DNA of 64,000 bases from a virus (taxonomy: Duplodnaviria; Heunggongvirae; Uroviricota; Caudoviricetes). Of the stretch, positions 1-64,000 are shown one piece after another. How positions within the stretch are numbered: position 1 is the stretch's first letter; each line of letters opens with the position of its first letter. The position numbers and the translations under genes were made by a program. The notes under the pieces are model-generated. The model had not been told where the DNA came from and did not search any database. It saw only the letters and a program-made list of their open reading frames with translations. The stretch lies in the IMG/VR virus record IMGVR_UViG_3300006033_000017; one strand, written 5' to 3'.

Positions 1-73
1 TTGCTTGTCCTCGCCAAAGACATGAACAACGACATCGACACAGATCGTCTTTTCATTAAGCTGCATCACTACC

Positions 74-457
74 TCACTTGTAGTAATTCTCGGGCGTATC
101 TAGGTCGATGTCCATAATGACGATATAGCGATAAGCTTCAATATCTTCCGGGGCTAGAGCATGGATGGACCAGTCATCCCCCTCAAGTTCGTCGGGGTAT
201 TCTATCCCGTCCTCTAGGGTACTTTTGATAGTCCATCCAGTACCGCCCATAATACTCTCATAAAGAGCATCTAGGTCAATGTTAGGATTATCGCAGACCC
301 AACACCTTGCGGTATCAAAGTCATGAACGGGGAGATCCTGACGATAGATAAGTCCCTGCTCTTGAAGAACAGCAAGCTCTTTGGCAAGGGTTGCGAAGGA
401 AGGATCACCCTGCTCAGTGGAGCAGAAATGGATTTCGGCTACTCTGATGGTACACAT
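74..457 (-). CDS. hypothetical protein (127 aa)
   Basis: ORF in dense minus-strand gene array; acidic; no recognisable motif. Confidence 0.4.
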   Translation of the reverse strand: MCTIRVAEIHFCSTEQGDPSFATLAKELAVLQEQGLIYRQDLPVHDFDTARCWVCDNPNIDLDALYESIMGGTGWTIKSTLEDGIEYPDELEGDDWSIHALAPEDIEAYRYIVIMDIDLDTPENYYK

Positions 458-990
458 GTTTCTTGTTCCTTTACGAATGCTTTAGCAATTCTAATTGGCT
501 CAGCCGAAGCTCGGATCAACGCCTCTATTCCGCTAATGGTCATCAAGGCAAAAACGATCACGTTTTCCTTTAGGGATGAGTCATATTGTCTTAGATATTT
601 GATTGTAGCTCTTTTACGTAACCATAGTTCCACCTTATACTGCCAGCGCTCAAACCAATTTCGTGGCGTTTCCGGCAGATGGATATGGAACAGTATATAG
701 GGATTATCAAAATACAACATCCTCAGAGAAAAGGAGTATGCATTCCTCAAATCACGATCTTGTTCATCCATGAAACGAGCAATTGCTTGGGGTTGTTTTG
801 CATACACCTCTTCTGATAAAATATATGGATGAACTATTTCATCTATATGATCTTCCATATATTGCTTAGCTTCTTGTTTTGTCATTTTAGGCTTCTTCAT
901 TGACTGCGGGGCCGAAAAGATATTCAAGGATTGCCACAGCCTCATCAATGAGCTTAAGAGGTTCATTATCGACGCTAGGATTGAACCCAT
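439..990 (-). CDS. hypothetical protein; true start probably near 885-900 (MKKPKM/MTKQ), which removes the overlap
   Basis: ORF overlaps the upstream gene by ~100 nt; an internal Met lies just after the upstream stop. Confidence 0.4.
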   Translation of the reverse strand: MGSILASIMNLLSSLMRLWQSLNIFSAPQSMKKPKMTKQEAKQYMEDHIDEIVHPYILSEEVYAKQPQAIARFMDEQDRDLRNAYSFSLRMLYFDNPYILFHIHLPETPRNWFERWQYKVELWLRKRATIKYLRQYDSSLKENVIVFALMTISGIEALIRASAEPIRIAKAFVKEQETCVPSE

Positions 991-1348
991 AAATGGGGCA
1001 GATCCCCAGGACTTCCTTTACGGAGTCCCACTCGTCACAGCACTTGGAGATTTCTAGATCAAATGCGTCCTCGGCGTCCCCGACCCGACTTGGCTTCATA
1101 TCATAGAACAGTTCCGTGATAGCCTTACCATACTCGTTATTATCATCTTCTAGTTGGTAATATACCGTACAGTAATCATCATCAATCCAAGAAAATACGC
1201 AGGTAATGTTACCTTTATAGTCGTCAACTTGAATTGGGATTACCAAATAGCGATCTTCCTGGAGCCTGTTAAACTCCGCGCGCAAATTGACAATGCGGCG
1301 CTCTAGTTCATTGCGGGGCGGGTTCAAACTGGTAATCTCTGTACTCAT
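887..1348 (-). CDS. hypothetical protein (153 aa)
   Basis: ORF packed tightly with neighbours; no motif. Confidence 0.45.
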   Translation of the reverse strand: MSTEITSLNPPRNELERRIVNLRAEFNRLQEDRYLVIPIQVDDYKGNITCVFSWIDDDYCTVYYQLEDDNNEYGKAITELFYDMKPSRVGDAEDAFDLEISKCCDEWDSVKEVLGICPIYGFNPSVDNEPLKLIDEAVAILEYLFGPAVNEEA

Positions 1349-1359
1349 CTCTTGACTCC

Positions 1360-1881
1360 TTATAGAAAGACAGACTTCACATAGTCCATTACGGTAGTCG
1401 GCAACGCTACTTCTAGGTATTCAATTTCTTCCGCATTCGGGTTGGGGCGTTTCACTAGTTGGCGGATCTTTGTGGAAGAATAGCTGAACCGTGAGGGCAA
1501 CAGAATAGTAGGCAACCCACATCGTGCCCTATTGAAATCGGCAATCTTACGTTCGTATTCATAATCTTCGCTATTACGAACGCCGCGCACCAAAGCATTG
1601 ACGCCGCATTGTACCGCGACATCAACGGTGTATCCCTCATAGGAGAAGACATCATAAATCGAGTCTGATGGGCAATCCGCGAGAATATCCCACCACAGAT
1701 TAATCGTGGTTTCAAAACTCAGTAGTCGTTGCGGCTTCTCTGCATTGACGCCAATACCAACAATGACTTCGGCACCCATTTGCAAACATTGATTCACAAG
1801 GTCAAGATGCCCCTTATGAGGGGGATCGAAAGTGCCAGCATAAAACAGTTTCATTTCAACTCTTCCAGGGATTGTTGTCAA
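1360..1881 (-). CDS. phosphopantetheine adenylyltransferase-like cytidylyltransferase (CoaD-like)
   Basis: N-terminal GTFDPPHKGH (T/HxGH nucleotidyltransferase motif). RGVRNSEDYEYE matches the CoaD RGLRxxxDFEYE signature. C-terminal YSSTKIRQ matches the ISSTxVRE motif. Confidence 0.6.
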   Translation of the reverse strand: MTTIPGRVEMKLFYAGTFDPPHKGHLDLVNQCLQMGAEVIVGIGVNAEKPQRLLSFETTINLWWDILADCPSDSIYDVFSYEGYTVDVAVQCGVNALVRGVRNSEDYEYERKIADFNRARCGLPTILLPSRFSYSSTKIRQLVKRPNPNAEEIEYLEVALPTTVMDYVKSVFL

Positions 1882-2461
1882 ACAATGACGTAAGGGTATC
1901 TACCAAGAGATTAAACTGACTCAACTGATTCTCCAAGTCATCCAAGACAAAACAAGGCATACGGAATCGCTTTAAGCCTTCCTTACTTAGCCCATAGATT
2001 GTCTTGTGGCTTTCAAACTGCATCCCTAGAATCTTCTGTTGGAAAGGGATTGTGCCATCATTGGGGTTAGCGTGCTTTTCTACCTTCAGGCGACCCAATT
2101 CTGCGCTAAGAGGGGCCATCGCGCGGTTACATTGATCACAAATAGATTCAAGGTCTCGAATCAACCCCTCATGTTCTGCCATCAGATGCTCCCGGCGAGC
2201 AACCAGGGGCTTCTGCTGTTTCTTGGCTAACTTACGCTCCTGTTGGAATTGATCAATGTAAGACCATGGGATTACGAAAGGCTCCGAACATACCTCATGA
2301 ACACCATAAGACTTAATGTAATTCGCGCCATCAACAGTAAATCCAACAAATCGATAAGAAACGTTCGAGTCCGAAAGTTGATACGCCCTCCGTACTTCAT
2401 CCATATCCAATTTGTCGTGCAGTTGTTCAATTCTAGCCTGTAGTTTCGTTACTCGCATCAT
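1856..2461 (-). CDS. hypothetical protein (201 aa)
   Basis: ORF; start overlaps upstream stop; no motif. Confidence 0.45.
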   Translation of the reverse strand: MMRVTKLQARIEQLHDKLDMDEVRRAYQLSDSNVSYRFVGFTVDGANYIKSYGVHEVCSEPFVIPWSYIDQFQQERKLAKKQQKPLVARREHLMAEHEGLIRDLESICDQCNRAMAPLSAELGRLKVEKHANPNDGTIPFQQKILGMQFESHKTIYGLSKEGLKRFRMPCFVLDDLENQLSQFNLLVDTLTSLFDNNPWKS

Positions 2462-2857
2462 TTACCTTCTTCCCGCAGCGGGCTTCATCGTTTGGAACTT
2501 AAATCCGATAACGTCTTTCTGACGATCAACTAAAACGAGTACAATACGGGGAACCTTAATGTCCAACAATGGCCCCCGAAGAAGATTCTCGATATTGATG
2601 TTAACACCAGACATCAATAGCCTAAAGACTACATCGTTAATCTTCTGCCCTGGTGGCGTAGCTTCTTCAAGGAGCCAGGGCCACATCTTAATGTAGTTGG
2701 CTATCTCATTAATGACGTGTAGAACATTAGACTCGTGACGGACGTATCCTGTGTCAACTCTTTCGGCACACGCAATGAGCGCCAACATATCTTCACGGTC
2801 TTTAGGGTCCTGAAGTCGCCAAATTCTCCTGATATCAAATTCCATGATTATCCCCAA
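2462..2857 (-). CDS. hypothetical protein (131 aa)
   Basis: ORF abutting neighbours. Confidence 0.45.
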   Translation of the reverse strand: MGIIMEFDIRRIWRLQDPKDREDMLALIACAERVDTGYVRHESNVLHVINEIANYIKMWPWLLEEATPPGQKINDVVFRLLMSGVNINIENLLRGPLLDIKVPRIVLVLVDRQKDVIGFKFQTMKPAAGRR

Positions 2858-3553
2858 TTACTCATCCCACTCAGTTAGTAGGTCGGGCAAGCCAATCGCC
2901 TTCAAATCGTTAGCTGTCCACTCTTTTGTTGGAAGGATAACAGTTGCGGTTCTCCAGATATTTGAGCCCAACAGGGTACCATTGCCAGAGCCAAATAGCT
3001 TCATGGCTTCTTGATCATTCGTGGCCCTAACTGCTTCTACTCGCAGTTCGACGGAAATCTCACCAATAAACATTTCGCCTCGTTCAGCGACATCTACAGG
3101 TTCACCTACCTCATACATGAGATAACGAAGAGCATTGAGTTGCGGATCTTCGGCGTGAAAGAATGTTGGATCAAAACCTTCCCCGATAGAGTAGGGCACT
3201 TCCTCAAGATTGCCATCTATAAGCTGATACACCTTGACTTGCTTGTAGTCAATCGCTGCACCAGGGTTATATCCTAGAAGATTAGGATCGTATTTCCCCC
3301 TAAAATCATGAAGGAGACACCGAAGATTCAACTCCCTTATAGGCTCAATCTGATTAACGACAATAAACGAACCCTTTTCAAAAACACCAAACATCGGGTT
3401 GTTCAAATAACACTGCATAGCCCTGGTTTGACTAGAAGGCACTAAATTCGAATGAAAAAAGCCTCTAGATGCAGGCCACTGATCGGTTGGTAGATGTGTT
3501 GCATCTGTTAACACGATAATATATTTCACAGGAGTTGTCATCGTTGCTTCCAA
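2858..3553 (-). CDS. hypothetical protein (231 aa)
   Basis: ORF; no motif recognised. Confidence 0.45.
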   Translation of the reverse strand: MEATMTTPVKYIIVLTDATHLPTDQWPASRGFFHSNLVPSSQTRAMQCYLNNPMFGVFEKGSFIVVNQIEPIRELNLRCLLHDFRGKYDPNLLGYNPGAAIDYKQVKVYQLIDGNLEEVPYSIGEGFDPTFFHAEDPQLNALRYLMYEVGEPVDVAERGEMFIGEISVELRVEAVRATNDQEAMKLFGSGNGTLLGSNIWRTATVILPTKEWTANDLKAIGLPDLLTEWDE

Positions 3554-3969
3554 TCATCTGAAATCTTCTGGTACTTTTCCATCAAAGCAGGATACTTCTC
3601 AATGACGGGTTTATCCAAAAACTCAATTACTTGTTCGGGCGTTAGTAGATTAACTGCCCAGTCCAGAACATCCTGAGTTGCTTCGCCATGACACAAAATC
3701 TGCAAAGCATAATGCAGTTGCCTACAAGCAACCTGTTCCTGAAGAACTTCTAGCTTAACAGGGAGCTTACTAATTACAGCAGCATCCACCTGAAGTGCAT
3801 GGTAATTAGAATGCGAAAGATCGGCTCCGGTATCAAGTCCACAACGAGCAATTTCTGTTCGTTCAGCATCCGACAAACCGCACCAATCCTTATAAGTAAA
3901 ATTCCAAGGCTCAACAATTGGACACATCATAGTCTTCCTAACCTTGAAGTTGTCGTTCCCAATCTTCAT
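3538..3969 (-). CDS. hypothetical protein (143 aa)
   Basis: ORF. Confidence 0.4.
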   Translation of the reverse strand: MKIGNDNFKVRKTMMCPIVEPWNFTYKDWCGLSDAERTEIARCGLDTGADLSHSNYHALQVDAAVISKLPVKLEVLQEQVACRQLHYALQILCHGEATQDVLDWAVNLLTPEQVIEFLDKPVIEKYPALMEKYQKISDDWKQR

Positions 3970-4153
3970 CAGTCATAGGCTTGGGGTTGATCACATCTTC
4001 TATGATCTGATCCCCTTCTTTGAGTTGCTCGGGCGTTAATTCAGCAGCCAAAGCATCTACAGCAGAAACCTTTTCCGTGCCTCTAGAGGCAACAATATCC
4101 ATAATACGCCGAATACTTGACTGAGGCATTACTTTGTCTCCGGCTTGTAACAC
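3938..4153 (-). CDS. hypothetical small protein (71 aa)
   Basis: short ORF bridging two genes on the same strand. Confidence 0.3.
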   Translation of the reverse strand: MLQAGDKVMPQSSIRRIMDIVASRGTEKVSAVDALAAELTPEQLKEGDQIIEDVINPKPMTDEDWERQLQG

Positions 4154-4683
4154 AACTCATACGGTTGATTCGACGTTTCAGGGATGAGCTTAACAAGCTC
4201 GGTCATAAAGGATTGCTCTTGCCGCAGAGTCTCTTGCAACGCTTTACCAAAAGCGTCATAGTAAAACATCACATCCAGCTCAGAATAAGCTCGCGTTGTA
4301 ACATCGGCGTATGCCAACTCCATTTTCCGCTTGGCTTCCTCAGTCTTAACATAAAAATCGCAATACCGCCAAACAGTACGCATCAATTCACTTACAAGAT
4401 CCTCTAGGCGCTCCCAGTTGCTGCACTTCTTGTCAACCACTGCCGACAATAGCTTGCTGGTGTTGTCGGCCCATTGGTTTTGAAGTTGGCGAAGGGTCGC
4501 CAGTTTACTAGCTAGATTATTCCATCGAAGCTTATTCTCGTCAGTGCTCTTACTGACAAAAAGAGCACCAGCCTCTGACAGATCGGTCTTAGCATCGTCA
4601 ATTCGCAGTCGGATCCCCGCCAAATACTTCATGTTACCAATGATACCGCAAATACAACCATATTGCATTCCAGTCTCCCTCAT
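4129..4683 (-). CDS. hypothetical protein (184 aa)
   Basis: ORF preceded on the minus strand by a TTGACA-N18-TACAAT promoter (plus coordinates 4689..4718). Confidence 0.5.
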   Translation of the reverse strand: MRETGMQYGCICGIIGNMKYLAGIRLRIDDAKTDLSEAGALFVSKSTDENKLRWNNLASKLATLRQLQNQWADNTSKLLSAVVDKKCSNWERLEDLVSELMRTVWRYCDFYVKTEEAKRKMELAYADVTTRAYSELDVMFYYDAFGKALQETLRQEQSFMTELVKLIPETSNQPYELCYKPETK

Positions 4684-4688
4684 CTCTT

Positions 4689-4718
4689 ATTGTATCATAG
4701 GTGGCAGGCGGATGTCAA
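4689..4718 (-). promoter_or_regulatory. sigma70-like promoter (TTGACA-N18-TACAAT) inside a GTCAAGC motif
   Basis: minus-strand reading gcTTGACAtccgcctgccacctatgaTACAAT, ~25 nt upstream of the ATG of the 4129..4683 gene. Confidence 0.5.
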
Positions 4719-4733
4719 GCTATACAATTGGCG

Positions 4734-4997
4734 CTATTGATCCCTATCGGGTAAAGGTTGGAATGTAAATGATGTTTGCACGGTTACTTTCACAATCTGA
4801 AAATTACCTAGAGTTTCCTCATATTCTAGTTTCAAATCACGAAGCTGCTGAGGATCGTATACCTTGTATGCCTCATCAACATCTTCTACTAGTTCACCAC
4901 TACTAACATTTTCTCGACTCGCATATCCAACACAAACACAAGAATCGCTCAAAACGTAAAAACATTCACGCGGCATCTTCTGTCTCCTTAATCTCAT
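4734..4997 (-). CDS. hypothetical protein (87 aa)
   Basis: ORF. Confidence 0.35.
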   Translation of the reverse strand: MRLRRQKMPRECFYVLSDSCVCVGYASRENVSSGELVEDVDEAYKVYDPQQLRDLKLEYEETLGNFQIVKVTVQTSFTFQPLPDRDQ

Positions 4998-5346
4998 ACT
5001 CAGCTAGACTATCAATGAACTTACAAGCATCTTCTATTATTGGGCCATACTTAACTACCCCAGAAACTTTCGACATAGCAATAGACTCTAGGAAACCTAC
5101 ATGAGTTAAGTATTCATCTTTATTCATGGCGGGGGTCTTAAGGATTACTGTGAGTACGGCACCATTCTCATTCAGATCATGGGTAATGGCCTCAACAATA
5201 TGGCTTCTATCGCGAATGATGATGGTATTACCAACTTCAGGCATTACATGATCATTGTCGAGATCCACAAACCAGCTAAGTAAAAGGGGAATAGAGTAGC
5301 CATTAATACGTACCCGTCCCGTGATACGCACAATTCTATTGCTCAT
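4966..5346 (-). CDS. hypothetical protein (126 aa)
   Basis: ORF. Confidence 0.4.
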   Translation of the reverse strand: MSNRIVRITGRVRINGYSIPLLLSWFVDLDNDHVMPEVGNTIIIRDRSHIVEAITHDLNENGAVLTVILKTPAMNKDEYLTHVGFLESIAMSKVSGVVKYGPIIEDACKFIDSLAEYEIKETEDAA

Positions 5347-5690
5347 TATAGTGCCCTCAATTTGCTCGTTAGTGTCATAATAATGGTTATCATAACTTCT
5401 TCTAGCGAGAAGTTTGCATCAGGGTAGTCACTTTCGGCCCACTGCCAACCCGGCCCAAATGTTTCATTTCCCAGATTAAACTCCCAATAATATTCCCATA
5501 GAGGTGGACCATCCTTATGTAGAATACCAAGATAGGTGGAATTATAACTTGCAGTTTTCACTACGAGTACTAAGTCGTGCTTTTGGATTAGTGGGCTACA
5601 TACAGACCCCACAATAAGACTAGTAAGTTGATTGGCTAGGAATTCTCCTGGCCCAATGGCTGCCATACTCTGAATTTGTCCTACTGTCAT
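5346..5690 (-). CDS. hypothetical protein (114 aa)
   Basis: ORF; stop/start overlap with neighbours. Confidence 0.4.
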   Translation of the reverse strand: MTVGQIQSMAAIGPGEFLANQLTSLIVGSVCSPLIQKHDLVLVVKTASYNSTYLGILHKDGPPLWEYYWEFNLGNETFGPGWQWAESDYPDANFSLEEVMITIIMTLTSKLRAL

Positions 5691-6094
5691 TACAGTCCCC
5701 TAAACTCACTATTCTTGTAAACCGATTTACCATCCACAAAAATCTCTAGTTGTTTAACATCCATGAAATAATCATCATTCGTTATCGTACATACTTGACC
5801 AATGCTATACTTATCGAACTTAGCCTTAGTCACATAAATGCGTCTTTTACCTATAGACGAATACATGGCTCTCGCGACTAAAACATAGTCCTTATCATCC
5901 TTGTATTTCCAGACCTCAGGTTGTTTGGTTTTTGGATTGCGCCTACCCACAGTAAAGGCTTCGGGCGGCTCTACAACCTTAGAAATAACCCTCCAAGCAG
6001 TCGGATACGCCGCGCATCCACCTACTAGGTAGACGGGAATGAATAACAAGCCCGCAGCGGCGAGTAACAGGAGTAGTCGAGATAAGAACTTCAT
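5690..6094 (-). CDS. membrane-anchored hypothetical protein (N-terminal TM helix)
   Basis: N-terminus LLLLLAAAGLLFIPVYLVGG is hydrophobic. Confidence 0.45.
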   Translation of the reverse strand: MKFLSRLLLLLAAAGLLFIPVYLVGGCAAYPTAWRVISKVVEPPEAFTVGRRNPKTKQPEVWKYKDDKDYVLVARAMYSSIGKRRIYVTKAKFDKYSIGQVCTITNDDYFMDVKQLEIFVDGKSVYKNSEFRGL

Positions 6095-6774
6095 GCGAAA
6101 ATGTTATACCCTTTAGAGGCTTTTACAATCCTCCTATAATCAGGCATGTTGACTTTTTGCCCATAAACATAATAGTCCTTTGTGCATCTCCTAAAGAGAC
6201 CGAAGATGCCCTTAGAGTGATAGGTAATCACAGCGGGGCCATTCAGGCGGTGCAACTTGTCTTGGTAATACCACATTTCGACGTTGCCACGCTGATAAGC
6301 GGGGCCACGATCATAATCAAAATCACCATTAGGGGTATGGATTGTTTGGGTATGCCTCCCGGCGGGATCGATATCGGTTACCACATAGTGCTGAGTATCG
6401 AACATGATATAGCGAACATAGTACGGTTTCAAAGAGTTATAGCTGGAGTTGTGAACAATATGCCACCATTCAGGGTCTTGAGGCGTAATGAACTTTGAAA
6501 AGGTTGCCTTCCTAACTTTCATATGTCCATTAGGTGTGCCGTCCTTATGTACGCCCCAAGAAACAATATCCATGTCATCGACATGAAGCAAAACCAACAG
6601 TCTTCCACTAAGTGCAAGAATGGGATTGATCGCGAGCCGATCATAGATGTGTGCGTTAAGGTTAATCACCGAGAACGTATCTTCAAATGGCACAACCGGA
6701 CTATTAGGGTCGCATACGAACCTTTTGATGTCCACGCCGCCTAAGTTCTTGGTTACAAACTTTGCAACATACAT
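6091..6774 (-). CDS. hypothetical protein (227 aa) with a MORN-like variant repeat
   Basis: C-terminal HRLNGPAVITYHSKG...YYVYGQKV resembles phage MORN-type repeats. Confidence 0.4.
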   Translation of the reverse strand: MYVAKFVTKNLGGVDIKRFVCDPNSPVVPFEDTFSVINLNAHIYDRLAINPILALSGRLLVLLHVDDMDIVSWGVHKDGTPNGHMKVRKATFSKFITPQDPEWWHIVHNSSYNSLKPYYVRYIMFDTQHYVVTDIDPAGRHTQTIHTPNGDFDYDRGPAYQRGNVEMWYYQDKLHRLNGPAVITYHSKGIFGLFRRCTKDYYVYGQKVNMPDYRRIVKASKGYNIFA

Positions 6775-6784
6775 AGCTCTATCC

Positions 6785-7270
6785 TTAATCGAAACGTGGT
6801 TTATGCTGCAATAGTTGTAGCCGTTCTTTTTCGTATAGGCTGACGATACTATTTGCCCTACGGCGTTCTACTTCTTCAGCCCATAATTTTGACAGTTCTG
6901 CATACCACCAACCCGACTCATGCATAACATCGAACAAACCATATTGTTGCATAAACTCAAGTTCTGTAAGAGTAGTGGCATCTTCTCTAACAGAATTACT
7001 ACACAAGCCCTCACGATCAATCGGTGCTGCGGTTAAAATTAGACGCTTCATTACATAATGATTAACGTCTTCGTGCTTATTGAGTACCAAGAAACAGTTC
7101 TTAGAGAGAAAAACGAGTGTCCCCCAAACAGTGAATTCAACTTCCGTATCTGTAACCACAGTTGGTCGGAACTGATAGACTAAGTGAATACGGCGTTCGT
7201 GTTCTGTTGTGGCAAGCCAATCGATTTCGTCTTGCCGGGAATCCGGTTGATATTCTTTGTTAGTTGACAT
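6785..7270 (-). CDS. hypothetical protein (161 aa)
   Basis: ORF. Confidence 0.4.
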   Translation of the reverse strand: MSTNKEYQPDSRQDEIDWLATTEHERRIHLVYQFRPTVVTDTEVEFTVWGTLVFLSKNCFLVLNKHEDVNHYVMKRLILTAAPIDREGLCSNSVREDATTLTELEFMQQYGLFDVMHESGWWYAELSKLWAEEVERRRANSIVSLYEKERLQLLQHKPRFD

Positions 7271-7274
7271 CGTG

Positions 7275-7592
7275 TTATCCTGGGAGTATTGAGGTAGGAC
7301 GTACAGACATGATCCCTATCTCACGCTTCGTAAGCCATTTCTCAACGTATAGAAGGGTCCATAGTTCACTACGCTCATAATTGGGAACCTCCCATGGACC
7401 ATTAGAAAGCATCGGAACCATCTCTTCGATTAGCTCCTCAGGGGTTGCACAAATCACTTTGCTTTCTGTAATAATGCTAACGTCATCATCAGACATTAAT
7501 CCAATGCGCTCAGAGATTTGCTTGAAAACATCGTTATCATGGCAATCAGCATGAATAACGAAGAGATAGAGTCTCACACGGATATTGTTCAT
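7275..7592 (-). CDS. hypothetical protein (105 aa)
   Basis: ORF. Confidence 0.4.
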   Translation of the reverse strand: MNNIRVRLYLFVIHADCHDNDVFKQISERIGLMSDDDVSIITESKVICATPEELIEEMVPMLSNGPWEVPNYERSELWTLLYVEKWLTKREIGIMSVRPTSILPG

Positions 7593-8398
7593 TAGTCTTT
7601 TCTCCCCACCAATAGCTTAATTGTGGGCCAATGGAACTTCTTAGACTTCTTGTGTTTTTCTTGATCCTTTGTAATCGCATCAGTAAAACGATGATACCCG
7701 TCAATCAGCCAGTACTGTCCACGGCGCGTCAAAGCCACGCCAACGACATCAGGAGCATAAGGATATTTGCCTTGAATCTTCTTCTGATACCCGTCATTAA
7801 AGGTCACTTGATTAACGGGGATATCCTGTATCTCCCATTGACGATCCCTTATGTCATCAAGAAGATAACCATACTCAAGACAAAGGATATGTTCTACCTG
7901 AGCAGCGGGATAGGGAAGACTGAGGAGTTTATCAATTTGCTCAATTGGCTTCTCAGCATCAACTAGGTAAATGCCCTCTAGCTCTTCACCATAATAGCCA
8001 CCCCTAATATGATGGCACCAATACTGGGGATCAAATAGATTATTGATAGTTAGGATGCGATTAATGCAATATCGTTCCAATGGGGTTACCCATGTCCAAA
8101 GATTCGCAATATCATTAAGGTTAATTGACTTTATATCCACATCCTCGATTCGACGACAGCGACAAATGTAGTCGAATCTGTCCTCACATTCACAGGGTGA
8201 ATATTCGTAATCATAATTCATGTAATGAGAAAGATTCTGACCAAGAAAGCTCCTGGCGTTCTTGTATTTCAACGGAGCTATGCCTTGGGGATAATGTAGA
8301 AGGCAATAAGCATCACCCGAAAGATCAGTATAACGCCCCTTATTTCTACAGGGCTTGCCTTGTTTAGTATGAGCTTGGCAATTAGGGATTTGTTTCAT
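7592..8398 (-). CDS. ParB-like nuclease-domain protein
   Basis: C-terminal WLIDGYHRF matches the ParB N-terminal/sulfiredoxin DGxHR motif; Cys/His-rich N-terminus. Confidence 0.45.
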   Translation of the reverse strand: MKQIPNCQAHTKQGKPCRNKGRYTDLSGDAYCLLHYPQGIAPLKYKNARSFLGQNLSHYMNYDYEYSPCECEDRFDYICRCRRIEDVDIKSINLNDIANLWTWVTPLERYCINRILTINNLFDPQYWCHHIRGGYYGEELEGIYLVDAEKPIEQIDKLLSLPYPAAQVEHILCLEYGYLLDDIRDRQWEIQDIPVNQVTFNDGYQKKIQGKYPYAPDVVGVALTRRGQYWLIDGYHRFTDAITKDQEKHKKSKKFHWPTIKLLVGRKD

Positions 8399-8409
8399 GA
8401 GTGTTTTCT

Positions 8410-8730
8410 TTACTGCGCAATAATATCATTTACTCTTGTTAACGCCTCATGGACTTGAGTAATCAACAGTTTAGACACTTTGTGGGAGATTTGATCGTTT
8501 TCCCCAATGAAAGTTCTGCCACCCATAAGGGTGCCAATCAAGATAAAGAAATCAAAAGGCAGAGTCCTCTGAAGCAAAGGAGATTCTCTAACCAACATAT
8601 TGAGTGCGCAGAGTTTATCAAGTGCTTTTAAGGCAGTCTTGGCAGGTTCGTGTTCCGCTTCAAAAAGGAATTGATTGAGATCAAATATGTCTAGCATGGC
8701 GGGCTCTCCAATAGGGATTATAGCGCCCAA
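8410..8730 (-). CDS. hypothetical protein (106 aa)
   Basis: ORF. Confidence 0.35.
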   Translation of the reverse strand: MGAIIPIGEPAMLDIFDLNQFLFEAEHEPAKTALKALDKLCALNMLVRESPLLQRTLPFDFFILIGTLMGGRTFIGENDQISHKVSKLLITQVHEALTRVNDIIAQ

Positions 8731-8739
8731 GGGGCGGAC

Positions 8740-9159
8740 CTACAAGGGGCGTTCGTCAACATCTTGCCAAACCGGCAACACTGATGCACCGAAGGGAATT
8801 TGATACAAAGAGGTCAGGACACGGATATCTACAGCCACATTCCGCTCTCTTTTATCGGCATTGCGCAAACACGCTTCGGGATTGTTTTCGAAACAGATCC
8901 ACTCTACCTCAATGTTTGCTTCGCTAAATATCTTCTTGGCGTATTCTTGTGCGCCGGGCACACAAAGCTGCGGATCTGTGATAACACAAACCTGATGTTC
9001 CAAGAATTGGGGAATCAAACACTTAATATCAGGGTGATGTTTACTAACATCATCATACAGAGGAGCACCGCGAGAAGCGGCAAGACCCTTTGCGTAATGA
9101 GTCTTGCCGCTCCCCGGAAGTCCTACGACAAGGAAGACCTTAGCCATCTTTATTTCCAA
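8740..9159 (-). CDS. P-loop nucleotide/polynucleotide kinase-like protein
   Basis: Walker A VVGLPGSGKTHYAKGL near the N-terminus of a small (139 aa) protein. Confidence 0.5.
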   Translation of the reverse strand: MEIKMAKVFLVVGLPGSGKTHYAKGLAASRGAPLYDDVSKHHPDIKCLIPQFLEHQVCVITDPQLCVPGAQEYAKKIFSEANIEVEWICFENNPEACLRNADKRERNVAVDIRVLTSLYQIPFGASVLPVWQDVDERPL

Positions 9160-9973
9160 CCAAATGCTGACATCTTGCGACAGCCACTTCTAGAGGTAGA
9201 TCGTAGACAATGATACCCAAGACTACCTCCTTCAATACTGCCAATGAGTAGTTTTCTGTATGCTTGGCGATTTCAGTCGCTAGTTGAACACAATTGGGAA
9301 TCATACCACTAATGTTGGCTAGTAGATGTGATACATAAAGCAGTCGCACATCATACCCAGGAGCCACCACCTCAAAAAGAGCATCAACTCTTGATGGTCT
9401 ATGCTTGATCCTATCAGGAATAGCATCGAGGTTATTGGTGGTCATGAGATATACGATACCATCTTTAGTTGCTTTAGCACCATCCAACAAAGCTACAATA
9501 TCTTCTTCATTACTTGAGATATACGAGTCTACATCTTCAATGAAGCCAACCATCGGTCGATTAGGTTCCGTTTGACGAATTACTTCGATACCATCTATGA
9601 AGTCGTCGAAGTCTTCGCAGATCAAGAAGAGACCGTCCTGCTCAATGATTTGCTGACCAACGATTTGTGCAATAGCAGTTTTCCCCATACCGGGCTCACC
9701 ATGCAGCAAAATACCCCGTTGGTGTCGTAGCCCCATCTTACTGTAAATAATAGCATTATCCCAGAATGTAGTGATTGCCCGCACGATATCGTGAGATACA
9801 CTATTGGGGAAGAGATACTTGTTTTCTGTCTGCAATTCTCGCACACAAAGTTGTACCTTATCCTCACGAGAATAATACTCGCTGGCGTAGGCTTGTGCGG
9901 GGAGCTTTGCTGTCGCGCTTTCACAAGTCACATACCCCCCTTGGGACGTAACATACCAAACCTGATTACTCAT
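9140..9973 (-). CDS. AAA+ ATPase
   Basis: Walker A GEPGMGKTAIAQ, Walker B LFLICEDFDD, sensor-1 MTTNN. Confidence 0.65.
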   Translation of the reverse strand: MSNQVWYVTSQGGYVTCESATAKLPAQAYASEYYSREDKVQLCVRELQTENKYLFPNSVSHDIVRAITTFWDNAIIYSKMGLRHQRGILLHGEPGMGKTAIAQIVGQQIIEQDGLFLICEDFDDFIDGIEVIRQTEPNRPMVGFIEDVDSYISSNEEDIVALLDGAKATKDGIVYLMTTNNLDAIPDRIKHRPSRVDALFEVVAPGYDVRLLYVSHLLANISGMIPNCVQLATEIAKHTENYSLAVLKEVVLGIIVYDLPLEVAVARCQHLVGNKDG

Positions 9974-9976
9974 CTC

Positions 9977-10477
9977 TTACAATTCCTTTGCTAAAGCGTC
10001 ATATAGTGTTGTCAACTTAATGTGTAGAACCGATACGCTTTCAAAGTTACCATAGTAGCCATCAGTTGTGTAATCATCTTCTTTGAGAAGAAGTTGGAGA
10101 TCACGGAACTTACTATATGGCATCTGTGGACAAAGATCCAACAAGATAGCATCTAGTAGTTTATGCTCGGGTTGCCCATCAGGCACACAGTAATGACTAG
10201 CTTCGCCGCCCCAACAGTTTCCACCCTCTGCACCACCAGTGATCCAGGTCAACACTAGATCAGAGTAGGATACTTCTTCAGGGTGTAAGATCGCCTCATA
10301 ATAGGTTCGGAACCCATTATCTCGCTTTCGGCCCAAGTAGCTATTCTCAGTCTGGTGAATTTGGTGAAGATCCCATACTTTAAGGTAGAAGTCGCGCCAA
10401 GTCATCAGGAAGCTCCTTTTCTTCGGTATGATTTGCCCAAATTGCTGCCATATAGGGGTTCTCAACAATAGGTTCAT
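9977..10477 (-). CDS. hypothetical protein (start probably at internal Met ~10405)
   Basis: ORF overlaps the upstream gene by 98 nt unless the internal start is used. Confidence 0.4.
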   Translation of the reverse strand: MNLLLRTPIWQQFGQIIPKKRSFLMTWRDFYLKVWDLHQIHQTENSYLGRKRDNGFRTYYEAILHPEEVSYSDLVLTWITGGAEGGNCWGGEASHYCVPDGQPEHKLLDAILLDLCPQMPYSKFRDLQLLLKEDDYTTDGYYGNFESVSVLHIKLTTLYDALAKEL

Positions 10478-11498
10478 CTATTGGGTAAAGATTCAGGAAT
10501 CTCGAATTATAGTACCAATACACAAAATTATCTTCATATGTGGTCTTCTGTGACAATTTTCGGAAAGCAATCCGCTGCGCTTTATTCCTAAGTAGTTCTG
10601 CAAGATTTTCCGGCAAATCAACCGTACCGACTTGCATCACAAAACTCGAAGAAGACTTAAACTCGAAACCATGGATCCAATCAGAGTCGGATTCAGAGTC
10701 GGATTCGGAAACCTGCTCCATAAGAAGATTGAACCATTCCTCGGGCTTCTTGGCCTTCCAGTAATAGTCGGTAATCTCAAAGAACATAGCTAGCTTATTG
10801 TTCTCGACTCTTTTGTGATCTGTGTAAACGTACCCCCGAGTATAACCCTGATGGTGACCTTCTCGACTATATACGACATTATGGAAGTAGCCACAGAAGA
10901 TAAAGCGTTTACCAGCCTTTGTCTCATACACACCACCGGGCACGAGTTTACCCATGGCAATCTTGCTATAAGTGCCACGAGTAGTGGCTTGCATCAATCG
11001 CTTATGGAGTTCAGAGCCAGCGCGGATGATCTTCATCTGCGAACCAACTTTAGCCCATAGATACTCACCTTCAAGGATACCGCCGGGTGAAGTGCCGCAC
11101 ATACGCAAAGACTCTAGCAACACATCTTCACGCATGTCAAAGTAGTAACCGTCATCAGTCACGACTTTCCAGGCACGACCGCCTTCTGCGCGGTGTTCTA
11201 GGTTAATGACACGAAGGCCCTTAAAGGGGAGATTGTTGACAGTTACTTCTGTAACATCTCCCACCTTAATATATTCTCTCGTCGCGTAATCGTATACTCG
11301 ACCATCGCCTGCCCAATTTCGACCCGTTTCTAGGGTCTTAGCATTTGTTGCGTCGGAAACAAACGCGGGACGAACATGCCAAGTCATCTGTTCATCTTCG
11401 GGCTGATCGCTAATATCATCAAATCGCCACTTAACATCTTGTGCAGGTTTTGCAATGATGGTAATTTGCTGCGGGATATTTCCTGAGAAGTTCGCCAT
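10380..11498 (-). CDS. hypothetical protein (372 aa) with a SESDSESDSD low-complexity segment
   Basis: long ORF; 12-nt tandem repeat at 10680-10715. Confidence 0.5.
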   Translation of the reverse strand: MANFSGNIPQQITIIAKPAQDVKWRFDDISDQPEDEQMTWHVRPAFVSDATNAKTLETGRNWAGDGRVYDYATREYIKVGDVTEVTVNNLPFKGLRVINLEHRAEGGRAWKVVTDDGYYFDMREDVLLESLRMCGTSPGGILEGEYLWAKVGSQMKIIRAGSELHKRLMQATTRGTYSKIAMGKLVPGGVYETKAGKRFIFCGYFHNVVYSREGHHQGYTRGYVYTDHKRVENNKLAMFFEITDYYWKAKKPEEWFNLLMEQVSESDSESDSDWIHGFEFKSSSSFVMQVGTVDLPENLAELLRNKAQRIAFRKLSQKTTYEDNFVYWYYNSRFLNLYPIDEPIVENPYMAAIWANHTEEKELPDDLARLLP

Positions 11499-11767
11499 TA
11501 CTTCGCTCCTACCAATGCCTTTGCGACAGAATCGAATACCATTTTCTCGATCTTCTTAACCATAGTGCCGTAATAATCGACAACTTCATCATTACGCATA
11601 ATGAAGACATCAAATCGATAACCCGTTCCCGCATAACCATCGAACACCTGTTGAAGCAGCTTTTCATCCACTTCATAGTATTCATTAGTCCGAACAGATT
11701 GCATGTAGATTTTGTCCCCTACTTGGTAATTAGGAAGACGGCATTTCAATTGTCTACTTAGCATCAT
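11498..11767 (-). CDS. hypothetical protein (start at the MMLSRQ Met; upstream part of the ORF is promoter)
   Basis: the first 20 codons of the track ORF contain TTGACA-N17-TATCAT and an AAGGAG RBS before the ATGATG. Confidence 0.45.
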   Translation of the reverse strand: MMLSRQLKCRLPNYQVGDKIYMQSVRTNEYYEVDEKLLQQVFDGYAGTGYRFDVFIMRNDEVVDYYGTMVKKIEKMVFDSVAKALVGAK

Positions 11768-11792
11768 GGTCTCCTTGCCATCATCCTTTATG

Positions 11793-11827
11793 ATAGCACA
11801 CTCGGAGTGCCATGTCAAGCTTGACAT
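11793..11827 (-). promoter_or_regulatory. divergent promoter region built around the 16-bp perfect palindrome ATGTCAAGCTTGACAT
   Basis: palindrome at 11812..11827 gives TTGACA on both strands; minus-strand -10 TATCAT lies 17 nt downstream. Confidence 0.45.
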
Positions 11828-11936
11828 CGAACAAGCAATATGCTACGCTGAATATAGGTCCAACTAAAATATTGAGGCCAATTCTAGCTTGTAGAGTCGG
11901 CGCGGGGGCGCTATAACGATCCTAAAGGACCACGCC

Positions 11937-12686
11937 ATGCTACCTCGTTACCAGTCACCGAACTACCGCCTAATACACGGTGATTGCCATGACACGCTCA
12001 ATGATTTGAAGGGGTTGGAAGCTCGCCTTGTCCTTACTGACCCCCCATATGGTAAGGTCCTCAAAGATGACTGGGATCAAAGCGGACATATTACCGATCA
12101 ATGGTGTAAGCAAATCAAAGCAGCCTGTACACCTGATGCATCTATATATGTTTGGTGTGGCATGGGGGAGAAATCTCGTTCATTAGTTGAATTTATCCAG
12201 GTGCTCGATAAACATTTTACATTCAAAGATCTAATTACTTGGCAAAAACGACGCGGCATTGGTATGCGTCGAGGATGGCTATATACTCGCGAAGAATTGC
12301 TTTGGTATGTTGTAAACCCTAAAGACTTCGTGTGGAACAAAGAAGCCCAATACTCTGATGAGCCCAACGCATTCAAAAAGGGTATGAGTGGTACGCAAGT
12401 TAATGAGAAGAAGCGTATCACGAATGTTTGGACTGATGTTCCTGAGCAACTAAAGAAGCCTCTTGGTACTCACCCTGCCGATAAACCGATACAAGCACTA
12501 AAACGAGTCATTGCAGCGCACACTGATCCGGGCGATCTCATTCTAGACCCATTCTGTGGGGGCGGCTCTACACTTATTGCTGCTATGCAAATGGGTCGAA
12601 TGGGGTTTGGTATTGAAAAAGATGACCATTGGGCCGAATACACAAAGACTAGGCTAGAGGCAGAATGGGAAAAATCGAATGATTAA
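11937..12686 (+). CDS. DNA amino-methyltransferase (N6-adenine or N4-cytosine, beta class)
   Basis: DPPY catalytic motif near the N-terminus and LILDPFCGGGST (AdoMet motif I) near the C-terminus. Confidence 0.8.
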   Translation: MLPRYQSPNYRLIHGDCHDTLNDLKGLEARLVLTDPPYGKVLKDDWDQSGHITDQWCKQIKAACTPDASIYVWCGMGEKSRSLVEFIQVLDKHFTFKDLITWQKRRGIGMRRGWLYTREELLWYVVNPKDFVWNKEAQYSDEPNAFKKGMSGTQVNEKKRITNVWTDVPEQLKKPLGTHPADKPIQALKRVIAAHTDPGDLILDPFCGGGSTLIAAMQMGRMGFGIEKDDHWAEYTKTRLEAEWEKSND

Positions 12687-13695
12687 TTGCCATACTCACA
12701 CCTTCAGCATTAACAATGTCCCAGATGATTTTCTCCCCCTCAAACTCAGCAAGTTGAGCAGGAACCCTTTACTCCGAAAAGTCATCATCCGACTTCTCCA
12801 AATGAATGACCCCTTAACTGCGCGCGATATCGCTGAACGTTTAGCAACGTTCATAACGCTAATGAATCAAGAATCACAAGCTGATATCTTTGATAATCTT
12901 GCCAGTAACTACCCCAAGGGTACTAAGTTTGTAGTGCTCCCGATGGATTTTGAATTCTCGGGCTATCATCCTCCACATACATCTACTGAAACCCAACTTG
13001 GCATACTGAAGTCGCTTGCCGAAACTCGCCCCATTATCCCATTCTGCCCTGTCGATCCCCGCCGCCCAGACATCATGGGTTTTGTAAAGAAATGGATCGA
13101 AGATAAAGGGTTCGCGGGATTGAAGCTATATCCCGCTCTTGGCTATGAAGTCAATGATTCCCGTCTTGATCCTGTATATGAATATGCCTGCGAGAACAAG
13201 ACACCTATCATTACTCATTGTGGAGGTACCTCAGTTAGAGGAAAACATACCTCAGAAGCTGACGCATACGCCAAGAGCTTACCATATAAATACATTTCGG
13301 TATTAGCAAGGTATAATGAGCTTCATCTATGTTTCGCTCATTACGGTGGAGTAAAAGCTTGGCAAGCAAAGTTGGGTTTAATCGACTCCTGTGAAGATTC
13401 CTGGGTTGATTCAATCTCTAACCTTATGAAACAACACCCTAATGTTTATGCAGATATTGCCTACACTATCTTTACACACCCGTCATTCTATAATTACCTC
13501 AAAGTCTTGATGACAGATGCGACACTAAGCAAAAAGATTCTGTTTGGAACAGACTTCCCACTAGCCAATCTAGAAGAGCGAACGGAGAAACAAGTATCGA
13601 TTGATCTCCGCGCGGTACTTGGCGAGGATTCATGGAATATGATTAGCGAGTTAAATCCAAGACAATTCCTTGGTGTGAAAAACACCTGCGTTTAA
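12679..13695 (+). CDS. metal-dependent amidohydrolase (amidohydrolase-2 / TIM-barrel hydrolase family)
   Basis: N-terminal INCHTHTF (HxH metal ligands) and C-terminal LFGTDFPL (family signature); ATGA overlap with the methyltransferase stop. Confidence 0.5.
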   Translation: MINCHTHTFSINNVPDDFLPLKLSKLSRNPLLRKVIIRLLQMNDPLTARDIAERLATFITLMNQESQADIFDNLASNYPKGTKFVVLPMDFEFSGYHPPHTSTETQLGILKSLAETRPIIPFCPVDPRRPDIMGFVKKWIEDKGFAGLKLYPALGYEVNDSRLDPVYEYACENKTPIITHCGGTSVRGKHTSEADAYAKSLPYKYISVLARYNELHLCFAHYGGVKAWQAKLGLIDSCEDSWVDSISNLMKQHPNVYADIAYTIFTHPSFYNYLKVLMTDATLSKKILFGTDFPLANLEERTEKQVSIDLRAVLGEDSWNMISELNPRQFLGVKNTCV

Positions 13696-13705
13696 GGATA
13701 AGACA

Positions 13706-14062
13706 ATGAAAAACGTAGAATACTATCTTGTTCATGATGGTCGCTTTTTAAGCGAGTACAAGAATTCACTAGATGATTCTCCGGTCGCGGGTGTATTGGT
13801 AGTAGATGGTAAAGTAGCTATCAATACCTCTTATCAGGAGAATTTCTCAGAGCAAGCATCTGCGTACCTCAAAGCCCTTACAGATAATGACATAGAATAC
13901 CGATTAACTCGTAAGCGAGTTGCAATCAATTCTAAGTATCATGGTTGGAAGGCTCAGGACGGAAATATGTATCAGCACATTCATTGGATGGTTACTCCAA
14001 TCGATTCCGAATATCCACCAAAGACCCATGGTGACGTGTTGCCGTATGTCATAAATGGCTAA
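13706..14062 (+). CDS. hypothetical protein (118 aa)
   Basis: ORF. Confidence 0.4.
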   Translation: MKNVEYYLVHDGRFLSEYKNSLDDSPVAGVLVVDGKVAINTSYQENFSEQASAYLKALTDNDIEYRLTRKRVAINSKYHGWKAQDGNMYQHIHWMVTPIDSEYPPKTHGDVLPYVING

Positions 14063-14354
14063 GGAGACTTCAATGTGTCAACATCGTGAAACACTCGTAC
14101 TTTCACCGGAAGATGCTAGATGCGCCATCTTCGGCGATTATCCCGATATGGATGTTGTACTTAATGAGATAATTGATCAAGGTCGTTGGTCAACGTATCA
14201 CCGCGTAGTAGTTAAATACATGGATAAATTCTATTCGGTCAAATATTCACAAGGGAGTACTGAGTCCCAAGAGGAAGCCCCCTTTGAATACGATACTGAG
14301 GTTAAGTTCGATCAAGTCTTCCCTGTCGAGAAGACCATCATAGTTTACCAATAG
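14055..14354 (+). CDS. hypothetical protein (99 aa)
   Basis: ORF with AAGGAG RBS. Confidence 0.4.
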   Translation: MAKETSMCQHRETLVLSPEDARCAIFGDYPDMDVVLNEIIDQGRWSTYHRVVVKYMDKFYSVKYSQGSTESQEEAPFEYDTEVKFDQVFPVEKTIIVYQ

Positions 14355-14365
14355 AGGAGAGATAT

Positions 14366-15145
14366 ATGTTTCCACTAGATGAAGAGCTTATGGAGACGTG
14401 CGCAGATCTTTGCGACGAATTAGAGGAAGATGGAAGTCCGTTCGCTACCGACTTTAGGGAATTACTGGATGCGATCTGGTTGACTGAAGAGTTTGGTCAT
14501 CAGTATAGAAATGGTGAACTAGATATAAACCACCCATTACGCGATGGCGAATATAGGGCAACACAACTGGCGTGTTTCAATGCTTGTGCAAAGGAATGTG
14601 ACGAGTTGGATGAGTGGGGCGCTGACGAGATGGAGCAGTTATGCGAAATTCTCGGTATAGCTTATCGTGCCATTGAGAGTATCTTCCCCACTAAGAAGCC
14701 CGAGCCAATTGTAGAACCTGTAGTAGAAACCCCTGTTCCCGTAGCAACCCCAGAACCGCCACCTATTCCCAAAGAACCCCTCAAAGTAGTCATTACCCCT
14801 GAGTCTAAACTTGCTAGATATACTGTTTATGGCTATGAGGATGAAGACGGTGAAGATGGTGAGGGCAACGAAGAAATCTATGCTAGGTGTATTGGTGGTG
14901 ACGGTTCTATCGATGTTCTTACAGTTGATGGTGTAATTGCATTAATCGGTGACTACTATCATAACAAGATTGAGGCTCAGATAGAAGGCTATCTTCAAGC
15001 ATTAGAAGATTTGTGGGGATATGAACCTAAAGTGGAATGCTATGATGTGGTAGATGGCATCTATGGTTCAACAACTTGGGGCTACCCAGATAAATCCGAG
15101 CTATATCCGCCCGCCATCAAGCCACTCTACATAAAGGCACTCTAA
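14366..15145 (+). CDS. hypothetical acidic protein with a Pro-rich linker
   Basis: GAGG RBS; PEPIVEPVVETPVPVATPEPPPIP linker. Confidence 0.45.
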   Translation: MFPLDEELMETCADLCDELEEDGSPFATDFRELLDAIWLTEEFGHQYRNGELDINHPLRDGEYRATQLACFNACAKECDELDEWGADEMEQLCEILGIAYRAIESIFPTKKPEPIVEPVVETPVPVATPEPPPIPKEPLKVVITPESKLARYTVYGYEDEDGEDGEGNEEIYARCIGGDGSIDVLTVDGVIALIGDYYHNKIEAQIEGYLQALEDLWGYEPKVECYDVVDGIYGSTTWGYPDKSELYPPAIKPLYIKAL

Positions 15146-15501
15146 TGACTAAACTCCCTACATATAAAGTATACACCGTATATCTTCACGACAGCAACAA
15201 CAAGATTACCGCCCATGAAGCGCTAAATCATGAATTCGCAGCAAAGATCATTACGGTAAATGGCACCATTGAAGTATGTAATAATGAATTAGATCGAGGT
15301 CGATATGATCTTGAAGATACCTTCTTCAAGGGTGTCGAAAGTGTTATTAGAGACAAGTTTACATATGAACGTATTGACCTAATTATTCACCATGACAAAG
15401 TTGAGGAATGGTTGGAGTTTGACATTGGGGAGCTTTTCCCACCCCGAAGACGACCGCTACTAACATTAAAGGAAATCGTAGAATGCCAATATATCAGATA
15501 G
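15145..15501 (+). CDS. hypothetical protein (118 aa)
   Basis: ORF. Confidence 0.4.
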   Translation: MTKLPTYKVYTVYLHDSNNKITAHEALNHEFAAKIITVNGTIEVCNNELDRGRYDLEDTFFKGVESVIRDKFTYERIDLIIHHDKVEEWLEFDIGELFPPRRRPLLTLKEIVECQYIR

Positions 15502-15668
15502 AATGCCGTAGCTGCAAACACCAGTGGGAGATCCGGCTCAAGTACAAAGAAGATTTACCACCCTGTCCCGAGTGTAACCACAAAGAGGTCAGAAAGGTAA
15601 TGACACCTCCTGCCCTTTGCTTCAAAGGCTCGGGATGGCACGTTACAGACTATGGAAAGAGTCGATAA
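15483..15668 (+). CDS. FmdB-family zinc-ribbon protein
   Basis: MPIYQIECRSCKHQWE...CPECN...FKGSGWHVTDY matches the FmdB putative regulatory zinc ribbon. Confidence 0.65.
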   Translation: MPIYQIECRSCKHQWEIRLKYKEDLPPCPECNHKEVRKVMTPPALCFKGSGWHVTDYGKSR

Positions 15669-16222
15669 GGAAGTGTAAGTTGGCAAACACCTTGGTTGTG
15701 AACTTGTTTGGCGGGCCGGGCGTTGCAAAATCCACAACGGCTGCGGGCTTGTTCTATCACTTGAAAACACAAGGAATATCCTGTGAACTCATCACAGAGT
15801 ATGCCAAAGATAGAACATGGCTAAAAGACTACGAAACATTAGCATGTCAACCATACGTTACAGCTAAACAGCTATGGCGTATGGAACGGGTCGTGGGTCA
15901 GGTAGATGTAATGATCACCGACTCGCCGTTGTTGTTTGGCATCATCTATGCGGGCAAATGGGGGTCTGAAAACTTCGATGCCATAGTCAATGAGTGGTTT
16001 GATAGATTCAACAACCTTAACTTCCTGCTCACACGGGATTTGGATTACCATCCCTATAGACAAGCCGGTAGAACTCAAACCGTAGATGAAGCGATTGTTG
16101 TAGATGGGAAGATAGAAGCACTCCTTAATGATTTCTCGATCTCACATGAACGCATCAAATGTGGTAAAGGCTCTACTGAGAAGATCCTGCAAACTGTACT
16201 AGAACGACTAAGGACAGCCTAA
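15635..16222 (+). CDS. P-loop kinase (uridine/nicotinamide-riboside kinase-like, AAA_28-like)
   Basis: Walker A LFGGPGVAKSTTA; Walker B-like VMITDSPLLF; Arg-rich lid LTRDLDYHPYRQAGR. Confidence 0.45.
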   Translation: MARYRLWKESIRKCKLANTLVVNLFGGPGVAKSTTAAGLFYHLKTQGISCELITEYAKDRTWLKDYETLACQPYVTAKQLWRMERVVGQVDVMITDSPLLFGIIYAGKWGSENFDAIVNEWFDRFNNLNFLLTRDLDYHPYRQAGRTQTVDEAIVVDGKIEALLNDFSISHERIKCGKGSTEKILQTVLERLRTA

Positions 16223-16893
16223 TGTGCCCTGTATGTGGTGAGACGAAAAACATATTCCCCCTTGATACTCCAGCGTGGTACGAATGCCGCGACTGCAATA
16301 GCACTTTTGGTTCTCCTGCAAGGATGCATTGCAATCAAACCTGCATCGCTTGTGGTAGTGATGATGTATCCACAGTGGATGGGAAAAACTATTGTCGCTC
16401 TTGTTCAAGTATCTACAATCTCCCCTCTGCCCCTATAGAGTTCCTTGACAATCCATTCCGTAAACTACTAAATGATATAGAGAATTGGCGGAACGAAGGC
16501 TGTTCAGCTAAAGAGATTCGCAAAAAGGTAGAAGAAACAAAGTGGCGCACAGGTAAAAGGTTCTTTGACGAAAAGACCATTAATGCCGCCATTAAAGTAA
16601 TTGACAACTATAGGCTGAGAACCGCTAAAGCGGCAAAGAGTAAAGCCAAAGACCCCGATAAACAAGAAATTGTAAAAGCCAAAGACCCCGATAAACAAGA
16701 AATTGTAAAAGCCAAAGAAAAAGGGGCCGAGCTAAGACTTGTCGCGAAGGCAATTGAAGTAGCAGTAATCGAAGAAGATGAGCTAGAACAGATTACAAGA
16801 GAGAACGATATCCGAGAGGCGCTAATTGAACTAGAAGAGATGTTAAAGCCATCTATTATACAGCGTGCCAGGAATATCTTGAGAAGAAGATAG
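16222..16893 (+). CDS. zinc-ribbon protein with tandem AKDPDKQEIVK repeats and an acidic coiled-coil tail
   Basis: N-terminal CPVCG...CRDC...CIACG...CRSC; 33-bp perfect tandem duplication at 16642..16707. Confidence 0.5.
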   Translation: MCPVCGETKNIFPLDTPAWYECRDCNSTFGSPARMHCNQTCIACGSDDVSTVDGKNYCRSCSSIYNLPSAPIEFLDNPFRKLLNDIENWRNEGCSAKEIRKKVEETKWRTGKRFFDEKTINAAIKVIDNYRLRTAKAAKSKAKDPDKQEIVKAKDPDKQEIVKAKEKGAELRLVAKAIEVAVIEEDELEQITRENDIREALIELEEMLKPSIIQRARNILRRR

Positions 16894-16907
16894 TCAAGAG
16901 GTGAAAG

Positions 16908-17366
16908 TTGAACAAATACTTTGTCTTCGTGGAAGAACACCGTGCCCATAGCAATGATACCAGAGTCATAAGCTCGCCTCTCTGGGGTACGTGGATTGCT
17001 CAGATAGGCGATAAGACTGTATATGAACTCGATGAACTTCTATTGCTCTACTCTTTACCCGAAGGCATTAAGCAAAGAATTGAACAACTAGAAATCGGAC
17101 AAGCTGTTGATGTGGCTCCGGTCGCGCTCAAAACTACCCAACAAGTCCTGAGGATTTCCACGGAACAAGCAGCAAAATGGCTAGAATATGAAGTCTTGGA
17201 AAGCAACGTACAATATAGCATAGACTTCAAAACTAAGCTACAAGAACACGATCCTGACAATGCACATCTTTATCGAGACTACATCAAAGATGCTACCGTA
17301 GCTCTTGAAGAACTCAGGAACGAGAAAGAAGTATTCAGGTGTCAATTAGCGAAGTACATAACATGA
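16908..17366 (+). CDS. hypothetical protein (152 aa)
   Basis: ORF. Confidence 0.4.
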   Translation: MNKYFVFVEEHRAHSNDTRVISSPLWGTWIAQIGDKTVYELDELLLLYSLPEGIKQRIEQLEIGQAVDVAPVALKTTQQVLRISTEQAAKWLEYEVLESNVQYSIDFKTKLQEHDPDNAHLYRDYIKDATVALEELRNEKEVFRCQLAKYIT

Positions 17367-17650
17367 ATATCTCGCAACAATTTGTTGAATACGCCAACTC
17401 AGCACCTGGGTACTTAAAGCCATATTATGATATTGATGGAGCAAGGGATCTAGCCTGGGACACGGAAACTCTTTCACGGGCTTTAGGCTTCTTAGTCCAA
17501 CGATTGAAGGAGGATTTTACTGTAGAAACAGTGACACCAATCCTCAATCAAGTGGATCATTATCGCGAACTTCTTATGACGAGTCATGGTGCATTTTCGT
17601 TACAACATATAGTGTCAGCAATGCGATACGCATACAATCTAGGAGACTAA
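17339..17650 (+). CDS. hypothetical protein (103 aa)
   Basis: ORF. Confidence 0.4.
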   Translation: MSISEVHNMNISQQFVEYANSAPGYLKPYYDIDGARDLAWDTETLSRALGFLVQRLKEDFTVETVTPILNQVDHYRELLMTSHGAFSLQHIVSAMRYAYNLGD

Positions 17651-17651
17651 T

Positions 17652-18131
17652 ATGTGGGCTTATAGAGATAATGATCTGATCATAGATGACATCCCCAGTA
17701 GTGTTAAGAAACAGGTTTATGAACGTGACAACCACCGTTGTCAATTCACAGGCATCACAGATAACCTCTCCATCCACCACATACTCAAAAAGAGTGACGG
17801 TGGACCTAACGTAGCTGACAACCTTATCCTGGTAAACCGGATAGTCCATAACTGGCTACACAACAATCATGTGCCCTCTGAGCTATATAAACCTGAGGCA
17901 TTATATCTGTTGGCTAGAGTTCATTTGTGTCGCGATTTTATGCTAGTGAAAAAGCCACCAAGCAACTTCAAGTCATCCTATGAGTACCTAAGAGCAATGT
18001 TCGATGGGGTCGATGCGAATGATCCTAAACCACCCAACCCTAAGTTCCTAGATATGACTTGGGTGGCTTGCATGGAAGTCAATGGGCCGGGCTTTGAATA
18101 TTTCAAAGATGGTGCGTGGAAGAGGCTCTAG
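17652..18131 (+). CDS. HNH endonuclease
   Basis: CQFTG...HHILKKSDGGPNVADNLILVNRIVHNWLH (HNH beta-beta-alpha-Me motif). Confidence 0.7.
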   Translation: MWAYRDNDLIIDDIPSSVKKQVYERDNHRCQFTGITDNLSIHHILKKSDGGPNVADNLILVNRIVHNWLHNNHVPSELYKPEALYLLARVHLCRDFMLVKKPPSNFKSSYEYLRAMFDGVDANDPKPPNPKFLDMTWVACMEVNGPGFEYFKDGAWKRL

Positions 18132-18137
18132 ACTACT

Positions 18138-18311
18138 ATGTTAAAACGCTATTGTGAAATCTGTGGTTCTAAAGTAGAAGATAAGGTACCTGAGGATGAA
18201 ACGCTTTGCCTAAGCTGTTTGCGGGCAGTTAATGCCTCATCTACTCAAGTAGTTGTCACCAATGAATCAAAAACACCCGCTCCTAAGGAGAGTAGGCCAC
18301 CATGGACATAA
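18138..18311 (+). CDS. small zinc-ribbon protein (57 aa)
   Basis: MLKRYCEICGSK...CLSCL; below the 60-aa track cutoff; read by eye. Confidence 0.3.
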   Translation: MLKRYCEICGSKVEDKVPEDETLCLSCLRAVNASSTQVVVTNESKTPAPKESRPPWT

Positions 18312-18637
18312 TTGTCACGACGCCAAAGGCCGAAAGCCTCAATTCCGCATTAGAAGCAAAAAGTGATGCCAAGTATTGGTTTAGAAAGCTCCCCACAAAG
18401 CCCAAGAACCTACAAATTGGCGATAGAATCTACTACGTGGAACATAACAACGTTGTTGGTTACGCCATCGTCGTCGGCATTCAAGAGAAGCAAGAGATGT
18501 TATGTTCTACCACAGGAAGAGATTGGGGGAGCGGAACTTACTTAATCATTGATGCTAACAGTTGGACGCCTATTCCGCCAGTTGCCTACAAAGGATTTCG
18601 TGGATTTCGTTACTATAATAGCACAGGAACCATATAG
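18302..18637 (+). CDS. hypothetical protein (111 aa)
   Basis: AGGAG RBS. Confidence 0.4.
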   Translation: MDIIVTTPKAESLNSALEAKSDAKYWFRKLPTKPKNLQIGDRIYYVEHNNVVGYAIVVGIQEKQEMLCSTTGRDWGSGTYLIIDANSWTPIPPVAYKGFRGFRYYNSTGTI

Positions 18638-18642
18638 CCGTA

Positions 18643-19050
18643 ATGGGAACAAAGACTCGAAGAGGAATCAAAATGCCAAGGCAACAGATTATTCCTGAGT
18701 ATGACGAAGTATTTGATGCCATTATGTTCGTTGCTGATCTAGATGACGATGGCAACTATATTCTCCGAGCCGATCAAAACATCGACAGTGTGTTGGGAAA
18801 ATGTGAACAATGGCCCCCAATTGCCGCCTTAGGCTTAGCCGACTTCTTGCTCTCAAAAGATGTAGACCTTAGCCAACATCGCCAATGTCTACTAGATCTA
18901 GTAACAAAGGCATTGGACAGCATTCACTCCTCAAGTGTAAACTCCTTAATTATGACGCTGCCATGTAGAAAAAGAATAGAAGAGCACCGACTCGAACTGA
19001 AAGCTGCCATTCTGATCCTGGGGAAAGAAATTGAAGCTATTACCGCGTAA
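18643..19050 (+). CDS. hypothetical protein (135 aa)
   Basis: ORF. Confidence 0.4.
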   Translation: MGTKTRRGIKMPRQQIIPEYDEVFDAIMFVADLDDDGNYILRADQNIDSVLGKCEQWPPIAALGLADFLLSKDVDLSQHRQCLLDLVTKALDSIHSSSVNSLIMTLPCRKRIEEHRLELKAAILILGKEIEAITA

Positions 19051-19213
19051 GTGTGATCATTGTCATAAATGGCGTTGGGTAAAATCAGTAAAGTCCGTCG
19101 TCCCGTTCTATGAGAAGAATTTCGTGTATCATTTCTGTAAACGATGTGCTAGGGACTATGTGGACTTCTGGACAGCGCAACATGAGGAATGTGGAATCCC
19201 AATGGGTGGTTAG
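19031..19213 (+). CDS. small Cys/His-rich protein (60 aa)
   Basis: CDHCHKWRW...CKRCARDY. Confidence 0.35.
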   Translation: MKLLPRKCDHCHKWRWVKSVKSVVPFYEKNFVYHFCKRCARDYVDFWTAQHEECGIPMGG

Positions 19214-19216
19214 ATT

Positions 19217-19579
19217 ATGCTCGAAGAAGCCAAGACCTGTATCTTCCTAAGTATCATTCTAGTGCTGAGTGTCATAGCTCTATGCGTCAGCATGAAGAAG
19301 GTCTGGTATCCTGGGATTCTATTCGCAACGCTACTAACAATTGGTCCCGCAGGTTTTCTAATTAACGCCTACGCCTCCACCACCTACGGCGAGTCGCTTG
19401 CCGCCCAAGGCATCGCCACCGTGGCGCTCACAGGGCTTCTAGCGGCTTGCGCTGTCGGGATGGGGCTAGGTGCCCTGCTCAACCTGGGGTTCCTCACAGG
19501 GGCCTTTAGCTCCCTGGTGGCGGTGCTCCTGGCGAGCTTGAACCGGGTCCGCCAACAAAAACCGCCAAGTGATCTATAG
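19217..19579 (+). CDS. polytopic small membrane protein (3 predicted TM helices; holin-like topology)
   Basis: three hydrophobic segments; the C-terminal half is encoded by a markedly GC-rich segment. Confidence 0.45.
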   Translation: MLEEAKTCIFLSIILVLSVIALCVSMKKVWYPGILFATLLTIGPAGFLINAYASTTYGESLAAQGIATVALTGLLAACAVGMGLGALLNLGFLTGAFSSLVAVLLASLNRVRQQKPPSDL

Positions 19580-20119
19580 GATTTGCATGTTATTGAGCAC
19601 TGCCAATAACAAGGTAGCCCCCTTGTAATTCATTCTCTCCATTACAACGTCTAATGACAATGTTGTGCCATCTTGTAGTTGAGTGCTCACGTCTTTTATT
19701 TCACGCCTATCCCCGTCATTTGCCGCATCATATACTAAGCGAGCTACCCTGCAATTAAGAACACAATGCAACTCCAATCCACACCTACCCGATATAAAGT
19801 CTTGTTGTTGATCATGAATACATCCGACTATATTCCCAAAACGCTGTGATATCAATTCGTTAATATTCTCTAGGTTCATCGCTGTCAAGAATGCTTTGTT
19901 TACTACTAGTAATTGTCCGTGAGCATTCAATATCGCGATTGGTTGATTGTATTTACTGAGTAGTGTACATATGTAAGGATCGCCAGCAAGCTCATTAGTT
20001 ATCACTTTCAACTGTTCAGGAGTATTGCGTCCCGCAAACAAATCAAGATCAAAATTGGCAGCCTTAATCATATTTTCTACTTCTTGACTTAACTGCGCTA
20101 CGTGTGCTTTAGGAATCAT
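19574..20119 (-). CDS. hypothetical protein (181 aa)
   Basis: isolated minus-strand ORF convergent with the preceding gene. Confidence 0.45.
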   Translation of the reverse strand: MIPKAHVAQLSQEVENMIKAANFDLDLFAGRNTPEQLKVITNELAGDPYICTLLSKYNQPIAILNAHGQLLVVNKAFLTAMNLENINELISQRFGNIVGCIHDQQQDFISGRCGLELHCVLNCRVARLVYDAANDGDRREIKDVSTQLQDGTTLSLDVVMERMNYKGATLLLAVLNNMQIL

Positions 20120-20215
20120 AATGAATCATAATTCGTATCTCTTAGGGTGGCCCCCTACTATCCGGCAGGACATTATTGCAAATCCTATGAATTGGTAGAT
20201 TACCAGGAGATTACA

Positions 20216-20800
20216 ATGAACAAGACAGCCTCTTTCCCCGATAACACCCCATTACCAAGAGAACACATGCAAGCCTTAAATAAATCACATGGGCAAAGCC
20301 AATGGGTGCAAAGCGAAGCCCCGTTATGGGAAGTAGAGGCGCTGCCGGATGATGATCGTCATATCTTCCTAGAGCTACTTATGAAACAAATTGGTAAATG
20401 GACAGGAATGAAGCCTAGCGAATTGGATGCTACCGAGTTGTCTCTATTGGTCAATATGGATCTTCATGGAATGAATAAGTTGTATCTTCAATATATTACT
20501 ACTAAGCAGCATATTAAGGCTCAAAATGCACAACGCCTTATGAGTGCCATGGTAGATACTTTTAGAGAATTAGAAGCAAGTGGGTGGGGGTTCGGCGAAC
20601 CGATAGAGGAAGCCCCTGAATATAGCGAGCATGAGGAAACACCACAGGCGGCTTACCAGCAAGAGTTGCCGTTTGAGGACGAAGAGATAGTTGCGTCTAC
20701 CAAAGTTGAGCAATTACTAAGGGCCGCGACCTTAGCGGATCGTGAAGGTCTTTTCAAGGAAGCAGATATCATCCTACTAGCTGCTAACAGACTAATATAG
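20216..20800 (+). CDS. hypothetical protein (start at MNKTASF with AGGAG RBS)
   Basis: ORF; acidic. Confidence 0.45.
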   Translation: MNKTASFPDNTPLPREHMQALNKSHGQSQWVQSEAPLWEVEALPDDDRHIFLELLMKQIGKWTGMKPSELDATELSLLVNMDLHGMNKLYLQYITTKQHIKAQNAQRLMSAMVDTFRELEASGWGFGEPIEEAPEYSEHEETPQAAYQQELPFEDEEIVASTKVEQLLRAATLADREGLFKEADIILLAANRLI

Positions 20801-20820
20801 TTACTAGGATCCAAATATAG

Positions 20821-20858
20821 CAAAGCCCCCTTGTGCTGTCCAAGGGGGCTTTGCCATT
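20821..20858. terminator. bidirectional rho-independent terminator
   Basis: AAAGCCCCCTTG-tgctgtc-CAAGGGGGCTTT perfect 12-bp stem between convergent genes. Confidence 0.7.
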
Positions 20859-20871
20859 AACGAATGATGTC

Positions 20872-21132
20872 TTACAACTCGCCGGGATAGACGGCACAAA
20901 CACAATCCGCAAGAATGCGTCGAGGAATGATGATTTGTGCATCGTCAACCTGATGCAAGGTCAAACTTGCGATCTGATCATTTTCTACCGCAGTCATAAT
21001 CTTATCATAGGTTTCGACATATTGATCGAACGTAAACAGTTCCGTTTCATCATTATCAGGATCGCGATTAGTGGGAACTTCACGACACTGAAAGGAACAA
21101 CCCGTAGGGATGTGAGTAATTACGACGTACAT
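20872..21132 (-). CDS. hypothetical protein (86 aa)
   Basis: ORF. Confidence 0.35.
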   Translation of the reverse strand: MYVVITHIPTGCSFQCREVPTNRDPDNDETELFTFDQYVETYDKIMTAVENDQIASLTLHQVDDAQIIIPRRILADCVCAVYPGEL

Positions 21133-21144
21133 AACAGTTTCCTA

Positions 21145-21172
21145 TCTGGGTAGGGCGTTGCCGCCCTACCCT
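21145..21172 (-). terminator. stem-loop (GGGTAGGGCG-ttgc-CGCCCTACCC) after the pilin-like gene
   Basis: perfect 10-bp GC-rich inverted repeat; weak U-tract. Confidence 0.4.
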
Positions 21173-21182
21173 ATCGCCAACA

Positions 21183-22022
21183 TTAGCGGCGCGAGCTACT
21201 AGACGAACTAGAACTGGATCGACTACTAGAGCTACTAAAGCTACTAGAGCTACCGAAACTTCCTGAAGAAGATCGCCCACTAGAGCTAAAGCCACTCGAT
21301 CCACCGAAACTACCACTACTGCGGCTAGGACTTGAGCCGCCAAAGCTACCACTACTCCGACTAGAGCTTGAGCCACTCCAACTACTACTTGGACGACTAG
21401 AGCTTGAGCCAAAAGACCCCTTGGAACTCGCTGCCGAACTTCCGCTATTGAAAGAGCCTCTCGACTTACTAAAAGATCCACCTGAAGTGGGCCTTGAGCC
21501 TGAGAAGCTACTACCAGTTCGTGCCTCGGGTACAGAAGGAACAGTCGTACTCTTTGATCCAAAAGAACCACTAGATGTACTAGGCGTACCGAAACTGCCC
21601 TTTGCCGGTGGGCGAGTGGTCCTTACTTCAGCAGCAGTAGCAGTACGAACAGCAGGCCGACTAGTTACCGCAACATATGGCTTACTATATCCCGGTGGGT
21701 TAGCATGATAGTAATACGAGTAATGCGACGTAGTATAGTAACGACCACGATAAGCACCACCGTAAGGATTAGCCATCCACCAAGAATAGGTCGGGAAGTA
21801 ATCATCATCGATAATCACAACCGGGGCCGGAGCAGCCGCCATGTATTCAGGTCCGACAGGTTGAACCGCCATTCCATTATGGCGACTGTGGATATCCCCC
21901 GCCACACCAACAACAATCGTACCAACAATTGCCAGCATCGCAATGACAACCAGCATCTCAATCAGGGTAAAGCCCTTCTTACGCATCTTCTGTTTCCTTT
22001 TCTTTGATTTCACCAAGTACAT
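21183..22022 (-). CDS. type IV prepilin-like protein with a Tyr-rich region and a long Ser/Gly/Arg-rich repetitive tail
   Basis: KKGFTLIEMLVVIAMLAIVGTIVVG matches the class III prepilin cleavage/methylation signal (G|FTLIE); then (SGSFGSSS)n low-complexity repeats. Confidence 0.6.
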   Translation of the reverse strand: MYLVKSKKRKQKMRKKGFTLIEMLVVIAMLAIVGTIVVGVAGDIHSRHNGMAVQPVGPEYMAAAPAPVVIIDDDYFPTYSWWMANPYGGAYRGRYYTTSHYSYYYHANPPGYSKPYVAVTSRPAVRTATAAEVRTTRPPAKGSFGTPSTSSGSFGSKSTTVPSVPEARTGSSFSGSRPTSGGSFSKSRGSFNSGSSAASSKGSFGSSSSRPSSSWSGSSSSRSSGSFGGSSPSRSSGSFGGSSGFSSSGRSSSGSFGSSSSFSSSSSRSSSSSSSSSRR

Positions 22023-22653
22023 CTTTGACGGCTTGGCTTAGTTTAGCAAATGTATCATCGCCCTTCGCGAGAAAGGCAGCATTAGTCTCTCGTAATTTGG
22101 CCCAACCATCTACAGAAAAACTAGCCGCGAAGGCTATACGCTGAAAGCCATGAGTACCACAAAGGACACTAATAACATCCGCGTAGATATCTGAAAAGTT
22201 AGGGTTCCATCCAATCTCTAATTCTTCTTCTGCTCTCTTTGTCTGTCGTTCGCGATAATCAGGATAACCTGGATCATCAGATTTGACACGCTGTTCAATC
22301 CACCTAATGTCTTGTTCGTAGTTTTCCCGAACTTTTTGGGTTTCTGCCTCTAGTCTATATTTTACAACCTCAGCAGCAACTTCATTAATCAAATCAGCGA
22401 ATTGTTCATCAGTGTATCGCTGTTTGCTAATTAGCTGGAAAGAGCCCGAATCCTCAAAACTGTGATATCCGACATCGTAGAAATAGATATCGAATTCCGA
22501 GGTTTTATCTGGCTCTAGTTTTAGGCGGCGAGCTAAGCGCTCGGGCGTCCCTGCTAGTATAGCACAGATAGTACTTGGTGTAATGGCGGGTGTTTTAAGT
22601 TCTTCCATTGGGATCAACCTTAAGCTCGAAGTGATCACACACACCGCTAGCAT
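21979..22653 (-). CDS. hypothetical acidic protein (224 aa)
   Basis: ORF. Confidence 0.45.
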   Translation of the reverse strand: MLAVCVITSSLRLIPMEELKTPAITPSTICAILAGTPERLARRLKLEPDKTSEFDIYFYDVGYHSFEDSGSFQLISKQRYTDEQFADLINEVAAEVVKYRLEAETQKVRENYEQDIRWIEQRVKSDDPGYPDYRERQTKRAEEELEIGWNPNFSDIYADVISVLCGTHGFQRIAFAASFSVDGWAKLRETNAAFLAKGDDTFAKLSQAVKDVLGEIKEKETEDA

Positions 22654-22873
22654 TCACTTCAAATAATCCCAAGGTCTCTTCGAATAGAGTGCAGGCACAC
22701 ACATCTCTAAAATCCCTGTCGAGATAAATGTTTTCAACTGTATCTTGTCGGCAGTTGAAGCACTTCGAACATGAGTTTGTAAATGGATCTTTGTAGTTAA
22801 GTCGCGCCAGAATAGCTTGTCTAAGTTCTACAGGTGCTGTATTGAGTTTCTTGGGATCAATCTTGTCGCTCAT
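22595..22873 (-). CDS. Cys-rich small protein (92 aa)
   Basis: CSKCFNCRQD...CAC. Confidence 0.35.
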   Translation of the reverse strand: MSDKIDPKKLNTAPVELRQAILARLNYKDPFTNSCSKCFNCRQDTVENIYLDRDFRDVCACTLFEETLGLFEVNASGVCDHFELKVDPNGRT

Positions 22874-22875
22874 CG

Positions 22876-23262
22876 CTATCTCCCGACTACAATTTGGGCG
22901 GGAGCATATGGTCCCACCAAAGCGACCTTAAAATCATATGCTTCAACGGGGAGAATACCATATGCCTTTTCAACAAGCTCTACTACTCGATCAACAAACT
23001 GGCAATCATCAACCAGCAGAATCCCGCCGCGAATCGTCATTGTTAGACAATAAGGAATAACCGTCATCGCTACATCCTTATCGTATTCAGGTATCTGAGT
23101 AGCATTGAGGATAAGCGTATTGGTCTCATCTAGCCGCCGTGCAGAATCTTGAATTGTATGCAAAAGCTGTTGCAGCTTCATTACGGCCCTTGTATCAAGC
23201 TTACCACTATGGCTATGGAAATTCATCAACTTAACTTTGGCGTCGAAGAAATAGGTTTGCAT
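22876..23262 (-). CDS. hypothetical protein (128 aa)
   Basis: ORF. Confidence 0.4.
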   Translation of the reverse strand: MQTYFFDAKVKLMNFHSHSGKLDTRAVMKLQQLLHTIQDSARRLDETNTLILNATQIPEYDKDVAMTVIPYCLTMTIRGGILLVDDCQFVDRVVELVEKAYGILPVEAYDFKVALVGPYAPAQIVVGR

Positions 23263-23529
23263 CTATACTTCCAGAATCTTTCCATCAACCCAGTATGTAG
23301 TACCGTGAGCAAGGCCCTTACCGTCAAGTACGTTGTCATTATCATCCTTGACAAGCTGCATTGCTCCATCATCGACACGTTTAGTCATCATGTATCTGTT
23401 AATAGCTTCAGGGGAAGCCCATGCACCACATAAGCTCGTAAGCATACGCCATGCATCCTCAAACGAATACGGACCTTCATAGCTGCGTGCATCGCGTGCA
23501 TCGCCGCCCAAGATATAGAACTCAATCAT
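23263..23529 (-). CDS. hypothetical protein (88 aa)
   Basis: ORF. Confidence 0.35.
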   Translation of the reverse strand: MIEFYILGGDARDARSYEGPYSFEDAWRMLTSLCGAWASPEAINRYMMTKRVDDGAMQLVKDDNDNVLDGKGLAHGTTYWVDGKILEV

Positions 23530-23732
23530 TATCCTGTCTCCTCAAGTAACTTGTATGAAACCAAATTGGACACTGAAACCATGTTCTTGTATTGAGCCAA
23601 ACTGTTTAGTTGATCAACAAGTACTTGTGCGGTTGGCTCATCTGCGGCGTAGATAGTTTCCAAGCTTGTACTAACACTCCCGTCGGGAAGCGTAATAGCT
23701 TTTTCTACTTTCCATTGGCCTGTTTGCATCAT
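23529..23732 (-). CDS. hypothetical protein (67 aa)
   Basis: ORF. Confidence 0.3.
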   Translation of the reverse strand: MMQTGQWKVEKAITLPDGSVSTSLETIYAADEPTAQVLVDQLNSLAQYKNMVSVSNLVSYKLLEETG

Positions 23733-23741
23733 GTTCTCTTC

Positions 23742-24551
23742 TTATCCATGACACAGATTCCACAAACCAAGTTCGCGTGCGCGCCGCAAAGCTACAGCAG
23801 CGATATCGATTTGATTAATGTAGATATATTCAGCCGTTTCGTTGGCGGTCACAACAACGATTCGAGCTTCTTCCTTGTCCAACCAAAGATCAGTGTGCCT
23901 CTCATCTTGATTGTATGTTCCCAACCAATCATATTGTCGCGTAGTAGTTAGATCGTACTGAGGAACACACCCCCCAAACGTACCATAAACTGCCCTAAGG
24001 TTACGTGCTTCTCCATTAGTAAGAGTCTGAGATCGATACATAATCTCCCCATTACATTCAAGAGAATACCAAGCATCACCAAATAGGTCTGTGGCTCGAC
24101 GAATAGCCGCATCAAAAGTAACAATTGGAGCACCATACTCATCACAAAGAAGGTGACCGAAAATGTTGCCATTCCTATAGGCTCGGACCTGTTCCCGAAC
24201 CGACTTCGGGGTCGAGGACATATTAACCTCAAAAGCCTGCTCACTCAGTTGTCGTTGAACACTCTGCTCTCGAAGTTGAGTCATACTCGCAAACAGTTTC
24301 TTTCCGCATTCTTTTAGGCTTTCACCCCTAACTCGGATTGTATTCATTTGGACAATATACGCAGGAGGATAAGCACCACCATGGTCGATTTGAGGCTCAC
24401 AAGTAACCTGCAACTCCACCTTCAATTCTTGTTCATTAACCTTCTTAGTACCAGTACAAAGGGCCACGTTTTGTTGCATCCAATCAACAGTCCAGTCCCA
24501 ATCAGGCTTAAGTTCGCGGATCCACTTAGTGACGGTCTTCAATCGCAACAT
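23742..24551 (-). CDS. hypothetical protein (~269 aa from the MLRLK Met)
   Basis: the track ORF starts with TTG inside a promoter; GGTGGAG RBS precedes the first ATG. Confidence 0.45.
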   Translation of the reverse strand: MLRLKTVTKWIRELKPDWDWTVDWMQQNVALCTGTKKVNEQELKVELQVTCEPQIDHGGAYPPAYIVQMNTIRVRGESLKECGKKLFASMTQLREQSVQRQLSEQAFEVNMSSTPKSVREQVRAYRNGNIFGHLLCDEYGAPIVTFDAAIRRATDLFGDAWYSLECNGEIMYRSQTLTNGEARNLRAVYGTFGGCVPQYDLTTTRQYDWLGTYNQDERHTDLWLDKEEARIVVVTANETAEYIYINQIDIAAVALRRARELGLWNLCHG

Positions 24552-24573
24552 AGTCAATTCTCCACCTGTCTCT

Positions 24574-24602
24574 ATTGTACCACGTCGTGACGCAGGTGTC
24601 AA
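24574..24602 (-). promoter_or_regulatory. sigma70-like promoter TTGACA-N17-TACAAT
   Basis: minus-strand gcTTGACAcctgcgtcacgacgtggTACAAT. Confidence 0.55.
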
Positions 24603-24605
24603 GCC

Positions 24606-25091
24606 TCAATCGTAGAGCCTAGATAGGCTTTGATCACAGGAGGAACAATGCTCTCGACGCACAAGAGCATCGATGTTGTATTCCTCTAAGCGCAAATACT
24701 CATAACCTATCTTGGTCGAGTAATAGATACGCTTAATACCACAATTCCATAGGACCCGAATACAATTCTTACAAGGCATAGCAATAATCGGATTACCTGC
24801 CTTTGAAATACCCGATACATATATCTTGGTACGACTATCGAGTTGCGCATTCAGCCCCGGCAAAACACCTAGAATTGCATCAATTTCAGCATGAAGAATC
24901 CCTAGAAGGGAAGATTTTCGATGGGTATTGAAGATATCTGGCGGGATATTACCGCAAGATCGATTATACCCTGTCGATATAATTTGGCTTTTTTGAACAA
25001 GAATTGCACCCATTCTATAGCCGCAAGCCCCCTTGCTTTCCGCAAGTTTTCTCGCCATATCTAGAAAATGTTCATGCGTATTCATATTCAC
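24606..25091 (-). CDS. dCMP/cytidine deaminase
   Basis: zinc-binding HAEIDAIL ... PCKNCIRVL (H-x-E and PCxxC motifs). Confidence 0.7.
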   Translation of the reverse strand: MNMNTHEHFLDMARKLAESKGACGYRMGAILVQKSQIISTGYNRSCGNIPPDIFNTHRKSSLLGILHAEIDAILGVLPGLNAQLDSRTKIYVSGISKAGNPIIAMPCKNCIRVLWNCGIKRIYYSTKIGYEYLRLEEYNIDALVRREHCSSCDQSLSRLYD

Positions 25092-25183
25092 CTTTATTGT
25101 TTGAAACTAACAACATATTACAATGTACGTTCTACTAAGGTTATGAGATAGTGACCTAGAACTCATATAGCAGGGAGATCAAT

Positions 25184-25501
25184 ATGACAAGCATACAACA
25201 GATTATGAGTACAGCCAAAGAGCTTCGCGATATGCTTAATGATTTTGAAATGGAAGAGCCAATCGGCTATACACAACAAACTATCGATAGCGACGAGAAG
25301 TTAATGAGTTTCTGTCACTTTGTTTGCGACGAGATTGTCAACCTATCTGATAGCAACTTTGAGAATGATGCTAGTAGATGGTTAGGTGTGGTACTAGGCG
25401 TACTTTGGATGAAGGGTATTTGCACCCTCGAAGAGATATCCGAAGCAAAACTAGCACCAAGCACCTTACCATCAATCATAGCAGCGGCCTTTACTCACTA
25501 A
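25184..25501 (+). CDS. hypothetical protein (105 aa)
   Basis: ORF with upstream TTGTTT-N16-TACAAT. Confidence 0.4.
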   Translation: MTSIQQIMSTAKELRDMLNDFEMEEPIGYTQQTIDSDEKLMSFCHFVCDEIVNLSDSNFENDASRWLGVVLGVLWMKGICTLEEISEAKLAPSTLPSIIAAAFTH

Positions 25502-25926
25502 TCTTCAGCGAGGATTTCCGCACCCTCAATCAGCTTTTTGCGATGTGTTACGGCTCGCAATGCTTGCTGAATAATGTTGCTTAGTGACTCACCCATCTCT
25601 GTGCGTACATCAAGAATATCAACCGAGAACAAAGTTTCTGTGGTGTAGAACTTCTTTACATTGAACTCAGTATAGGCGTCCATAACTTCTCGGGAAGCAC
25701 CATAACAACAAATGGTCGGAGGTGTATCACCCATAGGCTTGAATACCCATGTCCAATCAGGAAACATCTCTGTAACTACCTGTTGGACATGGGCCAAGAA
25801 TTTCTCCTTGCTCATTTCTTGCCTACTCATTGACGATAGCCTTCCGTGGCAGTAGTCTGAGACATGGCCTTGATATGCAGGTCGTAAATCTCGGACAGAT
25901 CCTCTAGGTGAACATATACTTCCCAC
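25498..25926 (-). CDS. hypothetical protein (142 aa)
   Basis: ORF. Confidence 0.4.
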   Translation of the reverse strand: MGSICSPRGSVRDLRPAYQGHVSDYCHGRLSSMSRQEMSKEKFLAHVQQVVTEMFPDWTWVFKPMGDTPPTICCYGASREVMDAYTEFNVKKFYTTETLFSVDILDVRTEMGESLSNIIQQALRAVTHRKKLIEGAEILAED

Positions 25927-26294
25927 AGACCATTAGCGTGACCGTCTGACCAAGCCTTATCCCAGAGTTTCTGAGCCAACTCAGACTCTGGATCCATACT
26001 GAAGTATTCAAAGCAATCCTGCTTAAAGAGCGCAATACCTTCATTCTCTTCTTGACGATATGCAGCCCGCGCGGCGGCTACAATCTCAACTTCCAGGCAA
26101 TGCTGAGCCAACACATCGGGAAGCAAAAGAGATTCTTCAGGCGTCATCTCATAAGGCTTCTTGCGAAGAAGGGGAGGTTTCGCAGGCGTTGCCATATAGG
26201 CAGTCTTAGGGCTATACTTACCTGCTTCAATTGCGAGATAGATTTCGTGATTCATAACTATACTCCACACGTCACTTGAATTTGAATAGGACAC
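25827..26294 (-). CDS. hypothetical protein (155 aa)
   Basis: ORF. Confidence 0.4.
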   Translation of the reverse strand: MSYSNSSDVWSIVMNHEIYLAIEAGKYSPKTAYMATPAKPPLLRKKPYEMTPEESLLLPDVLAQHCLEVEIVAAARAAYRQEENEGIALFKQDCFEYFSMDPESELAQKLWDKAWSDGHANGLWEVYVHLEDLSEIYDLHIKAMSQTTATEGYRQ

Positions 26295-26473
26295 TTAGGA
26301 TTACCACACACATACCCCATACACTGAGACAGATCTAGTTGGCACTTCGGGCAACGTGCAGGTTGCTTCTCAGTAAGATCGTCTGTAGGGAAGGAAGGAG
26401 GTGGCGTCAAAGGCCGGCGCTGACCTGCGCCCTTTGGGAATACCTCTCTTGCTGTCAATCGAAACTCTGCCAT
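26258..26473 (-). CDS. zinc-ribbon small protein (71 aa)
   Basis: CPKCQ...CGNPKCP; TTGACT-N17-TgcTATCAT promoter upstream. Confidence 0.4.
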   Translation of the reverse strand: MAEFRLTAREVFPKGAGQRRPLTPPPSFPTDDLTEKQPARCPKCQLDLSQCMGYVCGNPKCPIQIQVTCGV

Positions 26474-26568
26474 TTGTCTCTGCTCTCCAACCTAATGATA
26501 GCAGGAACCGTGTCGCAAGTCAAGCCCATTCCAGTTGGCGATATAATGAAATACGAAGGGAGCATATA

Positions 26569-27411
26569 ATGCCTGAACCAGAAGAAATGATGAGTGTTGC
26601 TGATGACTCTACCTCTCTAATCAGCCCCGAGCCCACCCCTATTCCTGTAGGAGCCACTGTTGTCGATATTGGTGCAATGGCAAACAAAGCACCTTCCGTG
26701 ATGTCTCTTGGTACCTATGATGACATTGGATTATCATTCACCAAAAGCACTATTGGAGCCTATATCACAAAAACCCCATTATCAAGGAAAGTGTGGATGA
26801 CTGTGTTGCATAACTCAGCTACTCCCGCCATGTATGATAAGGGCCTAGAAACCGTCAAGTCATTCAATAGCTACCATATCAACACTAACGGTTGGAAATG
26901 TATCGGCTATCATTGGGTGATTTCAACAGATGGAACCATTTATGCGGGCCGAAAGATGGAACTAACAGGAGCACATGCCGGAACTTATGGAAACCCAGGT
27001 TCTATTGGTGTTTGTCTCGTTGGTAATATCGAAGGTTCCGATAAAGTGACGCAGGCTCAGAAGGAATCGCTCGCTGCCCTACACTATGCTTTACACAAGA
27101 CATATTACGATGGGGCTGCGCCGAACATTAAGTTCCACAACGACAAAGATTTCCATATGAATACCGGCTGCCCTGGTAAAATCACTGTACCAGAAGTCAT
27201 GGACTGGGTTAACAAGTATGGAAGTCCTGGTATGGATAAGGGGACCGCGACAGAACCTTTAGTATATGTCAATGGGACAAAGATTGGCAAAGGCAAAATC
27301 TTTGAGGACTCGACATATATGAAAGTCAGGGACTTTGAGAAGGCGAACTTCGCCGTTATCTACAAAGGCGCACCCGACTTCACCGTCAACATCGTTGGCC
27401 CCAAAGTATAA
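26569..27411 (+). CDS. endolysin: N-acetylmuramoyl-L-alanine amidase (Amidase_2/PGRP domain) with a C-terminal wall-binding region
   Basis: GAAGGGAG RBS; GYHWVIS...GAHAG...NTGCPG zinc-amidase motifs. Confidence 0.75.
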   Translation: MPEPEEMMSVADDSTSLISPEPTPIPVGATVVDIGAMANKAPSVMSLGTYDDIGLSFTKSTIGAYITKTPLSRKVWMTVLHNSATPAMYDKGLETVKSFNSYHINTNGWKCIGYHWVISTDGTIYAGRKMELTGAHAGTYGNPGSIGVCLVGNIEGSDKVTQAQKESLAALHYALHKTYYDGAAPNIKFHNDKDFHMNTGCPGKITVPEVMDWVNKYGSPGMDKGTATEPLVYVNGTKIGKGKIFEDSTYMKVRDFEKANFAVIYKGAPDFTVNIVGPKV

Positions 27412-27488
27412 GCTGAGTATCAAGGGCGCGGGCTATTCTGCGCCCTTGAACCTCGGGATCAGCCTTTGGCATCGCTGCCTCAAATGGA

Positions 27489-27707
27489 TTACCACTCATC
27501 ACGGTGCTCCTGTAATACCTTGATTGCTAACTTGCATCTCTGAATTGCTTCGGTAATAACCTCATCGGTCGCTTCTTCACGATACTTGTGTAGGACTGAG
27601 GCAACACAACCCTTTAACTCGGCTTCACCTATCTTGTAGAGGGAACGAGTTCCCATCGGTGCTAATTCTTGCATCATATAATACGCAAGCTTCATTGATG
27701 TCATCAT
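27489..27707 (-). CDS. hypothetical protein (72 aa)
   Basis: ORF overlapping the Thg1-like gene stop. Confidence 0.35.
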   Translation of the reverse strand: MMTSMKLAYYMMQELAPMGTRSLYKIGEAELKGCVASVLHKYREEATDEVITEAIQRCKLAIKVLQEHRDEW

Positions 27708-28471
27708 ACTTCTGCCTTCAGAATTGGCTCCGCGCCACGGAATACAACATCTTCCCTATTCGCGATGCGAGTCATAATAGGAATTGATAGTTGATGATAT
27801 TCTGAGCGTTGATATGTTTCACCAGTATCAGCTTTAGTGTGAAAAACTGGTACCTTCCTGAAATACGCACCACGCTTCAAGTGATCCGCATAATCATTCC
27901 AGTTAATGCCCTTCTGAAAGATCATCTCCTGAAGAGCATCGCATTTCTTGCCCTGCAACGCAGAGTGACTATAGAGACTCTGCGCAACCATCAAGATACT
28001 GTTGCGAACCGCATCGACTTCACGCCAGATCAAGGCGTTAGTGGCTTCATATTCAGTTGGGACGCTCCATACACGGCAATCAAACAAAGGGTTCAAATGC
28101 GCTTTCTTGGGAAGATAGGTCGGCAGTTGCTTGTTAAAGAAAACCGACGCCATACTTGCTAACAAAGAAGTCATCTTGGCAACACGACCATCAAAGAAGA
28201 TCTTGCGCTCAAAATCATCCTGTTGCCAAATTAGCGTAATTTCATCAGATTGTGTGTAAGAAATAACAGCATGAGTTTCTTTCACAAGATACTTAGCCGT
28301 TTCATGCATCAATTGCCGCAAATCATCATCAAATGGGCGCGCAAGGCCGCGACAAAATGAGTGAAATGCCTTACCATCTAGACGTGCCATGGCGGGCGCG
28401 AGCGGCATGAGTCGCGCTTGCGGGCCACAGTACAGGTTCTCATAGTATTTCATTCTATCCGACAGATCCAT
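27704..28471 (-). CDS. Thg1-like protein (tRNA-His guanylyltransferase family; 3'-5' nucleotidyltransferase)
   Basis: MARLDGKAFHSF ... ISYTQSDEITLIW aligns to the Thg1 catalytic core RLDGRNFHRF / AYGQSDEYSF; colinear similarity over the whole length. Confidence 0.8.
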   Translation of the reverse strand: MDLSDRMKYYENLYCGPQARLMPLAPAMARLDGKAFHSFCRGLARPFDDDLRQLMHETAKYLVKETHAVISYTQSDEITLIWQQDDFERKIFFDGRVAKMTSLLASMASVFFNKQLPTYLPKKAHLNPLFDCRVWSVPTEYEATNALIWREVDAVRNSILMVAQSLYSHSALQGKKCDALQEMIFQKGINWNDYADHLKRGAYFRKVPVFHTKADTGETYQRSEYHQLSIPIMTRIANREDVVFRGAEPILKAEV

Positions 28472-28491
28472 GACAATTCCTCACTATTATC

Positions 28492-28521
28492 ATCATAGCA
28501 TACTGAAGCTGCTGGCGTCAA
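28492..28521 (-). promoter_or_regulatory. sigma70-like promoter TTGACG-N18-TgcTATGAT for the Thg1-like gene
   Basis: minus-strand read of the region. Confidence 0.5.
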
Positions 28522-28534
28522 GCCCCAATTCACC

Positions 28535-28563
28535 TTGTAGTTCCCGACCGGGGATGCTATACT
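28535..28563 (+). promoter_or_regulatory. sigma70-like promoter TTGTAG-N17-TgcTATACT
   Basis: upstream of the 28582 gene; extended -10. Confidence 0.45.
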
Positions 28564-28581
28564 TGCTTATAGGAGCACCCC

Positions 28582-29034
28582 ATGCACGAAAGCGTCCCAC
28601 ACTATAAGCCGAAAGAGGATGTTGAATGGCAAACATCCGTTTCTCTACCCCAAGATGTTTACAATTGGATGAAAGAACAAGAAGAACATTGGTTTAACAA
28701 AGAATGCCCGCCGCAAGACTATTGTATATTCTTGGAAGACAATAGCTTCATTTACGCCCAACATGCCAAGATTTGCGATCATGGTGATTGTCGCGAGATT
28801 GTTGTAATGACAGAGCATTTTGGTACGCTATTCTTAGAAAGACTAGGTATTAAAGCCATCATTGAAGGTGGCGTTTTTGCTCCTGATTTTAGGGTCTTCT
28901 TCGCCAACGAATGCCATGACTATGATATAATGAGTCATATCGCGGGCCGGGGTGATATGTATACCACAGCAGGGGACGGATTCGATCCCGACTGGGACAT
29001 GGATGAGGATCCTGTAGGGCCAAGCAACGTTTAA
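28582..29034 (+). CDS. hypothetical protein (150 aa)
   Basis: GGAG RBS. Confidence 0.45.
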   Translation: MHESVPHYKPKEDVEWQTSVSLPQDVYNWMKEQEEHWFNKECPPQDYCIFLEDNSFIYAQHAKICDHGDCREIVVMTEHFGTLFLERLGIKAIIEGGVFAPDFRVFFANECHDYDIMSHIAGRGDMYTTAGDGFDPDWDMDEDPVGPSNV

Positions 29035-29044
29035 GGAGCAGGAC

Positions 29045-29521
29045 ATGGACTTCAACGATAAGTTTATACGAGCACTAGAACGAAACGAATGCAAACAAGA
29101 GCATTTGAATGGCGGTGACATTCATCTTTCCAGATGTCGAGCCAACTTCTCCCACAAGAACAAAACCTACAAATGGGAATTAGTAACGGAACACCAACTT
29201 AGCATTCCCGCTGACGAAAAGAGGGGGTATGTATTTGATGATGTGAAGTCCCGAATGTATCTAGTTGTTAGTCACTCTTCAAGTGCAGCAACCATATATG
29301 AGTGGGATGCTTTAGTAGAACGTTATGAGAATTTTGGCTTTGACCCCGAATATGGTCTAGGTGAAGACTTTCCTGAGGATTTCGATCCAACAACGACACC
29401 CCTGGCGCTATTCATGGGATGCGCAAAAATCTTCGGTGAATTCACGCGAGAAGAACTTTTTGAAGCAACTCTTCGTCGCCGCGATGCTATGACTGTATAT
29501 AGAAAAGGATTTTTGGAATGA
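29045..29521 (+). CDS. hypothetical protein (158 aa)
   Basis: AAGGAG RBS. Confidence 0.45.
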   Translation: MDFNDKFIRALERNECKQEHLNGGDIHLSRCRANFSHKNKTYKWELVTEHQLSIPADEKRGYVFDDVKSRMYLVVSHSSSAATIYEWDALVERYENFGFDPEYGLGEDFPEDFDPTTTPLALFMGCAKIFGEFTREELFEATLRRRDAMTVYRKGFLE

Positions 29522-30147
29522 AAGCTAACGAAACCATAGAATACAAAGGTCATACTATTACCTGCAAGTTAAATGAACAAGACAACAAGTGCTATCAAAC
29601 CGATCTAGATGAACAATACCATAAAACGATAGGCAAAGCAAAAGAGAAAATCGATACAAAGCTAAATCTTGCCATGAATGACGCTATATTAGGATGGTGG
29701 CAAGCTCTCGATTATCCTAGCAAAACACGACTTACTAATTACCTCGCTTTTATGCACATTGAAGGGGATTTTGCCCCCGCAGAAGAGTATTACCCCGAGC
29801 AAATACTCCCATATATTCGCGGCATAGGTCACGAGTTATGCACATATGTCAACGCCATCAATTCGCGTCTTTTCACCTATTCCTTAGAGGAACTTAAACG
29901 AATTTCACAACTCAAAAGGCTTGGTATTGCGCAAGTTAGTTGGTTGAATAGAGACGGTGATCATGAATGTGAGATTTGCTATATTGATAATGGTAACAGA
30001 GAGACGATTAGAGACTTCTTAATGAAAAACTTTCGACCATTTGACGCTGTTGTCGAAAATGGCGATATCGCATGGAGCTATGATCTAGAAAATCTCTCTC
30101 ATGAGCAATATCTCATTCGAGTAGAGACTATTATCTCGGTTCATTAG
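29518..30147 (+). CDS. hypothetical protein (209 aa)
   Basis: ATGA overlap with upstream gene. Confidence 0.45.
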   Translation: MKANETIEYKGHTITCKLNEQDNKCYQTDLDEQYHKTIGKAKEKIDTKLNLAMNDAILGWWQALDYPSKTRLTNYLAFMHIEGDFAPAEEYYPEQILPYIRGIGHELCTYVNAINSRLFTYSLEELKRISQLKRLGIAQVSWLNRDGDHECEICYIDNGNRETIRDFLMKNFRPFDAVVENGDIAWSYDLENLSHEQYLIRVETIISVH

Positions 30148-30178
30148 ATTTAACAATAACGCAAGAAAAGTACCTCAT

Positions 30179-30766
30179 GTGATGCGGAATAATCGAGATA
30201 TGAAAAAGCTATGCCTACTCGTGTTATTGACCCTTGCCACCTTCTGTGCTACGATACATAAGGCAGAAGCGCAGTCCACGACCACTATTACATGGGAAGC
30301 TGAAAAAGGGACACTAGAGTCCCCTATCATCAAGAAAACAGGAACTAAGACTGATAAGAAACCTAGCAAACCCAGTAAGAACAGTGGTGATGGTTGGATT
30401 GAAATTCCTAATAAAGCTAACGGCGGAAATCACGATGGTCCTCTACCCGGTAAGGCTATATATAAAGTCAACATCCCCGTAGGTGGTCAATATACGTTCT
30501 GGGCAAGGACACTATGGCCCAATGGTTGTGGTAATAGCTTTTGGATCCGTTTAGCTGAACGTCCTAATCAACTCTTAGGGGAAGACGGCACCTATGATGT
30601 TTGGAAATGGCGCAAAATAGCGTCGAAGCTAACGCTAGTTACTGGCAACAATGTTATCATCGTTGCTAATCGTGAAGATGGCGTACTAATGGATGAATGT
30701 CAAATAACAACAAGCTCTACAGAACCTGTTGGGATTGTTACCCCAACACCTAATGCTCTACAATAA
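30179..30766 (+). CDS. secreted protein with signal peptide; possible carbohydrate-binding beta-sandwich
   Basis: MKKLCLLVLLTLATFCATIHKAEA signal peptide. Confidence 0.45.
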   Translation: MMRNNRDMKKLCLLVLLTLATFCATIHKAEAQSTTTITWEAEKGTLESPIIKKTGTKTDKKPSKPSKNSGDGWIEIPNKANGGNHDGPLPGKAIYKVNIPVGGQYTFWARTLWPNGCGNSFWIRLAERPNQLLGEDGTYDVWKWRKIASKLTLVTGNNVIIVANREDGVLMDECQITTSSTEPVGIVTPTPNALQ

Positions 30767-30777
30767 AAGGAAAAGTC

Positions 30778-31215
30778 ATGATGAAGGCCGGTAAGTACTG
30801 GGTTGGCGATTTATGCTATGTCATGCATGAACGCTGGGATGAATTTTGTCGTAATCTTGAATATCCAGGTGAAATGACCATAGGCGAGACAGAAATCGCC
30901 TTTTACTACACAGCATATGGTGATGGCTGTTACTTTGATCAGTTCAATAATGAATATGGTGTAGATGCTGGACTGATTGGTTGTATCCGAGTAGAAGATA
31001 TCGCTTCTGATCCCGAAAATCATATAGATGGTGGGCATATCTTTGAATTCGCAGAAGACTTCGGCACCAGTGATTGTGGCGGTAAGCTCTTATTTGGGCA
31101 CGTTCTCATTGACACTGTTCAAGAAGATGAAGAAGAAGACGATGACTACTGGGATGATGAAGCGGACGTAGATGATGACGAAGAAGAGGACGACGGCGAA
31201 AACGAATATGACTAA
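30778..31215 (+). CDS. hypothetical protein with poly-acidic C-terminal tail
   Basis: AAGGAAAAG RBS; D/E-rich tail. Confidence 0.45.
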   Translation: MMKAGKYWVGDLCYVMHERWDEFCRNLEYPGEMTIGETEIAFYYTAYGDGCYFDQFNNEYGVDAGLIGCIRVEDIASDPENHIDGGHIFEFAEDFGTSDCGGKLLFGHVLIDTVQEDEEEDDDYWDDEADVDDDEEEDDGENEYD

Positions 31216-31396
31216 CAACTCTGACCTCGCCCTCGCGAAAGCAATGAGGCCCAACATCCCTTCGCTAGAAGAATCCATTAGGGATTCCGCGCGGCGGTCT
31301 GATGAACTCTATATTGCCCTCAACAACAAATACCCCAACTGCTTCAAGAAGTCGTTTATCGATGAGTGTCAGCAAAGGATTGCAAAGAATGAATAA
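31208..31396 (+). CDS. hypothetical small protein (62 aa)
   Basis: ATGACTAA overlap with upstream stop. Confidence 0.35.
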   Translation: MTNNSDLALAKAMRPNIPSLEESIRDSARRSDELYIALNNKYPNCFKKSFIDECQQRIAKNE

Positions 31397-31889
31397 AATC
31401 GACCAAGCACAAGCCATCATAGATGATAGAGGCTATGATCCTTTTGCCACCCCCTTTTATGTCTACACGGTTGATGGACAAGGGGCATACCAAAGACAGC
31501 GCCTTGATACTTATGAGGGTGTCTCCTATAAAGTAGCCCAATGTAGGTATCTACTAATCATCAGTGAACGTTACAAGAAAAACCCAAAACGCCTCGTGAT
31601 TTTCTGCGAAACGCCTACATGTGTCAAAAAGCAATTCCAAGATTTTGGTGAAGGTTTCTATCTCGATGATCTTTTCATCTTTAGGAATAACGAATGGAGT
31701 TATCTTGATGAAAGCAATAAGACACTAGCACAAGACATTCTCGAAGACGAATTCCAAGCAAAATTCAAGGCGGACGACTCCCTTCTTGAGATGAGGAAGA
31801 CAATCTTCCGGTTACAAAACAAGATGTACGACCTAATCGAACAAGATACACAACGTGCATTGGATCAAATGTTTGAGGGCGCACTATGA
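31389..31889 (+). CDS. hypothetical protein (166 aa from MNKIDQ)
   Basis: ATGAATAA overlap with upstream stop. Confidence 0.4.
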   Translation: MNKIDQAQAIIDDRGYDPFATPFYVYTVDGQGAYQRQRLDTYEGVSYKVAQCRYLLIISERYKKNPKRLVIFCETPTCVKKQFQDFGEGFYLDDLFIFRNNEWSYLDESNKTLAQDILEDEFQAKFKADDSLLEMRKTIFRLQNKMYDLIEQDTQRALDQMFEGAL

Positions 31890-32326
31890 GAATCGTAGAA
31901 CATGAAGGGTCAATCCCTATGGAGCGCTGGTGGAAAGACCATCCTTCCCTACTAGCCTACCTAGACACTTGTGCAGTAGATAATCACGGGCTGATTGATA
32001 TTCGCAGAATGGGATGTAACGTTAACACCCACCCCCTATGCGCACATATGTCAACATGGAATGATCAATATGGCACAAGGGCAAAGGATGTCGATAACCC
32101 TGACGAGATTGTTATAATCAAGGGGCATGACGACTGGGACGTAGCCGAGGAACTTGCCGAGCATGGCTTCTTAGAATTCACCATGGGCGCTCCTGCTGTG
32201 TTCTTCACTGAGCGCGGCGCGCTGATAGCGGGTCGATTACGAGCCCATAAAGCCATGGGCGGCAATTACTGTGAATTTGACTGGTTTGGCAATCTCAGCT
32301 TAGTCAACAAGGAACTGGAAGGCTAA
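31886..32326 (+). CDS. hypothetical protein (146 aa)
   Basis: ATGA overlap. Confidence 0.4.
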   Translation: MRIVEHEGSIPMERWWKDHPSLLAYLDTCAVDNHGLIDIRRMGCNVNTHPLCAHMSTWNDQYGTRAKDVDNPDEIVIIKGHDDWDVAEELAEHGFLEFTMGAPAVFFTERGALIAGRLRAHKAMGGNYCEFDWFGNLSLVNKELEG

Positions 32327-32328
32327 GG

Positions 32329-32535
32329 ATGTTATTCTGTTTCGATGTTGAGAGCAATGGATTACTAGGTGACGCTTTTGCCTTCGGGGCTGTCATCTTA
32401 GATCCTGGTTTTCAGGTCATTGATACCAAAATCGCTGTAGCACCGTTCCCTGACAAGCCTGACCCTTGGGTTCTAGAGAACATTATTGAGACGAATGTTC
32501 TACCGAAGCCTAGTGTTGAGACACTTCCACAATAA
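32329..32535 (+). CDS. hypothetical protein (68 aa)
   Basis: ORF. Confidence 0.35.
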   Translation: MLFCFDVESNGLLGDAFAFGAVILDPGFQVIDTKIAVAPFPDKPDPWVLENIIETNVLPKPSVETLPQ

Positions 32536-32556
32536 TCTCTTCTAGAGTCAGAGTAA

Positions 32557-32596
32557 GCCGTTAATTAGGTATCAAGCCTAATTAGCGGCTTTTCTG
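32557..32596 (+). terminator. rho-independent terminator
   Basis: AGCCGTTAATTAGG-tatcaag-CCTAATTAGCGGCT followed by TTTTCT. Confidence 0.65.
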
Positions 32597-32641
32597 TAGG
32601 TCTTCATTAAGCGAATCTATAAACTATACTAAGAGGAGCAT

Positions 32642-32782
32642 ATGGCGACTTTTGCATCAAATGGTTCAGGTTTATGGTCAGTGGGTGCCACTTGGGTTGG
32701 TGGAGTTGTACCCGCATCTGGTGATGTAATCACAATCGCGGCAGGCCATACTGTTACATTTGATGTTGATCAATCATTTTAA
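32642..32782 (+). CDS. 46-aa ORF resembling the N-terminus of beta-helix fibre/adhesin-like proteins (probable truncated remnant)
   Basis: AAGAGGAG RBS; [43 protein letters not shown]. Confidence 0.3.
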
Positions 32783-32818
32783 TGATGATATTGATCTCAT
32801 CTTAAAGAGGAGATAACA

Positions 32819-32962
32819 ATGGCTAATGACAGGATGATATTGTCGGAGGAATTGTTAATACTTGACGATATCGACGAAATCGTTCTTATAGACATGGACG
32901 ATGACCTCGATGATCGGATAGGATTCTATATGACAATCGAAGAAGAAAGAATCGAAGGATAA
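32819..32962 (+). CDS. 47-aa highly acidic small protein
   Basis: AAGAGGAG RBS; MANDRMILSEELLILDDIDEIVLIDMDDDLDD. Confidence 0.3.
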   Translation: MANDRMILSEELLILDDIDEIVLIDMDDDLDDRIGFYMTIEEERIEG

Positions 32963-32965
32963 CTT

Positions 32966-33289
32966 ATGGTCTCGGCAAGTTACTTAGAGGGTAATACGAT
33001 TAGGATCAAAATGGTCTTCCAAGACGATCTGGGAGAACCAGTAAATCCTGACGAGATTACGCTTAGGGTCAAAGTTGTACCAACGAATATAGACATTCCA
33101 CCGACAACAACCAATTATACCTATGGATTGGATGAATACGATGAGATAACAAGACAATCTAGTGGATACTACTATTTAGATCTATATCTGGATGAACCGG
33201 GTAATTGGACCTATATCGTTCAAGCATCCACCATTGGCGTTCAATCTAGTAAGCAAAGAAGGATCAAGGTTACACCGCAAGCATTTTAG
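32966..33289 (+). CDS. hypothetical protein (107 aa)
   Basis: ORF. Confidence 0.4.
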   Translation: MVSASYLEGNTIRIKMVFQDDLGEPVNPDEITLRVKVVPTNIDIPPTTTNYTYGLDEYDEITRQSSGYYYLDLYLDEPGNWTYIVQASTIGVQSSKQRRIKVTPQAF

Positions 33290-33313
33290 AGCAGTGAATG
33301 AGGAGGCAATCAA

Positions 33314-33712
33314 GTGGCTGGTTTATCAACGTATGCAAAGAATAAGATTCTAGATCACACCTTAGGCATGACCGCATGGGTAATGCCTACGCAGCTATAT
33401 GCAGCATTATACACTGTCGTCCCTACCGACGATGGTGGCGGTACTCAGGTGCCTATAGCTACAGGTTATTCTAGACAGGCTGCTGAATTTGACGCGGCGG
33501 TCGCGGGCGCTACAGCCAACTCCAATACAATCACCTTTACTGCCAATGGTGGTGACTGGGGTGAAATTGTAGCTGTAGGCTATTTTGACGAAAGCACAGG
33601 TGGTAACCTAATCCTGTGGGATGATCTGGGCGCGGATTCTAGAGAAATCAAAAACAGAGATAGCTACCAAATCTCCATCGGTGCCACAACCGTCACGTTA
33701 ACAAACGCTTAA
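33314..33712 (+). CDS. hypothetical protein (132 aa)
   Basis: GAGGAGG RBS. Confidence 0.45.
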   Translation: MAGLSTYAKNKILDHTLGMTAWVMPTQLYAALYTVVPTDDGGGTQVPIATGYSRQAAEFDAAVAGATANSNTITFTANGGDWGEIVAVGYFDESTGGNLILWDDLGADSREIKNRDSYQISIGATTVTLTNA

Positions 33713-33722
33713 AAGGATCAAT

Positions 33723-34196
33723 ATGGGGCCACGTAAGGGAGACGATAAGTTTGTGCTCGTTCCTGTGAGACGGAATGAAGTAAATAAGACTAATACGCCT
33801 CGTGTCTCTACAGACAAGGCCCTTAGAGTTAAATTAACCGAACTTGTCACGAAGATTGTTAGTAACTATACACCATATGCACAAACTTCCGCCAATCATC
33901 CCGATACTTTTAAGGGGACAATATTGGCGGAAGTTCAGTTGGTTGCTATGGTAATGGCCTGGGATGACTTCGTAACTTTATTGGCGCGCGGAATTCGGCA
34001 ACTGTCTGAGCTTGATGCCCTCAAAGATATGAAGCGAGAAATAGCATCTGTCCTCCAGCTCATTAAGAACCGAAGAGACATGATCTTTGAAGATCTCGCT
34101 CCTCAAGATCAGGCTACTTGCAAGAAGGCATTTGCTGAAGTCCACATGAAGCCAATTAATGGAGCAGAAATCCTAGCCCAGCTTTTTGGTACTTAA
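33723..34196 (+). CDS. hypothetical protein (157 aa)
   Basis: ORF. Confidence 0.4.
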   Translation: MGPRKGDDKFVLVPVRRNEVNKTNTPRVSTDKALRVKLTELVTKIVSNYTPYAQTSANHPDTFKGTILAEVQLVAMVMAWDDFVTLLARGIRQLSELDALKDMKREIASVLQLIKNRRDMIFEDLAPQDQATCKKAFAEVHMKPINGAEILAQLFGT

Positions 34197-34543
34197 GCTG
34201 CCTTAAGCGCCTTCGTTTCTACTGGCGCGGGTGCATCAATAAGAGCAGTCAGTCTCTTGATTTCATCCTGCACCAGCTTATGATGAAAGCACTTACGCGC
34301 CAACTCAAGCTGTTCATAAGCAATGGCAAGTGAGCCGAAACTTGTTGCCGCCACAGCTTCTCCCCATACAGGATTTTCATCTGACGGGGAATGAAGATAC
34401 TGTTGAGGGATAAAACCGCCCTTAGCTCCTCGGATACCCTTCACAATCTGCCACCAATCTCCATGTGGCATAATAGCATAAAGCTCAGTACCCTCACCAT
34501 ACACTACTTCAATGTGAGACAAAGTGGGTTGCTTCTCAACCAT
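34193..34543 (-). CDS. hypothetical protein (116 aa)
   Basis: ORF immediately downstream of the TnpB 3' flank. Confidence 0.4.
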   Translation of the reverse strand: MVEKQPTLSHIEVVYGEGTELYAIMPHGDWWQIVKGIRGAKGGFIPQQYLHSPSDENPVWGEAVAATSFGSLAIAYEQLELARKCFHHKLVQDEIKRLTALIDAPAPVETKALKAA

Positions 34544-34645
34544 GTTTTATACCTTCCTTTAGTCGATTCTCACTCGGGTCACAATCGTCTGCTTCGTAGC
34601 AGTACCGTTACGATCAATATACCGTTCCTTAAAATCTGCGGAAAT

Positions 34646-35845
34646 CTAAGCATTTTGCAATGTCTCGAATATCCGCGAATCTATAGGTTTGAAACCGGCA
34701 CCGTAAGGTCCGGTAAGGAATCGATTCAAAATATTCTTACTCGCGTTTGTATCCGCATTGTCTCCATGACCACAACTGAGACACAAGAACACCTCTCCGT
34801 TTCGATTCCTCTTATCGACATGACCACATAGCGGACAGGTGATACTGGTATTATAACACGAAACGGTTCTGAAGGAAACACGGTTTTCTTCACACCCCAT
34901 TTGTACCCGGTCTAACCAATATCGCCATACCCAACTGCCGATAACTCGACGCATACTTTTAGAGAGGCGTCGTCTCTCCTTTGCCTTATGGTTCAGATTA
35001 GATAACTTCTCCACAACCACAAGATCAATACTTTTATTAGTTACGATCTGCCTCGTAACTTCGTCTATTCGTTGTTTCAAGGCCCTACGAGCTTTCTTTT
35101 GGCCTTTCGATCCCTGATTACAACGATTGACTCTGTTCACACAATCTTTAATATCTCTACCTAATTGCTCTCCAGTAGAGAATGAAGCCAAAGCATTAAT
35201 CCCAGAGTCTATACCGATAGCATTGAGCCCCGTTTTCTTTGGACCAGTTTCAATCTCGAAACAGAACTGAACACTATCTCTGGTGATAATGTAGCTATTC
35301 AGTCTTGTTCCCAATTGATTCCATTTGTTGAAATGCTTGTGTTTTTTAATCGGAAGATCCATCACAATCTTATTGCCAATTGAAGCTAGATGCAACCAAG
35401 AATCAAATTCTGATGCTGCCTTTGAAGCCACTAACTTAGCAATGTTACAATTGGCGCAAATTCTATCTCCTTTGTGTGTCGGCTTAACGGGCTTGATTGT
35501 TTCTGCTTTTTGTCTTAATTGATTGGCCTTAACTTCGTATTTAGCTCTTTCTGCTTTGGCTAATAATCGTTTTTTCTCATTTTTGGCTTTCTCTTGAGAA
35601 GAATTAATCAGATCAATAGCTTCTCTTGCACAGACCTTTCTCATTCTATGAGAAAACCAAGAATCAGGGAGGTTGATTATATCTTTGAGCAAGTCTGCTT
35701 TTGTCGGGCATTTATCTAGTGCCCAGAAAGAATCAATGAAGATATTGCAGAGTCTTCCGTATTCGATCAACACAATGCTAAGCTCCTCTCTCTTTTTTAA
35801 GGTCGAGAATTTAAGGGTACATTGTGTTGACCGAATGATTTTCAC
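34646..35845 (-). CDS. tnpB: TnpB (IS605 OrfB-family RuvC-like, putative RNA-guided nuclease)
   Basis: RuvC-I GIDSGINALA, RuvC-II VVVEKLSN, zinc finger CPLCGH...CLSCGH, RuvC-III DNADTNASKNI; N-terminus MKIIRSTQCTLKF is typical. Confidence 0.8.
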   Translation of the reverse strand: MKIIRSTQCTLKFSTLKKREELSIVLIEYGRLCNIFIDSFWALDKCPTKADLLKDIINLPDSWFSHRMRKVCAREAIDLINSSQEKAKNEKKRLLAKAERAKYEVKANQLRQKAETIKPVKPTHKGDRICANCNIAKLVASKAASEFDSWLHLASIGNKIVMDLPIKKHKHFNKWNQLGTRLNSYIITRDSVQFCFEIETGPKKTGLNAIGIDSGINALASFSTGEQLGRDIKDCVNRVNRCNQGSKGQKKARRALKQRIDEVTRQIVTNKSIDLVVVEKLSNLNHKAKERRRLSKSMRRVIGSWVWRYWLDRVQMGCEENRVSFRTVSCYNTSITCPLCGHVDKRNRNGEVFLCLSCGHGDNADTNASKNILNRFLTGPYGAGFKPIDSRIFETLQNA

Positions 35846-36033
35846 TTACTGCCTTCTTTCAAAAATCGATCAATATCAGATAGCTTGTATAACCTTCGAT
35901 TACCTGGTGTGCGAATAGCCGTCAGACTTCCTTTTTCATCCCACTCTCTTAGGGTTTCTCGACGCACACCAATCATTTTGGCAGCCTCACCTATCTTAAT
36001 CATTTTATCATTTTCCATATCACTACCTTCCAC
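35842..36033 (-). CDS. MerR-like HTH DNA-binding protein (resembles the N-terminal domain of IS607 TnpA serine recombinase)
   Basis: IKIGEAAKMIGVRRETLREWDEKG helix-turn-helix; ATGA overlap with the tnpB start. Confidence 0.5.
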   Translation of the reverse strand: MEGSDMENDKMIKIGEAAKMIGVRRETLREWDEKGSLTAIRTPGNRRLYKLSDIDRFLKEGSK

Positions 36034-36095
36034 AACTAAACACTATATTCCTCTATATTATGAGGAATTAGAAATAAGCCTACCCTGCCAGAATT

Positions 36096-37385
36096 TTATG
36101 AACACCCACCCTCGCGCAAGCGAGTGATAATCGTTTGCTTAGTTGTCATACTAGTGCGATGATCAGTATACTCCTTGTGGTCCTTTACCATCGCGGTCAC
36201 GTTATAGAACTTGTGCATCTCCATATCAGGCTGAGTTGCAGAATACCAGATAGCGACATTACTATTACGATCCATCAACTTGTAGCAAACAGCCCCATAT
36301 CGACTGTAAGTATTGAATTGTCCAACCAGCTTCAGTTCGAAGTTGCCGCGTGCGCCGACTTCACCGAAGTAGTCACTATTTTCCGAAGCCTCTTGGGCGG
36401 AACGGACACGATCCATATACGGAAGGATGTACGCAGCAAGGCCAAGATGCTTATAGAGTACCCATTCCTGCTGGACGATAACCCACATATTGTAATCAAA
36501 GGTACTCATCTGAGCAGGATCCTTGTCCTTCAGATAGTCCCTGATCCAACTAAGGCCGTCCTTAGCCCGCTCCGTATCTTCAGCGGTAGGCGAGAGCTTG
36601 CCCCGACCCTTATCAGTCAACATGGTAGTTGCCATGTCAGAAGTAGAACAAGTGTAATTCAATTCTGCTTGCCGACGGGTAATGTAGCCTACCTTGCGGA
36701 TCGCCATGGAACAATACTCAAGATACCGCTCCATAGAGAAGCCATAAGTACCATGGTCACGTCCGCCAAACTCTTCATCACTCTCGGAAATTGTGCTGCA
36801 AGAGTCAAGGGTATCGAAGTAAGTCTGATACCAATCCGCGATACTCTGCACATCCTGAGCAGGGAAGAAGAAACTCAAGCAATTGCGACCAATCTGCTTG
36901 TACTCACCAGTTTCCTTGTTGTACAGAAGGAACGTCTCTTTGCGAGAACGAGACGTATGGCAGTAATCACACTGATGTTGAGTACGATACAGAACAGGAA
37001 CTTCAGCTTCCCAATAAGGAGCAACACGTACCATCGTTGGGTCAGTAGTATGGTCTAGGGTTGCCACTAGAATCCAATGAGAACAAAACTCAGGAACAGG
37101 CCCTTCACCAACAATCTCGATGTTATAGTACAGGATGTACTTATCGAGACCGTCAGAATCAGTAACCTTAGTAGTGTCCTGACTAATGATCTCACAGGTA
37201 ATTTCGGGAAGATCGAGCGTATTGCGTGCGCGCCAAGTACGAATCTTCTTGTTGGCCCTCTCGATGACTTTCGCGAGGTGATTGTAATTCGCCGCAGGTA
37301 CTCGGTACTGCTTGGGGTCCGCCGCCTTGACAGGTAGCGACTCAATCCGGGCCTCTCCGTAGCCGTTAGTATCAAAGGTGCTCAT
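36096..37385 (-). CDS. hypothetical protein (429 aa)
   Basis: long ORF; promoter TTGACA-N17-TggTACCAT at 37407..37435. Confidence 0.5.
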   Translation of the reverse strand: MSTFDTNGYGEARIESLPVKAADPKQYRVPAANYNHLAKVIERANKKIRTWRARNTLDLPEITCEIISQDTTKVTDSDGLDKYILYYNIEIVGEGPVPEFCSHWILVATLDHTTDPTMVRVAPYWEAEVPVLYRTQHQCDYCHTSRSRKETFLLYNKETGEYKQIGRNCLSFFFPAQDVQSIADWYQTYFDTLDSCSTISESDEEFGGRDHGTYGFSMERYLEYCSMAIRKVGYITRRQAELNYTCSTSDMATTMLTDKGRGKLSPTAEDTERAKDGLSWIRDYLKDKDPAQMSTFDYNMWVIVQQEWVLYKHLGLAAYILPYMDRVRSAQEASENSDYFGEVGARGNFELKLVGQFNTYSRYGAVCYKLMDRNSNVAIWYSATQPDMEMHKFYNVTAMVKDHKEYTDHRTSMTTKQTIITRLREGGCS

Positions 37386-37406
37386 GGTGGTGGTTCCTCT
37401 ACCCTT

Positions 37407-37435
37407 ATGGTACCACGCGCGCAGGCGCGTGTCAA
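37407..37435 (-). promoter_or_regulatory. sigma70-like promoter TTGACA-N17-TACCAT followed by AAGGGTAG
   Basis: minus-strand read. Confidence 0.5.
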
Positions 37436-37489
37436 GGGACTAGGATTCCTCAACAAAATGCAGTATTAATGGAATGAGGAGACACGGTT

Positions 37490-37849
37490 ATGGACAAGAC
37501 AAGTAAAACACTCACTAACACTGGTAGAAAGCATATTGCTCCCCACAATTTTGCTGTTGGCCCCGAGCATCCTAAGAATAAAGGAGATAAAGGGCATTTC
37601 CCAGTTCATGACAGAAGCCACGCAGAGAATGCAGTTGCTAGAGTAGAAGGTCTATCTAAAGCGCCCAGTTGGTGGTCGGGCACCTTATCTGAACTCAAAA
37701 CATTGGTTCGCAACAAGGCACATGGTCACTTCAAGCCAAAAACCGCATCTCTATCCGAAGCAATGAGTAGCATCCATAGATATGCCTATGGACAAGAAGA
37801 TCAAGAAGGTAAGGACTTACTCGACAAGATCATCGCTGGCTTGCTTTAA
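37490..37849 (+). CDS. hypothetical basic protein (119 aa)
   Basis: GGAG RBS. Confidence 0.4.
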   Translation: MDKTSKTLTNTGRKHIAPHNFAVGPEHPKNKGDKGHFPVHDRSHAENAVARVEGLSKAPSWWSGTLSELKTLVRNKAHGHFKPKTASLSEAMSSIHRYAYGQEDQEGKDLLDKIIAGLL

Positions 37850-38207
37850 GTCTTCGCTTCAAGTTCCTTGCAGTACCACTATCTTCATAACCTGGGCGAA
37901 CCCAGGCTATATCAGCATCTGATGCCTCTGTCATTGCAGCATCTTTCTTTGTCTGAGAAGTGAATCCACCGCAAGTCGGGAAATTACCCATGTTGTTACG
38001 TGGATTCTCATAAGCATGATATACAGTCACAGCCTCTTTAGATACCTGTTGAGCTAAATAGGCTTGAGCAATTTTATCTACCCCTGAACAATCACCCACA
38101 ACGAACTTAGCTTGAGGATCTTTCAGAGCATCCTCAATTATTGGCTCATAAAGAGCTATAAACTCTTCTGGTGTAATGTCTCTATGTCCACTGATGAAGT
38201 ATACCAT
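37830..38207 (-). CDS. SLOG/DprA-like Rossmann-fold small protein (DUF2493-like)
   Basis: ISGHRD ... VVGDCSGVDKIAQAYL resembles the SLOG/DprA GxGxDxxAxxxAL motif. Confidence 0.35.
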   Translation of the reverse strand: MVYFISGHRDITPEEFIALYEPIIEDALKDPQAKFVVGDCSGVDKIAQAYLAQQVSKEAVTVYHAYENPRNNMGNFPTCGGFTSQTKKDAAMTEASDADIAWVRPGYEDSGTARNLKRRLKASQR

Positions 38208-38238
38208 ATGAAGCCCTTTCGCTCATTTTAAGGTGAAG

Positions 38239-38742
38239 CTACCTGAAGAGTTTCTTAATCTTTCGAAGAAACTTCTTGGCCTCTTTTTGTACATTTGGTT
38301 CTGCCAAAGACAATAGAATTGACGAATTTGGGTCTCGTGTATATGTCTTATTTAATCTATTGTCTACAACATAACTCAAACAAATGTGATCCAATTTATT
38401 CAACGCAAAAATAGAATTAAGAACAGATATAGCAAAAGCATCAGCTTCATATTCATTTTGATAAAAAACTTCATCTCGATCAACATAACTGTGTCGAAAT
38501 AGAACATGCGCTATTTCATGAAGCAGAACATAGTAGTAGAGTAATGAGAATTTTGGCTTAACATAAATAGCAATATTCATGCCAAGACATGATCCCCAAT
38601 GTGCTGGCGAATCACCCTCATTGTGCTTAACGAGACGAATGTATCTCGCGGCACGAAGAAAAATACTATAGTAACGCGGCAATAGGATTCTTAAACTTAG
38701 ATACATCTTTGCTAGTTTGAATTTGTGTTTCAGAGACATCAA
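38239..38742 (-). CDS. ImmA/IrrE-family zinc metallopeptidase (M78)
   Basis: LHEIAHVLFRH (HExxH) plus downstream EYEADAFAISVL matches the M78 E-x-EA-x-FA-x-LL signature. Confidence 0.6.
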   Translation of the reverse strand: MMSLKHKFKLAKMYLSLRILLPRYYSIFLRAARYIRLVKHNEGDSPAHWGSCLGMNIAIYVKPKFSLLYYYVLLHEIAHVLFRHSYVDRDEVFYQNEYEADAFAISVLNSIFALNKLDHICLSYVVDNRLNKTYTRDPNSSILLSLAEPNVQKEAKKFLRKIKKLFR

Positions 38743-38753
38743 TTTGACCTTTA

Positions 38754-39350
38754 TTGAGAGTAATGATTGACCTCGCTGCCCTTACAACGATAAACCATCA
38801 GACTAACCCCATTATAGCACGACCGCAGCCGTTTGTTAAATCGCTTGACAACCCAATCACCCCATGGTATAATGATGATATGAAACCCATAAATCCAGTA
38901 TATGCGGCTCGTTTCGATGAAGCCAAATACTTACTAGAAAAACATCACGACCTATTTAGCGCTATTGTCTCTATTTCTGATAGAGAAGATGAGTTAATGC
39001 CACAAGCATTAACCCAAGACACCTATTGTCTGCGTCTAATCTTCACTGATACTGATGGTCGTCAACCTGACATAGCTATGTCTCTAGAACAAGCACAAGC
39101 TCTATATGATGCACTACCGACTATCACACAAGGAACAGGCACAATCCTGGTTCATTGCTCCGCAGGCTTGTGTCGCTCACCTGCGATTGCATATGTGATT
39201 ATGGCGTACCAATTCGGCCCCGGCAATGAAGCTCAAGCATACGCAGAGCTTTCTAAATTGAATCCTGTGATGCTACCTAACCAATGGGTGCTTAGTCAGT
39301 GCGAGAAGGTGATGCCGGGTTTTAAGTTACTACCAATTCTTAACAAATAA
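38754..39350 (+). CDS. Cys-based protein phosphatase (tyrosine/dual-specificity type)
   Basis: HCSAGLCRS = CX5R(S/T) P-loop. Confidence 0.6.
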   Translation: MRVMIDLAALTTINHQTNPIIARPQPFVKSLDNPITPWYNDDMKPINPVYAARFDEAKYLLEKHHDLFSAIVSISDREDELMPQALTQDTYCLRLIFTDTDGRQPDIAMSLEQAQALYDALPTITQGTGTILVHCSAGLCRSPAIAYVIMAYQFGPGNEAQAYAELSKLNPVMLPNQWVLSQCEKVMPGFKLLPILNK

Positions 39351-39776
39351 GTTGGGGGCTTCGCCCCCATCAACTATGCTATTCCAAAAGCCACTAGCCG
39401 TACTATTCCAACCACTTCCCACTAAACGCTTCGGAGTCGTCTCCAAGATCATATGTGCTAATCTCTTGCCAATCCCCTGTCGGCGATAATAAGGTGTAAC
39501 AAACGCAAAGATTTTATCTGCTACATTTAGATAAAGCGCAGGAGCACGCAAACACCAACCTATAATAAGACCGTTGGCATTAGTAGCAATTGCGAACTTA
39601 GAATCTATCCATTTGGGGTGCGTGGCAAGATCCGACTCATTCCTCTGCGCCGCGTTAATCATACCACGCATGATACTATGAGTAGGGATTGTTAGCTGCT
39701 TAATGCGTTCCTTCTCTTGCTCACTTAGGTTGTTAAATGTGGTTAATGTGTAATGTATATCGCTTATAGATCGCAT
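39330..39776 (-). CDS. GNAT-family N-acetyltransferase
   Basis: YYRRQGIGKRLAHMILE acetyl-CoA-binding motif (R/Q-x-x-G-x-G/A). Confidence 0.6.
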   Translation of the reverse strand: MRSISDIHYTLTTFNNLSEQEKERIKQLTIPTHSIMRGMINAAQRNESDLATHPKWIDSKFAIATNANGLIIGWCLRAPALYLNVADKIFAFVTPYYRRQGIGKRLAHMILETTPKRLVGSGWNSTASGFWNSIVDGGEAPNLFVKNW

Positions 39777-40522
39777 AATCTTCCATCGACATCATAGTTT
39801 AGCTCTAATTCGTTCTCGATGAGATGACAGAGAGATACATATCGCCTTCGATCATAATCCATGATAGCCTCATATGAAGGTAAGCGATTAGGATCAAACC
39901 AAAAGCTAACAATGGTGGAAATCAGACTCACCGTTGTTTCTGCGTCCTTAGGTACACTATTAAGTGACAACTCCATAAAGACGATATATTCATCAAGATT
40001 TCGACTATATACATCAGCGCCCGAGTACGAATCCGGCACACTGACTTCATTCAACAGCAGCAGTATCCTGTCTTCACACCCTAAAATTGCAGTCGGGATA
40101 TCGTCATATATGGGGTAAATGTATATGGCATCACTGGTCTGATTAAAAAGCGGTTCTACAGCAAATGGTATAGCGACACATGATTTAGAATTCGACGCAC
40201 AAACTCCAACACTAGGAAGTATACTGAGTAAACTCTTCAGTTGCTTAATGGTTGTGAGGGCATTCTCTAGGCGATAATCCATCACTATGTCATCGCAAAG
40301 GAATTCAACCGCATCATTACGAGAGATTGACTTAAGCACTTTCTCTAGGGTGTGAATGTGTGACCGCATCCATCGCTCATCATCATCTAATCTAGCGCAC
40401 CCCTCTTCGGGATCAATTTCCAGTACCTTACTCTGAAAGAAAGAGCCATCCTTAACACTAGTAAATCCACTAAATGGTAATTTGCGTAATTGTTTGGAAA
40501 TGTTGCGGCTGACCCTTTTCAT
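39764..40522 (-). CDS. GDDI-motif family protein, paralog 1 (252 aa)
   Basis: IYPIYDDIPTAILGCE core shared with four neighbouring genes. Confidence 0.5.
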   Translation of the reverse strand: MKRVSRNISKQLRKLPFSGFTSVKDGSFFQSKVLEIDPEEGCARLDDDERWMRSHIHTLEKVLKSISRNDAVEFLCDDIVMDYRLENALTTIKQLKSLLSILPSVGVCASNSKSCVAIPFAVEPLFNQTSDAIYIYPIYDDIPTAILGCEDRILLLLNEVSVPDSYSGADVYSRNLDEYIVFMELSLNSVPKDAETTVSLISTIVSFWFDPNRLPSYEAIMDYDRRRYVSLCHLIENELELNYDVDGRLCDL

Positions 40523-40718
40523 TGACTAGGCTCTCCTCTCGAATCATCCCAATGTAGTCATACTCATCCGCCAACAAAACAGTGATGTCTTCGTGCAAAC
40601 GATCTAGACAATGCCAAGTGTCTTCATCTAAGCAACTTTCCATTCTTTCCCCGAATAGTTCAGTGAAAGCCCTATAGCACCTATCTAGTGTTGCTTTGTA
40701 GACATCTAACTGTTTCAT
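40470..40718 (-). CDS. hypothetical protein (82 aa)
   Basis: ORF. Confidence 0.35.
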   Translation of the reverse strand: MKQLDVYKATLDRCYRAFTELFGERMESCLDEDTWHCLDRLHEDITVLLADEYDYIGMIREESLVNEKGQPQHFQTITQITI

Positions 40719-41278
40719 GGTACATCCCCTGTCAGAATATACCTTGTAGCCAAAGCCATCGCATGTGGTAACGCATCCGTATTAGTCACAGTTTGTACAG
40801 ACAAAGATAGATTTTGCCTACAAGGATACCTATGGCATGTTTCTTTCTCCCAGTATTCAATCTCCTCTGTCCATATGCGATATGTAACAAATCTATCTAT
40901 ATCATCTCCAAGCGAAAACCATATAATCTGACCATCAGAGAATTTTCGAGACACTATTACTGCATTGTTGTAAACCTTCCAGCCCCCCAAATTCAATATA
41001 CCATAGAGTCTTCGATGAGCCACTAATTCATCAAATATTCTATTAACTGTATCTTGGACAACTAACGAAGTGTGGCATTGGTTGTGAGCTACAAAATCAA
41101 AGATCCTATTCTTACACTGTTCCATTTCTTGAATTTGATCCTTAAACCAACGTAGTATCGGGGAGAAAGATATCAACTCTATAAGTTGCTTATTGGTGTA
41201 ACCAAAGTCATAAAGGGTATTATTCTTATTCGCCATATTTGTTGGGCGCGGGATAATATGCGCACTACATTGACTCAT
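40715..41278 (-). CDS. GDDI-motif family protein, paralog 2
   Basis: IWFSLGDDIDRFVTYR. Confidence 0.5.
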   Translation of the reverse strand: MSQCSAHIIPRPTNMANKNNTLYDFGYTNKQLIELISFSPILRWFKDQIQEMEQCKNRIFDFVAHNQCHTSLVVQDTVNRIFDELVAHRRLYGILNLGGWKVYNNAVIVSRKFSDGQIIWFSLGDDIDRFVTYRIWTEEIEYWEKETCHRYPCRQNLSLSVQTVTNTDALPHAMALATRYILTGDVP

Positions 41279-41810
41279 AAATCACCTTTTCACCAAGTGA
41301 AACATAGTTTCTGGCAACCCTATGTGCGGCGCGCATATCACTAACACATATGGGTTCTGGATCCCCATGCAGATCTCTACTCTCTCCCTGTTTCTCGAAG
41401 AGCTTCGCATACCAACGAAGCTCTTCATTAGGTCCCGATATATTGCCTGCCAATGCAAGTCTAGGGATATCGTCACCTATAGGGAAGAATAGTCGCAAAT
41501 TCCCACTCTCACCTAAAAGGCACAATTGGCCCAGCCACACCCCATGAATCAATTCAACATTGGCGCTATACGTATGCAACCGGCGCACCTGATCCAAATG
41601 CTTATAGACAATTGCCATCGCATCAGCTACAACATCACCAAAGTAATTGAACATGCTATGCATTCTACGCTCGCACTCATAAAGCTCAATATGCTTGCTT
41701 CTCAAATAGGATCTGCCGGGAATATTGCCATCTAGTAATGATGAAAATTCAGTGTTAGTAATACCAAAGTCTGCTAAATGACTTTCGAGTTGGTTCCTAT
41801 AGATTTCCAT
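41265..41810 (-). CDS. GDDI-motif family protein, paralog 3
   Basis: LFFPIGDDIPRLALAG. Confidence 0.5.
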   Translation of the reverse strand: MEIYRNQLESHLADFGITNTEFSSLLDGNIPGRSYLRSKHIELYECERRMHSMFNYFGDVVADAMAIVYKHLDQVRRLHTYSANVELIHGVWLGQLCLLGESGNLRLFFPIGDDIPRLALAGNISGPNEELRWYAKLFEKQGESRDLHGDPEPICVSDMRAAHRVARNYVSLGEKVIYESM

Positions 41811-41821
41811 GTTATCTCCAG

Positions 41822-42520
41822 CTACACATTATAGAATGGCGGATGAAGTCCATCTGAATCATACTGATCCGAAGTATGTTGGTCCGCATTCCATACCTTA
41901 ACACCCGCGATGATATATCGAATAATGCGTTCCTGCCATATATGATCAGAAATTGGCATAGAGCTAACCAGTAAATTCTCTTTGCAGGGGTACTTTTTGC
42001 TACTTTGCTGTCGCCAGAATTGAAGCTCTTTAGGGGCGCGGACAGCAAAACGGCCTATGTCATCACCTAAGGCATAGTATAAACCTGAACCATCAATCCA
42101 ATCTACCTTGTCACGGTCATAGATATCAAATACTGGCTTGCAATTAACAATAACTACCGCATTATAATTCTCTACGGCAAAGTTGGTGCAAATGTAGTAA
42201 ATCCGTTTTAGTAGGGTGATTTGTGCCGCAATTCTATTCTGCGCATTCAGTAACTTAACTCTCGCGTTAGTGTCGCTTGGCATAACCTTTGACATAATCT
42301 TGATCATGCGAGATTGTATAGTGGTCGCCTCTATCAACAACGCCCTAGCCCTCTCGGGATTTTCGACATCCCCGAGACAATAGAACTCGAAGATTCTATT
42401 GGCTAGATTGTTGGTAATCTCTAGATTCTCAAAGTAAACTATCGGTGTAATTGCTCGCCCCATATTGGTTTCGCTATTATAGGTTGGAACACTCATTTCG
42501 ACTCCTTCAGGAACAGGCAA
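41822..42520 (-). CDS. GDDI-motif family protein, paralog 4
   Basis: LYYALGDDIGRFAVRA. Confidence 0.5.
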   Translation of the reverse strand: MPVPEGVEMSVPTYNSETNMGRAITPIVYFENLEITNNLANRIFEFYCLGDVENPERARALLIEATTIQSRMIKIMSKVMPSDTNARVKLLNAQNRIAAQITLLKRIYYICTNFAVENYNAVVIVNCKPVFDIYDRDKVDWIDGSGLYYALGDDIGRFAVRAPKELQFWRQQSSKKYPCKENLLVSSMPISDHIWQERIIRYIIAGVKVWNADQHTSDQYDSDGLHPPFYNV

Positions 42521-43239
42521 TACTTCTTCTGAATGGTCTTTATCTCAAGATCCTTGATTACACCTTTTTGGATATAGTTCACAATACACGAAAATGCACC
42601 CTTGTCGCTAGAATAGTGATGCTCGATCATTCTTAAAGCATCGTTTAGCGCAATACCCGGATTATCCTTGGCAGCGGCTTTCAGTAGCTCCACAGTGTTT
42701 CTAAATTTCGAGAATCGCGCACCACCTGATGAGCCTGCATCCTTAAAGGTCTTCTGCCCCTCAAGCAGCGATTGTTTTATCCTCTTGCTATTTACACGCC
42801 TATGCAGAGCAGGCAGCGGAAGCTGCGTTACTGTCCCATCTAAGCATTCTTCATCATAGCTGCTTTTAGCGGTGGGCCGCACAGAAAAACAACCTATACC
42901 TTTGCTGCTTAAGACCGAGTTGATGAAGCTAATCTCACGATAATCCTTCTTGGGAGTTGGTATTGCTATAGATACCCTATGAGCATAAGGTAGCCATTGA
43001 TTAGCCTGAGCAAGTAATTGAAAGCTGAGTGTCCTTTTGCATTCAATTACCCAGATCACCCCATCCCTAACCGCAACGATATCAGCTACGACTTCGGAAC
43101 CAAGATGCGGCAAGAAGACAGGAACTTCCTGATATACATCCCAGTTCTCATTAGTGAGTTCATCCACAACAGGTCTAGCGACGTGGCGCTCACTACTAGG
43201 CCAAGATGATTTAGGTAGTTTCTCCCGTGTCTTTCTCAT
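42493..43239 (-). CDS. PD-(D/E)xK restriction-endonuclease-fold protein
   Basis: VADIVAVRDGVIWVIECK fits a D...(D/E)xK nuclease core. Confidence 0.4.
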   Translation of the reverse strand: MRKTREKLPKSSWPSSERHVARPVVDELTNENWDVYQEVPVFLPHLGSEVVADIVAVRDGVIWVIECKRTLSFQLLAQANQWLPYAHRVSIAIPTPKKDYREISFINSVLSSKGIGCFSVRPTAKSSYDEECLDGTVTQLPLPALHRRVNSKRIKQSLLEGQKTFKDAGSSGGARFSKFRNTVELLKAAAKDNPGIALNDALRMIEHHYSSDKGAFSCIVNYIQKGVIKDLEIKTIQKKYCLFLKESK

Positions 43240-43663
43240 AAGCTGCTAGTTTAGCTCTGAGTTCCTCTATTTGAGCCTCTAGGTCTTTCCTAATCTCAGT
43301 AGGTGTTTTACCATTCGGGCGCAAGATGATCACAGAGATCCTTTCGTCAGTGTTAGCTATGTTATACGTAACTTCTAGGAAATTGATGGCATTATGCGCA
43401 TCCAATAACTCCATAAAAGACTTCGTTGTCACCATAAGCAACCATTGCGGCCCGTCGATACAAATCTTAAGGGTATCCTCATCCATACTATTGATGTAAA
43501 TATCCTTGAATGTAGCCAAATCACCAGTTTCTAGGAGTTTTACTTGGTCAATAGCATATTGTTGACAACCAGCCGCATATTGTTTTAATTCTTCAGGTGA
43601 CAACTCATCAAGATTAACTTGAAGATTAAGAAGTTGCCCCTTACTATTCACTACCTCATTCAT
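43211..43663 (-). CDS. hypothetical protein (150 aa), coiled-coil C-terminus
   Basis: ORF. Confidence 0.4.
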   Translation of the reverse strand: MNEVVNSKGQLLNLQVNLDELSPEELKQYAAGCQQYAIDQVKLLETGDLATFKDIYINSMDEDTLKICIDGPQWLLMVTTKSFMELLDAHNAINFLEVTYNIANTDERISVIILRPNGKTPTEIRKDLEAQIEELRAKLAAYEKDTGETT

Positions 43664-43904
43664 TACAGACTCCTTTTGCTATCCATTCTTCCACTAGACA
43701 GATGAAATCCCAAGTTAGCAGTGTCTTTCCACATCGACGCCCTAAGGCTAATAGTTCATCCGCATGAGCAAGCAGTTTAGGTTCACAAAGGGCTTCATCA
43801 TAGACTGGCCCCATCCATCCTGAATGACTCAGGATATCTATTTGATGCGAAGATCGTGCCATATGCGCGTCTCCTGATCTTGCCACATCCCCATAGCGAC
43901 CCAA
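43656..43904 (-). CDS. hypothetical protein (82 aa)
   Basis: ORF. Confidence 0.3.
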   Translation of the reverse strand: MGRYGDVARSGDAHMARSSHQIDILSHSGWMGPVYDEALCEPKLLAHADELLALGRRCGKTLLTWDFICLVEEWIAKGVCNE

Positions 43905-44377
43905 TGCCGCGCAATGGCCCGCGCGGCATCGATATCTGCTACTTTAGAAGCACCAATAGCAGAAAGCCCTTTGGGCGATTTTGTAACATAATCAACTGGT
44001 AACTGATAAAACTCGACATTGAGTTTTTGTTTATCGTATACTGCTATCCGATGAATATCATCTCTAGCAGACAAAAATATCACGTCATTACGAAAACTAT
44101 CAACCTCATACTCTCCTACCGGAATACCGTCCAATATTAACACATGCTGACAACGCGCCCACCAGTGAGCCATCGCCAATATTTGTAAAGATTGATCGCG
44201 AAAATCATTGAAATCATCAGGGGGCAGAATATTCAGATCTCGAATCTTGATATAGTAGCCATAAATGCTATTGTAATAATCCGCAGTCTCTAAATGAGTT
44301 AATTCACTATCTTCAAAATGGTTCACACACCCTGTCCGATACAATGGGGAGAGCAACCATATTGGTATACTAGACAT
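43838..44377 (-). CDS. GDDI-motif family protein, paralog 5
   Basis: IFLSARDDIHRIAVYD. Confidence 0.45.
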   Translation of the reverse strand: MSSIPIWLLSPLYRTGCVNHFEDSELTHLETADYYNSIYGYYIKIRDLNILPPDDFNDFRDQSLQILAMAHWWARCQHVLILDGIPVGEYEVDSFRNDVIFLSARDDIHRIAVYDKQKLNVEFYQLPVDYVTKSPKGLSAIGASKVADIDAARAIARHWVAMGMWQDQETRIWHDLRIK

Positions 44378-44699
44378 TGCGCTCTCGCTTTCTCGACTTG
44401 CGCTTCTTCTTTATCTCAAAGATGAACTCACCCTCATCTGTAATCTTCACTCGCATTGGGACGACATGCCCCGCTGTAAGTCGCCAATGAGCTTCTTGGA
44501 GCTTAGCCTCCATCTCATCCGTAACCCATGGCGCACTTACTATCTTGCTCGGCACACCATTTTCATCCTTAGAGTATACGTTGCAATGTTCGTGTCCGCA
44601 AATTGCCATATTAATCTTGGGTCGCGCATCTTCAACATAGATACGGGGTAGAGATATATGTACATCCCCTAGATCATAGGTTGCGACGATCTCACTCAT
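44370..44699 (-). CDS. hypothetical protein with basic C-terminal tail (109 aa)
   Basis: ORF. Confidence 0.4.
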   Translation of the reverse strand: MSEIVATYDLGDVHISLPRIYVEDARPKINMAICGHEHCNVYSKDENGVPSKIVSAPWVTDEMEAKLQEAHWRLTAGHVVPMRVKITDEGEFIFEIKKKRKSRKRERNV

Positions 44700-44708
44700 G
44701 GCTGTTTC

Positions 44709-44981
44709 CTATTCTTGGATAGCAAGCCTACCGGCTTCTGTCAAACTACCATAAAGTGCTGTGTATTGTGAATCGCCACCCTCAGTAACACTCATCCAAC
44801 CTTCGCGAATGGCAGCATTCCAAGCTTCGATAATATCGGGGGCCAATCTACGCATTTCATGCCCATCCATCATCCAGCTATTATCGGGGTTCTTGAATGC
44901 TCGCCTTAAAACTTCAAGGGTAGATTCAGTCTCTTTGATGGCGAAGGCTTCTTGTACGGTTTTCGCAATGTTCTTTTTCAT
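44709..44981 (-). CDS. hypothetical protein (90 aa)
   Basis: ORF. Confidence 0.35.
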   Translation of the reverse strand: MKKNIAKTVQEAFAIKETESTLEVLRRAFKNPDNSWMMDGHEMRRLAPDIIEAWNAAIREGWMSVTEGGDSQYTALYGSLTEAGRLAIQE

Positions 44982-45406
44982 TATGCTACTCTACTTAGTT
45001 GTTGCGCTGGAGATAAAAAATCCTTGACCGCACGCATAGCAAACTCACGGTTCATAAGATTAATGATCTCACTACGGATTTGATGTGACCCTTCGTATTC
45101 ATTAATTGGGAATACGGTGGCTGCGGGAATATTGGGGTAAGCTGAAAGTAAAGAAACAAGTAATTCAAAAGGGTGAATCTCAATTAATACACAAGCTTCT
45201 TCAACCAATCCAACGAGATAATAGTACTTTTGTCCCAAAGCTTCTTCTCTATGAAAATCAAAAGCCAATACAACCCATTTATTGTCTGACGTGAGCACCC
45301 ATTGACTACCAAGGGCCGAGCCCTTCATAGGAGCCAATAAGTTATTTTCATAGCGGTTTTTAACCTCATGATCTAATCTTTGCTTTAGGGCGTCATTGCT
45401 TATCAT
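44981..45406 (-). CDS. hypothetical protein (141 aa)
   Basis: ORF. Confidence 0.4.
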   Translation of the reverse strand: MISNDALKQRLDHEVKNRYENNLLAPMKGSALGSQWVLTSDNKWVVLAFDFHREEALGQKYYYLVGLVEEACVLIEIHPFELLVSLLSAYPNIPAATVFPINEYEGSHQIRSEIINLMNREFAMRAVKDFLSPAQQLSRVA

Positions 45407-45722
45407 TGATTAGTTCAGCCATTTCCTTTATTGTATCTCTATACGCATCAGCAAGAATGATTTCCCTACAATATCTTAGTTCTTCACAATCAGGGTCGGC
45501 TAACTCGAAGTAGACGTATTCCTCAACGATACCTGGAACATTAACAGCCATTATTGAGGAATTTTGAGGCATAACCCATACAGAAAATGGGCACACGAAT
45601 GTATAAATTGCCGGCCCTTCTAGTCGATTAGTGAAATGCCCACCGACACGATACTCACCTGCCATAATGTGATTATAGATGTAAGTTATGACTTTGACCC
45701 TATTATCACTATATGTATTCAT
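45393..45722 (-). CDS. hypothetical protein (109 aa)
   Basis: ORF. Confidence 0.4.
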   Translation of the reverse strand: MNTYSDNRVKVITYIYNHIMAGEYRVGGHFTNRLEGPAIYTFVCPFSVWVMPQNSSIMAVNVPGIVEEYVYFELADPDCEELRYCREIILADAYRDTIKEMAELINDKQ

Positions 45723-45728
45723 ATCGAT

Positions 45729-46493
45729 TTACACCTCAACGTGCAATAGCTCAGATATAGCAAGGCCGCGCCACTTGGTCTTACCAGTTTCGCCGCTGCA
45801 AACCCTATGCATATCTGCAAACCACCAATGCGCAGGCTCCAATACCATCAACAATGTATTGAGCCAACCACGACTTGGTTGTTCCTTAGGATCCAAGGGT
45901 GTAATACCGGGAATCTCGAATCTAGCAGGAGGCTGATGGGATAGAACAATGTCAACCCCACCCACTGCTTCGACATTAGCAATGGCTTTATTGATTTGCT
46001 CCTCGCTAATAGTCTCCTCTTGGAACCATGTATGAACTGCCTTCTTGGGGAAATACCTCATGGCTTCCTGGAACTTCTTGTTCCTATGTTGCTTGTCCCA
46101 AGGCACAGAATCCCCACCGCCCATAAAGAGTATTTTCGCGCCGTCAATTTCAAGAACAGTACCACGAGGCACATACGTAACAATGCCACCCTCGCTTGTG
46201 TCGCAGGGGCAAGGTGTGGTACCATGATAGATACCGTCTTTGATCATTTGGTATTGATCTTCATGATTACCATCTATCCACAGAAAGTTGACGTGCTCGG
46301 GCACGGTGACCTCTGGGGGCCACACAGGAACCTTATGCTGCCCGGAGGTGAGGTGACGGGGCCAGTAGCCCATTTCGCCCAGGCAGACCAACGTAGCGCC
46401 GTTAGGAGCCGCCTGGGCCACCGTGGTAACGGCGTTCTGGGCCGCAGGCCAGTCCGCGTGGATGTCGCCAATGAGGTATAAAGACATGAGCAT
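45729..46493 (-). CDS. calcineurin-like metallophosphoesterase
   Basis: LIGDIHAD (motif I) and WIDGNHED (GNHE motif III). Confidence 0.7.
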   Translation of the reverse strand: MLMSLYLIGDIHADWPAAQNAVTTVAQAAPNGATLVCLGEMGYWPRHLTSGQHKVPVWPPEVTVPEHVNFLWIDGNHEDQYQMIKDGIYHGTTPCPCDTSEGGIVTYVPRGTVLEIDGAKILFMGGGDSVPWDKQHRNKKFQEAMRYFPKKAVHTWFQEETISEEQINKAIANVEAVGGVDIVLSHQPPARFEIPGITPLDPKEQPSRGWLNTLLMVLEPAHWWFADMHRVCSGETGKTKWRGLAISELLHVEV

Positions 46494-46504
46494 TCTCTAC
46501 TAGG

Positions 46505-46533
46505 ATTATAGCACACCGGACGCGAATCGTCAA
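46505..46533 (-). promoter_or_regulatory. sigma70-like promoter TTGACG-N17-TgcTATAAT
   Basis: minus-strand read upstream of the metallophosphoesterase gene. Confidence 0.5.
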
Positions 46534-46549
46534 CCAGGAGTCCTTCGTA

Positions 46550-47746
46550 ATGAGCAATATTGAAGAGCTATTAGCACAGCAAAGAAAACTAGATCGCCAA
46601 GGTCGTTTTGAAGAAGCGGATCAACTATTCAAGACCTGTGGTGCATTTGATAGTTTTTCCAATGCCGGACTCGGAGCAATAGAAAGTCACGGTCAAGAGG
46701 GCGACGGTAAAAGTGAAATTCGGCTGGAATTGGGTGAAAGCAAATTAAGACCATCAAGTTGGTTTCGACAGCTAAAGAGTGTTGTGGTTCCTATGCCTGT
46801 TCAATATGTACAAAGATACCACGCAATGCCCAATCTTGTCATTCCTATGAAAGTTGCTGTTCAGATACCATCTTTGAAGGCAATACTAAGAAGTCCTAGT
46901 ACCTACTCAGCAGAAGGTAACACTGACGAAGATCAACATCGTCTCAATATACTCCGTAATCGGGACACGATTACTGCGTATATAACCGCGAATATCCCCG
47001 AAGCTGCAAGACAAGCACTCAAGAAAAGCCTTCTGCTTCAACCATTGACACCACAAGAAGAAGCGGCGATAGGCACTATTACACCGCAACAGTTATCAAG
47101 AATTGGTGAGCTTGTACAAGGATTACAAACCCCTCTTACGCCAATGAGACGTGGTGATTCTATCACCAATGAAGGAGCAGTAATTAGGCGAAACCGCATA
47201 GGTGGAATGGCGAAGGAAATAAGCCTACCCTATGAGTTATGTGCCAGCAACTCGGATAAAAGAAAAGGCAACCTAAGCGCTATTTACGACAAAGCGGCAG
47301 GTGGCGGACAAGTTGTTGAGTTGATGCTACACACATTACACTCAGCCACTGGTATAACACCAGAGGATGAAACCAATAGCAACGTTATTGGTGATACGGC
47401 TTTTGAGCAAAATCAACCGGCATCTACTGCTATTCCTGCCGCAGCGCCGCAGAAACAATCCTGGATTGAGCGCATAACCCAAAGACTCAATAATGCGACA
47501 AGAGAGAATATACTCTCTGATCTTCCCAATCTAACTCCCGAGCAACAAGCGCGCATACAAGAACTATCACGAGCGCTCAATAATGCTCATAGGAATCTTA
47601 CAGATAAAGAAAACAAGTTAGCAACGGGACGCACCAATGGTACGATTACGACTGAACGCGAAGCTAATCTCTTAGAACAAATTGGTTACTATCAGAACCT
47701 GATAGCACAAATCACTCATGACATCCGAATGGTACAATATAGCTAG
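46550..47746 (+). CDS. hypothetical protein (398 aa) with the N-terminal 'LDRQGRFEEAD' leader shared by two downstream genes
   Basis: N-terminus LLAQQRKLDRQGRFEEADQLF. Confidence 0.5.
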   Translation: MSNIEELLAQQRKLDRQGRFEEADQLFKTCGAFDSFSNAGLGAIESHGQEGDGKSEIRLELGESKLRPSSWFRQLKSVVVPMPVQYVQRYHAMPNLVIPMKVAVQIPSLKAILRSPSTYSAEGNTDEDQHRLNILRNRDTITAYITANIPEAARQALKKSLLLQPLTPQEEAAIGTITPQQLSRIGELVQGLQTPLTPMRRGDSITNEGAVIRRNRIGGMAKEISLPYELCASNSDKRKGNLSAIYDKAAGGGQVVELMLHTLHSATGITPEDETNSNVIGDTAFEQNQPASTAIPAAAPQKQSWIERITQRLNNATRENILSDLPNLTPEQQARIQELSRALNNAHRNLTDKENKLATGRTNGTITTEREANLLEQIGYYQNLIAQITHDIRMVQYS

Positions 47747-48069
47747 TCTACTAGCTCACCAACATCAAAACCACACTTTTGCCAAATTCGATGTAAACGC
47801 TGCCAAGTGAATCTCTTGTCACCTACTGACAAGCGCAAGCGATCCGCCGATTCGGGGATCTTCTTAACAATCTTGTAGAGAGAACCTTTTTGGGCCTTCG
47901 CTATCTCTAGAACCATCTCAATTAGGCGTTCATCTGTCTTAGGTGGCTCTTTCCCATCCAATGGCAAATAGATGGTTTGGTCTGTATCAACGTCTACCAC
48001 CCTTAGTAGGTATTCCTGTTTATTAGGATTCCGAGTATCAACACAAAATAGGGGATCTATGTATACCAT
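47743..48069 (-). CDS. hypothetical protein (108 aa)
   Basis: ORF. Confidence 0.4.
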   Translation of the reverse strand: MVYIDPLFCVDTRNPNKQEYLLRVVDVDTDQTIYLPLDGKEPPKTDERLIEMVLEIAKAQKGSLYKIVKKIPESADRLRLSVGDKRFTWQRLHRIWQKCGFDVGELVD

Positions 48070-48091
48070 AATAGCTAGAGGCTCCTTCGAC

Positions 48092-48364
48092 CTATTGCGA
48101 ATGCTTAAGGATTAAGATGTGGAGTGTTACACTCATAACGAAGAAACACCACCAAGGCAACGGTGGTAATCCTAACGTTGTAGATAGTAGGTTCCATAGA
48201 TAGCTAAGAATAAAAGCAACTAAGACATGAAGCAGCAATACGATCCCCCAATAAGCAAGTTCCTCTTCTGGGGAACGACTTACTGTAATACCGTAGTCAT
48301 CAGTTAAATCATGCGAACTATCCATCACAAATAGTTCAAGCATCTGGTCCATGGGTGTCCTCAC
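48092..48364 (-). CDS. small membrane protein (90 aa, 2 TM)
   Basis: hydrophobic segments; upstream TTGTTG-N17-TATAAT. Confidence 0.4.
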   Translation of the reverse strand: MRTPMDQMLELFVMDSSHDLTDDYGITVSRSPEEELAYWGIVLLLHVLVAFILSYLWNLLSTTLGLPPLPWWCFFVMSVTLHILILKHSQ

Positions 48365-48403
48365 TACTTATTATAGCGCCTTGCTCACGTTTCAACAAGG
48401 TGA

Positions 48404-49207
48404 CTAGACCGATTCCTCGGGGTTAGGGACGGCGGATAATTGCGACTTCAAGCCTTCTAGTTTCTTTTGCACCTGATCCTTGATGCCTTTTTCGGGGGTG
48501 CTAAGCCAGGGGCCTATTTCATCAGGAATCTGCTCAGGAGTATATCCACTAGCCAACATATCTTGCTTCCACTCACCTAGATATTGGTTAGCTAGTGCCT
48601 GAGGGATCATATCGGCAGTTTGTTGCTCCCCCTCACTATACCAAGATTGCGCCAACTTATTCCTATCTTCTGGGGATAGATTTTGATTAACTAGGTTAAC
48701 CATTTCCTGACGCAATTGGTCTTCCGAAACTGGGGGTTTGTTGTGGGCGGCTTCATGCTCGGCAGATGCCCTATCTTTGTAAATATCTCTTGTCCACTCG
48801 GGTTTCTGTAGTAATTCATAAATTTGATCAGCAGAAAGGTTTTGGCCCTTATGTTGATCAACTACATATTTTGTATATGTTACTAAGTGTTGAAGCTGAT
48901 ATGCTAAGGCGGACATTAACCTAGATTCGTCGGCACCTAACATCACTGCTTGTATGATATTTAAGGGATTAAGGCTCGGGCTGACTTCATCGATGGGTTT
49001 CCATTGAACGGTATAATGAAGCCCTTCGACATTAGAGGGATTGGCTTCGCCAAGGTTCTTAGCAACCTCTTGGACTTCGCTACCGGATAATTGCTCAGAG
49101 ACATCTTGTGCAAGTCTCAAAAAGACCCTATCAGCAGCCTCAAAGTCGCCAATTCGATCATAATGTCGTGCTTGTGCGAATAGATCTCTCACGTTTCCTA
49201 CCCCCAT
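48404..49207 (-). CDS. hypothetical protein (267 aa) with the shared N-terminal leader (HYDRIGDFEAADRVF)
   Basis: paralogous N-terminus. Confidence 0.5.
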   Translation of the reverse strand: MGVGNVRDLFAQARHYDRIGDFEAADRVFLRLAQDVSEQLSGSEVQEVAKNLGEANPSNVEGLHYTVQWKPIDEVSPSLNPLNIIQAVMLGADESRLMSALAYQLQHLVTYTKYVVDQHKGQNLSADQIYELLQKPEWTRDIYKDRASAEHEAAHNKPPVSEDQLRQEMVNLVNQNLSPEDRNKLAQSWYSEGEQQTADMIPQALANQYLGEWKQDMLASGYTPEQIPDEIGPWLSTPEKGIKDQVQKKLEGLKSQLSAVPNPEESV

Positions 49208-49833
49208 CGACCTTCTTGTACACCATTCTGTATGTCTTGTGCGGTTGCTACTAATTGCTGAGCCACTTCATCTCTATTGAGGCGAACTAGAATGTGTAGC
49301 ACTGCCTTCAATAGATGAATGTCCGCGACATGATATGGGGCAGTTCTGCCAAATAGAACATCGGACAATTTATCCAAGAGTTCTTGGTCGTCTTGATCGT
49401 GCCCTAATTCAGTTTTAATAGGGATCGAAACACCATCACTAGCGACAGCCCCCACTTCTTCATGAAGAGTGTTGGCTATATCACCTACTGATCCACCCCA
49501 ACTCTTGGCGATATGTTCAGCAGCGCGTCTAATAATGCGAAGACCACTAAGAATGACCTTACCGTCTTCCAAAACCAAGTATTTCTGAGCCAGATTGAAT
49601 GCTTCAGGATTTTCATCACAATACTCAAAATACTCATCCAGGAAAGAATCTTTAGCGGGCTCTTCGACTACTTCGTCCTCGTGCTCCGAAGGATCATAGT
49701 TAAAAGGATGATCAAATGGCTTAGAAAGGGGGCGAGGTTCATAGGCTTCTTGCGCAGCTAAGACAAAAAGCTTATCGGCTTCCTCAAATCGACCCTGTTG
49801 ATCCAAATACTGTGCTTGCTCTATCTTGTCCAT
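49198..49833 (-). CDS. hypothetical protein (211 aa) with the shared N-terminal leader (LDQQGRFEEADKLF)
   Basis: paralogous N-terminus. Confidence 0.5.
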   Translation of the reverse strand: MDKIEQAQYLDQQGRFEEADKLFVLAAQEAYEPRPLSKPFDHPFNYDPSEHEDEVVEEPAKDSFLDEYFEYCDENPEAFNLAQKYLVLEDGKVILSGLRIIRRAAEHIAKSWGGSVGDIANTLHEEVGAVASDGVSIPIKTELGHDQDDQELLDKLSDVLFGRTAPYHVADIHLLKAVLHILVRLNRDEVAQQLVATAQDIQNGVQEGRWG

Positions 49834-49898
49834 AAGAACACAATTCGGAATATCATTCGAGGTTCCCTACATGTGACACCCATTAAGTTACGTAATGG

Positions 49899-49945
49899 TC
49901 TATACAATACAAGCACGGCGATCTACCTCTCGTAGATCGCCGTGC
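49899..49945 (-). terminator. rho-independent terminator (minus strand)
   Basis: GCACGGCGATCTAC-gagag-GTAGATCGCCGTGC perfect 14-bp stem, followed on the minus strand by TTGTATTGTAT. Confidence 0.6.
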
Positions 49946-49962
49946 TCTGCGATGAGTGCTTA

Positions 49963-50169
49963 TTACCCTGGGGTATGACACTTCACAGTGACATCTTCAC
50001 CATCAATGGTCTTCCATCCAGGTTCTCTAACATTGGTCATGGGCGATTTAACACCATCATCCTGACAACTAGCCCACTCATAAAGACACTGTTCCCCATG
50101 ACCTTCAAACCAATCCGCAAACATTTCAGCTTGCGCCAAGGTCAAATTATCGAAAATTACTCGTGCCAT
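49963..50169 (-). CDS. hypothetical protein (68 aa)
   Basis: ORF. Confidence 0.35.
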   Translation of the reverse strand: MARVIFDNLTLAQAEMFADWFEGHGEQCLYEWASCQDDGVKSPMTNVREPGWKTIDGEDVTVKCHTPG

Positions 50170-50523
50170 CTACTTCTCCTTACGAAGAGCGCCATAGATA
50201 CTGATGTACTCTTCGGCTGTTAGCTCTAGAGTTAGATCATCATTATCTCTAGCAATGTAAGCTACACACACGACCCCATTTTCAATCGTCTGAAAACCAG
50301 GGAAGCAGACATCGAGAACCAACTCTACTTGGGTTGAAAGTAGCTCATCAGTAATCTCTTGGTCATAAACCATCCTATCTTCAGGTTCGTAATGCCAAAG
50401 ATAATCCTGAGGGGAAACTCTATTCAAAACCCCATACACATCACCAAGTGTACAAAGGACTGAAAAGAGAGGAGTACTATCCTCCGATTCACCTTCATGT
50501 AGAACGTAGCGCAACTTTCCCAT
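50170..50523 (-). CDS. hypothetical protein (117 aa)
   Basis: ORF. Confidence 0.4.
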   Translation of the reverse strand: MGKLRYVLHEGESEDSTPLFSVLCTLGDVYGVLNRVSPQDYLWHYEPEDRMVYDQEITDELLSTQVELVLDVCFPGFQTIENGVVCVAYIARDNDDLTLELTAEEYISIYGALRKEK

Positions 50524-50538
50524 GAGGTACCTACAATT

Positions 50539-51222
50539 CTAAATCGCCCAGGAGGGGGCTTGTTCCCCATCCATGACCACAGCGAGCTTACACTCATACA
50601 GGGTAATCTTAGGCTCATCCTTCTTAGGCGCACCGCGAGACACGAGATGATCCTTAACAACAGTCCAACCACCCTCGGGGTGATTAAGCCACTTAGATAC
50701 ATAGGCCATGACACTCATGTCGCTATGAATACCAGTGTATACGGCTACTTCTTCCTGAAGACCAGCAAGAGTAATGCCAGGATTTGCGGCAAGAATACCG
50801 AAAACCATATCCTGCTTAGTGCCCTCATTGAAGCCCGAACCAAAAGCAATAGGATAACCAGCAAAGACCAAGCGCTTCTTGTGCTTTTCGGCTTCCTTTT
50901 CCTTAGGAACGTCTACACTGATTACTTCAATGGTGGCATCCTCAGTAACCGGCAGTTCTTCCTTAACAGGTCGAGCAGGTAGCCCCTGAGCAATACGCCG
51001 CGCTTCAATGGCGCGGGTTACATGCTCAATATGAGCAATACTACCCTCACAGGCGTAGCTACAGTAACCATCAATGAGAACGCCAAAATGATTACCCTTG
51101 GGCTTCTCAAGACAGAAACGACAGAATCCACCCGATTGCCAATTTGTAGTCTTCGCTTCAATAGCAGAAACGGGCACCCATTCGATGATCTTACCAGTTG
51201 GCTCATGAATAAAGGTCGGCAT
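50539..51222 (-). CDS. hypothetical protein (~227 aa from MPTFIHEP)
   Basis: the track ORF's first 17 codons are the promoter TTGACA...TATAAT read from a TTG; Cys/His-rich segment. Confidence 0.45.
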   Translation of the reverse strand: MPTFIHEPTGKIIEWVPVSAIEAKTTNWQSGGFCRFCLEKPKGNHFGVLIDGYCSYACEGSIAHIEHVTRAIEARRIAQGLPARPVKEELPVTEDATIEVISVDVPKEKEAEKHKKRLVFAGYPIAFGSGFNEGTKQDMVFGILAANPGITLAGLQEEVAVYTGIHSDMSVMAYVSKWLNHPEGGWTVVKDHLVSRGAPKKDEPKITLYECKLAVVMDGEQAPSWAI

Positions 51223-51244
51223 GGTTTGGTCCCTCACTACCCTT

Positions 51245-51273
51245 ATTATAGCACGTCGTGAGCCGCTTGTCAA
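51245..51273 (-). promoter_or_regulatory. sigma70-like promoter TTGACA-N17-TgcTATAAT + AAGGGTAG
   Basis: minus-strand cgagTTGACAagcggctcacgacgtgcTATAATaagggtag. Confidence 0.55.
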
Positions 51274-51689
51274 CTCGTAATTGGCCCACCACGCATGGGT
51301 TTATTGAATAAATCAAGTAGCCATGAGCATTTATAGGTATTGTTAGCTTGGCAAATGACTCGTTCCGCAAAATACCAAGACCATAGCTCTAGGTCGTAAT
51401 ATGCCGTTCCGCCATTAGGATGAAGGCAAATACCGATATCTGGCTGCGTAAATATCTTGCATTTGATACAATTTACGGTATCATCTTCATTCACTTTTAA
51501 CTCAACATCCACACAACAGTACCGTTCTTGAAGTAGCAGGCCACCATCTTTAATGCCCTGATTGATTTCGAATAGAATTTTGCAATTCGACCCAAAGTGA
51601 GCGTTACCATTAAGAAAGGTAGCCACTTCAGCGGCGATAACTCTTGCCTTCTTTAATCTTGCTTCATAATCTACCATATCAGTCACCAT
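51270..51689 (-). CDS. hypothetical Cys-rich protein (139 aa)
   Basis: ORF. Confidence 0.4.
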   Translation of the reverse strand: MVTDMVDYEARLKKARVIAAEVATFLNGNAHFGSNCKILFEINQGIKDGGLLLQERYCCVDVELKVNEDDTVNCIKCKIFTQPDIGICLHPNGGTAYYDLELWSWYFAERVICQANNTYKCSWLLDLFNKPMRGGPITS

Positions 51690-52248
51690 ATAGATTGTTA
51701 TCTAAAATATAGTGCATAAGCTCAGGACATTCATGATACATCAAGGCTGCCTTGAGTCTATCATTCTCTAGGGGTGGAATCTCAGTCTTAAACTGTTCTC
51801 TAATCCATGTACTATGCTCACCAATATCGGGCACGGAGAAGATATTCACGGAAGCACACAATCGCTCCGCACGAAACCAGTGTTGTAGATTAAACAATGT
51901 ATCAGAACCAATAATTAGAACTAGATTATCCCTACTAAGATTCTCATGGATGTGATAGTGTTGCACCAAGTCATAGGTGTTCTGAATATCAAAATCCCTC
52001 TCCACACTATTAACAAAAGCCCGAGCATGACAACATTTGTGTAAGAGATTAGTCATATGAAATCGGTGTTCATATGACACATTAGAGGTTTTCAATGGTT
52101 GCCTATTTGTTGGCGTAATACCAATCGAAAAATCACTGGAACGCTTACCATAGCCATTAAATGCAGCAGCAGCAGTATGTAATGCTCTAAGATGACCAAG
52201 ATGTGGTGGGTCAAACATTCCGCCATAAAGCCCAAAACTAACCATCAC
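51679..52248 (-). CDS. nicotinate/nicotinamide mononucleotide adenylyltransferase-like (NadD/NMNAT family)
   Basis: GGMFDPPHLGH (GxFxPxHxGH) and C-terminal HSTWIRE (SxTxxR) motifs. Confidence 0.6.
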   Translation of the reverse strand: MMVSFGLYGGMFDPPHLGHLRALHTAAAAFNGYGKRSSDFSIGITPTNRQPLKTSNVSYEHRFHMTNLLHKCCHARAFVNSVERDFDIQNTYDLVQHYHIHENLSRDNLVLIIGSDTLFNLQHWFRAERLCASVNIFSVPDIGEHSTWIREQFKTEIPPLENDRLKAALMYHECPELMHYILDNNLYGD

Positions 52249-52310
52249 TAAACCCTTTCAAATATAGCAAGGCCGGGGACTTGCCCCGGCCCTACTACTC
52301 GCTATGAAGA

Positions 52311-53213
52311 CTACTGCGTAGGTGCCGGCATCTGAATCATAGGTGTTGCACCACCTACGACCATTGGTTGCTTGCCGTCCCACTTCTCAATAGCAGCCTT
52401 CTGATTCTGAATGCGCTGCCAGTCCACCATGATAGAAGTCAGGCTATTAGTCAACAGAGCGTTAGCCTTCGCCTGACCCTCAGCTTTAACGCGCGCAGAT
52501 TCCGCCTCACCGCGAGCCGACTCAATTTGCTGAGTTGCTACAGCCTTAGTCTCACGGATCTTATTCTCTGCGGCAACAGCCTTGTTGGTCGCGGTAATTG
52601 CGGCAACAATTGACTCCGAAACCTGAGAATCTAGGCGCAGGTCAGAAACAAAACTCACCATGTTAACCTGGAAGCCATCCGCACCTAGACGAGTACTTAG
52701 ATCGTCAGTTACCTGCTTCAGTAGCTCGGCTTTACCTTCACCATAGATCTTTACAATCGGCATCTTCGATGCATGACGACTCAGAGAATCGCGAACCTGA
52801 GAACGCAGATAAACATTCGAGATACCAGTGATATCCTGACGGAACTTCTTGAGGATCGACGGCACCTTGGCTGAATCCAAAGTAAAGGCCAGGGAAACAT
52901 CAACACGGACCAATGCACCCTCAACAGAGTTGAAAGCCATACTCTCATCAACGGGCGCACCTTCATGGGCACTTGCGGTCCAGTTGATCGTCTTCATAAA
53001 GGTCGGGTAACGATAAAGAATGGTAGTCAAAGGATTGTAGAATACGCGACCAGTAACAACTGGCATGTTATTCACACCCTTATTCCCGCCATACATATTG
53101 ACCTTAACGCCAACCCACCCCGGCTCAATCACCGAGGAGCAGAAAAGCAACACACCCAGAGGCATCAACAGAATCACCACTAGTGCGGCGATGATACCAA
53201 TTCGCTTTGTCAT
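52311..53213 (-). CDS. SPFH/band-7 (stomatin/prohibitin/HflKC-like) membrane protein
   Basis: N-terminal TM helix; SPFH-like core; Ala/Glu/Gln-rich coiled coil (AESARVKAEGQAKA). Confidence 0.65.
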   Translation of the reverse strand: MTKRIGIIAALVVILLMPLGVLLFCSSVIEPGWVGVKVNMYGGNKGVNNMPVVTGRVFYNPLTTILYRYPTFMKTINWTASAHEGAPVDESMAFNSVEGALVRVDVSLAFTLDSAKVPSILKKFRQDITGISNVYLRSQVRDSLSRHASKMPIVKIYGEGKAELLKQVTDDLSTRLGADGFQVNMVSFVSDLRLDSQVSESIVAAITATNKAVAAENKIRETKAVATQQIESARGEAESARVKAEGQAKANALLTNSLTSIMVDWQRIQNQKAAIEKWDGKQPMVVGGATPMIQMPAPTQ

Positions 53214-53426
53214 TTACTTCTCACCTTCTTGTTTATTGACATTCCTTAGGAAGAAATGCCAAATCTCTGTAACTATGACTGAAACTGTTAAAATGACTAG
53301 CCCAATACCTTTGATTACACCAAGGTCCGACGGCTCGCTCAACATCTCTGCGGCTTTAGTCCACACAAAGCACAACGAGAACAGGGCGGTCAAAAGGATG
53401 ATACTTAGACCGAATATCCTTTTCAT
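53214..53426 (-). CDS. small 2-TM membrane protein adjacent to the SPFH gene (NfeD-like partner?)
   Basis: two hydrophobic helices; directly follows the SPFH gene. Confidence 0.4.
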   Translation of the reverse strand: MKRIFGLSIILLTALFSLCFVWTKAAEMLSEPSDLGVIKGIGLVILTVSVIVTEIWHFFLRNVNKQEGEK

Positions 53427-53435
53427 TACCTACTC

Positions 53436-53645
53436 CTATTCTGTATAGTTAAAATGACCAAGCTCATTCAAATCCTTCAAGGCTTGACGAATGAGATCGG
53501 TATATTCGTTCTCAATTTGCTCAGTAAAAGCATGAGCGGCTGCCCATACACAACGCATAGAGGGCAACATCTCGCTTTTACCTATCAATGCGTATGTGGC
53601 CTCAGATAGAGACGCCTCAGTATACTTCATGAAATTTCCTCCCAC
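53436..53645 (-). CDS. hypothetical protein (69 aa)
   Basis: ORF. Confidence 0.3.
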   Translation of the reverse strand: MGGNFMKYTEASLSEATYALIGKSEMLPSMRCVWAAAHAFTEQIENEYTDLIRQALKDLNELGHFNYTE

Positions 53646-53812
53646 TCAACTGAAATGCCATAAGGACACTTCATTTCCTTGACTTTACCTGCGGAAAATC
53701 TGAATATTCGGAGCCATTTATCTCGAACATCTTTTTTGGCTTCCTCAAGTTGAGTGCCAACTAATTGATCTACTTTACGGATCTGCCCTGAGCGTTCAAC
53801 CAGCAAATACAT
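53627..53812 (-). CDS. hypothetical protein (61 aa)
   Basis: ORF. Confidence 0.3.
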   Translation of the reverse strand: MYLLVERSGQIRKVDQLVGTQLEEAKKDVRDKWLRIFRFSAGKVKEMKCPYGISVEWEEIS

Positions 53813-53952
53813 TCAATGACTCCTAAGAAGAAAAGATCAGGCTGGGTAGCCTCGGTCAGCCAACGCTCATGGCGGTTATCGGCTTCCTACTTGCTATTTC
53901 TCCCAGCCTTTTCTTTTCCCAGAAGAAGAAGGCGACAAAGACCTTCTGAGCG

Positions 53953-54231
53953 CTAATTCATTTCATCTCGCAAGGTAGAAGCACCAAATTCCCGCAACGC
54001 GGCTTCGAATTCTTCTGCATCTTCTTGCGTAATCGCACCAAACTTTACACGGTCCTTAACCGACGCTGCCATATCAAGGATTTCATCAGGATCACTATAG
54101 ACCTTTGGTACCGGCAAATTGCACTTGGGGCACACAAAGATGATAGCAATATCGGGACCATCATTCTGAACAACTTGCGAAGCGTGTTCAGCATACAATG
54201 GCTCACCACAGGAACAATTGATTTCAGACAT
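53953..54231 (-). CDS. zinc-ribbon protein (92 aa)
   Basis: CSCGE...CPKCN; start overlaps the ATPase stop (TGATG). Confidence 0.45.
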   Translation of the reverse strand: MSEINCSCGEPLYAEHASQVVQNDGPDIAIIFVCPKCNLPVPKVYSDPDEILDMAASVKDRVKFGAITQEDAEEFEAALREFGASTLRDEMN

Positions 54232-55103
54232 TATCTCGTACCTCTAAGTTGATCGATCTTATCCCGCGCGGCATCGACGGTTTTCTTGGCTTCTTCCATT
54301 AGACTAATAGCATCTGCCATGTAATTATAGAAAGCACAGCGTGCCTCTTTAGCATATCCTGCATGGATGTCAATGATGTTAAAAGCCAGATTGCCAGCCA
54401 ACAAAGGCAGAACTGAGTGCGTAGATACAATCACTTGACATTGTTCTGCCAATGTCGGAATGAAGTTCTGCCAGAACTTCGTTTGTAGCGGCACCTCAAA
54501 CCAATTATCAGGCTCATCCAATAGTACCGTAACTTTACCAGTAGAGTTGAGACTCTTGATGTAGTCAACCTGATCTTGAATTTTGTGTTGACCAACAGGC
54601 TCTTTATACTTGGCTAGCATATCTTCCCAAACGATGGGTTTCTCAATAGCAGCATTCAACCTCGCGAGTCGATATAGGTTGATTTGACCCTCACTCATTT
54701 GATTGGCGTTAACCTGATCCACCATACCGGAAACGCCATCAAGAGAGCCATTGTCGCTATCCATGAAGTAGCCAACATGCTTGATGTTGATTGTTCCATC
54801 ATAGAAGAAGGTAGGCGTACCGTCCCAATCAATTTCAGCAATACAACCATGAGATGCCTTTCGCTCAAGCATTTCGGCGACTGTATTACCACGATGAGGA
54901 GTCAAAGAGCCCCAGCCTGCCTCATTCACAGAAACATCAATGAAGCATCGAGCAGCCATCATCTTTAGGAGGGTCGTTTTACCACAACCATTAGGTCCCC
55001 ATAGGATATTAGGCATTGAAGTAGAGAACTCAATCACCCGACCATCTTTCAGATCAGGTAGCTCGGCGGCGTATCCAGAAATTGTCTTAACAGATCGAAT
55101 CAT
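54231..55103 (-). CDS. compact ABC-type ATPase (AAA_21/RecF-like)
   Basis: Walker A GPNGCGKTTLL, signature-like MSEGQ, Walker B VLLDEPD, H-loop STHS. Confidence 0.7.
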   Translation of the reverse strand: MIRSVKTISGYAAELPDLKDGRVIEFSTSMPNILWGPNGCGKTTLLKMMAARCFIDVSVNEAGWGSLTPHRGNTVAEMLERKASHGCIAEIDWDGTPTFFYDGTINIKHVGYFMDSDNGSLDGVSGMVDQVNANQMSEGQINLYRLARLNAAIEKPIVWEDMLAKYKEPVGQHKIQDQVDYIKSLNSTGKVTVLLDEPDNWFEVPLQTKFWQNFIPTLAEQCQVIVSTHSVLPLLAGNLAFNIIDIHAGYAKEARCAFYNYMADAISLMEEAKKTVDAARDKIDQLRGTR

Positions 55104-55555
55104 TAGTCAATTCCTAGCGCATCAACAGCATGAAACATGGAAGCAATAGAGTCGTGTTCTATACCAGCTATCTGTAAGGCTCGGCTAACACCTAATCGGT
55201 AGCTTGCCATTAAGCTCCCGACGACAGGAGCCCCGGCACCATTAACCGCTCGCAAGAACTTGTAATGCTCTAGATGTGCATTTGCTAAGTCGGCAATCAA
55301 ATCTTCGGACAACTCTTTTGATGCTCCGTTCTCAGCAATGCTTAATGCCTCTTTGAGTGAACAATCATCTTTATGCCCCGTATGATGTCGCCAGCAGTCC
55401 CAGCCCTTTGATGCAAGCAACTTGTATTGCTCAGGCATAGCGCCCTGGCAAACGGGGCAGCAAGGAATGTTCGTGCCAAAATCTTCTTCGGGCGACCAAA
55501 CGTCGCCACTACCAGACCATTCTAGTTCATGTAGAATAGCAGCTAAAGGTGTCAT
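55103..55555 (-). CDS. hypothetical Cys/His-rich protein (150 aa) translationally coupled to the ATPase (possible degenerate HNH/zinc-finger)
   Basis: CCPVCQG ... WDCWRHHTGHKDDC; ATGA overlap. Confidence 0.4.
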   Translation of the reverse strand: MTPLAAILHELEWSGSGDVWSPEEDFGTNIPCCPVCQGAMPEQYKLLASKGWDCWRHHTGHKDDCSLKEALSIAENGASKELSEDLIADLANAHLEHYKFLRAVNGAGAPVVGSLMASYRLGVSRALQIAGIEHDSIASMFHAVDALGID

Positions 55556-55785
55556 ACTGATTTCCCTGCTAGGAAAGCATCAATGCCCCGTTCAACAGCA
55601 TCCATATCATCTTTATGTACAGACAAAATAGAGAGTGTGTGATTCATACTGATGCGATGGGCAGCCATCAATTTATCGCGAAGCTCAAGATCACTCTTAC
55701 ATTCGAAGCTACACTCTTTGTACCACATCATGTAATTCTGAACGAGCTTTTCCATCTCAAGTTGAGTCAGGCGCGTCATAGTCAT
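55552..55785 (-). CDS. hypothetical protein (77 aa), first gene of the ATPase operon
   Basis: ATGA overlap with the next gene. Confidence 0.35.
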   Translation of the reverse strand: MTMTRLTQLEMEKLVQNYMMWYKECSFECKSDLELRDKLMAAHRISMNHTLSILSVHKDDMDAVERGIDAFLAGKSV

Positions 55786-55979
55786 TCCTTATCTATCCAA
55801 ATATCGGTTAGCTAGGCATGGATATCACTAGAGCCATTATAGGCTTTGGCAGCAATAGCATAGCCTCACTACTTCTTTAGTCATGAAGCGCAGATGTGCT
55901 AGCATCACTTCTATGGGCGCGCTTATACTAAAGAAATGCCCTCAGGTAAAAGAGCACTCGCACCTAGCCAACCAAACTT

Positions 55980-56291
55980 TTACTCACCAATATCCCTATA
56001 ATGGCAACAGAAGGATTTGGGTTCAGCAACTTTAACGAACAACTCGGGGTGGAGCACCACCATATGATCAAGGAACTCGGACGGATGTTGATATATGCCT
56101 TTATTGGCTTTCCAAGTAGCATATAGCGGCTTAAACATCCTCCCCAACTCTTCGTCGGAGATATCCGTCAGCACTTCAAGATACCCTAAGCTTTGCGGCG
56201 CACGCATAGCTTGAGCAATGTGAAGATTAATGATCCTCATTAGCAATACTCCTCGATCCAGGCATAGCCTTCGCGAGTGATAATGATCCAC
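55980..56291 (-). CDS. hypothetical protein (103 aa)
   Basis: ORF. Confidence 0.4.
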   Translation of the reverse strand: MDHYHSRRLCLDRGVLLMRIINLHIAQAMRAPQSLGYLEVLTDISDEELGRMFKPLYATWKANKGIYQHPSEFLDHMVVLHPELFVKVAEPKSFCCHYRDIGE

Positions 56292-56737
56292 ATAATGGCA
56301 TCATCACTAACAAATTCAACCAGCCCGTAATCTTCTAGAACTTCAAGCGCACCATGTACCAAGTATTCGGGGCCATCACAATGACAGATCAAATCACCCT
56401 CAGTAAGATCGCCACCAAAAGCCTTTAGGGTCCGCATTGTATCGCGAGCAATCCCGTTGAGTAGCTTGCCCATAAAGGCATTAACATCGAAAGCAAGCTC
56501 CCGAGGACCAAGTTCCCAAGGGCCAACTTTCTTCGTACTAGTGTCTTTGAGTTCTTCTTCTTCAAGCCCTTCCTCTTCAAGCGCTTTTTCACCACGTACT
56601 ATTGCTTCGTCAATGATGATGCGCGCATTCTTATCCAGAGATTCCCAGGGGACATTCTCTTGAATAGTGTCGATGAGCTTAGCTAGACTTTCGGTAACTA
56701 ATCTACCCATGATACTCTCCGCTCTACTAACATTCAC
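56240..56737 (-). CDS. hypothetical acidic protein (165 aa)
   Basis: ORF. Confidence 0.4.
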   Translation of the reverse strand: MNVSRAESIMGRLVTESLAKLIDTIQENVPWESLDKNARIIIDEAIVRGEKALEEEGLEEEELKDTSTKKVGPWELGPRELAFDVNAFMGKLLNGIARDTMRTLKAFGGDLTEGDLICHCDGPEYLVHGALEVLEDYGLVEFVSDDAIMWIIITREGYAWIEEYC

Positions 56738-56958
56738 CGATCATAACTACTTTGATGAAGGAATAGATTGTAATCTTGAACAGATTCGTGGACTGTCCCT
56801 CTGTAAAGTGAGCCATAGTCCCGGTGGTGGAGACTATTAGAATCTTCGCATTCTGGATCAATGGTATAACCCGCTCGATTACGGCGGGGTTCTTCGCGGC
56901 GAAAAGATGTGTCATCTATCCAATTACTCATCATAGTTCCTTGACTACTATCCACCAT
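56734..56958 (-). CDS. hypothetical protein (74 aa)
   Basis: ATGA overlap with downstream gene. Confidence 0.3.
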   Translation of the reverse strand: MVDSSQGTMMSNWIDDTSFRREEPRRNRAGYTIDPECEDSNSLHHRDYGSLYRGTVHESVQDYNLFLHQSSYDR

Positions 56959-57154
56959 TGCGAAGTTTATACTCTACTGACTCAATTTCTCTTCGCAGGC
57001 GAGAGACTTCATTCTGATCAACACGCATCGGACTATGCCGTCGATACCTACCAACTTCTTCTCCGTGGTAGTAACTGGGATATTCACCATTATCAGTGTG
57101 TCGGGCCAACTCTTGCTTGAGTTGATATAGTTCTGCACGCAATTGTTCTGACAT
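56948..57154 (-). CDS. hypothetical coiled-coil protein (68 aa)
   Basis: ORF just downstream of the tRNA cluster. Confidence 0.35.
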   Translation of the reverse strand: MSEQLRAELYQLKQELARHTDNGEYPSYYHGEEVGRYRRHSPMRVDQNEVSRLRREIESVEYKLRNGG

Positions 57155-57185
57155 TCCAATTGTCCTTCCTGGTTTTTCTCAACTA

Positions 57186-57341
57186 AACGAGAGGGGAGAT
57201 TCGAACTCCCACCGGCGAATGGGCATTCGCCTTTTGCTGTTAATTACGTAGGGGCTTAGCTCAGCATTAGCCCTTCACAGCATTATTCTTCCTTGTATTT
57301 GCAACTACTCGGAAGAAGCTCTATCCAATAAGCTACTCTCG
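57186..57341 (-). tRNA. atypical tRNA-like gene, 156 nt between perfectly complementary acceptor strands (type II-like arm; discriminator U)
   Basis: 5' ACGAGAG-UA-GCUU-AUUGGAUA-GAGC (acceptor, U8, D-arm) and 3' GGGAG-UUCGAAU-CUCCC-CUCUCGU (T-arm, acceptor); GGCGAAUgcccAUUCGCC hairpin in the variable position; no canonical anticodon arm found. Confidence 0.45.
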
Positions 57342-57399
57342 TCCTTTTGAAAGAGCGGGCTCCAATAGTGAGCCTTCTATCTTTCAAACTTGCTCTAGA

Positions 57400-57698
57400 T
57401 GCCCCTGTCTGGAGTTGAACCAGCGTCACCCGGTTATGCTTACCACTATAGTTTTCACTACCAAACAAGTTGTTTGTGGTCTGGACTCTCTCTTCACCAT
57501 AGATTATTATCTTTAGGTGTTCCGTGTTGAGTCTCTACACCTTGCAACTTTCGTTGCCTTGGCTCGGGATTGCCATTTCACAGGGTTCCCCGAATTTACG
57601 GAATAATCACAGCAATAGTTTCCTATTGCCGCGCCCTCTTTTGTGCTTCTAAAGCACGTTAGCGAAGCCGGACGCTCTAACCATTGAGCTACAGGGGC
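57400..57698 (-). tRNA. tRNA with anticodon CAU (Met or Ile-lysidine type) interrupted by a 227-nt group I intron in the anticodon loop
   Basis: 5' exon GCCCCUG-UA-GCUC-AAUGGUUA-GAGC-G-UCCGG-CU (57666..57698) and 3' exon CAUAA-CCGGG-UGAC-GCUGG-UUCAACU-CCAGA-CAGGGGC-A (57400..57438); all stems pair; intron ends in G. Confidence 0.7.
57439..57665 (-). ncRNA. group I self-splicing intron (IC3-like, Azoarcus / cyanobacterial tRNA-intron type)
   Basis: AAAUUCGGGGAACCCUG ... GGCAAUCCCGAGCCAAGG ... GGUGUAGAGACUCAACACGGAACACCUAAAG ... CUAUGG ... GAGAGUCC closely match the conserved P3-P8 core of the Azoarcus tRNA-Ile and Anabaena tRNA-Leu introns. Confidence 0.65.
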
Positions 57699-57777
57699 CT
57701 AATGTATCACATTTTCTATTTTGTTATCTAGGAACCAGAGGGAAGGAACCATCGCCCTTCCCTCACCTCATACCCTT

Positions 57778-57806
57778 ATTATAGCATGGCGGGCCGCGCA
57801 TGTCAA
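57778..57806 (-). promoter_or_regulatory. sigma70-like promoter TTGACA-N17-TgcTATAAT + AAGGGTATG driving the tRNA cluster
   Basis: minus-strand gcTTGACAtgcgcggcccgccatgcTATAATaagggta; leader hairpin GGGAAGG-n9-CCTTCCC at 57741..57763. Confidence 0.55.
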
Positions 57807-57824
57807 GCCCTAAAACGAGCCATG

Positions 57825-58703
57825 TTATCCCGCCATAAAAGCCTTAAGCTCCTCAATAACCGCCGCCAATTCATTCTTGAGTCTAGCCATTGGGACCTTA
57901 TGCATCGTTACCTTCGGTGCGAGACGATATGGCGAAGAATACAGGCTCTGGCGATCTTCACACTTGCAATATGACAGAACAGCAGTACGTTTATCGCGGC
58001 TCGATCTATAGAGCGTTTCTTTTTCCACATCAAGAGATATATGCAGGCTGTTGCTTTGAGCCTCAATATGCTTATCGCTCTTTCGGATAGTATAGCCCTG
58101 GCGACTCAAGCCTAGCCTCACCATAATTTCCATCAAGAACAATTGCCCCTCCTTGTGGAAGAACGTATCGAAATTACGTCCGAAATAGAGATCACTACCG
58201 ATTCTATTAAGAAAAGAGCTAATCTCATCATCCTTCATAGCAACAACGCATTCTTGCACAGGAATGTCATGTGCCTCAAAGAATTCCAGATAAGTCTCCA
58301 TACGCATATTCGAGTGATAGAAGTTATTAGAACTGCTCGAAGAGTAAGCCCCCATAGTAATGTGAGCTTGTTCACCTACTGAAGTGGTGAATTCAAAACT
58401 AATCCCTGAAAGCTCTCCTTTACCCTTAGGAAAGAGATACTTAACCACGTTCTTAGCTGAGAGAATTTCCTGAAGATGCCGTTCTTTCTTTACTGCTGCG
58501 TCTTCTTGTTCTCTTTGACGACGAGCCAAAACGCCTTCGTCAATGCATTCGAGACTTTGATGATAGACATCCAAGGGAGCCATATCAGGGAACTTAACTA
58601 GGCTACATCTATCATTACTTCCTGGACCAATAGTAACACCTTCCGTACCAGCAACAAGCCCGGTACGATACGCGGTTAGATCAGTAGTTAGGCGTACCTT
58701 CAC
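57825..58703 (-). CDS. hypothetical protein (292 aa)
   Basis: ORF; upstream TTGACT-N18-TATGAT. Confidence 0.45.
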   Translation of the reverse strand: MKVRLTTDLTAYRTGLVAGTEGVTIGPGSNDRCSLVKFPDMAPLDVYHQSLECIDEGVLARRQREQEDAAVKKERHLQEILSAKNVVKYLFPKGKGELSGISFEFTTSVGEQAHITMGAYSSSSSNNFYHSNMRMETYLEFFEAHDIPVQECVVAMKDDEISSFLNRIGSDLYFGRNFDTFFHKEGQLFLMEIMVRLGLSRQGYTIRKSDKHIEAQSNSLHISLDVEKETLYRSSRDKRTAVLSYCKCEDRQSLYSSPYRLAPKVTMHKVPMARLKNELAAVIEELKAFMAG

Positions 58704-58749
58704 AATTCGTCTCCACTTTATAGATCATATCACAAGTGGAGGCGGCGAG

Positions 58750-59193
58750 TCAAGCCTCAGATTCCGGTATCGCCAATTCACATAATTCTTTATGCTGCTT
58801 ACGGGTCATTTTGTGGGTAAGCGCAAACTCACACCAAACCTGCATAGCTGAAATCAGATTTGGTGTTGGATTTGCCACGAAACGCCTCATAAGCTCTTTC
58901 CTATCAGGGGTTTCGATCATTTCGTGAACATCTCGGGGCTCGAAATCTAGACGAAGACTCCCACCATCATAGGGATCAAATGTCCCATATGCAGGCTCAC
59001 AATACTTATAGGACTTATGGAACTTAGCGGGGCCTCGATAGTTACTGTAATCGATCCAGTACCATTTGCCCTTTTCTAGTGTTACACCTTTATGATTAGT
59101 CATTATACTATCTTTCTTGTTTAGTACAATACCACTTACCGTCGGAAGCAGCATATGCACCGGGCTCCATACCACCTTCGGCTCGAAATTCAC
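58750..59193 (-). CDS. hypothetical protein (147 aa)
   Basis: ORF. Confidence 0.4.
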   Translation of the reverse strand: MNFEPKVVWSPVHMLLPTVSGIVLNKKDSIMTNHKGVTLEKGKWYWIDYSNYRGPAKFHKSYKYCEPAYGTFDPYDGGSLRLDFEPRDVHEMIETPDRKELMRRFVANPTPNLISAMQVWCEFALTHKMTRKQHKELCELAIPESEA

Positions 59194-59545
59194 CTGCTGT
59201 TACATGGCAACAGCATTCTTGCCAAAGAGGACATGATTCAATAGGTATATTGCAGCATAGACCTTCATAGTCAGTAGTAGGCTCCCCCCAAGTGGGGATT
59301 GCTTCACCTATTTCTAAAGCGACCCGAAGCCCCCGATTATTCTGTTGTTGATCTGCTAGATCGTTAAAGATCTTAGCTATATTCCTCAAATGATTCGGCA
59401 TACACCCCTTGATATTTATCGAATGACCAAGGGACCGAAAGAACATCACAAGCTGATCTTGATGTGTGTCTTCACTATGCTCAACAAAGACACGAACAAC
59501 CTCATCACCTATTTGAATCTGTTCCACTATTTTAGGCGTCTTCAT
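59108..59545 (-). CDS. hypothetical Cys-rich protein (145 aa)
   Basis: ORF. Confidence 0.4.
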   Translation of the reverse strand: MKTPKIVEQIQIGDEVVRVFVEHSEDTHQDQLVMFFRSLGHSINIKGCMPNHLRNIAKIFNDLADQQQNNRGLRVALEIGEAIPTWGEPTTDYEGLCCNIPIESCPLWQECCCHVTAGEFRAEGGMEPGAYAASDGKWYCTKQER

Positions 59546-59547
59546 CT

Positions 59548-59898
59548 TTACTCCACAGTCAATAGGTTAGCGGGAAGCCGATCTACTTTTCGGGCGCGCG
59601 GTGGCTTACAACACATGCGAGACGCCTCAGTATAAAGCAATCGCCGAGCGCACACCTGAGTCAAATAATAGTCCAAAGAATAGCCTAAATCTGGGTTATA
59701 AGTTCCCAGTCCACGCTGTACCGCAAGCTTGGCTAGCGTCATTTTCTCATCTATTGTATAAGATGGAACTGTGGTCTTTCTACACAATGCTTCTAGCGCA
59801 TCATTAAATACAGGTAGAATTTCAGAGAATGTCATCATTAACTCCTTAACGTTATCTAACACCATATTTGCGCATCTTAAGTTGATGCTCGTATTCAT
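59548..59898 (-). CDS. hypothetical protein (116 aa)
   Basis: ORF. Confidence 0.4.
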   Translation of the reverse strand: MNTSINLRCANMVLDNVKELMMTFSEILPVFNDALEALCRKTTVPSYTIDEKMTLAKLAVQRGLGTYNPDLGYSLDYYLTQVCARRLLYTEASRMCCKPPRARKVDRLPANLLTVE

Positions 59899-60024
59899 TG
59901 AAAGCCTTCGTACATTGCTGACTAGCTAGTCGTTCATTGGGGGAGCAGACTTCGATCCGCTTCCCATCCCATGCCGTCAACACACAAACTGTTTGTTTCA
60001 CGCCATCTCTTGTCGTTTGGTAGG

Positions 60025-60249
60025 TTAGCATTTCACTATATCCAGGTACTCATATGGATACCAAGTTTGCTTATCACCGAGGCATCTCACGAAGACACAA
60101 AGATCATCGTCTTCATCATAGCAATCCTCTTGAATTGCCACGACTTCTGTAACATTATCTGCACACAATAGCATTGCTTTACCGGGCAGCATTTGGTTGA
60201 CTTTAACTTTTGAAGCTACTGATAACGTCTTTGCTTCTTCCAATGTCAT
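60025..60249 (-). CDS. hypothetical protein (74 aa)
   Basis: ORF. Confidence 0.3.
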   Translation of the reverse strand: MTLEEAKTLSVASKVKVNQMLPGKAMLLCADNVTEVVAIQEDCYDEDDDLCVFVRCLGDKQTWYPYEYLDIVKC

Positions 60250-60503
60250 TATTCGTCCCCGCGTTTAATGACTTTGAGATCCCCCAAGCTACTAAGCCAT
60301 ACATCTATGTCGTGCAACACCTTGTACTCGACATCACTGTACTTGCAAAGAATCGTACCGACATTAGCAGGAAAAACCTCGATTACTTCGACAGTTATAG
60401 TCTTACCTTTAACGTATCTTCCCTCAGTTCCCTCAATGATATCGCCCGCTACAGGATCAGTTAGTGGGTTTCTTTGCTCGTTCAGTTCCATTATGATACC
60501 CAA
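60249..60503 (-). CDS. hypothetical protein (84 aa)
   Basis: ORF. Confidence 0.3.
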   Translation of the reverse strand: MGIIMELNEQRNPLTDPVAGDIIEGTEGRYVKGKTITVEVIEVFPANVGTILCKYSDVEYKVLHDIDVWLSSLGDLKVIKRGDE

Positions 60504-60745
60504 CCTACCTCAAGTAGAGCCATTTGATCTTTTACGCGAGAAGCCCAATCATTTTCCAAAGCTGCAATTACCTGTTCAGGCTTACCACCCAATACCTCCT
60601 TACATCCTCGGGCTCTCCCTCGCCAACCACCACTCTGATATACTAAGCCATCAATTTCGTTGCAAGAATAGTAATAGTTATGCCAATCGTCTTCTTCGCT
60701 ATTGTCGCCCTCCCGCCAAAGGAAGCGTCCCTGGATATCAGCCAT
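60491..60745 (-). CDS. hypothetical protein (84 aa)
   Basis: ORF. Confidence 0.3.
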   Translation of the reverse strand: MADIQGRFLWREGDNSEEDDWHNYYYSCNEIDGLVYQSGGWRGRARGCKEVLGGKPEQVIAALENDWASRVKDQMALLEVGWVS

Positions 60746-61076
60746 TTTGTAATACCTCTAACTCATTCTGTAACCTGCGAACCTTCGCAATGAGTTCGGG
60801 CATAGCTACTTTAGCGGTAGCGATGAATTCTGCATTGCGACGACGACGTTCATTACTAGCTCGAACTATAGTTTCGTCATTGAGTTCATGAAGATCTTCG
60901 GGATGACAAATATAGTGAGGAGCAACGCCGAGATGATCCCAGAATTCTGCTAGTCTAGATTCGTCAGCCCTGCTTTGGACGCAAACAGTGCCTGACTGAT
61001 AAATCTCTACCACCCAGGGACCGGGTGTTGTGTCATTGCAAATAGTCTCTAGTTCTTCTAGTCGTTTAGCTTCCAT
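60738..61076 (-). CDS. hypothetical protein, 'TPGPW...PELI..RRLQ' family (paralog A)
   Basis: LEELETICNDTTPGPW ... AMPELIAKVRRLQ. Confidence 0.4.
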   Translation of the reverse strand: MEAKRLEELETICNDTTPGPWVVEIYQSGTVCVQSRADESRLAEFWDHLGVAPHYICHPEDLHELNDETIVRASNERRRRNAEFIATAKVAMPELIAKVRRLQNELEVLQNG

Positions 61077-61461
61077 GTAACAACTTATCCGTTTCTACAA
61101 TCATAGCTTGCCCAAGATAGAGCTTCTGAAGACGACGTATCTCTTTGATTAGCTCAGGGACAGCAGTTCTGGCTGCCGAGATGAATTTAGCATCGTTCTC
61201 GGCTTGGAGTGTCGCCGCTCCTTGTTGTTGCTCGAATCTCTCCCACTCATCGTCATCATAAGAAGTTAGATAATCAGCATTGTTGAAGCTTGGACCAATA
61301 GAAGCGACACACATTGAATCGCCTAATTCGCCCCAGCCAACTGTAGCAGGCGCACCGCCTTCACCCCATCTATCAAGAACCCAAGGATCAGGTGTAGCCT
61401 TATTGCATAACTCTTCTAGTTCAGCTAATCTATCAGCTAATATCATAGCTTCTCCAATCAA
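61066..61461 (-). CDS. hypothetical protein, same family (paralog B)
   Basis: LAELEELCNKATPDPW ... AVPELIKEIRRLQ. Confidence 0.4.
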   Translation of the reverse strand: MIGEAMILADRLAELEELCNKATPDPWVLDRWGEGGAPATVGWGELGDSMCVASIGPSFNNADYLTSYDDDEWERFEQQQGAATLQAENDAKFISAARTAVPELIKEIRRLQKLYLGQAMIVETDKLLHGS

Positions 61462-61880
61462 GGATATATGATAATGTCCCTAACGATGTCTTGTTCGTCT
61501 AGCATTATGGTGGCGGCATTATAACGCCCATCGCACCAATGCCCCTGCATAGGTTTGTAGATCCTAATATTGGTGACACCGATACCTCCTACCAATACGC
61601 CCCACAACGCCGTCGATAATGGCTTACCTAAGTGTTCTTTTGCGCTAAAACTCATGCAACCGCGTACTGTCAACTTAATTCGCTCATGATTATTGCCCAT
61701 GAACCGTTCCCACTGAGGATTAGCTATGGTTGTCTCGTATTCCTCAAAAGCCAAACGAGTTTCTTCGGGCATACCTTCCTTGCCACCATAAATCGCCCAA
61801 CCTAACTTGAGATCTTTAGGGTCGTCAGCAGGTAGTGTAGTCGTAGTGATTTCCATTATGGTTTCTCGAATCTTTCCCAT
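61458..61880 (-). CDS. hypothetical protein (140 aa)
   Basis: ORF. Confidence 0.4.
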   Translation of the reverse strand: MGKIRETIMEITTTTLPADDPKDLKLGWAIYGGKEGMPEETRLAFEEYETTIANPQWERFMGNNHERIKLTVRGCMSFSAKEHLGKPLSTALWGVLVGGIGVTNIRIYKPMQGHWCDGRYNAATIMLDEQDIVRDIIIYP

Positions 61881-62050
61881 TGCGGATAGCCAAAATCGCG
61901 GGGCTCAGTTACGGCCCGCTCCTCGAAACAGACGCCACAAATTCCTTGATGAAAAGTGCATACTAGTCTAGAAAAAGTACGGCCTTCTTTTTCTAATTGA
62001 TCTGTAGCGCATTCAATACAGCACCAGATAGGATATGGTCGGAGTTCCAT
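61856..62050 (-). CDS. zinc-finger small protein (64 aa)
   Basis: CCIEC...CGVCF; TTGAGG-N17-TgcTATAAT upstream. Confidence 0.35.
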   Translation of the reverse strand: MELRPYPIWCCIECATDQLEKEGRTFSRLVCTFHQGICGVCFEERAVTEPRDFGYPQWERFEKP

Positions 62051-62247
62051 TAGGAAGAGCCTCTAAGGGGATTATAGCACCTGTCGCCCATACCCTCAAG
62101 CCGCCTACGCTCACCATAGGGGATAGAAATCTTCAAGGGAGTAGTCACTGCCACCAATCCCCGATACATCGGTGAATTCCTCTCCAATATCGTGTCATGG
62201 CTCGATATAAACTCATTCCAGTATTGTTGCGCTTGTTGATCAGGCAT
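62050..62247 (-). CDS. hypothetical protein (65 aa)
   Basis: ORF. Confidence 0.3.
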   Translation of the reverse strand: MPDQQAQQYWNEFISSHDTILERNSPMYRGLVAVTTPLKISIPYGERRRLEGMGDRCYNPLRGSS

Positions 62248-62250
62248 CTC

Positions 62251-62664
62251 TTATGCTCCTAGTGATTTGTTGAGTCTCTCTATTGCCCATTTGGCGTATT
62301 TTACAACATCATCAGGTCGAGCATTGCGCCACGCTGGATTAAAATTGATGCGGGGCAAATAGTAAAGGAATTCCGCCTTCACTTTAGCGTTAGACTCTTC
62401 AGGGGATAAACCATCGATGACATCTGCCCATCTCGGTACAAAGGCTAAAGGATGTTCCCAAACATCTTCTCCATCGCCATATAGGTGCATCCCTATATAC
62501 CAATCATTACGACGAAAATGCCTATCTTGTGGCCTTTCCATCCATCGACAATTATAGATGTCTATATATCGGTCAGCGACCGGATCGTAAATCTCCCACG
62601 ACTCATAAGCCGAACCATAATCACACATGACAAGTTGCAAGGTTCTGATTGGTTGCCCATTCAT
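62251..62664 (-). CDS. hypothetical protein (137 aa)
   Basis: ORF. Confidence 0.4.
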   Translation of the reverse strand: MNGQPIRTLQLVMCDYGSAYESWEIYDPVADRYIDIYNCRWMERPQDRHFRRNDWYIGMHLYGDGEDVWEHPLAFVPRWADVIDGLSPEESNAKVKAEFLYYLPRINFNPAWRNARPDDVVKYAKWAIERLNKSLGA

Positions 62665-62667
62665 CTC

Positions 62668-63477
62668 TTATTCCCCCAAGATATACTCTAGCATTGGCTT
62701 GTATTGGTCAAACGTCTCTTGCCCCCAGTTAGTAACCAATTCATGACGGCGATTCTGCCACGTAGCCAAAACCGACTGATAGTGAATGATCGCTGCTTCA
62801 TCATTATAGCCCTGCGCAGGTCGCCAATTATAAGAATCGGGCAAATGAGCCAAGTCATTACTAAAGACATCTGTTAAAGTAGCTTCTTCAAGCAGACCCA
62901 ATAGTCTAGAGTCGTTAAACCAATCTCTATGACTCATCACATTAGTAACATATTGAAACTCAGCACGAAGGTAATCGATTAATGCGAACCTCTTCTTGTA
63001 CATTAAGCGAGTATCTAAAACGAACACACCCGCATTAATCCCGCGCCCCTTTGTACCAAACTGCCCCGTAAAACTAGCACCAAAGGGTAAAAGATTCCTG
63101 AGATCGCGCCACTGAAACTTAGGCGTAAAGATGGTATCAACATCACAAAATAGAATTTCCTGATTAGGAAAGATATCGTGTAATTCCATCTTCAAATATA
63201 TCGAAGGAATCTTTAAGAAATATGCAACGTATTGATTCTCAATTGACTTATTGAGGATGAAGTCAATAATGCCTGAGAAATCAAATTCAGCATTAAGCTG
63301 TGAGTAGATCTGGCTGGGATGGTGAATACACTCCACACCCTCGACTACTAAAGGCTCCGTACTGACCACGGTAATATCATCAATATCGACGGCACGAGCG
63401 CTTATGATAGAGTGAGTTAAGGCTTTGAGGTACAAAGGTGCTTTATCCGTACCACTAATGACATATACTAGTTTCAT
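62668..63477 (-). CDS. GT8-like nucleotide-sugar glycosyltransferase
   Basis: DxD motif LFCDVDTIF; GINAGVFVLD; IIHYQSV region. Confidence 0.5.
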   Translation of the reverse strand: MKLVYVISGTDKAPLYLKALTHSIISARAVDIDDITVVSTEPLVVEGVECIHHPSQIYSQLNAEFDFSGIIDFILNKSIENQYVAYFLKIPSIYLKMELHDIFPNQEILFCDVDTIFTPKFQWRDLRNLLPFGASFTGQFGTKGRGINAGVFVLDTRLMYKKRFALIDYLRAEFQYVTNVMSHRDWFNDSRLLGLLEEATLTDVFSNDLAHLPDSYNWRPAQGYNDEAAIIHYQSVLATWQNRRHELVTNWGQETFDQYKPMLEYILGE

Positions 63478-63484
63478 GTGGATC

Positions 63485-64000
63485 CTACATTCTCATCTTA
63501 ATGAGGTGGCTTTTTCTTGTTTTTCGTGGAGTTACACACAAAATATCATCAAAAATTGGTTCGTAATAACTAAAGACTTCTTTTCCCCATTCTTTTCTGA
63601 GCTTTTCTCTCGAATCAAGGCACCCCCAACTAGATATAACTGACTGATAGTGTATAATTGCTGCCTTGGGATTTATACCAAAAGAAGGTCGCCACATATA
63701 TGTATCTGGTAGCTGTCCCATATTGGTACGAAAAACAGTACTTAAGGGTTTTTCTTCCAATAAATCCAACATGTGTTGTTCTTCTGGTAAAGAATTACCA
63801 TCCAGTATACTTTGAACATAGTCAAAAGCTTTCAATACAATAGTTTTGATTTCATGATATTTTCCGGCTAGAGCCTTGGTCTCTAATACAAAATTCCCAG
63901 CACTAAGAATATAGCTAATCTTATGACGGTAATCAGTAAAAGTCCCAAGAAACGGCTGAGGATTTGCAAGATCATTCCAATCGAAATTAGATGTAAATAT
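63485..64000 (-). CDS. second GT8-like glycosyltransferase paralog, 5'-partial (runs off the window end)
   Basis: the reading frame is open upstream of the track's Met to the window edge; ILSAGNFVLETKAL and PDTYMWRP...AAIIHYQSV parallel the previous gene. Confidence 0.45.
   Translation of the reverse strand: MFTSNFDWNDLANPQPFLGTFTDYRHKISYILSAGNFVLETKALAGKYHEIKTIVLKAFDYVQSILDGNSLPEEQHMLDLLEEKPLSTVFRTNMGQLPDTYMWRPSFGINPKAAIIHYQSVISSWGCLDSREKLRKEWGKEVFSYYEPIFDDILCVTPRKTRKSHLIKMRM

What the first reader, a model, noticed from the sequence alone, without database searches (positions are those of the whole stretch)
57186..57341. Second, atypical tRNA-like gene with a 156-nt body
ACGAGAG (5') and CUCUCGU (3') are perfectly complementary acceptor strands. 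They flank a canonical U8-D-arm (GCUU-AUUGGAUA-GAGC) and a canonical T-arm (GGGAG-UUCGAAU-CUCCC), plus a 7-bp variable-arm-like hairpin. About 75 extra nucleotides sit where the anticodon arm should be, and I could not fold a 5-bp/7-nt anticodon stem-loop there. That region instead holds an extended hairpin UCUUCC/GGAAGA with an 18-nt loop. This could be a second intron of unusual type, a tRNA-like decoy or regulatory RNA, or a disrupted pseudogene. It is co-transcribed with the intron-tRNA from the strong promoter at 57778-57806.
Basis: seen in the sequence. Interest (0 to 1): 0.6.

Follow-up and report, generated by a model that had tools for sequence, protein, structure and literature searches.

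The report
Phage tRNA-shaped RNA that cannot decode
A large uncultured phage carries a conserved gene for a 157-base RNA with the top half and elbow of a tRNA, but a rod-like hairpin and two extra arms where the anticodon loop should be, so it is most likely a tRNA mimic rather than a working tRNA; its function is unknown.

Summary
It has a perfect 7-bp acceptor stem, a canonical D-arm and a canonical T-arm. Three hairpins sit between D-arm and T-arm: H1 (30 nt), H2 (48 nt) and H3 (7 bp).

The minimum-free-energy fold reproduces this six-helix junction (z = -4.1). ARAGORN in default mode and Rfam do not call it a tRNA.

One syntenic relative exists (L001). Outside H2 the two RNAs differ at 2 of 118 positions, against 7-12% at third codon positions of the flanking genes. 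Both differences are structure-neutral. H2 is replaced wholesale but remains a hairpin.

No single excision gives a canonical anticodon arm. ARAGORN's intron-mode solutions disagree between the two relatives. Unusual intron and pseudogene are therefore disfavoured.

Best reading: a selected, non-decoding tRNA-like RNA. It is co-transcribed with an intron-containing tRNA(CAU) from a consensus promoter and presumably matured by tRNA-processing enzymes. I infer that it acts as a tRNA mimic or decoy; this is not shown.

The closest analogue is T4 species 1 RNA (rnaC). The same phage also encodes a Thg1-like tRNA 5'-end repair enzyme. Only two variants are known, so there is no covariation support.

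The parts
57778..57806 (-). Consensus sigma-70 promoter (TTGACA, 17-nt spacer, TATAAT, with TG) that drives the operon
   Evidence: 12 of 12 hexamer matches. The same promoter is present in L001.
57400..57698 (-). Upstream tRNA(CAU) interrupted by a 227-nt group I intron (57665..57439). It is the co-transcribed neighbour, not part of the tRNA-like RNA.
   Evidence: Rfam Intron_gpI, 60.2 bits, E = 8.6e-13. ARAGORN -i calls tRNA-Met(cat) with an intron at position 33/34.
57346..57388 (-). Conserved spacer hairpin between the two RNA genes: a 9-bp stem UUUGAAAGA/UCUUUCAAA with an inner GGCUC/GAGCC hairpin. It forms the 5' leader of the tRNA-like RNA.
   Evidence: Fold at -16.1 kcal/mol, z = -1.9. 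Almost identical in L001 apart from the apical loop.
57186..57342 (-). The whole tRNA-like RNA: a 156-nt body plus the discriminator U at 57186. No CCA is encoded.
   Evidence: Sequence, fold, identical copies in L005, L006 and L018, homologue in L001.
57336..57342 (-). Acceptor 5' strand ACGAGAG
   Evidence: Pairs perfectly with 57193..57187 in both relatives.
57318..57333 (-). D-arm GCUU-AUUGGAUA-GAGC, preceded by U8 and A9
   Evidence: One U/C difference at a variable D-loop position in L001.
57287..57316 (-). H1, a rod-like hairpin in the anticodon-arm position: 6 bp (UCUUCC/GGAAGA), a GA/AA internal loop, 3 bp (GUA/UAC) and an 8-nt apex GUUGCAAA. The apex is near-palindromic.
   Evidence: An A-to-G change in L001 keeps the pair (U-A becomes U.G).
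57235..57282 (-). H2, the hypervariable extra arm: a UGCUGU/ACAGCA stem enclosing a GGGCU...AGCCC inner hairpin and an A/U-rich 3' strand
   Evidence: Fold. In L001 it is replaced by unrelated sequence with a UGCAAGC/GCUUGCA stem; only the basal UGC/GCA and a GGGC motif are shared.
57214..57231 (-). H3, a constant 7-bp arm resembling a variable arm: GGCGAAU-GCCC-AUUCGCC
   Evidence: Identical in L001.
57194..57210 (-). T-arm GGGAG-UUCGAAU-CUCCC
   Evidence: The only canonical T-arm in the window. The T-arm plus acceptor 3' strand is identical over 24 nt to tRNA-Leu genes in L002 and L003.
57187..57193 (-). Acceptor 3' strand CUCUCGU
57152..57170 (-). Ribosome-binding site AGGAAGGA and ATG of the next ORF (68 aa), 31 nt after the RNA. 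The only terminator-like call in between is the RNA's own T-arm, so the RNA lies in a polycistronic transcript.
   Evidence: The gene is called in L005.

Best explanation
This is a real, selectively maintained gene for a tRNA-shaped non-coding RNA of about 157 nt that cannot decode.

Shown:
- It keeps what the tRNA maturation machinery and tRNA-binding proteins read: a 7-bp acceptor stacked on a 5-bp T-stem, a UUCGAAU T-loop, a D-loop with GG, U8-A14, and A9 with the U12-A23 pair.
- The 7-nt anticodon loop is replaced by a helical extension (H1, about 11 stacked layers).
- Two further arms sit in the variable region: H2, which has been swapped between close relatives, and H3, which is constant.

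Inferred:
- It is transcribed from the consensus promoter at 57806..57778 together with the intron-containing tRNA(CAU).
- RNase P cuts 5' of A57342.
- It is trimmed and CCA-tailed after U57186, which also frees the downstream mRNA.
- It accumulates as a stable L-shaped RNA.

Most likely mechanism (inferred, not shown): it acts as a tRNA mimic. It would occupy a protein that recognises the tRNA elbow or variable region, most plausibly a host tRNA-targeting defence nuclease or toxin, or a tRNA enzyme. It would titrate that protein without taking part in translation. H2 would be either the arms-race surface or a tolerated cargo arm.
For: - Structure: the minimum-free-energy fold equals the centroid and has all six helices, z = -4.09 in the window and -3.30 in L001. 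All 35 scored pairs are formed in both relatives.
- Selection: outside H2, 2 of 118 nt differ, against third-codon-position divergence of 7.2% and 12.1% in the two flanking ORFs. P = 0.008 to 4e-4. Both changes are structure-neutral: a variable D-loop position, and U-A to U.G.
- H2 differs entirely in sequence yet is a hairpin with the same basal UGC/GCA in both relatives.
- The RNA is identical in three independent datasets.
- Not a decoder: ARAGORN default gives nothing. Rfam tRNA gives no hit at E<=10 in the window, and 16.7 bits against a threshold of 29 in L001.
- Operon context: a 12/12 promoter, no terminator apart from a false-positive call on the T-arm, and the next ORF 31 nt downstream.
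- Precedents: T4 species 1 RNA is annotated as a small stable RNA in the T4 tRNA cluster. It folds with an acceptor-like stem and a canonical T-arm plus extra hairpins.
[quoted passage not shown] Overexpressed phage tRNA-Tyr rescues infection and partly suppresses host tRNA degradation (PMC13096335).
- The same phage encodes an apparently active Thg1-like tRNA 5'-end repair enzyme, so it invests in tRNA integrity.
Against: - Only two sequence variants exist in all collections searched, so there is no compensatory covariation.
- The structure rests on thermodynamic prediction plus tRNA-motif matches.
- There are no expression, processing or binding data.
- No defence system or partner protein is identified. 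All ten ORFs scanned around the RNA (55103-57154 downstream and 58750-61880 upstream), and the 292-aa gene immediately upstream, have no Pfam or PHROG match.
- The Thg1-like gene is 29 kb away, so any link is conjecture.
- The lower divergence could partly reflect a recent recombination tract rather than selection.
- A pure processing or punctuation role would also explain retention of the acceptor/T module.
Confidence: 0.45

Rival explanations
1. It is a cis-acting processing and stability element ('tRNA punctuation'). The tRNA-like fold exists mainly so that RNase P and the 3'-end tRNA nucleases cut the polycistronic transcript. This separates tRNA(CAU) from the downstream mRNA and defines that mRNA's 5' end. 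The excised RNA has no function in trans.
For: The RNA sits between a tRNA and protein-coding genes, with the only terminator-like call being its own T-arm. The next ribosome-binding site is 16 nt after the discriminator and the ATG 31 nt after it. The arrangement is the same in L001. A conserved leader hairpin lies immediately 5'.
Against: An acceptor/T minihelix is enough for RNase P and 3' processing. It would not explain near-perfect conservation of H1 (30 nt), H3 (18 nt), the D-arm and the linkers. The downstream gene differs between the relatives: the window has an extra 470 nt carrying two small ORFs. The RNA is therefore not tied to one mRNA.
Confidence: 0.2
2. It is a chargeable tRNA-like RNA used outside normal decoding. 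It would be aminoacylated through acceptor-end determinants alone (U73, C2:G71, G3:C70, long extra arm), or have its 5' end remodelled by the phage Thg1-like enzyme. It would then serve as an aminoacyl donor, a primer or an enzyme substrate.
For: The acceptor/T/D core is intact. Several synthetases (Ala, Ser, Leu) do not need the anticodon (established knowledge). The phage encodes a Thg1-like protein with conserved catalytic DG and SDE motifs. Irregular tRNA-like RNAs charged non-canonically are discussed in PMC5389517.
Against: The acceptor end matches no known identity set: A1:U72 with U73; not G3:U70; not A73 with Leu-type tertiary features; not G73 with Ser features. This comparison comes from established identity rules and was not tested. 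No transferase or synthetase gene was found in the window.
Confidence: 0.12
3. It is a genuine class II tRNA gene carrying an unconventional short intron or insert. An unknown activity removes this to give a decoding tRNA.
For: ARAGORN with introns allowed reports a tRNA over exactly this span. The T-arm plus acceptor 3' strand is identical over 24 nt to real tRNA-Leu genes. The neighbouring tRNA does contain an intron.
Against: The ARAGORN solutions differ between relatives: Leu(UAA) with a 67-nt intron versus Ala(UGC) with a 64-nt intron. Each has only 3 of 5 anticodon-stem pairs and non-purine or odd loop positions, and cuts through stable hairpins. The insert is far too short for a group I or group II intron, and Rfam finds none. 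The only single excision that leaves a 7-nt loop on the UCUUC/GAAGA stem gives anticodon ACA, requires a 13-nt intron of no known type, and would still leave H2 in the variable region (from the sequence). The promoter and Shine-Dalgarno signals are bacterial, and bacteria are not known to have a bulge-helix-bulge splicing endonuclease (established knowledge).
Confidence: 0.07
4. It is a decaying tRNA pseudogene or recombination scar with no function.
For: It has no anticodon loop. The region is mosaic: H2 and the upstream tRNA and intron are replaced between relatives, and there are insertions on both sides.
Against: Divergence outside H2 is 1.7%, against 7-12% at third codon positions nearby. 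All 35 helix pairs are intact in both relatives and both substitutions are structure-neutral. It lies directly behind a perfect promoter within an operon.
Confidence: 0.08

Closest known systems
Bacteriophage T4 species 1 RNA (rnaC, AF158101 70908-71046) and species 2 RNA (rnaD)
   Same: It is phage-encoded, lies inside the tRNA transcription unit and is about 140 nt. It is annotated 'small, stable RNA'. It folds with an acceptor-like terminal stem and a canonical T-arm (CCGGG-UUCGAAU-CCCGG) plus long extra hairpins. It scores only below threshold against tRNA models (tRNA-Sec 17.5 bits versus 47). To my knowledge its function is still unknown.
   Different: There is no sequence similarity: the distant blastn against 50,697 phage records did not return T4. 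rnaC has no canonical D-arm, and its extra hairpins lie 5' of the tRNA-like part. The window RNA keeps a full D-arm/T-arm elbow and places three hairpins between the D- and T-arms.
Class II tRNAs (tRNA-Leu, Ser, Tyr) and irregular 'allo-tRNA-like' five-stem species (PMC5389517)
   Same: It has a long extra arm before the T-arm. The T-arm plus acceptor 3' strand is identical over 24 nt to tRNA-Leu genes of a bacterium and a phage (L002, L003). Irregular tRNAs with extra loops or five-stem junctions that fail in translation assays have been described.
   Different: There is no 7-nt anticodon loop. The discriminator is U73 with A1:U72, not the A73 of Leu. The D-arm is of class I type (4 bp, 8-nt loop). 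There are two arms in the variable region. It is not detected by ARAGORN in default mode or by Rfam.
Phage tRNAs used as counter-defence (T5/T6 tRNA-Tyr against retron-Eco7 and Septu; T5 tRNA against PARIS)
   Same: These are phage-encoded tRNA-shaped RNAs whose variable region matters for evading or titrating tRNA-cleaving immune nucleases (PMC13096335; PMC10802454, title and abstract).
   Different: Those are functional decoding tRNAs that replace the cleaved host tRNAs. The window RNA cannot decode, so it could act only as a decoy or sponge. No cognate defence system is known for it.
tRNA-scaffolded or tRNA-mimicking non-coding RNAs (bacterial YrlA/Y-RNA tRNA-like module, tmRNA tRNA-like domain, MHV68 tRNA-like-plus-hairpin TMER RNAs, engineered tRNA scaffolds)
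   Same: The concept is the same: a tRNA-like module gives processing, stability and protein recognition, while other arms carry the function. In engineered scaffolds the anticodon loop is replaced by a cargo helix, as H1 replaces it here (my own knowledge, not tested).
   Different: There is no Rfam hit to YrlA, tmRNA or any TLS family. ARAGORN's tmRNA mode is negative. In YrlA the RNA ends lie in the anticodon-side stem, whereas here they lie in the acceptor stem. No conserved tag reading frame exists: H2 of the window contains AUG-CUG-AGC-UAA, but L001 has no AUG there.
Group I intron-containing tRNA (the upstream neighbour at 57698..57400)
   Same: It is in the same operon, and both are interrupted at the anticodon region.
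   Different: The neighbour has a bona fide group I intron (60.2 bits) and yields a canonical tRNA(CAU) after excision. The 85-nt region of the tRNA-like RNA has no intron signature and yields no canonical tRNA.

Membership tests
tRNA (Rfam RF00005 / ARAGORN) | 7-bp acceptor stem directly stacked on a 5-bp T-stem, with a UUCRANY T-loop and G53-C61 | tested here: met
   ACGAGAG/CUCUCGU and GGGAG-UUCGAAU-CUCCC, contiguous.
tRNA (Rfam RF00005 / ARAGORN) | U8, and a D-arm with A14, G18, G19 and A21 | tested here: met
   UA-GCUU-AUUGGAUA-GAGC. The D-stem is paired in both relatives.
tRNA (Rfam RF00005 / ARAGORN) | 5-bp anticodon stem closing a 7-nt loop with U33 and a purine at position 37 | tested here: not met
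   The anticodon position holds a 30-nt hairpin: 6 bp, a GA/AA internal loop, 3 bp and an 8-nt apex. No single excision restores a consistent loop.
tRNA (Rfam RF00005 / ARAGORN) | Score above the family threshold | tested here: not met
   ARAGORN default finds 0 genes. Rfam tRNA gives no hit at E<=10 in the window. In L001 it scores 16.7 bits against a gathering score of 29, and only over the 3' 77 nt.
Intron-containing tRNA (group I or other known intron) | A recognisable intron whose removal gives the same canonical tRNA in related genomes | tested here: not met
   No Rfam intron or ribozyme hit in 57316..57232. ARAGORN -i gives Leu(UAA) in the window and Ala(UGC) in L001, each with 2 mismatches in 5 stem pairs.
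tmRNA | tRNA-like domain plus a tag reading frame; detection by ARAGORN or Rfam | tested here: not met
   ARAGORN -m finds none. Rfam finds none. The mini-ORF in the window's H2 is absent from L001.
T4 species 1 RNA (rnaC) family | Sequence homology to T4 rnaC | tested here: not met
   Distant blastn of the locus against all phage records returned only group I intron matches. The folds share only the acceptor/T module.
T4 species 1 RNA (rnaC) family | A stable RNA excised from a tRNA operon by tRNA-processing enzymes | not testable with these tools
   This needs RNA data. The operon context is compatible.
YrlA / bacterial Y RNA | A tRNA-like module joined to a Ro(Rsr)-binding stem formed by the RNA's ends, with an rsr gene nearby | tested here: inconclusive
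   No Rfam hit. The RNA ends are in the acceptor stem, which is the wrong topology. No TROVE/Ro domain was found among about 65 of the 85 ORFs of >=110 aa scanned with Pfam, but not every ORF was scanned and only 85 kb of the 157-kb genome was seen.

The most novel reading that the evidence does not exclude
The RNA is a dedicated phage counter-defence molecule: a natural 'tRNA scaffold' decoy. Its intact elbow and acceptor end attract a tRNA-targeting immune nuclease or toxin. Its swappable arm (H2) is the arms-race surface. It works together with the phage's Thg1-like 3'-5' polymerase as a tRNA-protection and repair module. A variant of this reading is that the RNA is the specific substrate or template of that enzyme.
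Probability: 0.15. Interest if true: 0.85.

Novelty: new variant of a known kind. Interest (0 to 1): 0.55.

Why it matters
Phage tRNA clusters have been known since the 1970s to encode tRNA-like stable RNAs of unexplained function, such as T4 species 1 and 2. Recent work shows that tRNAs, including their variable loops, are a major battleground between defence nucleases and phages.

This RNA is a clean case of a tRNA body that has been kept under selection while its decoding loop has been removed. One arm has been swapped between near-identical phages, and the genome also encodes a Thg1-like tRNA 5'-end repair enzyme.

If it proves to be a decoy or an enzyme partner, it would define a new class of RNA-based counter-defence. 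It would also suggest a function for the old T4 RNAs.

It is also a practical warning. Default tRNA finders and Rfam miss such genes entirely.

Tried and rejected
**Search for more homologues**
- Eight viral-contig scans returned nothing. They used H1 loop patterns, H3 plus T-arm, a gapped degenerate pattern, T-arm plus acceptor, the two H2 cores, and two neighbouring proteins.
- One genome-contig scan returned only L001.
- Two metagenome-contig scans were run. The first returned nothing. The second returned only ordinary tRNA-Leu genes.
- Megablast and blastn against the phage and plasmid collections found only group I intron similarity.
- Three protein searches, one exhaustive HMMER search and two cluster look-ups found only the window-type and L001-type phages.
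- Contigs of distant ATPase and neighbour-protein homologues contain no tRNA-like gene.
- The metagenome scan is not exhaustive. JGI contig L018 carries the exact RNA yet was not returned.

**H2 as a guide or antisense RNA**
- No complementarity to the upstream pre-tRNA beyond shuffled controls.
- No 12-mer of the window's H2 occurs elsewhere in the window.

**H1 loop as an antisense element**
- No target in the window.

**H1 apex as a tRNA-Cys anticodon-loop mimic**
- The apex contains UUGCAAA and the discriminator is U73. However, the loop is 8 nt on a 3-bp stem atop an 8-layer extension, and the match is not statistically meaningful. I rejected this as evidence.

**Other readings rejected**
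- tmRNA, ribozyme, CRISPR-repeat mimic, attP fragment and DGR variable region. There is no Rfam hit, no template repeat and no integrase nearby, and the 5' acceptor and D-arm are complete.
- A gene on the plus strand. The reverse complement lacks the D-loop GG and puts the T-loop out of register.

**Syntax failure**
- Two adjacent variable gaps are not accepted by the DNA search.
Full report
**1. What is there**

The feature is on the minus strand. The sequence runs from A57342 to U57187, followed by the discriminator U57186.

In order it reads:
- ACGAGAG, the acceptor 5' strand
- UA
- GCUU-AUUGGAUA-GAGC, the D-arm
- U
- UCUUCC-GA-GUA-GUUGCAAA-UAC-AA-GGAAGA, hairpin H1
- AUAA
- UGCUGU...ACAGCA, hairpin H2, 48 nt
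- AAA
- GGCGAAU-GCCC-AUUCGCC, hairpin H3
- GGU
- GGGAG-UUCGAAU-CUCCC, the T-arm
- CUCUCGU, the acceptor 3' strand
- U

Everything else it listed is correct.

RNAfold gives a single dominant structure, with the minimum-free-energy fold equal to the centroid. It contains all six helices: -58.3 kcal/mol, z = -4.09, and none of 200 shuffles as stable.

This is the only canonical T-arm hairpin on either strand of the 64-kb window. A perfect 7-bp acceptor and a D-arm carrying U8, A9, A14, G18, G19 and A21 sit around it in exact tRNA register. This is not chance.

**2. What the standard tools say**

- ARAGORN in default mode finds no tRNA or tmRNA in the window.
- At gathering thresholds Rfam finds only a group I intron at 57662..57463 (60.2 bits). 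This intron lies inside a tRNA(CAU) gene at 57698..57400, just upstream.
- A permissive Rfam scan of the 1-kb region gives no tRNA, tmRNA, TLS, Y-RNA or ribozyme hit over the feature, even at E<=10.

**3. Genomic context**

The window is the first 64 kb of a 157,149-nt metagenomic contig, ena:ERZ27247451:k141_1195142.

The gene content is phage-like:
- an amidase endolysin and several PHROG families;
- a DNA methylase, a dCMP deaminase, an HNH endonuclease and a TnpB-like gene.

A promoter matching the consensus 12 of 12, with an extended -10 TG, lies at 57806..57778. The only terminator-like call on that strand before the next ORF is the RNA's own T-arm, which I treat as a false positive. That ORF has its ribosome-binding site at 57170..57163 and its ATG at 57154.

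The operon therefore reads: promoter, tRNA(CAU) with a group I intron, a conserved spacer hairpin (57388..57346), the tRNA-like RNA, then small ORFs. None of the ten flanking ORFs I scanned with Pfam and PHROGs (55103-57154 and 58750-61880), nor the 292-aa gene immediately upstream, matches any family.

These are the only two tRNA-type genes in the 64-kb window and in a further 21 kb of the same contig.

**4. Relatives**

An extensive search found exact copies in two other datasets:
- Logan SRR5457253 (L006);
- JGI 3300027851 (L018).

It found only one divergent relative, L001. This is a 3.5-kb contig binned with an Omnitrophota MAG. It is syntenic with the window, and its flanks are 89-94% identical.

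The search for further relatives covered DNA patterns, neighbouring proteins, cluster members and an exhaustive HMMER search. It is listed in full under "tried and rejected".

Alignment of the two RNAs shows the following.
- Outside H2, 2 of 118 positions differ.
  - One is a U/C change at a variable D-loop position.
  - The other is an A/G change that turns a U-A pair of H1 into U.G.
- The two flanking ORFs differ at 7.2% and 12.1% of third codon positions.
- The probability of 2 or fewer differences in 118 sites is therefore 0.008 to 0.0004.
- H2 is replaced by unrelated sequence, yet it again forms a hairpin.
  - The stem is UGCAAGC/GCUUGCA in L001 and UGCUGU/ACAGCA in the window.
  - Only the basal UGC/GCA and a GGGC motif are shared.
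- The upstream tRNA(CAU) is also swapped. It has different exon sequence and a different intron, which by my reading of the U/omega-G rule is inserted at a different position: after nucleotide 33 in the window and after the CAU anticodon in L001.
- The spacer hairpin is conserved.

With two sequences there is no covariation, and I do not claim any.

**5. Why it is not a tRNA with an intron**

The 5-bp stem UCUUC/GAAGA follows U26, exactly where an anticodon stem should be. It encloses 20 nt that extend the helix:
- the sixth pair, C-G;
- a GA/AA internal loop;
- 3 bp;
- an 8-nt near-palindromic apex.

The only single excision that leaves a 7-nt loop gives CU-ACA-AG. That would require a 13-nt intron of no known type, and it would still leave H2 in the variable region.

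ARAGORN with introns allowed does report a tRNA over this exact span, but the solutions are forced and inconsistent. It calls Leu(UAA) with a 67-nt intron in the window and Ala(UGC) with a 64-nt intron in L001. Each has only 3 of 5 anticodon-stem pairs, and each cuts through H1 and H2.

The insert is too short for a group I or group II intron and has no Rfam signature.

**6. Why it is not a pseudogene**

The conservation is above the local neutral proxy. All 35 scored pairs are intact in both relatives. Both substitutions are structure-neutral. The gene sits directly in a strongly promoted operon.

One caveat applies. A recent recombination tract could lower the divergence locally. The region is clearly mosaic, with insertions of about 255 nt in L001 and about 470 nt in the window.

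**7. Origin**

The T-arm plus acceptor 3' strand (24 nt) is identical to real tRNA-Leu genes from a bacterium (L002) and from a phage tRNA cluster (L003). H3 occupies the variable-arm position. The 3' half therefore looks derived from a class II tRNA.

The D-arm is of class I type, and the discriminator is U73 with A1:U72. This combination matches no identity set that I know of. That statement rests on established identity rules and was not tested here.

**8. Mechanism**

What is shown:
- a conserved, thermodynamically favoured tRNA-shaped fold with an intact elbow and acceptor end;
- no decoding loop;
- one hypervariable arm;
- an operon position behind a consensus promoter.

What is inferred from general knowledge of tRNA maturation:
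- RNase P cleavage 5' of A57342;
- 3' trimming and CCA addition after U57186;
- a stable L-shaped RNA as the product.

For function I commit to a tRNA mimic that engages a tRNA-recognising protein without decoding. The most plausible role is a decoy or sponge for a tRNA-targeting defence nuclease or toxin.

Support for this is indirect.
- T4 species 1 RNA is a structural precedent.
[quoted passage not shown] Overexpressed phage tRNA-Tyr rescues infection and partly suppresses host tRNA degradation (PMC13096335).
- The phage carries a Thg1-like protein at 27704..28471. Pfam Thg1 gives E = 1.9e-29. The best solved relative is the Bacillus thuringiensis Thg1-like protein 4KGK (E = 9e-36), and the catalytic R-x-DG and SDE motifs are conserved.
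- Bacterial members of that family repair 5'-truncated tRNAs by templated 3'-5' addition (established knowledge). This phage therefore appears to invest in tRNA integrity.

My confidence splits as follows:
- about 0.75 that this is a functional, non-decoding tRNA-like RNA;
- about 0.25-0.3 that its role is specifically that of a decoy;
- 0.45 for the combined statement.

The main rival is a purely cis-acting processing or punctuation element (0.2). It does not explain the conservation of H1, H3 and the D-arm.

**9. Comparison with known families**

It works like T4 species 1 RNA and like tRNA-scaffolded or tRNA-mimicking RNAs, but it is not a sequence member of any of them.
- There is no blastn match to T4.
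- There is no Rfam hit.

It fails the tRNA membership test on the anticodon arm and on score, while meeting it on the acceptor, D and T features.

I therefore classify it as a new variant of a known kind: phage-encoded tRNA-like stable RNA.

**10. Verdict**

'Unusual intron' and 'pseudogene' are disfavoured.

Interest is moderate to high. The function is unknown and rests on two sequences. The anatomy is unusual, however. The swapped arm and the co-resident Thg1-like enzyme make it a concrete, testable candidate in the biology of phage-host conflict over tRNA.

Noticed in passing
window 27704..28471 (-): A 255-aa Thg1-like protein, belonging to the tRNA-His guanylyltransferase / 3'-5' RNA polymerase family. 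Pfam PF04446 gives E = 1.9e-29. The best solved relative is the B. thuringiensis Thg1-like protein 4KGK (E = 9e-36), and the catalytic DG and SDE motifs are conserved. A full-text search found no paper describing phage-encoded Thg1-like proteins. It may be linked to the tRNA / tRNA-like operon 29 kb away.
   Followed up: partly
window 57698..57400 (-) versus L001 1687..1373 (-): Both phages carry a tRNA(CAU) with a group I intron at the same locus. The exon bodies differ beyond the first 12 nt and the introns differ. By the U/omega-G rule the insertion sites also differ: after nt 33 in the window (227-nt intron), and after the CAU anticodon in L001. ARAGORN miscalls the L001 gene as tRNA-Arg(tcg).
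   Followed up: partly
L001 about 1776..2031, and window 56711..57179: The two otherwise 89-94% identical phages are mosaic around the RNA. L001 has about 255 extra nt between the promoter and the tRNA leader. The window has about 470 extra nt carrying two small ORFs (68 and 65-74 aa) immediately downstream of the tRNA-like RNA.
   Followed up: no
L006 position 1 (Logan SRR5457253_1422894): An independent 8.5-kb assembly of the same phage begins at nucleotide 3 of the tRNA-like acceptor stem. This could be an assembly break caused by strain variation upstream. If the run is RNA, it could be a processed 5' end. The nature of the run could not be checked.
   Followed up: no
window 57295..57308: The H1 apex GUAGUUGCAAAUAC is a near-perfect palindrome, with 2 mismatches to its own reverse complement. 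It could form a UGCA-tetraloop hairpin with a G.A mismatch, or mediate loop-loop dimerisation. The core UUGCAAA equals the usual tRNA-Cys anticodon-loop sequence (from memory, not checked here), which I judge to be coincidental.
   Followed up: partly
window 57214..57231 and 57357..57375 (+): On the opposite strand, H3 and the spacer hairpin are each followed by T-rich tracts and score as terminator-like sites. They may block antisense transcription into the operon, or this may be coincidence.
   Followed up: no
window 34646..35845 (-): A TnpB / Cas12f-like transposon-associated nuclease gene (Pfam Cas12f1-like_TNB E = 3e-12; PHROG transposase) lies inside the phage genome. No omega-RNA was looked for.
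   Followed up: no
window 21183..22022 (-); 1360..1881 (-) and 51679..52248 (-); 38754..39350 (+): Other gene content: a protein with a type IV pilin-like N-terminal methylation motif, two cytidylyltransferase-like proteins, and a dual-specificity-phosphatase-like protein.
   Followed up: no
L003 1690..3470: An unrelated phage contig was pulled in by the T-arm pattern. It has a consensus promoter directly followed by a cluster of six tRNAs, including one that ARAGORN calls tRNA-Pyl(cta). That is an amber-suppressor-type tRNA.
   Followed up: no
Metagenome-contig scan versus L018: The JGI contig Ga0209066_10000337 carries the exact RNA. It was not returned by the metagenome contigs pattern scan, which it should match. 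Negative scans of that collection are therefore not proof of absence.
   Followed up: yes
L004 4909..5047 (-), T4 rnaC: T4 species 1 RNA gets a sub-threshold tRNA-Sec hit (17.5 bits). It too looks like a degenerate class II tRNA with a 5' extension.
   Followed up: partly

Follow-up and report, generated by a model that had tools for sequence, protein, structure and literature searches.

A group I intron at U33|C34 of an elongator-type tRNA(CAU) gene on a probable phage contig

How can a tRNA(CAU) gene whose anticodon loop is interrupted by more than 200 nt still yield a tRNA, which tRNA would that be, and how unusual is such a gene on a viral contig? These questions were raised by a 64,000-nt stretch of IMG/VR record IMGVR_UViG_3300006033_000017 (Caudoviricetes), referred to here as the window. 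A first-pass annotation, made from the letters alone, had described a phage-borne tRNA(CAU) gene split by a group I intron of the Azoarcus or cyanobacterial type. The window corresponds, in reverse complement, to positions 1-64000 of a 157,149-bp contig from an ENA metagenome (ERZ27247451 k141_1195142), and the locus was 100% identical in three independent assemblies (the ENA contig, Logan and JGI).

The tRNA(CAU) gene occupies positions 57698-57400 on the minus strand and comprises a 72-nt tRNA split by a 227-nt intron. Exon 1 (57666..57698, minus strand, 33 nt; ARAGORN, intron mode) contains the 5' strand of the acceptor stem, the D-arm, the 5' strand of the anticodon stem, C32 and U33. Exon 2 (57400..57438, minus strand, 39 nt) begins with C34, A35, U36, A37 and A38 and continues with the 3' strand of the anticodon stem, a 4-nt variable loop, the T-arm, the 3' strand of the acceptor stem and a discriminator A. 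CCA is not encoded, and TCT directly follows exon 2 on its 3' side. With its intron search, ARAGORN reported a 72-nt tRNA(CAU) with a 227-nt intron at 33/34, and the product spliced by hand was recognised as well; in default mode, the program found no tRNA anywhere in the 64-kb window. The first T-stem pair (G49/A65) is a mismatch. All of the tRNA elements listed in the first-pass annotation were found where it had placed them on the minus strand, and its coordinates for the two exons and the 227-nt intervening sequence agreed with both the sequence and ARAGORN.

Three features coincide only at the boundary U33|C34: an anticodon loop of 7 nt, a U preceding the 5' splice site and a G at the end of the intron. 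A shift to either side loses at least one of these or U33 itself, and no other junction is therefore consistent. The earlier proposal of a junction after U33, giving the loop CU|CAUAA, was thus borne out by this analysis as well as by ARAGORN in intron mode.

The intervening sequence (57439..57665, minus strand, 227 nt) has a G (57439) as its last base and matched the Rfam family Intron_gpI (RF00028) at 57662-57463(-) with 60.2 bits (E = 8.6e-13), full-length on the model and above the gathering score of 50 bits. This covariance-model search had been suggested together with the original proposal, and its hit was the only Rfam match within the window. The four core motifs that had been quoted all lie within the intron. 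The sequence has no ORF, with stops in all frames and no start codon. Together with ARAGORN and the helix alignment described next, the Rfam match supports the assignment to the IC-type group I introns.

For the secondary structure, 49 distinct introns of the same site, each with 10-nt exon flanks, were aligned. A P1-P9 model was drawn on the window's own sequence, which is one of those aligned, so that the percentages of paired cells are inflated and the counts of compensatory changes are not. On this alignment, 85.2% of cells formed standard pairs, compared with 32-42% when the partners were slid by 1-3 columns. The covariation score was 0.445 against at most 0.119 in controls, and none of 500 shuffles reached the observed values. 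Changes on both sides were recorded in 46 of the 63 pairs of the model. At each of the 47 invariant and 29 near-invariant columns, the window's intron agrees with the consensus, and the column of its terminal G (omega-G) is invariant. The closest relatives found were at most about 80% identical to the intron, and over the core only.

Specifically, the P2 hairpin with its GAAA tetraloop (57611..57630, minus strand; intron 36-55) was 84.5% paired over its inner 6 bp, with compensatory changes at all six, and only 31% paired at its two basal pairs. The 5' strand of P3 (intron 63-68), J3/4 and the P4-P5-P6-P6a domain (intron 73-127) span 57539..57603 (minus strand). Pairing was 94.6% in P3, 100% in P4, 99.3% in P6 and 95.6% in P6a; P5 was weaker at 56.5% and has no 11-nt receptor. 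The segment 57483..57535 (minus strand) holds the 5' strand of P7 (131-137), the 3' strand of P3 (141-146), P8 (147-171) and the 3' strand of P7 (178-183). P7 was 100% paired, with five of six pairs invariant, and P8 was 77.6% paired, with compensatory changes at 9/9 pairs. The core P3-P4-P6 and P7-P8 helices, with the P3/P7 pseudoknot, are thus all present. In the 3' domain (57442..57480, minus strand), a long-range ACCA/UGGU helix (intron 186-189 / 221-224) encloses the P9a and P9b hairpins. It was 94.9% paired and all four of its pairs covary. P9b, which has a GAAA loop, was 99.5% paired with 16-19 double changes per pair, and P9a is peculiar to the window's intron (31% paired). By inspection, the architecture is IC3-like, with GAAA on P2, a receptor-like CCUAAA...UAUGG motif read in P8 and GAAA on P9b. 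From IC3 introns in general, we presume that L2 and P8 form a candidate tertiary contact.

P1 is formed by the internal guide sequence GGGC (57633..57636, minus strand; intron nt 30-33), which stands two bases 5' of P2. Its partners are intron U1 and U33, C32 and G31 of the tRNA, and a G.U wobble marks the 5' splice site. The exon part of P1 spans only 3 bp, in which tRNA U33-C32-G31 is paired with intron G31-G32-C33. Across the 49 sequences, P1 was 96.9% paired. The pair between U33 and intron G31 was U-G in 48 of them, and the pair opposite tRNA position 31 was G-C in 30 and A-U in 17. Accordingly, the guide base tracks position 31 of the tRNA: ACT exons occur with GGGT, GCT exons with GGGC, and one TCT exon with GGGA. 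Among 127 distinct introns scored by a crude rule, 87 had a Watson-Crick pair and 11 a G.U pair at this position, a count that was reached in none of 10,000 shuffles. An extended P1 through intron G36-C38 and a bulged 6-bp P1 were both dropped, as the alignment backs only a 4-bp P1 next to P2. P10 is essentially a single pair (G30-C34), and A29 cannot pair with A35. A failed P1 or P10 had been named in advance as an observation that would speak against the intron. P1 holds and covaries with the tRNA. Pairing at both A35 and U36 was possible in only 42 of the 127 relatives; many of them are thus equally weak, and the P10 of about 1 bp is probably no refutation of the proposal.

Relatives were collected with a pattern consisting of the P7' strand, the junction G|CATAA and the T-arm, and their junctions were placed with our own finder, as ARAGORN positions and anticodons were inconsistent. 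Bacterial genomes from many phyla gave at least 120 matches, and 107 of the 120 listed were confirmed as tRNA(CAU) split at U33|C34. In IMG/VR viral contigs, 48 of the 52 matches listed were confirmed in the same way. ARAGORN is known to misplace intron boundaries (PMC13011429) and did so for the gene of a sister phage, described below, and for many of these relatives. This leaves room for splice sites elsewhere in the window's gene, for example at 36/37 as in Azoarcus, with an anticodon other than CAU. We consider such a placement extremely improbable, since no other boundary combines the 7-nt loop, the U at -1 and the terminal G, the pairing of the guide GGGC with G31-C32-U33 is backed by covariation with N31 among relatives, and the 3' junction G|CATAA is common to the 155 confirmed relatives among the matches listed.

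The first-pass annotation had remarked that the 33/34 position differs from the 34/35 position of cyanobacterial tRNA-Leu. The 33/34 site is not unusual. A 2026 survey of bacterial tRNA introns gives 33/34 in tRNA-fMet, 34/35 in tRNA-Leu and 36/37 in tRNA-Arg as the usual sites (PMC13011429), so that 33/34 is the standard bacterial tRNA-fMet(CAU) site, in agreement with the counts above. For the same reason, the striking evolutionary link to the bacterial lineage claimed for this gene was overstated: the site is standard, and the arrangement occurs in at least 48 viral and at least 107 bacterial contigs. Among the matches listed, the bacterial 33/34 examples were mostly initiator-like, and the viral ones were almost all elongator-like (34 Ile2-like and 13 Met-like, in comparison with E. 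coli reference tRNAs).

The window's tRNA has a paired G1-C72, lacks the GGG/CCC initiator stem (its anticodon stem is UCCGG/CCGGG) and is therefore not an initiator. A CAU anticodon by itself cannot separate Met from Ile2. In a comparison with all complete E. coli genomes, the best full-length match, covering 99% of the length at 81.9% identity, carried the PGAP annotation tRNA-Ile. Identity to the E. coli references was 82% for Ile2 and 62% for both Met and fMet, and the Ile2 reference was later corroborated by that 81.9% match. Moreover, C4-G69, C5-G68, U12-A23, C29-G41 and A73, which we take to be the E. coli elements for Ile2, TilS and IleRS, are all present. ATA accounts for 20% of the Ile codons in the window's ORFs. 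Elongator tRNA-Met is the competing identity. ARAGORN called Met, and intron-less homologues (81-87%) are carried by a wide range of cultured phages; most of their records, including the closest (Vibrio phage Ceto, 87%, and others), bear the annotation tRNA-Met. One record, Vibrio phage VF16, has a close homologue annotated tRNA-Ile. The phage tRNA-Met labels may be defaults and were not counted as evidence, because CAU alone cannot tell Met from Ile2. Given the E. coli match, the identity values and the presumed Ile2 elements, we regard Met as the less probable identity, if one to be taken seriously, and favour tRNA-Ile2 as the likelier product. Such a tRNA would read AUA once host TilS converts C34 to lysidine.

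Upstream of the gene, a sigma-70-type sequence (57778..57806, minus strand) consists of TTGACA, a 17-nt spacer and TATAAT, with a TG extension. It matches the consensus at 12/12 positions about 80 nt from the 5' end of the tRNA, and it presumably acts as a promoter. Between it and the tRNA, a leader hairpin, GAGGGAAGG / CCTTCCCTC, was read from the sequence at 57738..57764 (minus strand). The flanking 292-aa protein had no related loci in IMG/VR and a single homologue cluster (93% identity), one member of which lies on the 3.5-kb contig L431, the sister phage mentioned above. The promoter sequence is conserved in L431, and the leader hairpin also occurs there with small changes.

Whether the intron still splices was weighed against the idea that it is a decayed relic and the locus a tRNA pseudogene. 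The P10 of about 1 bp, the T-stem mismatch and the weak alignment support for P5 would suit a relic. However, the window's copy has lost none of the invariant or near-invariant core positions and is paired in all core helices, the promoter upstream is perfect and recurs in the sister phage, and P10 is typically weak in the group as a whole. A relic is thus very unlikely in our judgement. With consensus bases at all invariant and near-invariant columns and no ORF, the intron looks intact and free of a homing endonuclease. We are therefore highly confident that a group I intron splits the tRNA(CAU) gene at 33/34 and is probably splicing-competent, as judged from comparative sequence analysis.

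The window contains about 100 tightly packed, mostly co-oriented small ORFs, almost all without a Pfam match, and no housekeeping genes. PHROG matches included phrog_200 (1.5e-60), phrog_4717 (3e-76), phrog_2319 (3.6e-47) and an endolysin amidase, and one protein was assigned by PHROG match as a Thg1-like tRNA-His guanylyltransferase (E = 3e-76). A T4 gp30.3-family protein is encoded just beyond the window, and two proteins have their best relatives in large and jumbo phages. A bacterial chromosome segment, a plasmid or another mobile element would fit several further observations. The 74 kb examined of the 157 kb (the window's larger ORFs plus 10 kb beyond) showed no gene for a capsid, portal, tail or terminase protein, and a TnpB transposon gene lies within the window. 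Additionally, a member of the flanking-protein cluster (P0002) is named as a Candidatus Omnitrophota MAG protein, and the same intron arrangement is common in bacteria. The MAG label, however, belongs to a 3.5-kb contig and probably reflects binning, and bacterial 33/34 introns lie mostly in initiators whereas the viral ones, like that of the window, lie in elongators. In view of this, and of the gene organisation, the PHROG matches including the endolysin, the gp30.3-family protein and the large- and jumbo-phage relatives, a non-phage replicon appears unlikely. The replicon is very probably a phage, and probably a large one, so that the earlier description as phage-borne most likely holds. 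No deposited phage matched when 19 kb of the window was compared by megablast.

Taken together, the gene is best read, with good confidence, as a functional phage elongator tRNA(CAU), likely Ile2, that a compact group I ribozyme, IC3-like and without an ORF, interrupts at U33|C34. The consensus sigma-70 promoter would give one transcript of the tRNA gene and a downstream tRNA-like RNA. The intron folds into P1-P9, as the covariation shows, and the guide GGGC sets the G.U wobble at the 5' splice site, as comparison with relatives shows. Splicing would then follow the established course for group I introns, in which a free guanosine, bound in P7, attacks after U33. G227 would then take the G site, and the 3'-OH of U33 would attack the G227|C34 bond and restore the loop CUCAUAA. 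With a P10 of about 1 bp at most, it is probably the anticodon stem that keeps the exons together, as indicated for Anabaena pre-tRNA by the title of ref. 103 in PMC3984707. Maturation would presumably involve host RNase P, 3' trimming, CCA addition and TilS. Since the intron has no homing endonuclease gene, it may most simply be seen as a tolerated selfish passenger that arrived with the tRNA gene or recombined into it.

The sister phage suggests how such genes may move. L431 and the window share the promoter, the leader hairpin, the first 12 and last 6 nt of the tRNA and the downstream spacer, whereas the tRNA body is only 71% identical and the intron 62%. The L431 intron (238 nt, 64.6 bits in Rfam) is inserted after U36, which we take to be the Azoarcus site, and has a GUG guide next to P2. 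The ARAGORN call of Arg(tcg) for the L431 gene was rejected in favour of CAU with an intron at 36/37. The presence of different intron-bearing tRNA(CAU) genes in the same slot points to recombinational replacement of the gene's interior.

The tRNA-like RNA of about 158 nt lies at 57185..57343 (minus strand), 57 bases downstream of tRNA(CAU) in the same predicted transcription unit. An acceptor stem, a D-arm and a T-arm like those of a tRNA are combined with a 7-bp hairpin at the place of a long variable arm and with two additional hairpins; a credible anticodon loop is missing. The RNA folds far better than its shuffled versions (z = -4.45), matched no Rfam family at E values up to 10 and had no relatives in IMG/VR. 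A tmRNA was rejected by ARAGORN -m, and the ARAGORN intron calls of Leu(taa) in the window and Ala(tgc) in L431 were discarded for a poor anticodon stem and an anticodon that is not conserved. In L431, all of the RNA is conserved except one hairpin, whose basal stem is kept by compensatory changes and whose interior is unrelated.

A bolder reading combines these elements. The tRNA(CAU) slot behind its fixed promoter may be a hot-swap site at which whole intron-bearing tRNA genes replace one another (33/34 here, 36/37 in the sister), with the intron retained as a benefit to the phage, and the co-transcribed tRNA-like RNA with its hypervariable arm may be a new class of phage non-coding RNA. Before splicing, for example, the intron might shield the anticodon loop or the tRNA gene from anticodon nucleases of the host or from endonucleases that target DNA; alternatively, it might control when the tRNA is supplied. 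We offer this combination as speculation and think it rather doubtful as a whole.

The first-pass annotation also held that self-splicing introns are rare in phage tRNA genes, which is true of the literature and not of the sequence data. A 2014 review placed all phage introns then known in protein genes and none in tRNA genes (PMC3984707), the tRNAs of Lak megaphages are said to contain introns (PMC8346664; PMC13037316), and our literature search found no paper describing group I introns in phage tRNA genes. In IMG/VR, the IC3 P7 core gave at least 121 matches, and 84 of the 121 listed lay inside intron-split tRNAs, mostly Leu(UAA) and Arg(UCU). Among the tRNA(CAU) matches listed, 26 of the 48 viral loci stood among three or more other tRNA genes. 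The closest intron among them was that of IMGVR_UViG_3300047548_001418 (L393), which is 79.5% identical over intron positions 69-227 (161 nt).

Deposited phage genomes contained further examples. In the 735-kb genome of huge phage LR756501, a tRNA-Leu(UAA) split by a 205-nt intron lacks annotation, and a 286-nt 'tRNA-Arg' feature of Microcoleus phage My-WqHQDG was resolved by ARAGORN into Arg(CCU) with a 213-nt intron, for which Rfam gave no group I match at the gathering score. In Klebsiella jumbo phage Muenster, a 104-bit group I match lies in an unannotated gap of the tRNA array and is shared by four more Klebsiella phage records. The flanking exons, read by eye, give an ileX-like tRNA(CAU) once joined, which places the intron at 36/37; the spliced product folds as a cloverleaf, although it was not called by ARAGORN. 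The exact 18-mer GGCAATCCCGAGCCAAGG occurred at nine loci in IMG/VR, of which only two reached the group I gathering score, and ARAGORN found no tRNA in any of the nine. Annotated phage blastn matches in Pelagibacter phage HTVC120P, phage C739 and Kolpuevirus were set aside, as they lie between split capsid or helicase ORFs and not in tRNAs. A metagenome scan with the 3' half of the tRNA returned two contigs, both unrelated. Thus, intron-split phage tRNAs are common in sequence data and under-described in print.

The direct value of the locus is modest, as it adds one more case of a well-understood ribozyme at a well-known site. Its wider meaning concerns annotation. Standard procedures miss intron-split tRNAs, as shown by the blank result of ARAGORN in default mode here and by the Muenster gap without an annotated feature, and phage tRNA repertoires, together with the codon-usage arguments built on them, are therefore systematically incomplete. 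The statement of the 2014 review that phage group I introns occur in protein genes only, which is still cited, is out of date. In addition, the two sister phages, whose common slot is filled by tRNA(CAU) genes differing in both body and intron site, form a natural system in which the movement of intron-bearing tRNA genes between phages can be studied.

Compared with the known bacterial cases, what differs is the elongator nature of the interrupted tRNA and the probable phage replicon; the insertion site itself is standard. The bacterial tRNA-fMet(CAU) introns share the site U33|C34, the loop CU|CAUAA and the IC-type core, align well with the window's intron and follow the same P1 logic, a GGGN guide with N31-C32-U33. 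They sit in initiators (1-72 mismatch, G29-G31/C39-C41) of bacteria, whereas the window's intron sits in an Ile2-like elongator with G1-C72 paired on a probable phage. Some cyanobacterial fMet introns encode a PD-(D/E)XK enzyme (PMC13011429), unlike the window's intron, which has no homing endonuclease ORF. The Anabaena tRNA-Leu intron has the same IC3-type core, and its exons are probably likewise held by the anticodon stem and not by a long P10, as far as the title of ref. 103 in PMC3984707 tells; it differs in its tRNA (class II Leu) and position (34/35). The intron-split tRNA(CAU) genes of IMG/VR are also close in kind, being elongators with an ORF-less intron of about 200 nt at 33/34. They often stand in phage tRNA arrays, whereas the window has no array of standard tRNAs and only the odd tRNA-like RNA, and the window's intron has a P1-loop hairpin (intron 9-23) and P9a that these relatives lack. 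Azoarcus tRNA-Ile(CAU) resembles the window's gene in the kind of tRNA (Ile, CAU) and in its small, ORF-less anticodon-loop intron. Presumably, it also shares the P2 GAAA loop, the P8 motif like an 11-nt receptor, the 3-bp exon part of P1 and similar core strings. As a comparator for position, it is the wrong choice: its insertion site, which we take to be after U36 (36/37) in agreement with a 39-nt 5' exon, differs from the window's 33/34. The guides differ as well, since that of Azoarcus (GUG) pairs with CAU and that of the window (GGC) with GCU. The Azoarcus-type site at 36/37 is instead the one used in the sister phage L431 and in Klebsiella phage Muenster.

The promoter of the tRNA unit, a sigma-70 promoter with a 12/12 consensus match and an extended -10 TG (window 57778-57806, minus strand), is kept in the sister phage represented by L431 (a 3.5-kb contig; ENA ERZ27247350 k141_456498). 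This complete match, together with its conservation, suggests strong early transcription of the tRNA unit by the host polymerase. Behind this shared promoter, the corresponding slot of L431 is occupied by an intron-bearing tRNA(CAU) (1800-2114) that is 71% identical to the window tRNA(CAU), and its 238-nt group I intron, 62% identical to the window intron, is inserted at 36/37 compared with 33/34 in the window. The flanking proteins of the two phages share 93% identity. The presence of a different tRNA(CAU) and a different intron site behind one promoter in two sisters suggests that a cassette was replaced within the gene. Additionally, about 250 nt (1456-1710) that follow the promoter and precede the hairpin in the L431 leader are absent from the window.

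A close homolog of the 292-aa protein of the window phage, MFA6358940.1 (NCBI), is encoded on a 3.5-kb contig and was deposited as belonging to a MAG named 'Candidatus Omnitrophota bacterium'. Most likely a contig of phage origin was binned into a bacterial MAG, or else the label hints at the host.

Downstream of the intron-bearing tRNA, we identified a tRNA-like RNA of approximately 158 nt (window 57185-57343, minus strand), and judging from the sequence, both RNAs would be placed on one predicted transcript. It comprises an acceptor stem, a D-arm, a T-arm and a hairpin resembling a long variable arm, with two additional hairpins beyond these tRNA-type arms and no credible anticodon loop. No matching family was found in Rfam, and a tmRNA identity was considered and rejected. 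Its counterpart in L431 (2184-2340) is conserved apart from one hairpin, in which the stem covaries between the two phages and the interior is replaced.

Among the other genes of this probable phage, a Thg1-like tRNA-His guanylyltransferase (27704-28471, minus strand; phrog_4717, E = 3e-76) has relatives in many jumbo phages and might be tied to the repair of tRNAs or to the unusual tRNA-like RNA, which may carry a G-1. A TnpB transposon-type nuclease gene with a Cas12f1-like TNB domain lies at 34646-35845 (minus strand), and in L001 a small MerR/HTH gene adjoins it. The accessory genes (window 12679-13695, 45729-46493 and 52311-53213; locus L257, 11480-12555) include an amidohydrolase, two metallophosphoesterases, an SPFH/Band-7 protein, two CTP_transf_like proteins and a T4 gp30.3-family protein. 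The 74 kb examined showed no virion genes.

Intron-split tRNAs were also found on other viral contigs. The IC3 P7 core motif has at least 121 matches in IMG/VR; among the matches listed (loci L137-L256), 84 of 121 fall inside tRNA genes that an intron splits, chiefly those for Leu-UAA and Arg-UCU, and the true number is larger. In deposited genomes, a 286-nt feature of Microcoleus phage OR578706.1 annotated as 'tRNA-Arg' (L433, 1382-1667) was read by ARAGORN as Arg(CCU) plus a 213-nt intron, with no Rfam group I match at gathering score, and in the huge phage LR756501.1 a 205-nt intron interrupts a tRNA-Leu(UAA) that the record leaves unannotated (L016, 1418-1708). In the cultured jumbo phage Klebsiella phage Muenster, an ileX-like tRNA(CAU) split at 36/37 by a 231-nt group I intron (Rfam, 104 bits; L434, 919-1226, corresponding to about 302826-303133 of MT708547.1) sits in an unannotated gap of the tRNA array, and this intron match is common to four further Klebsiella phage records.
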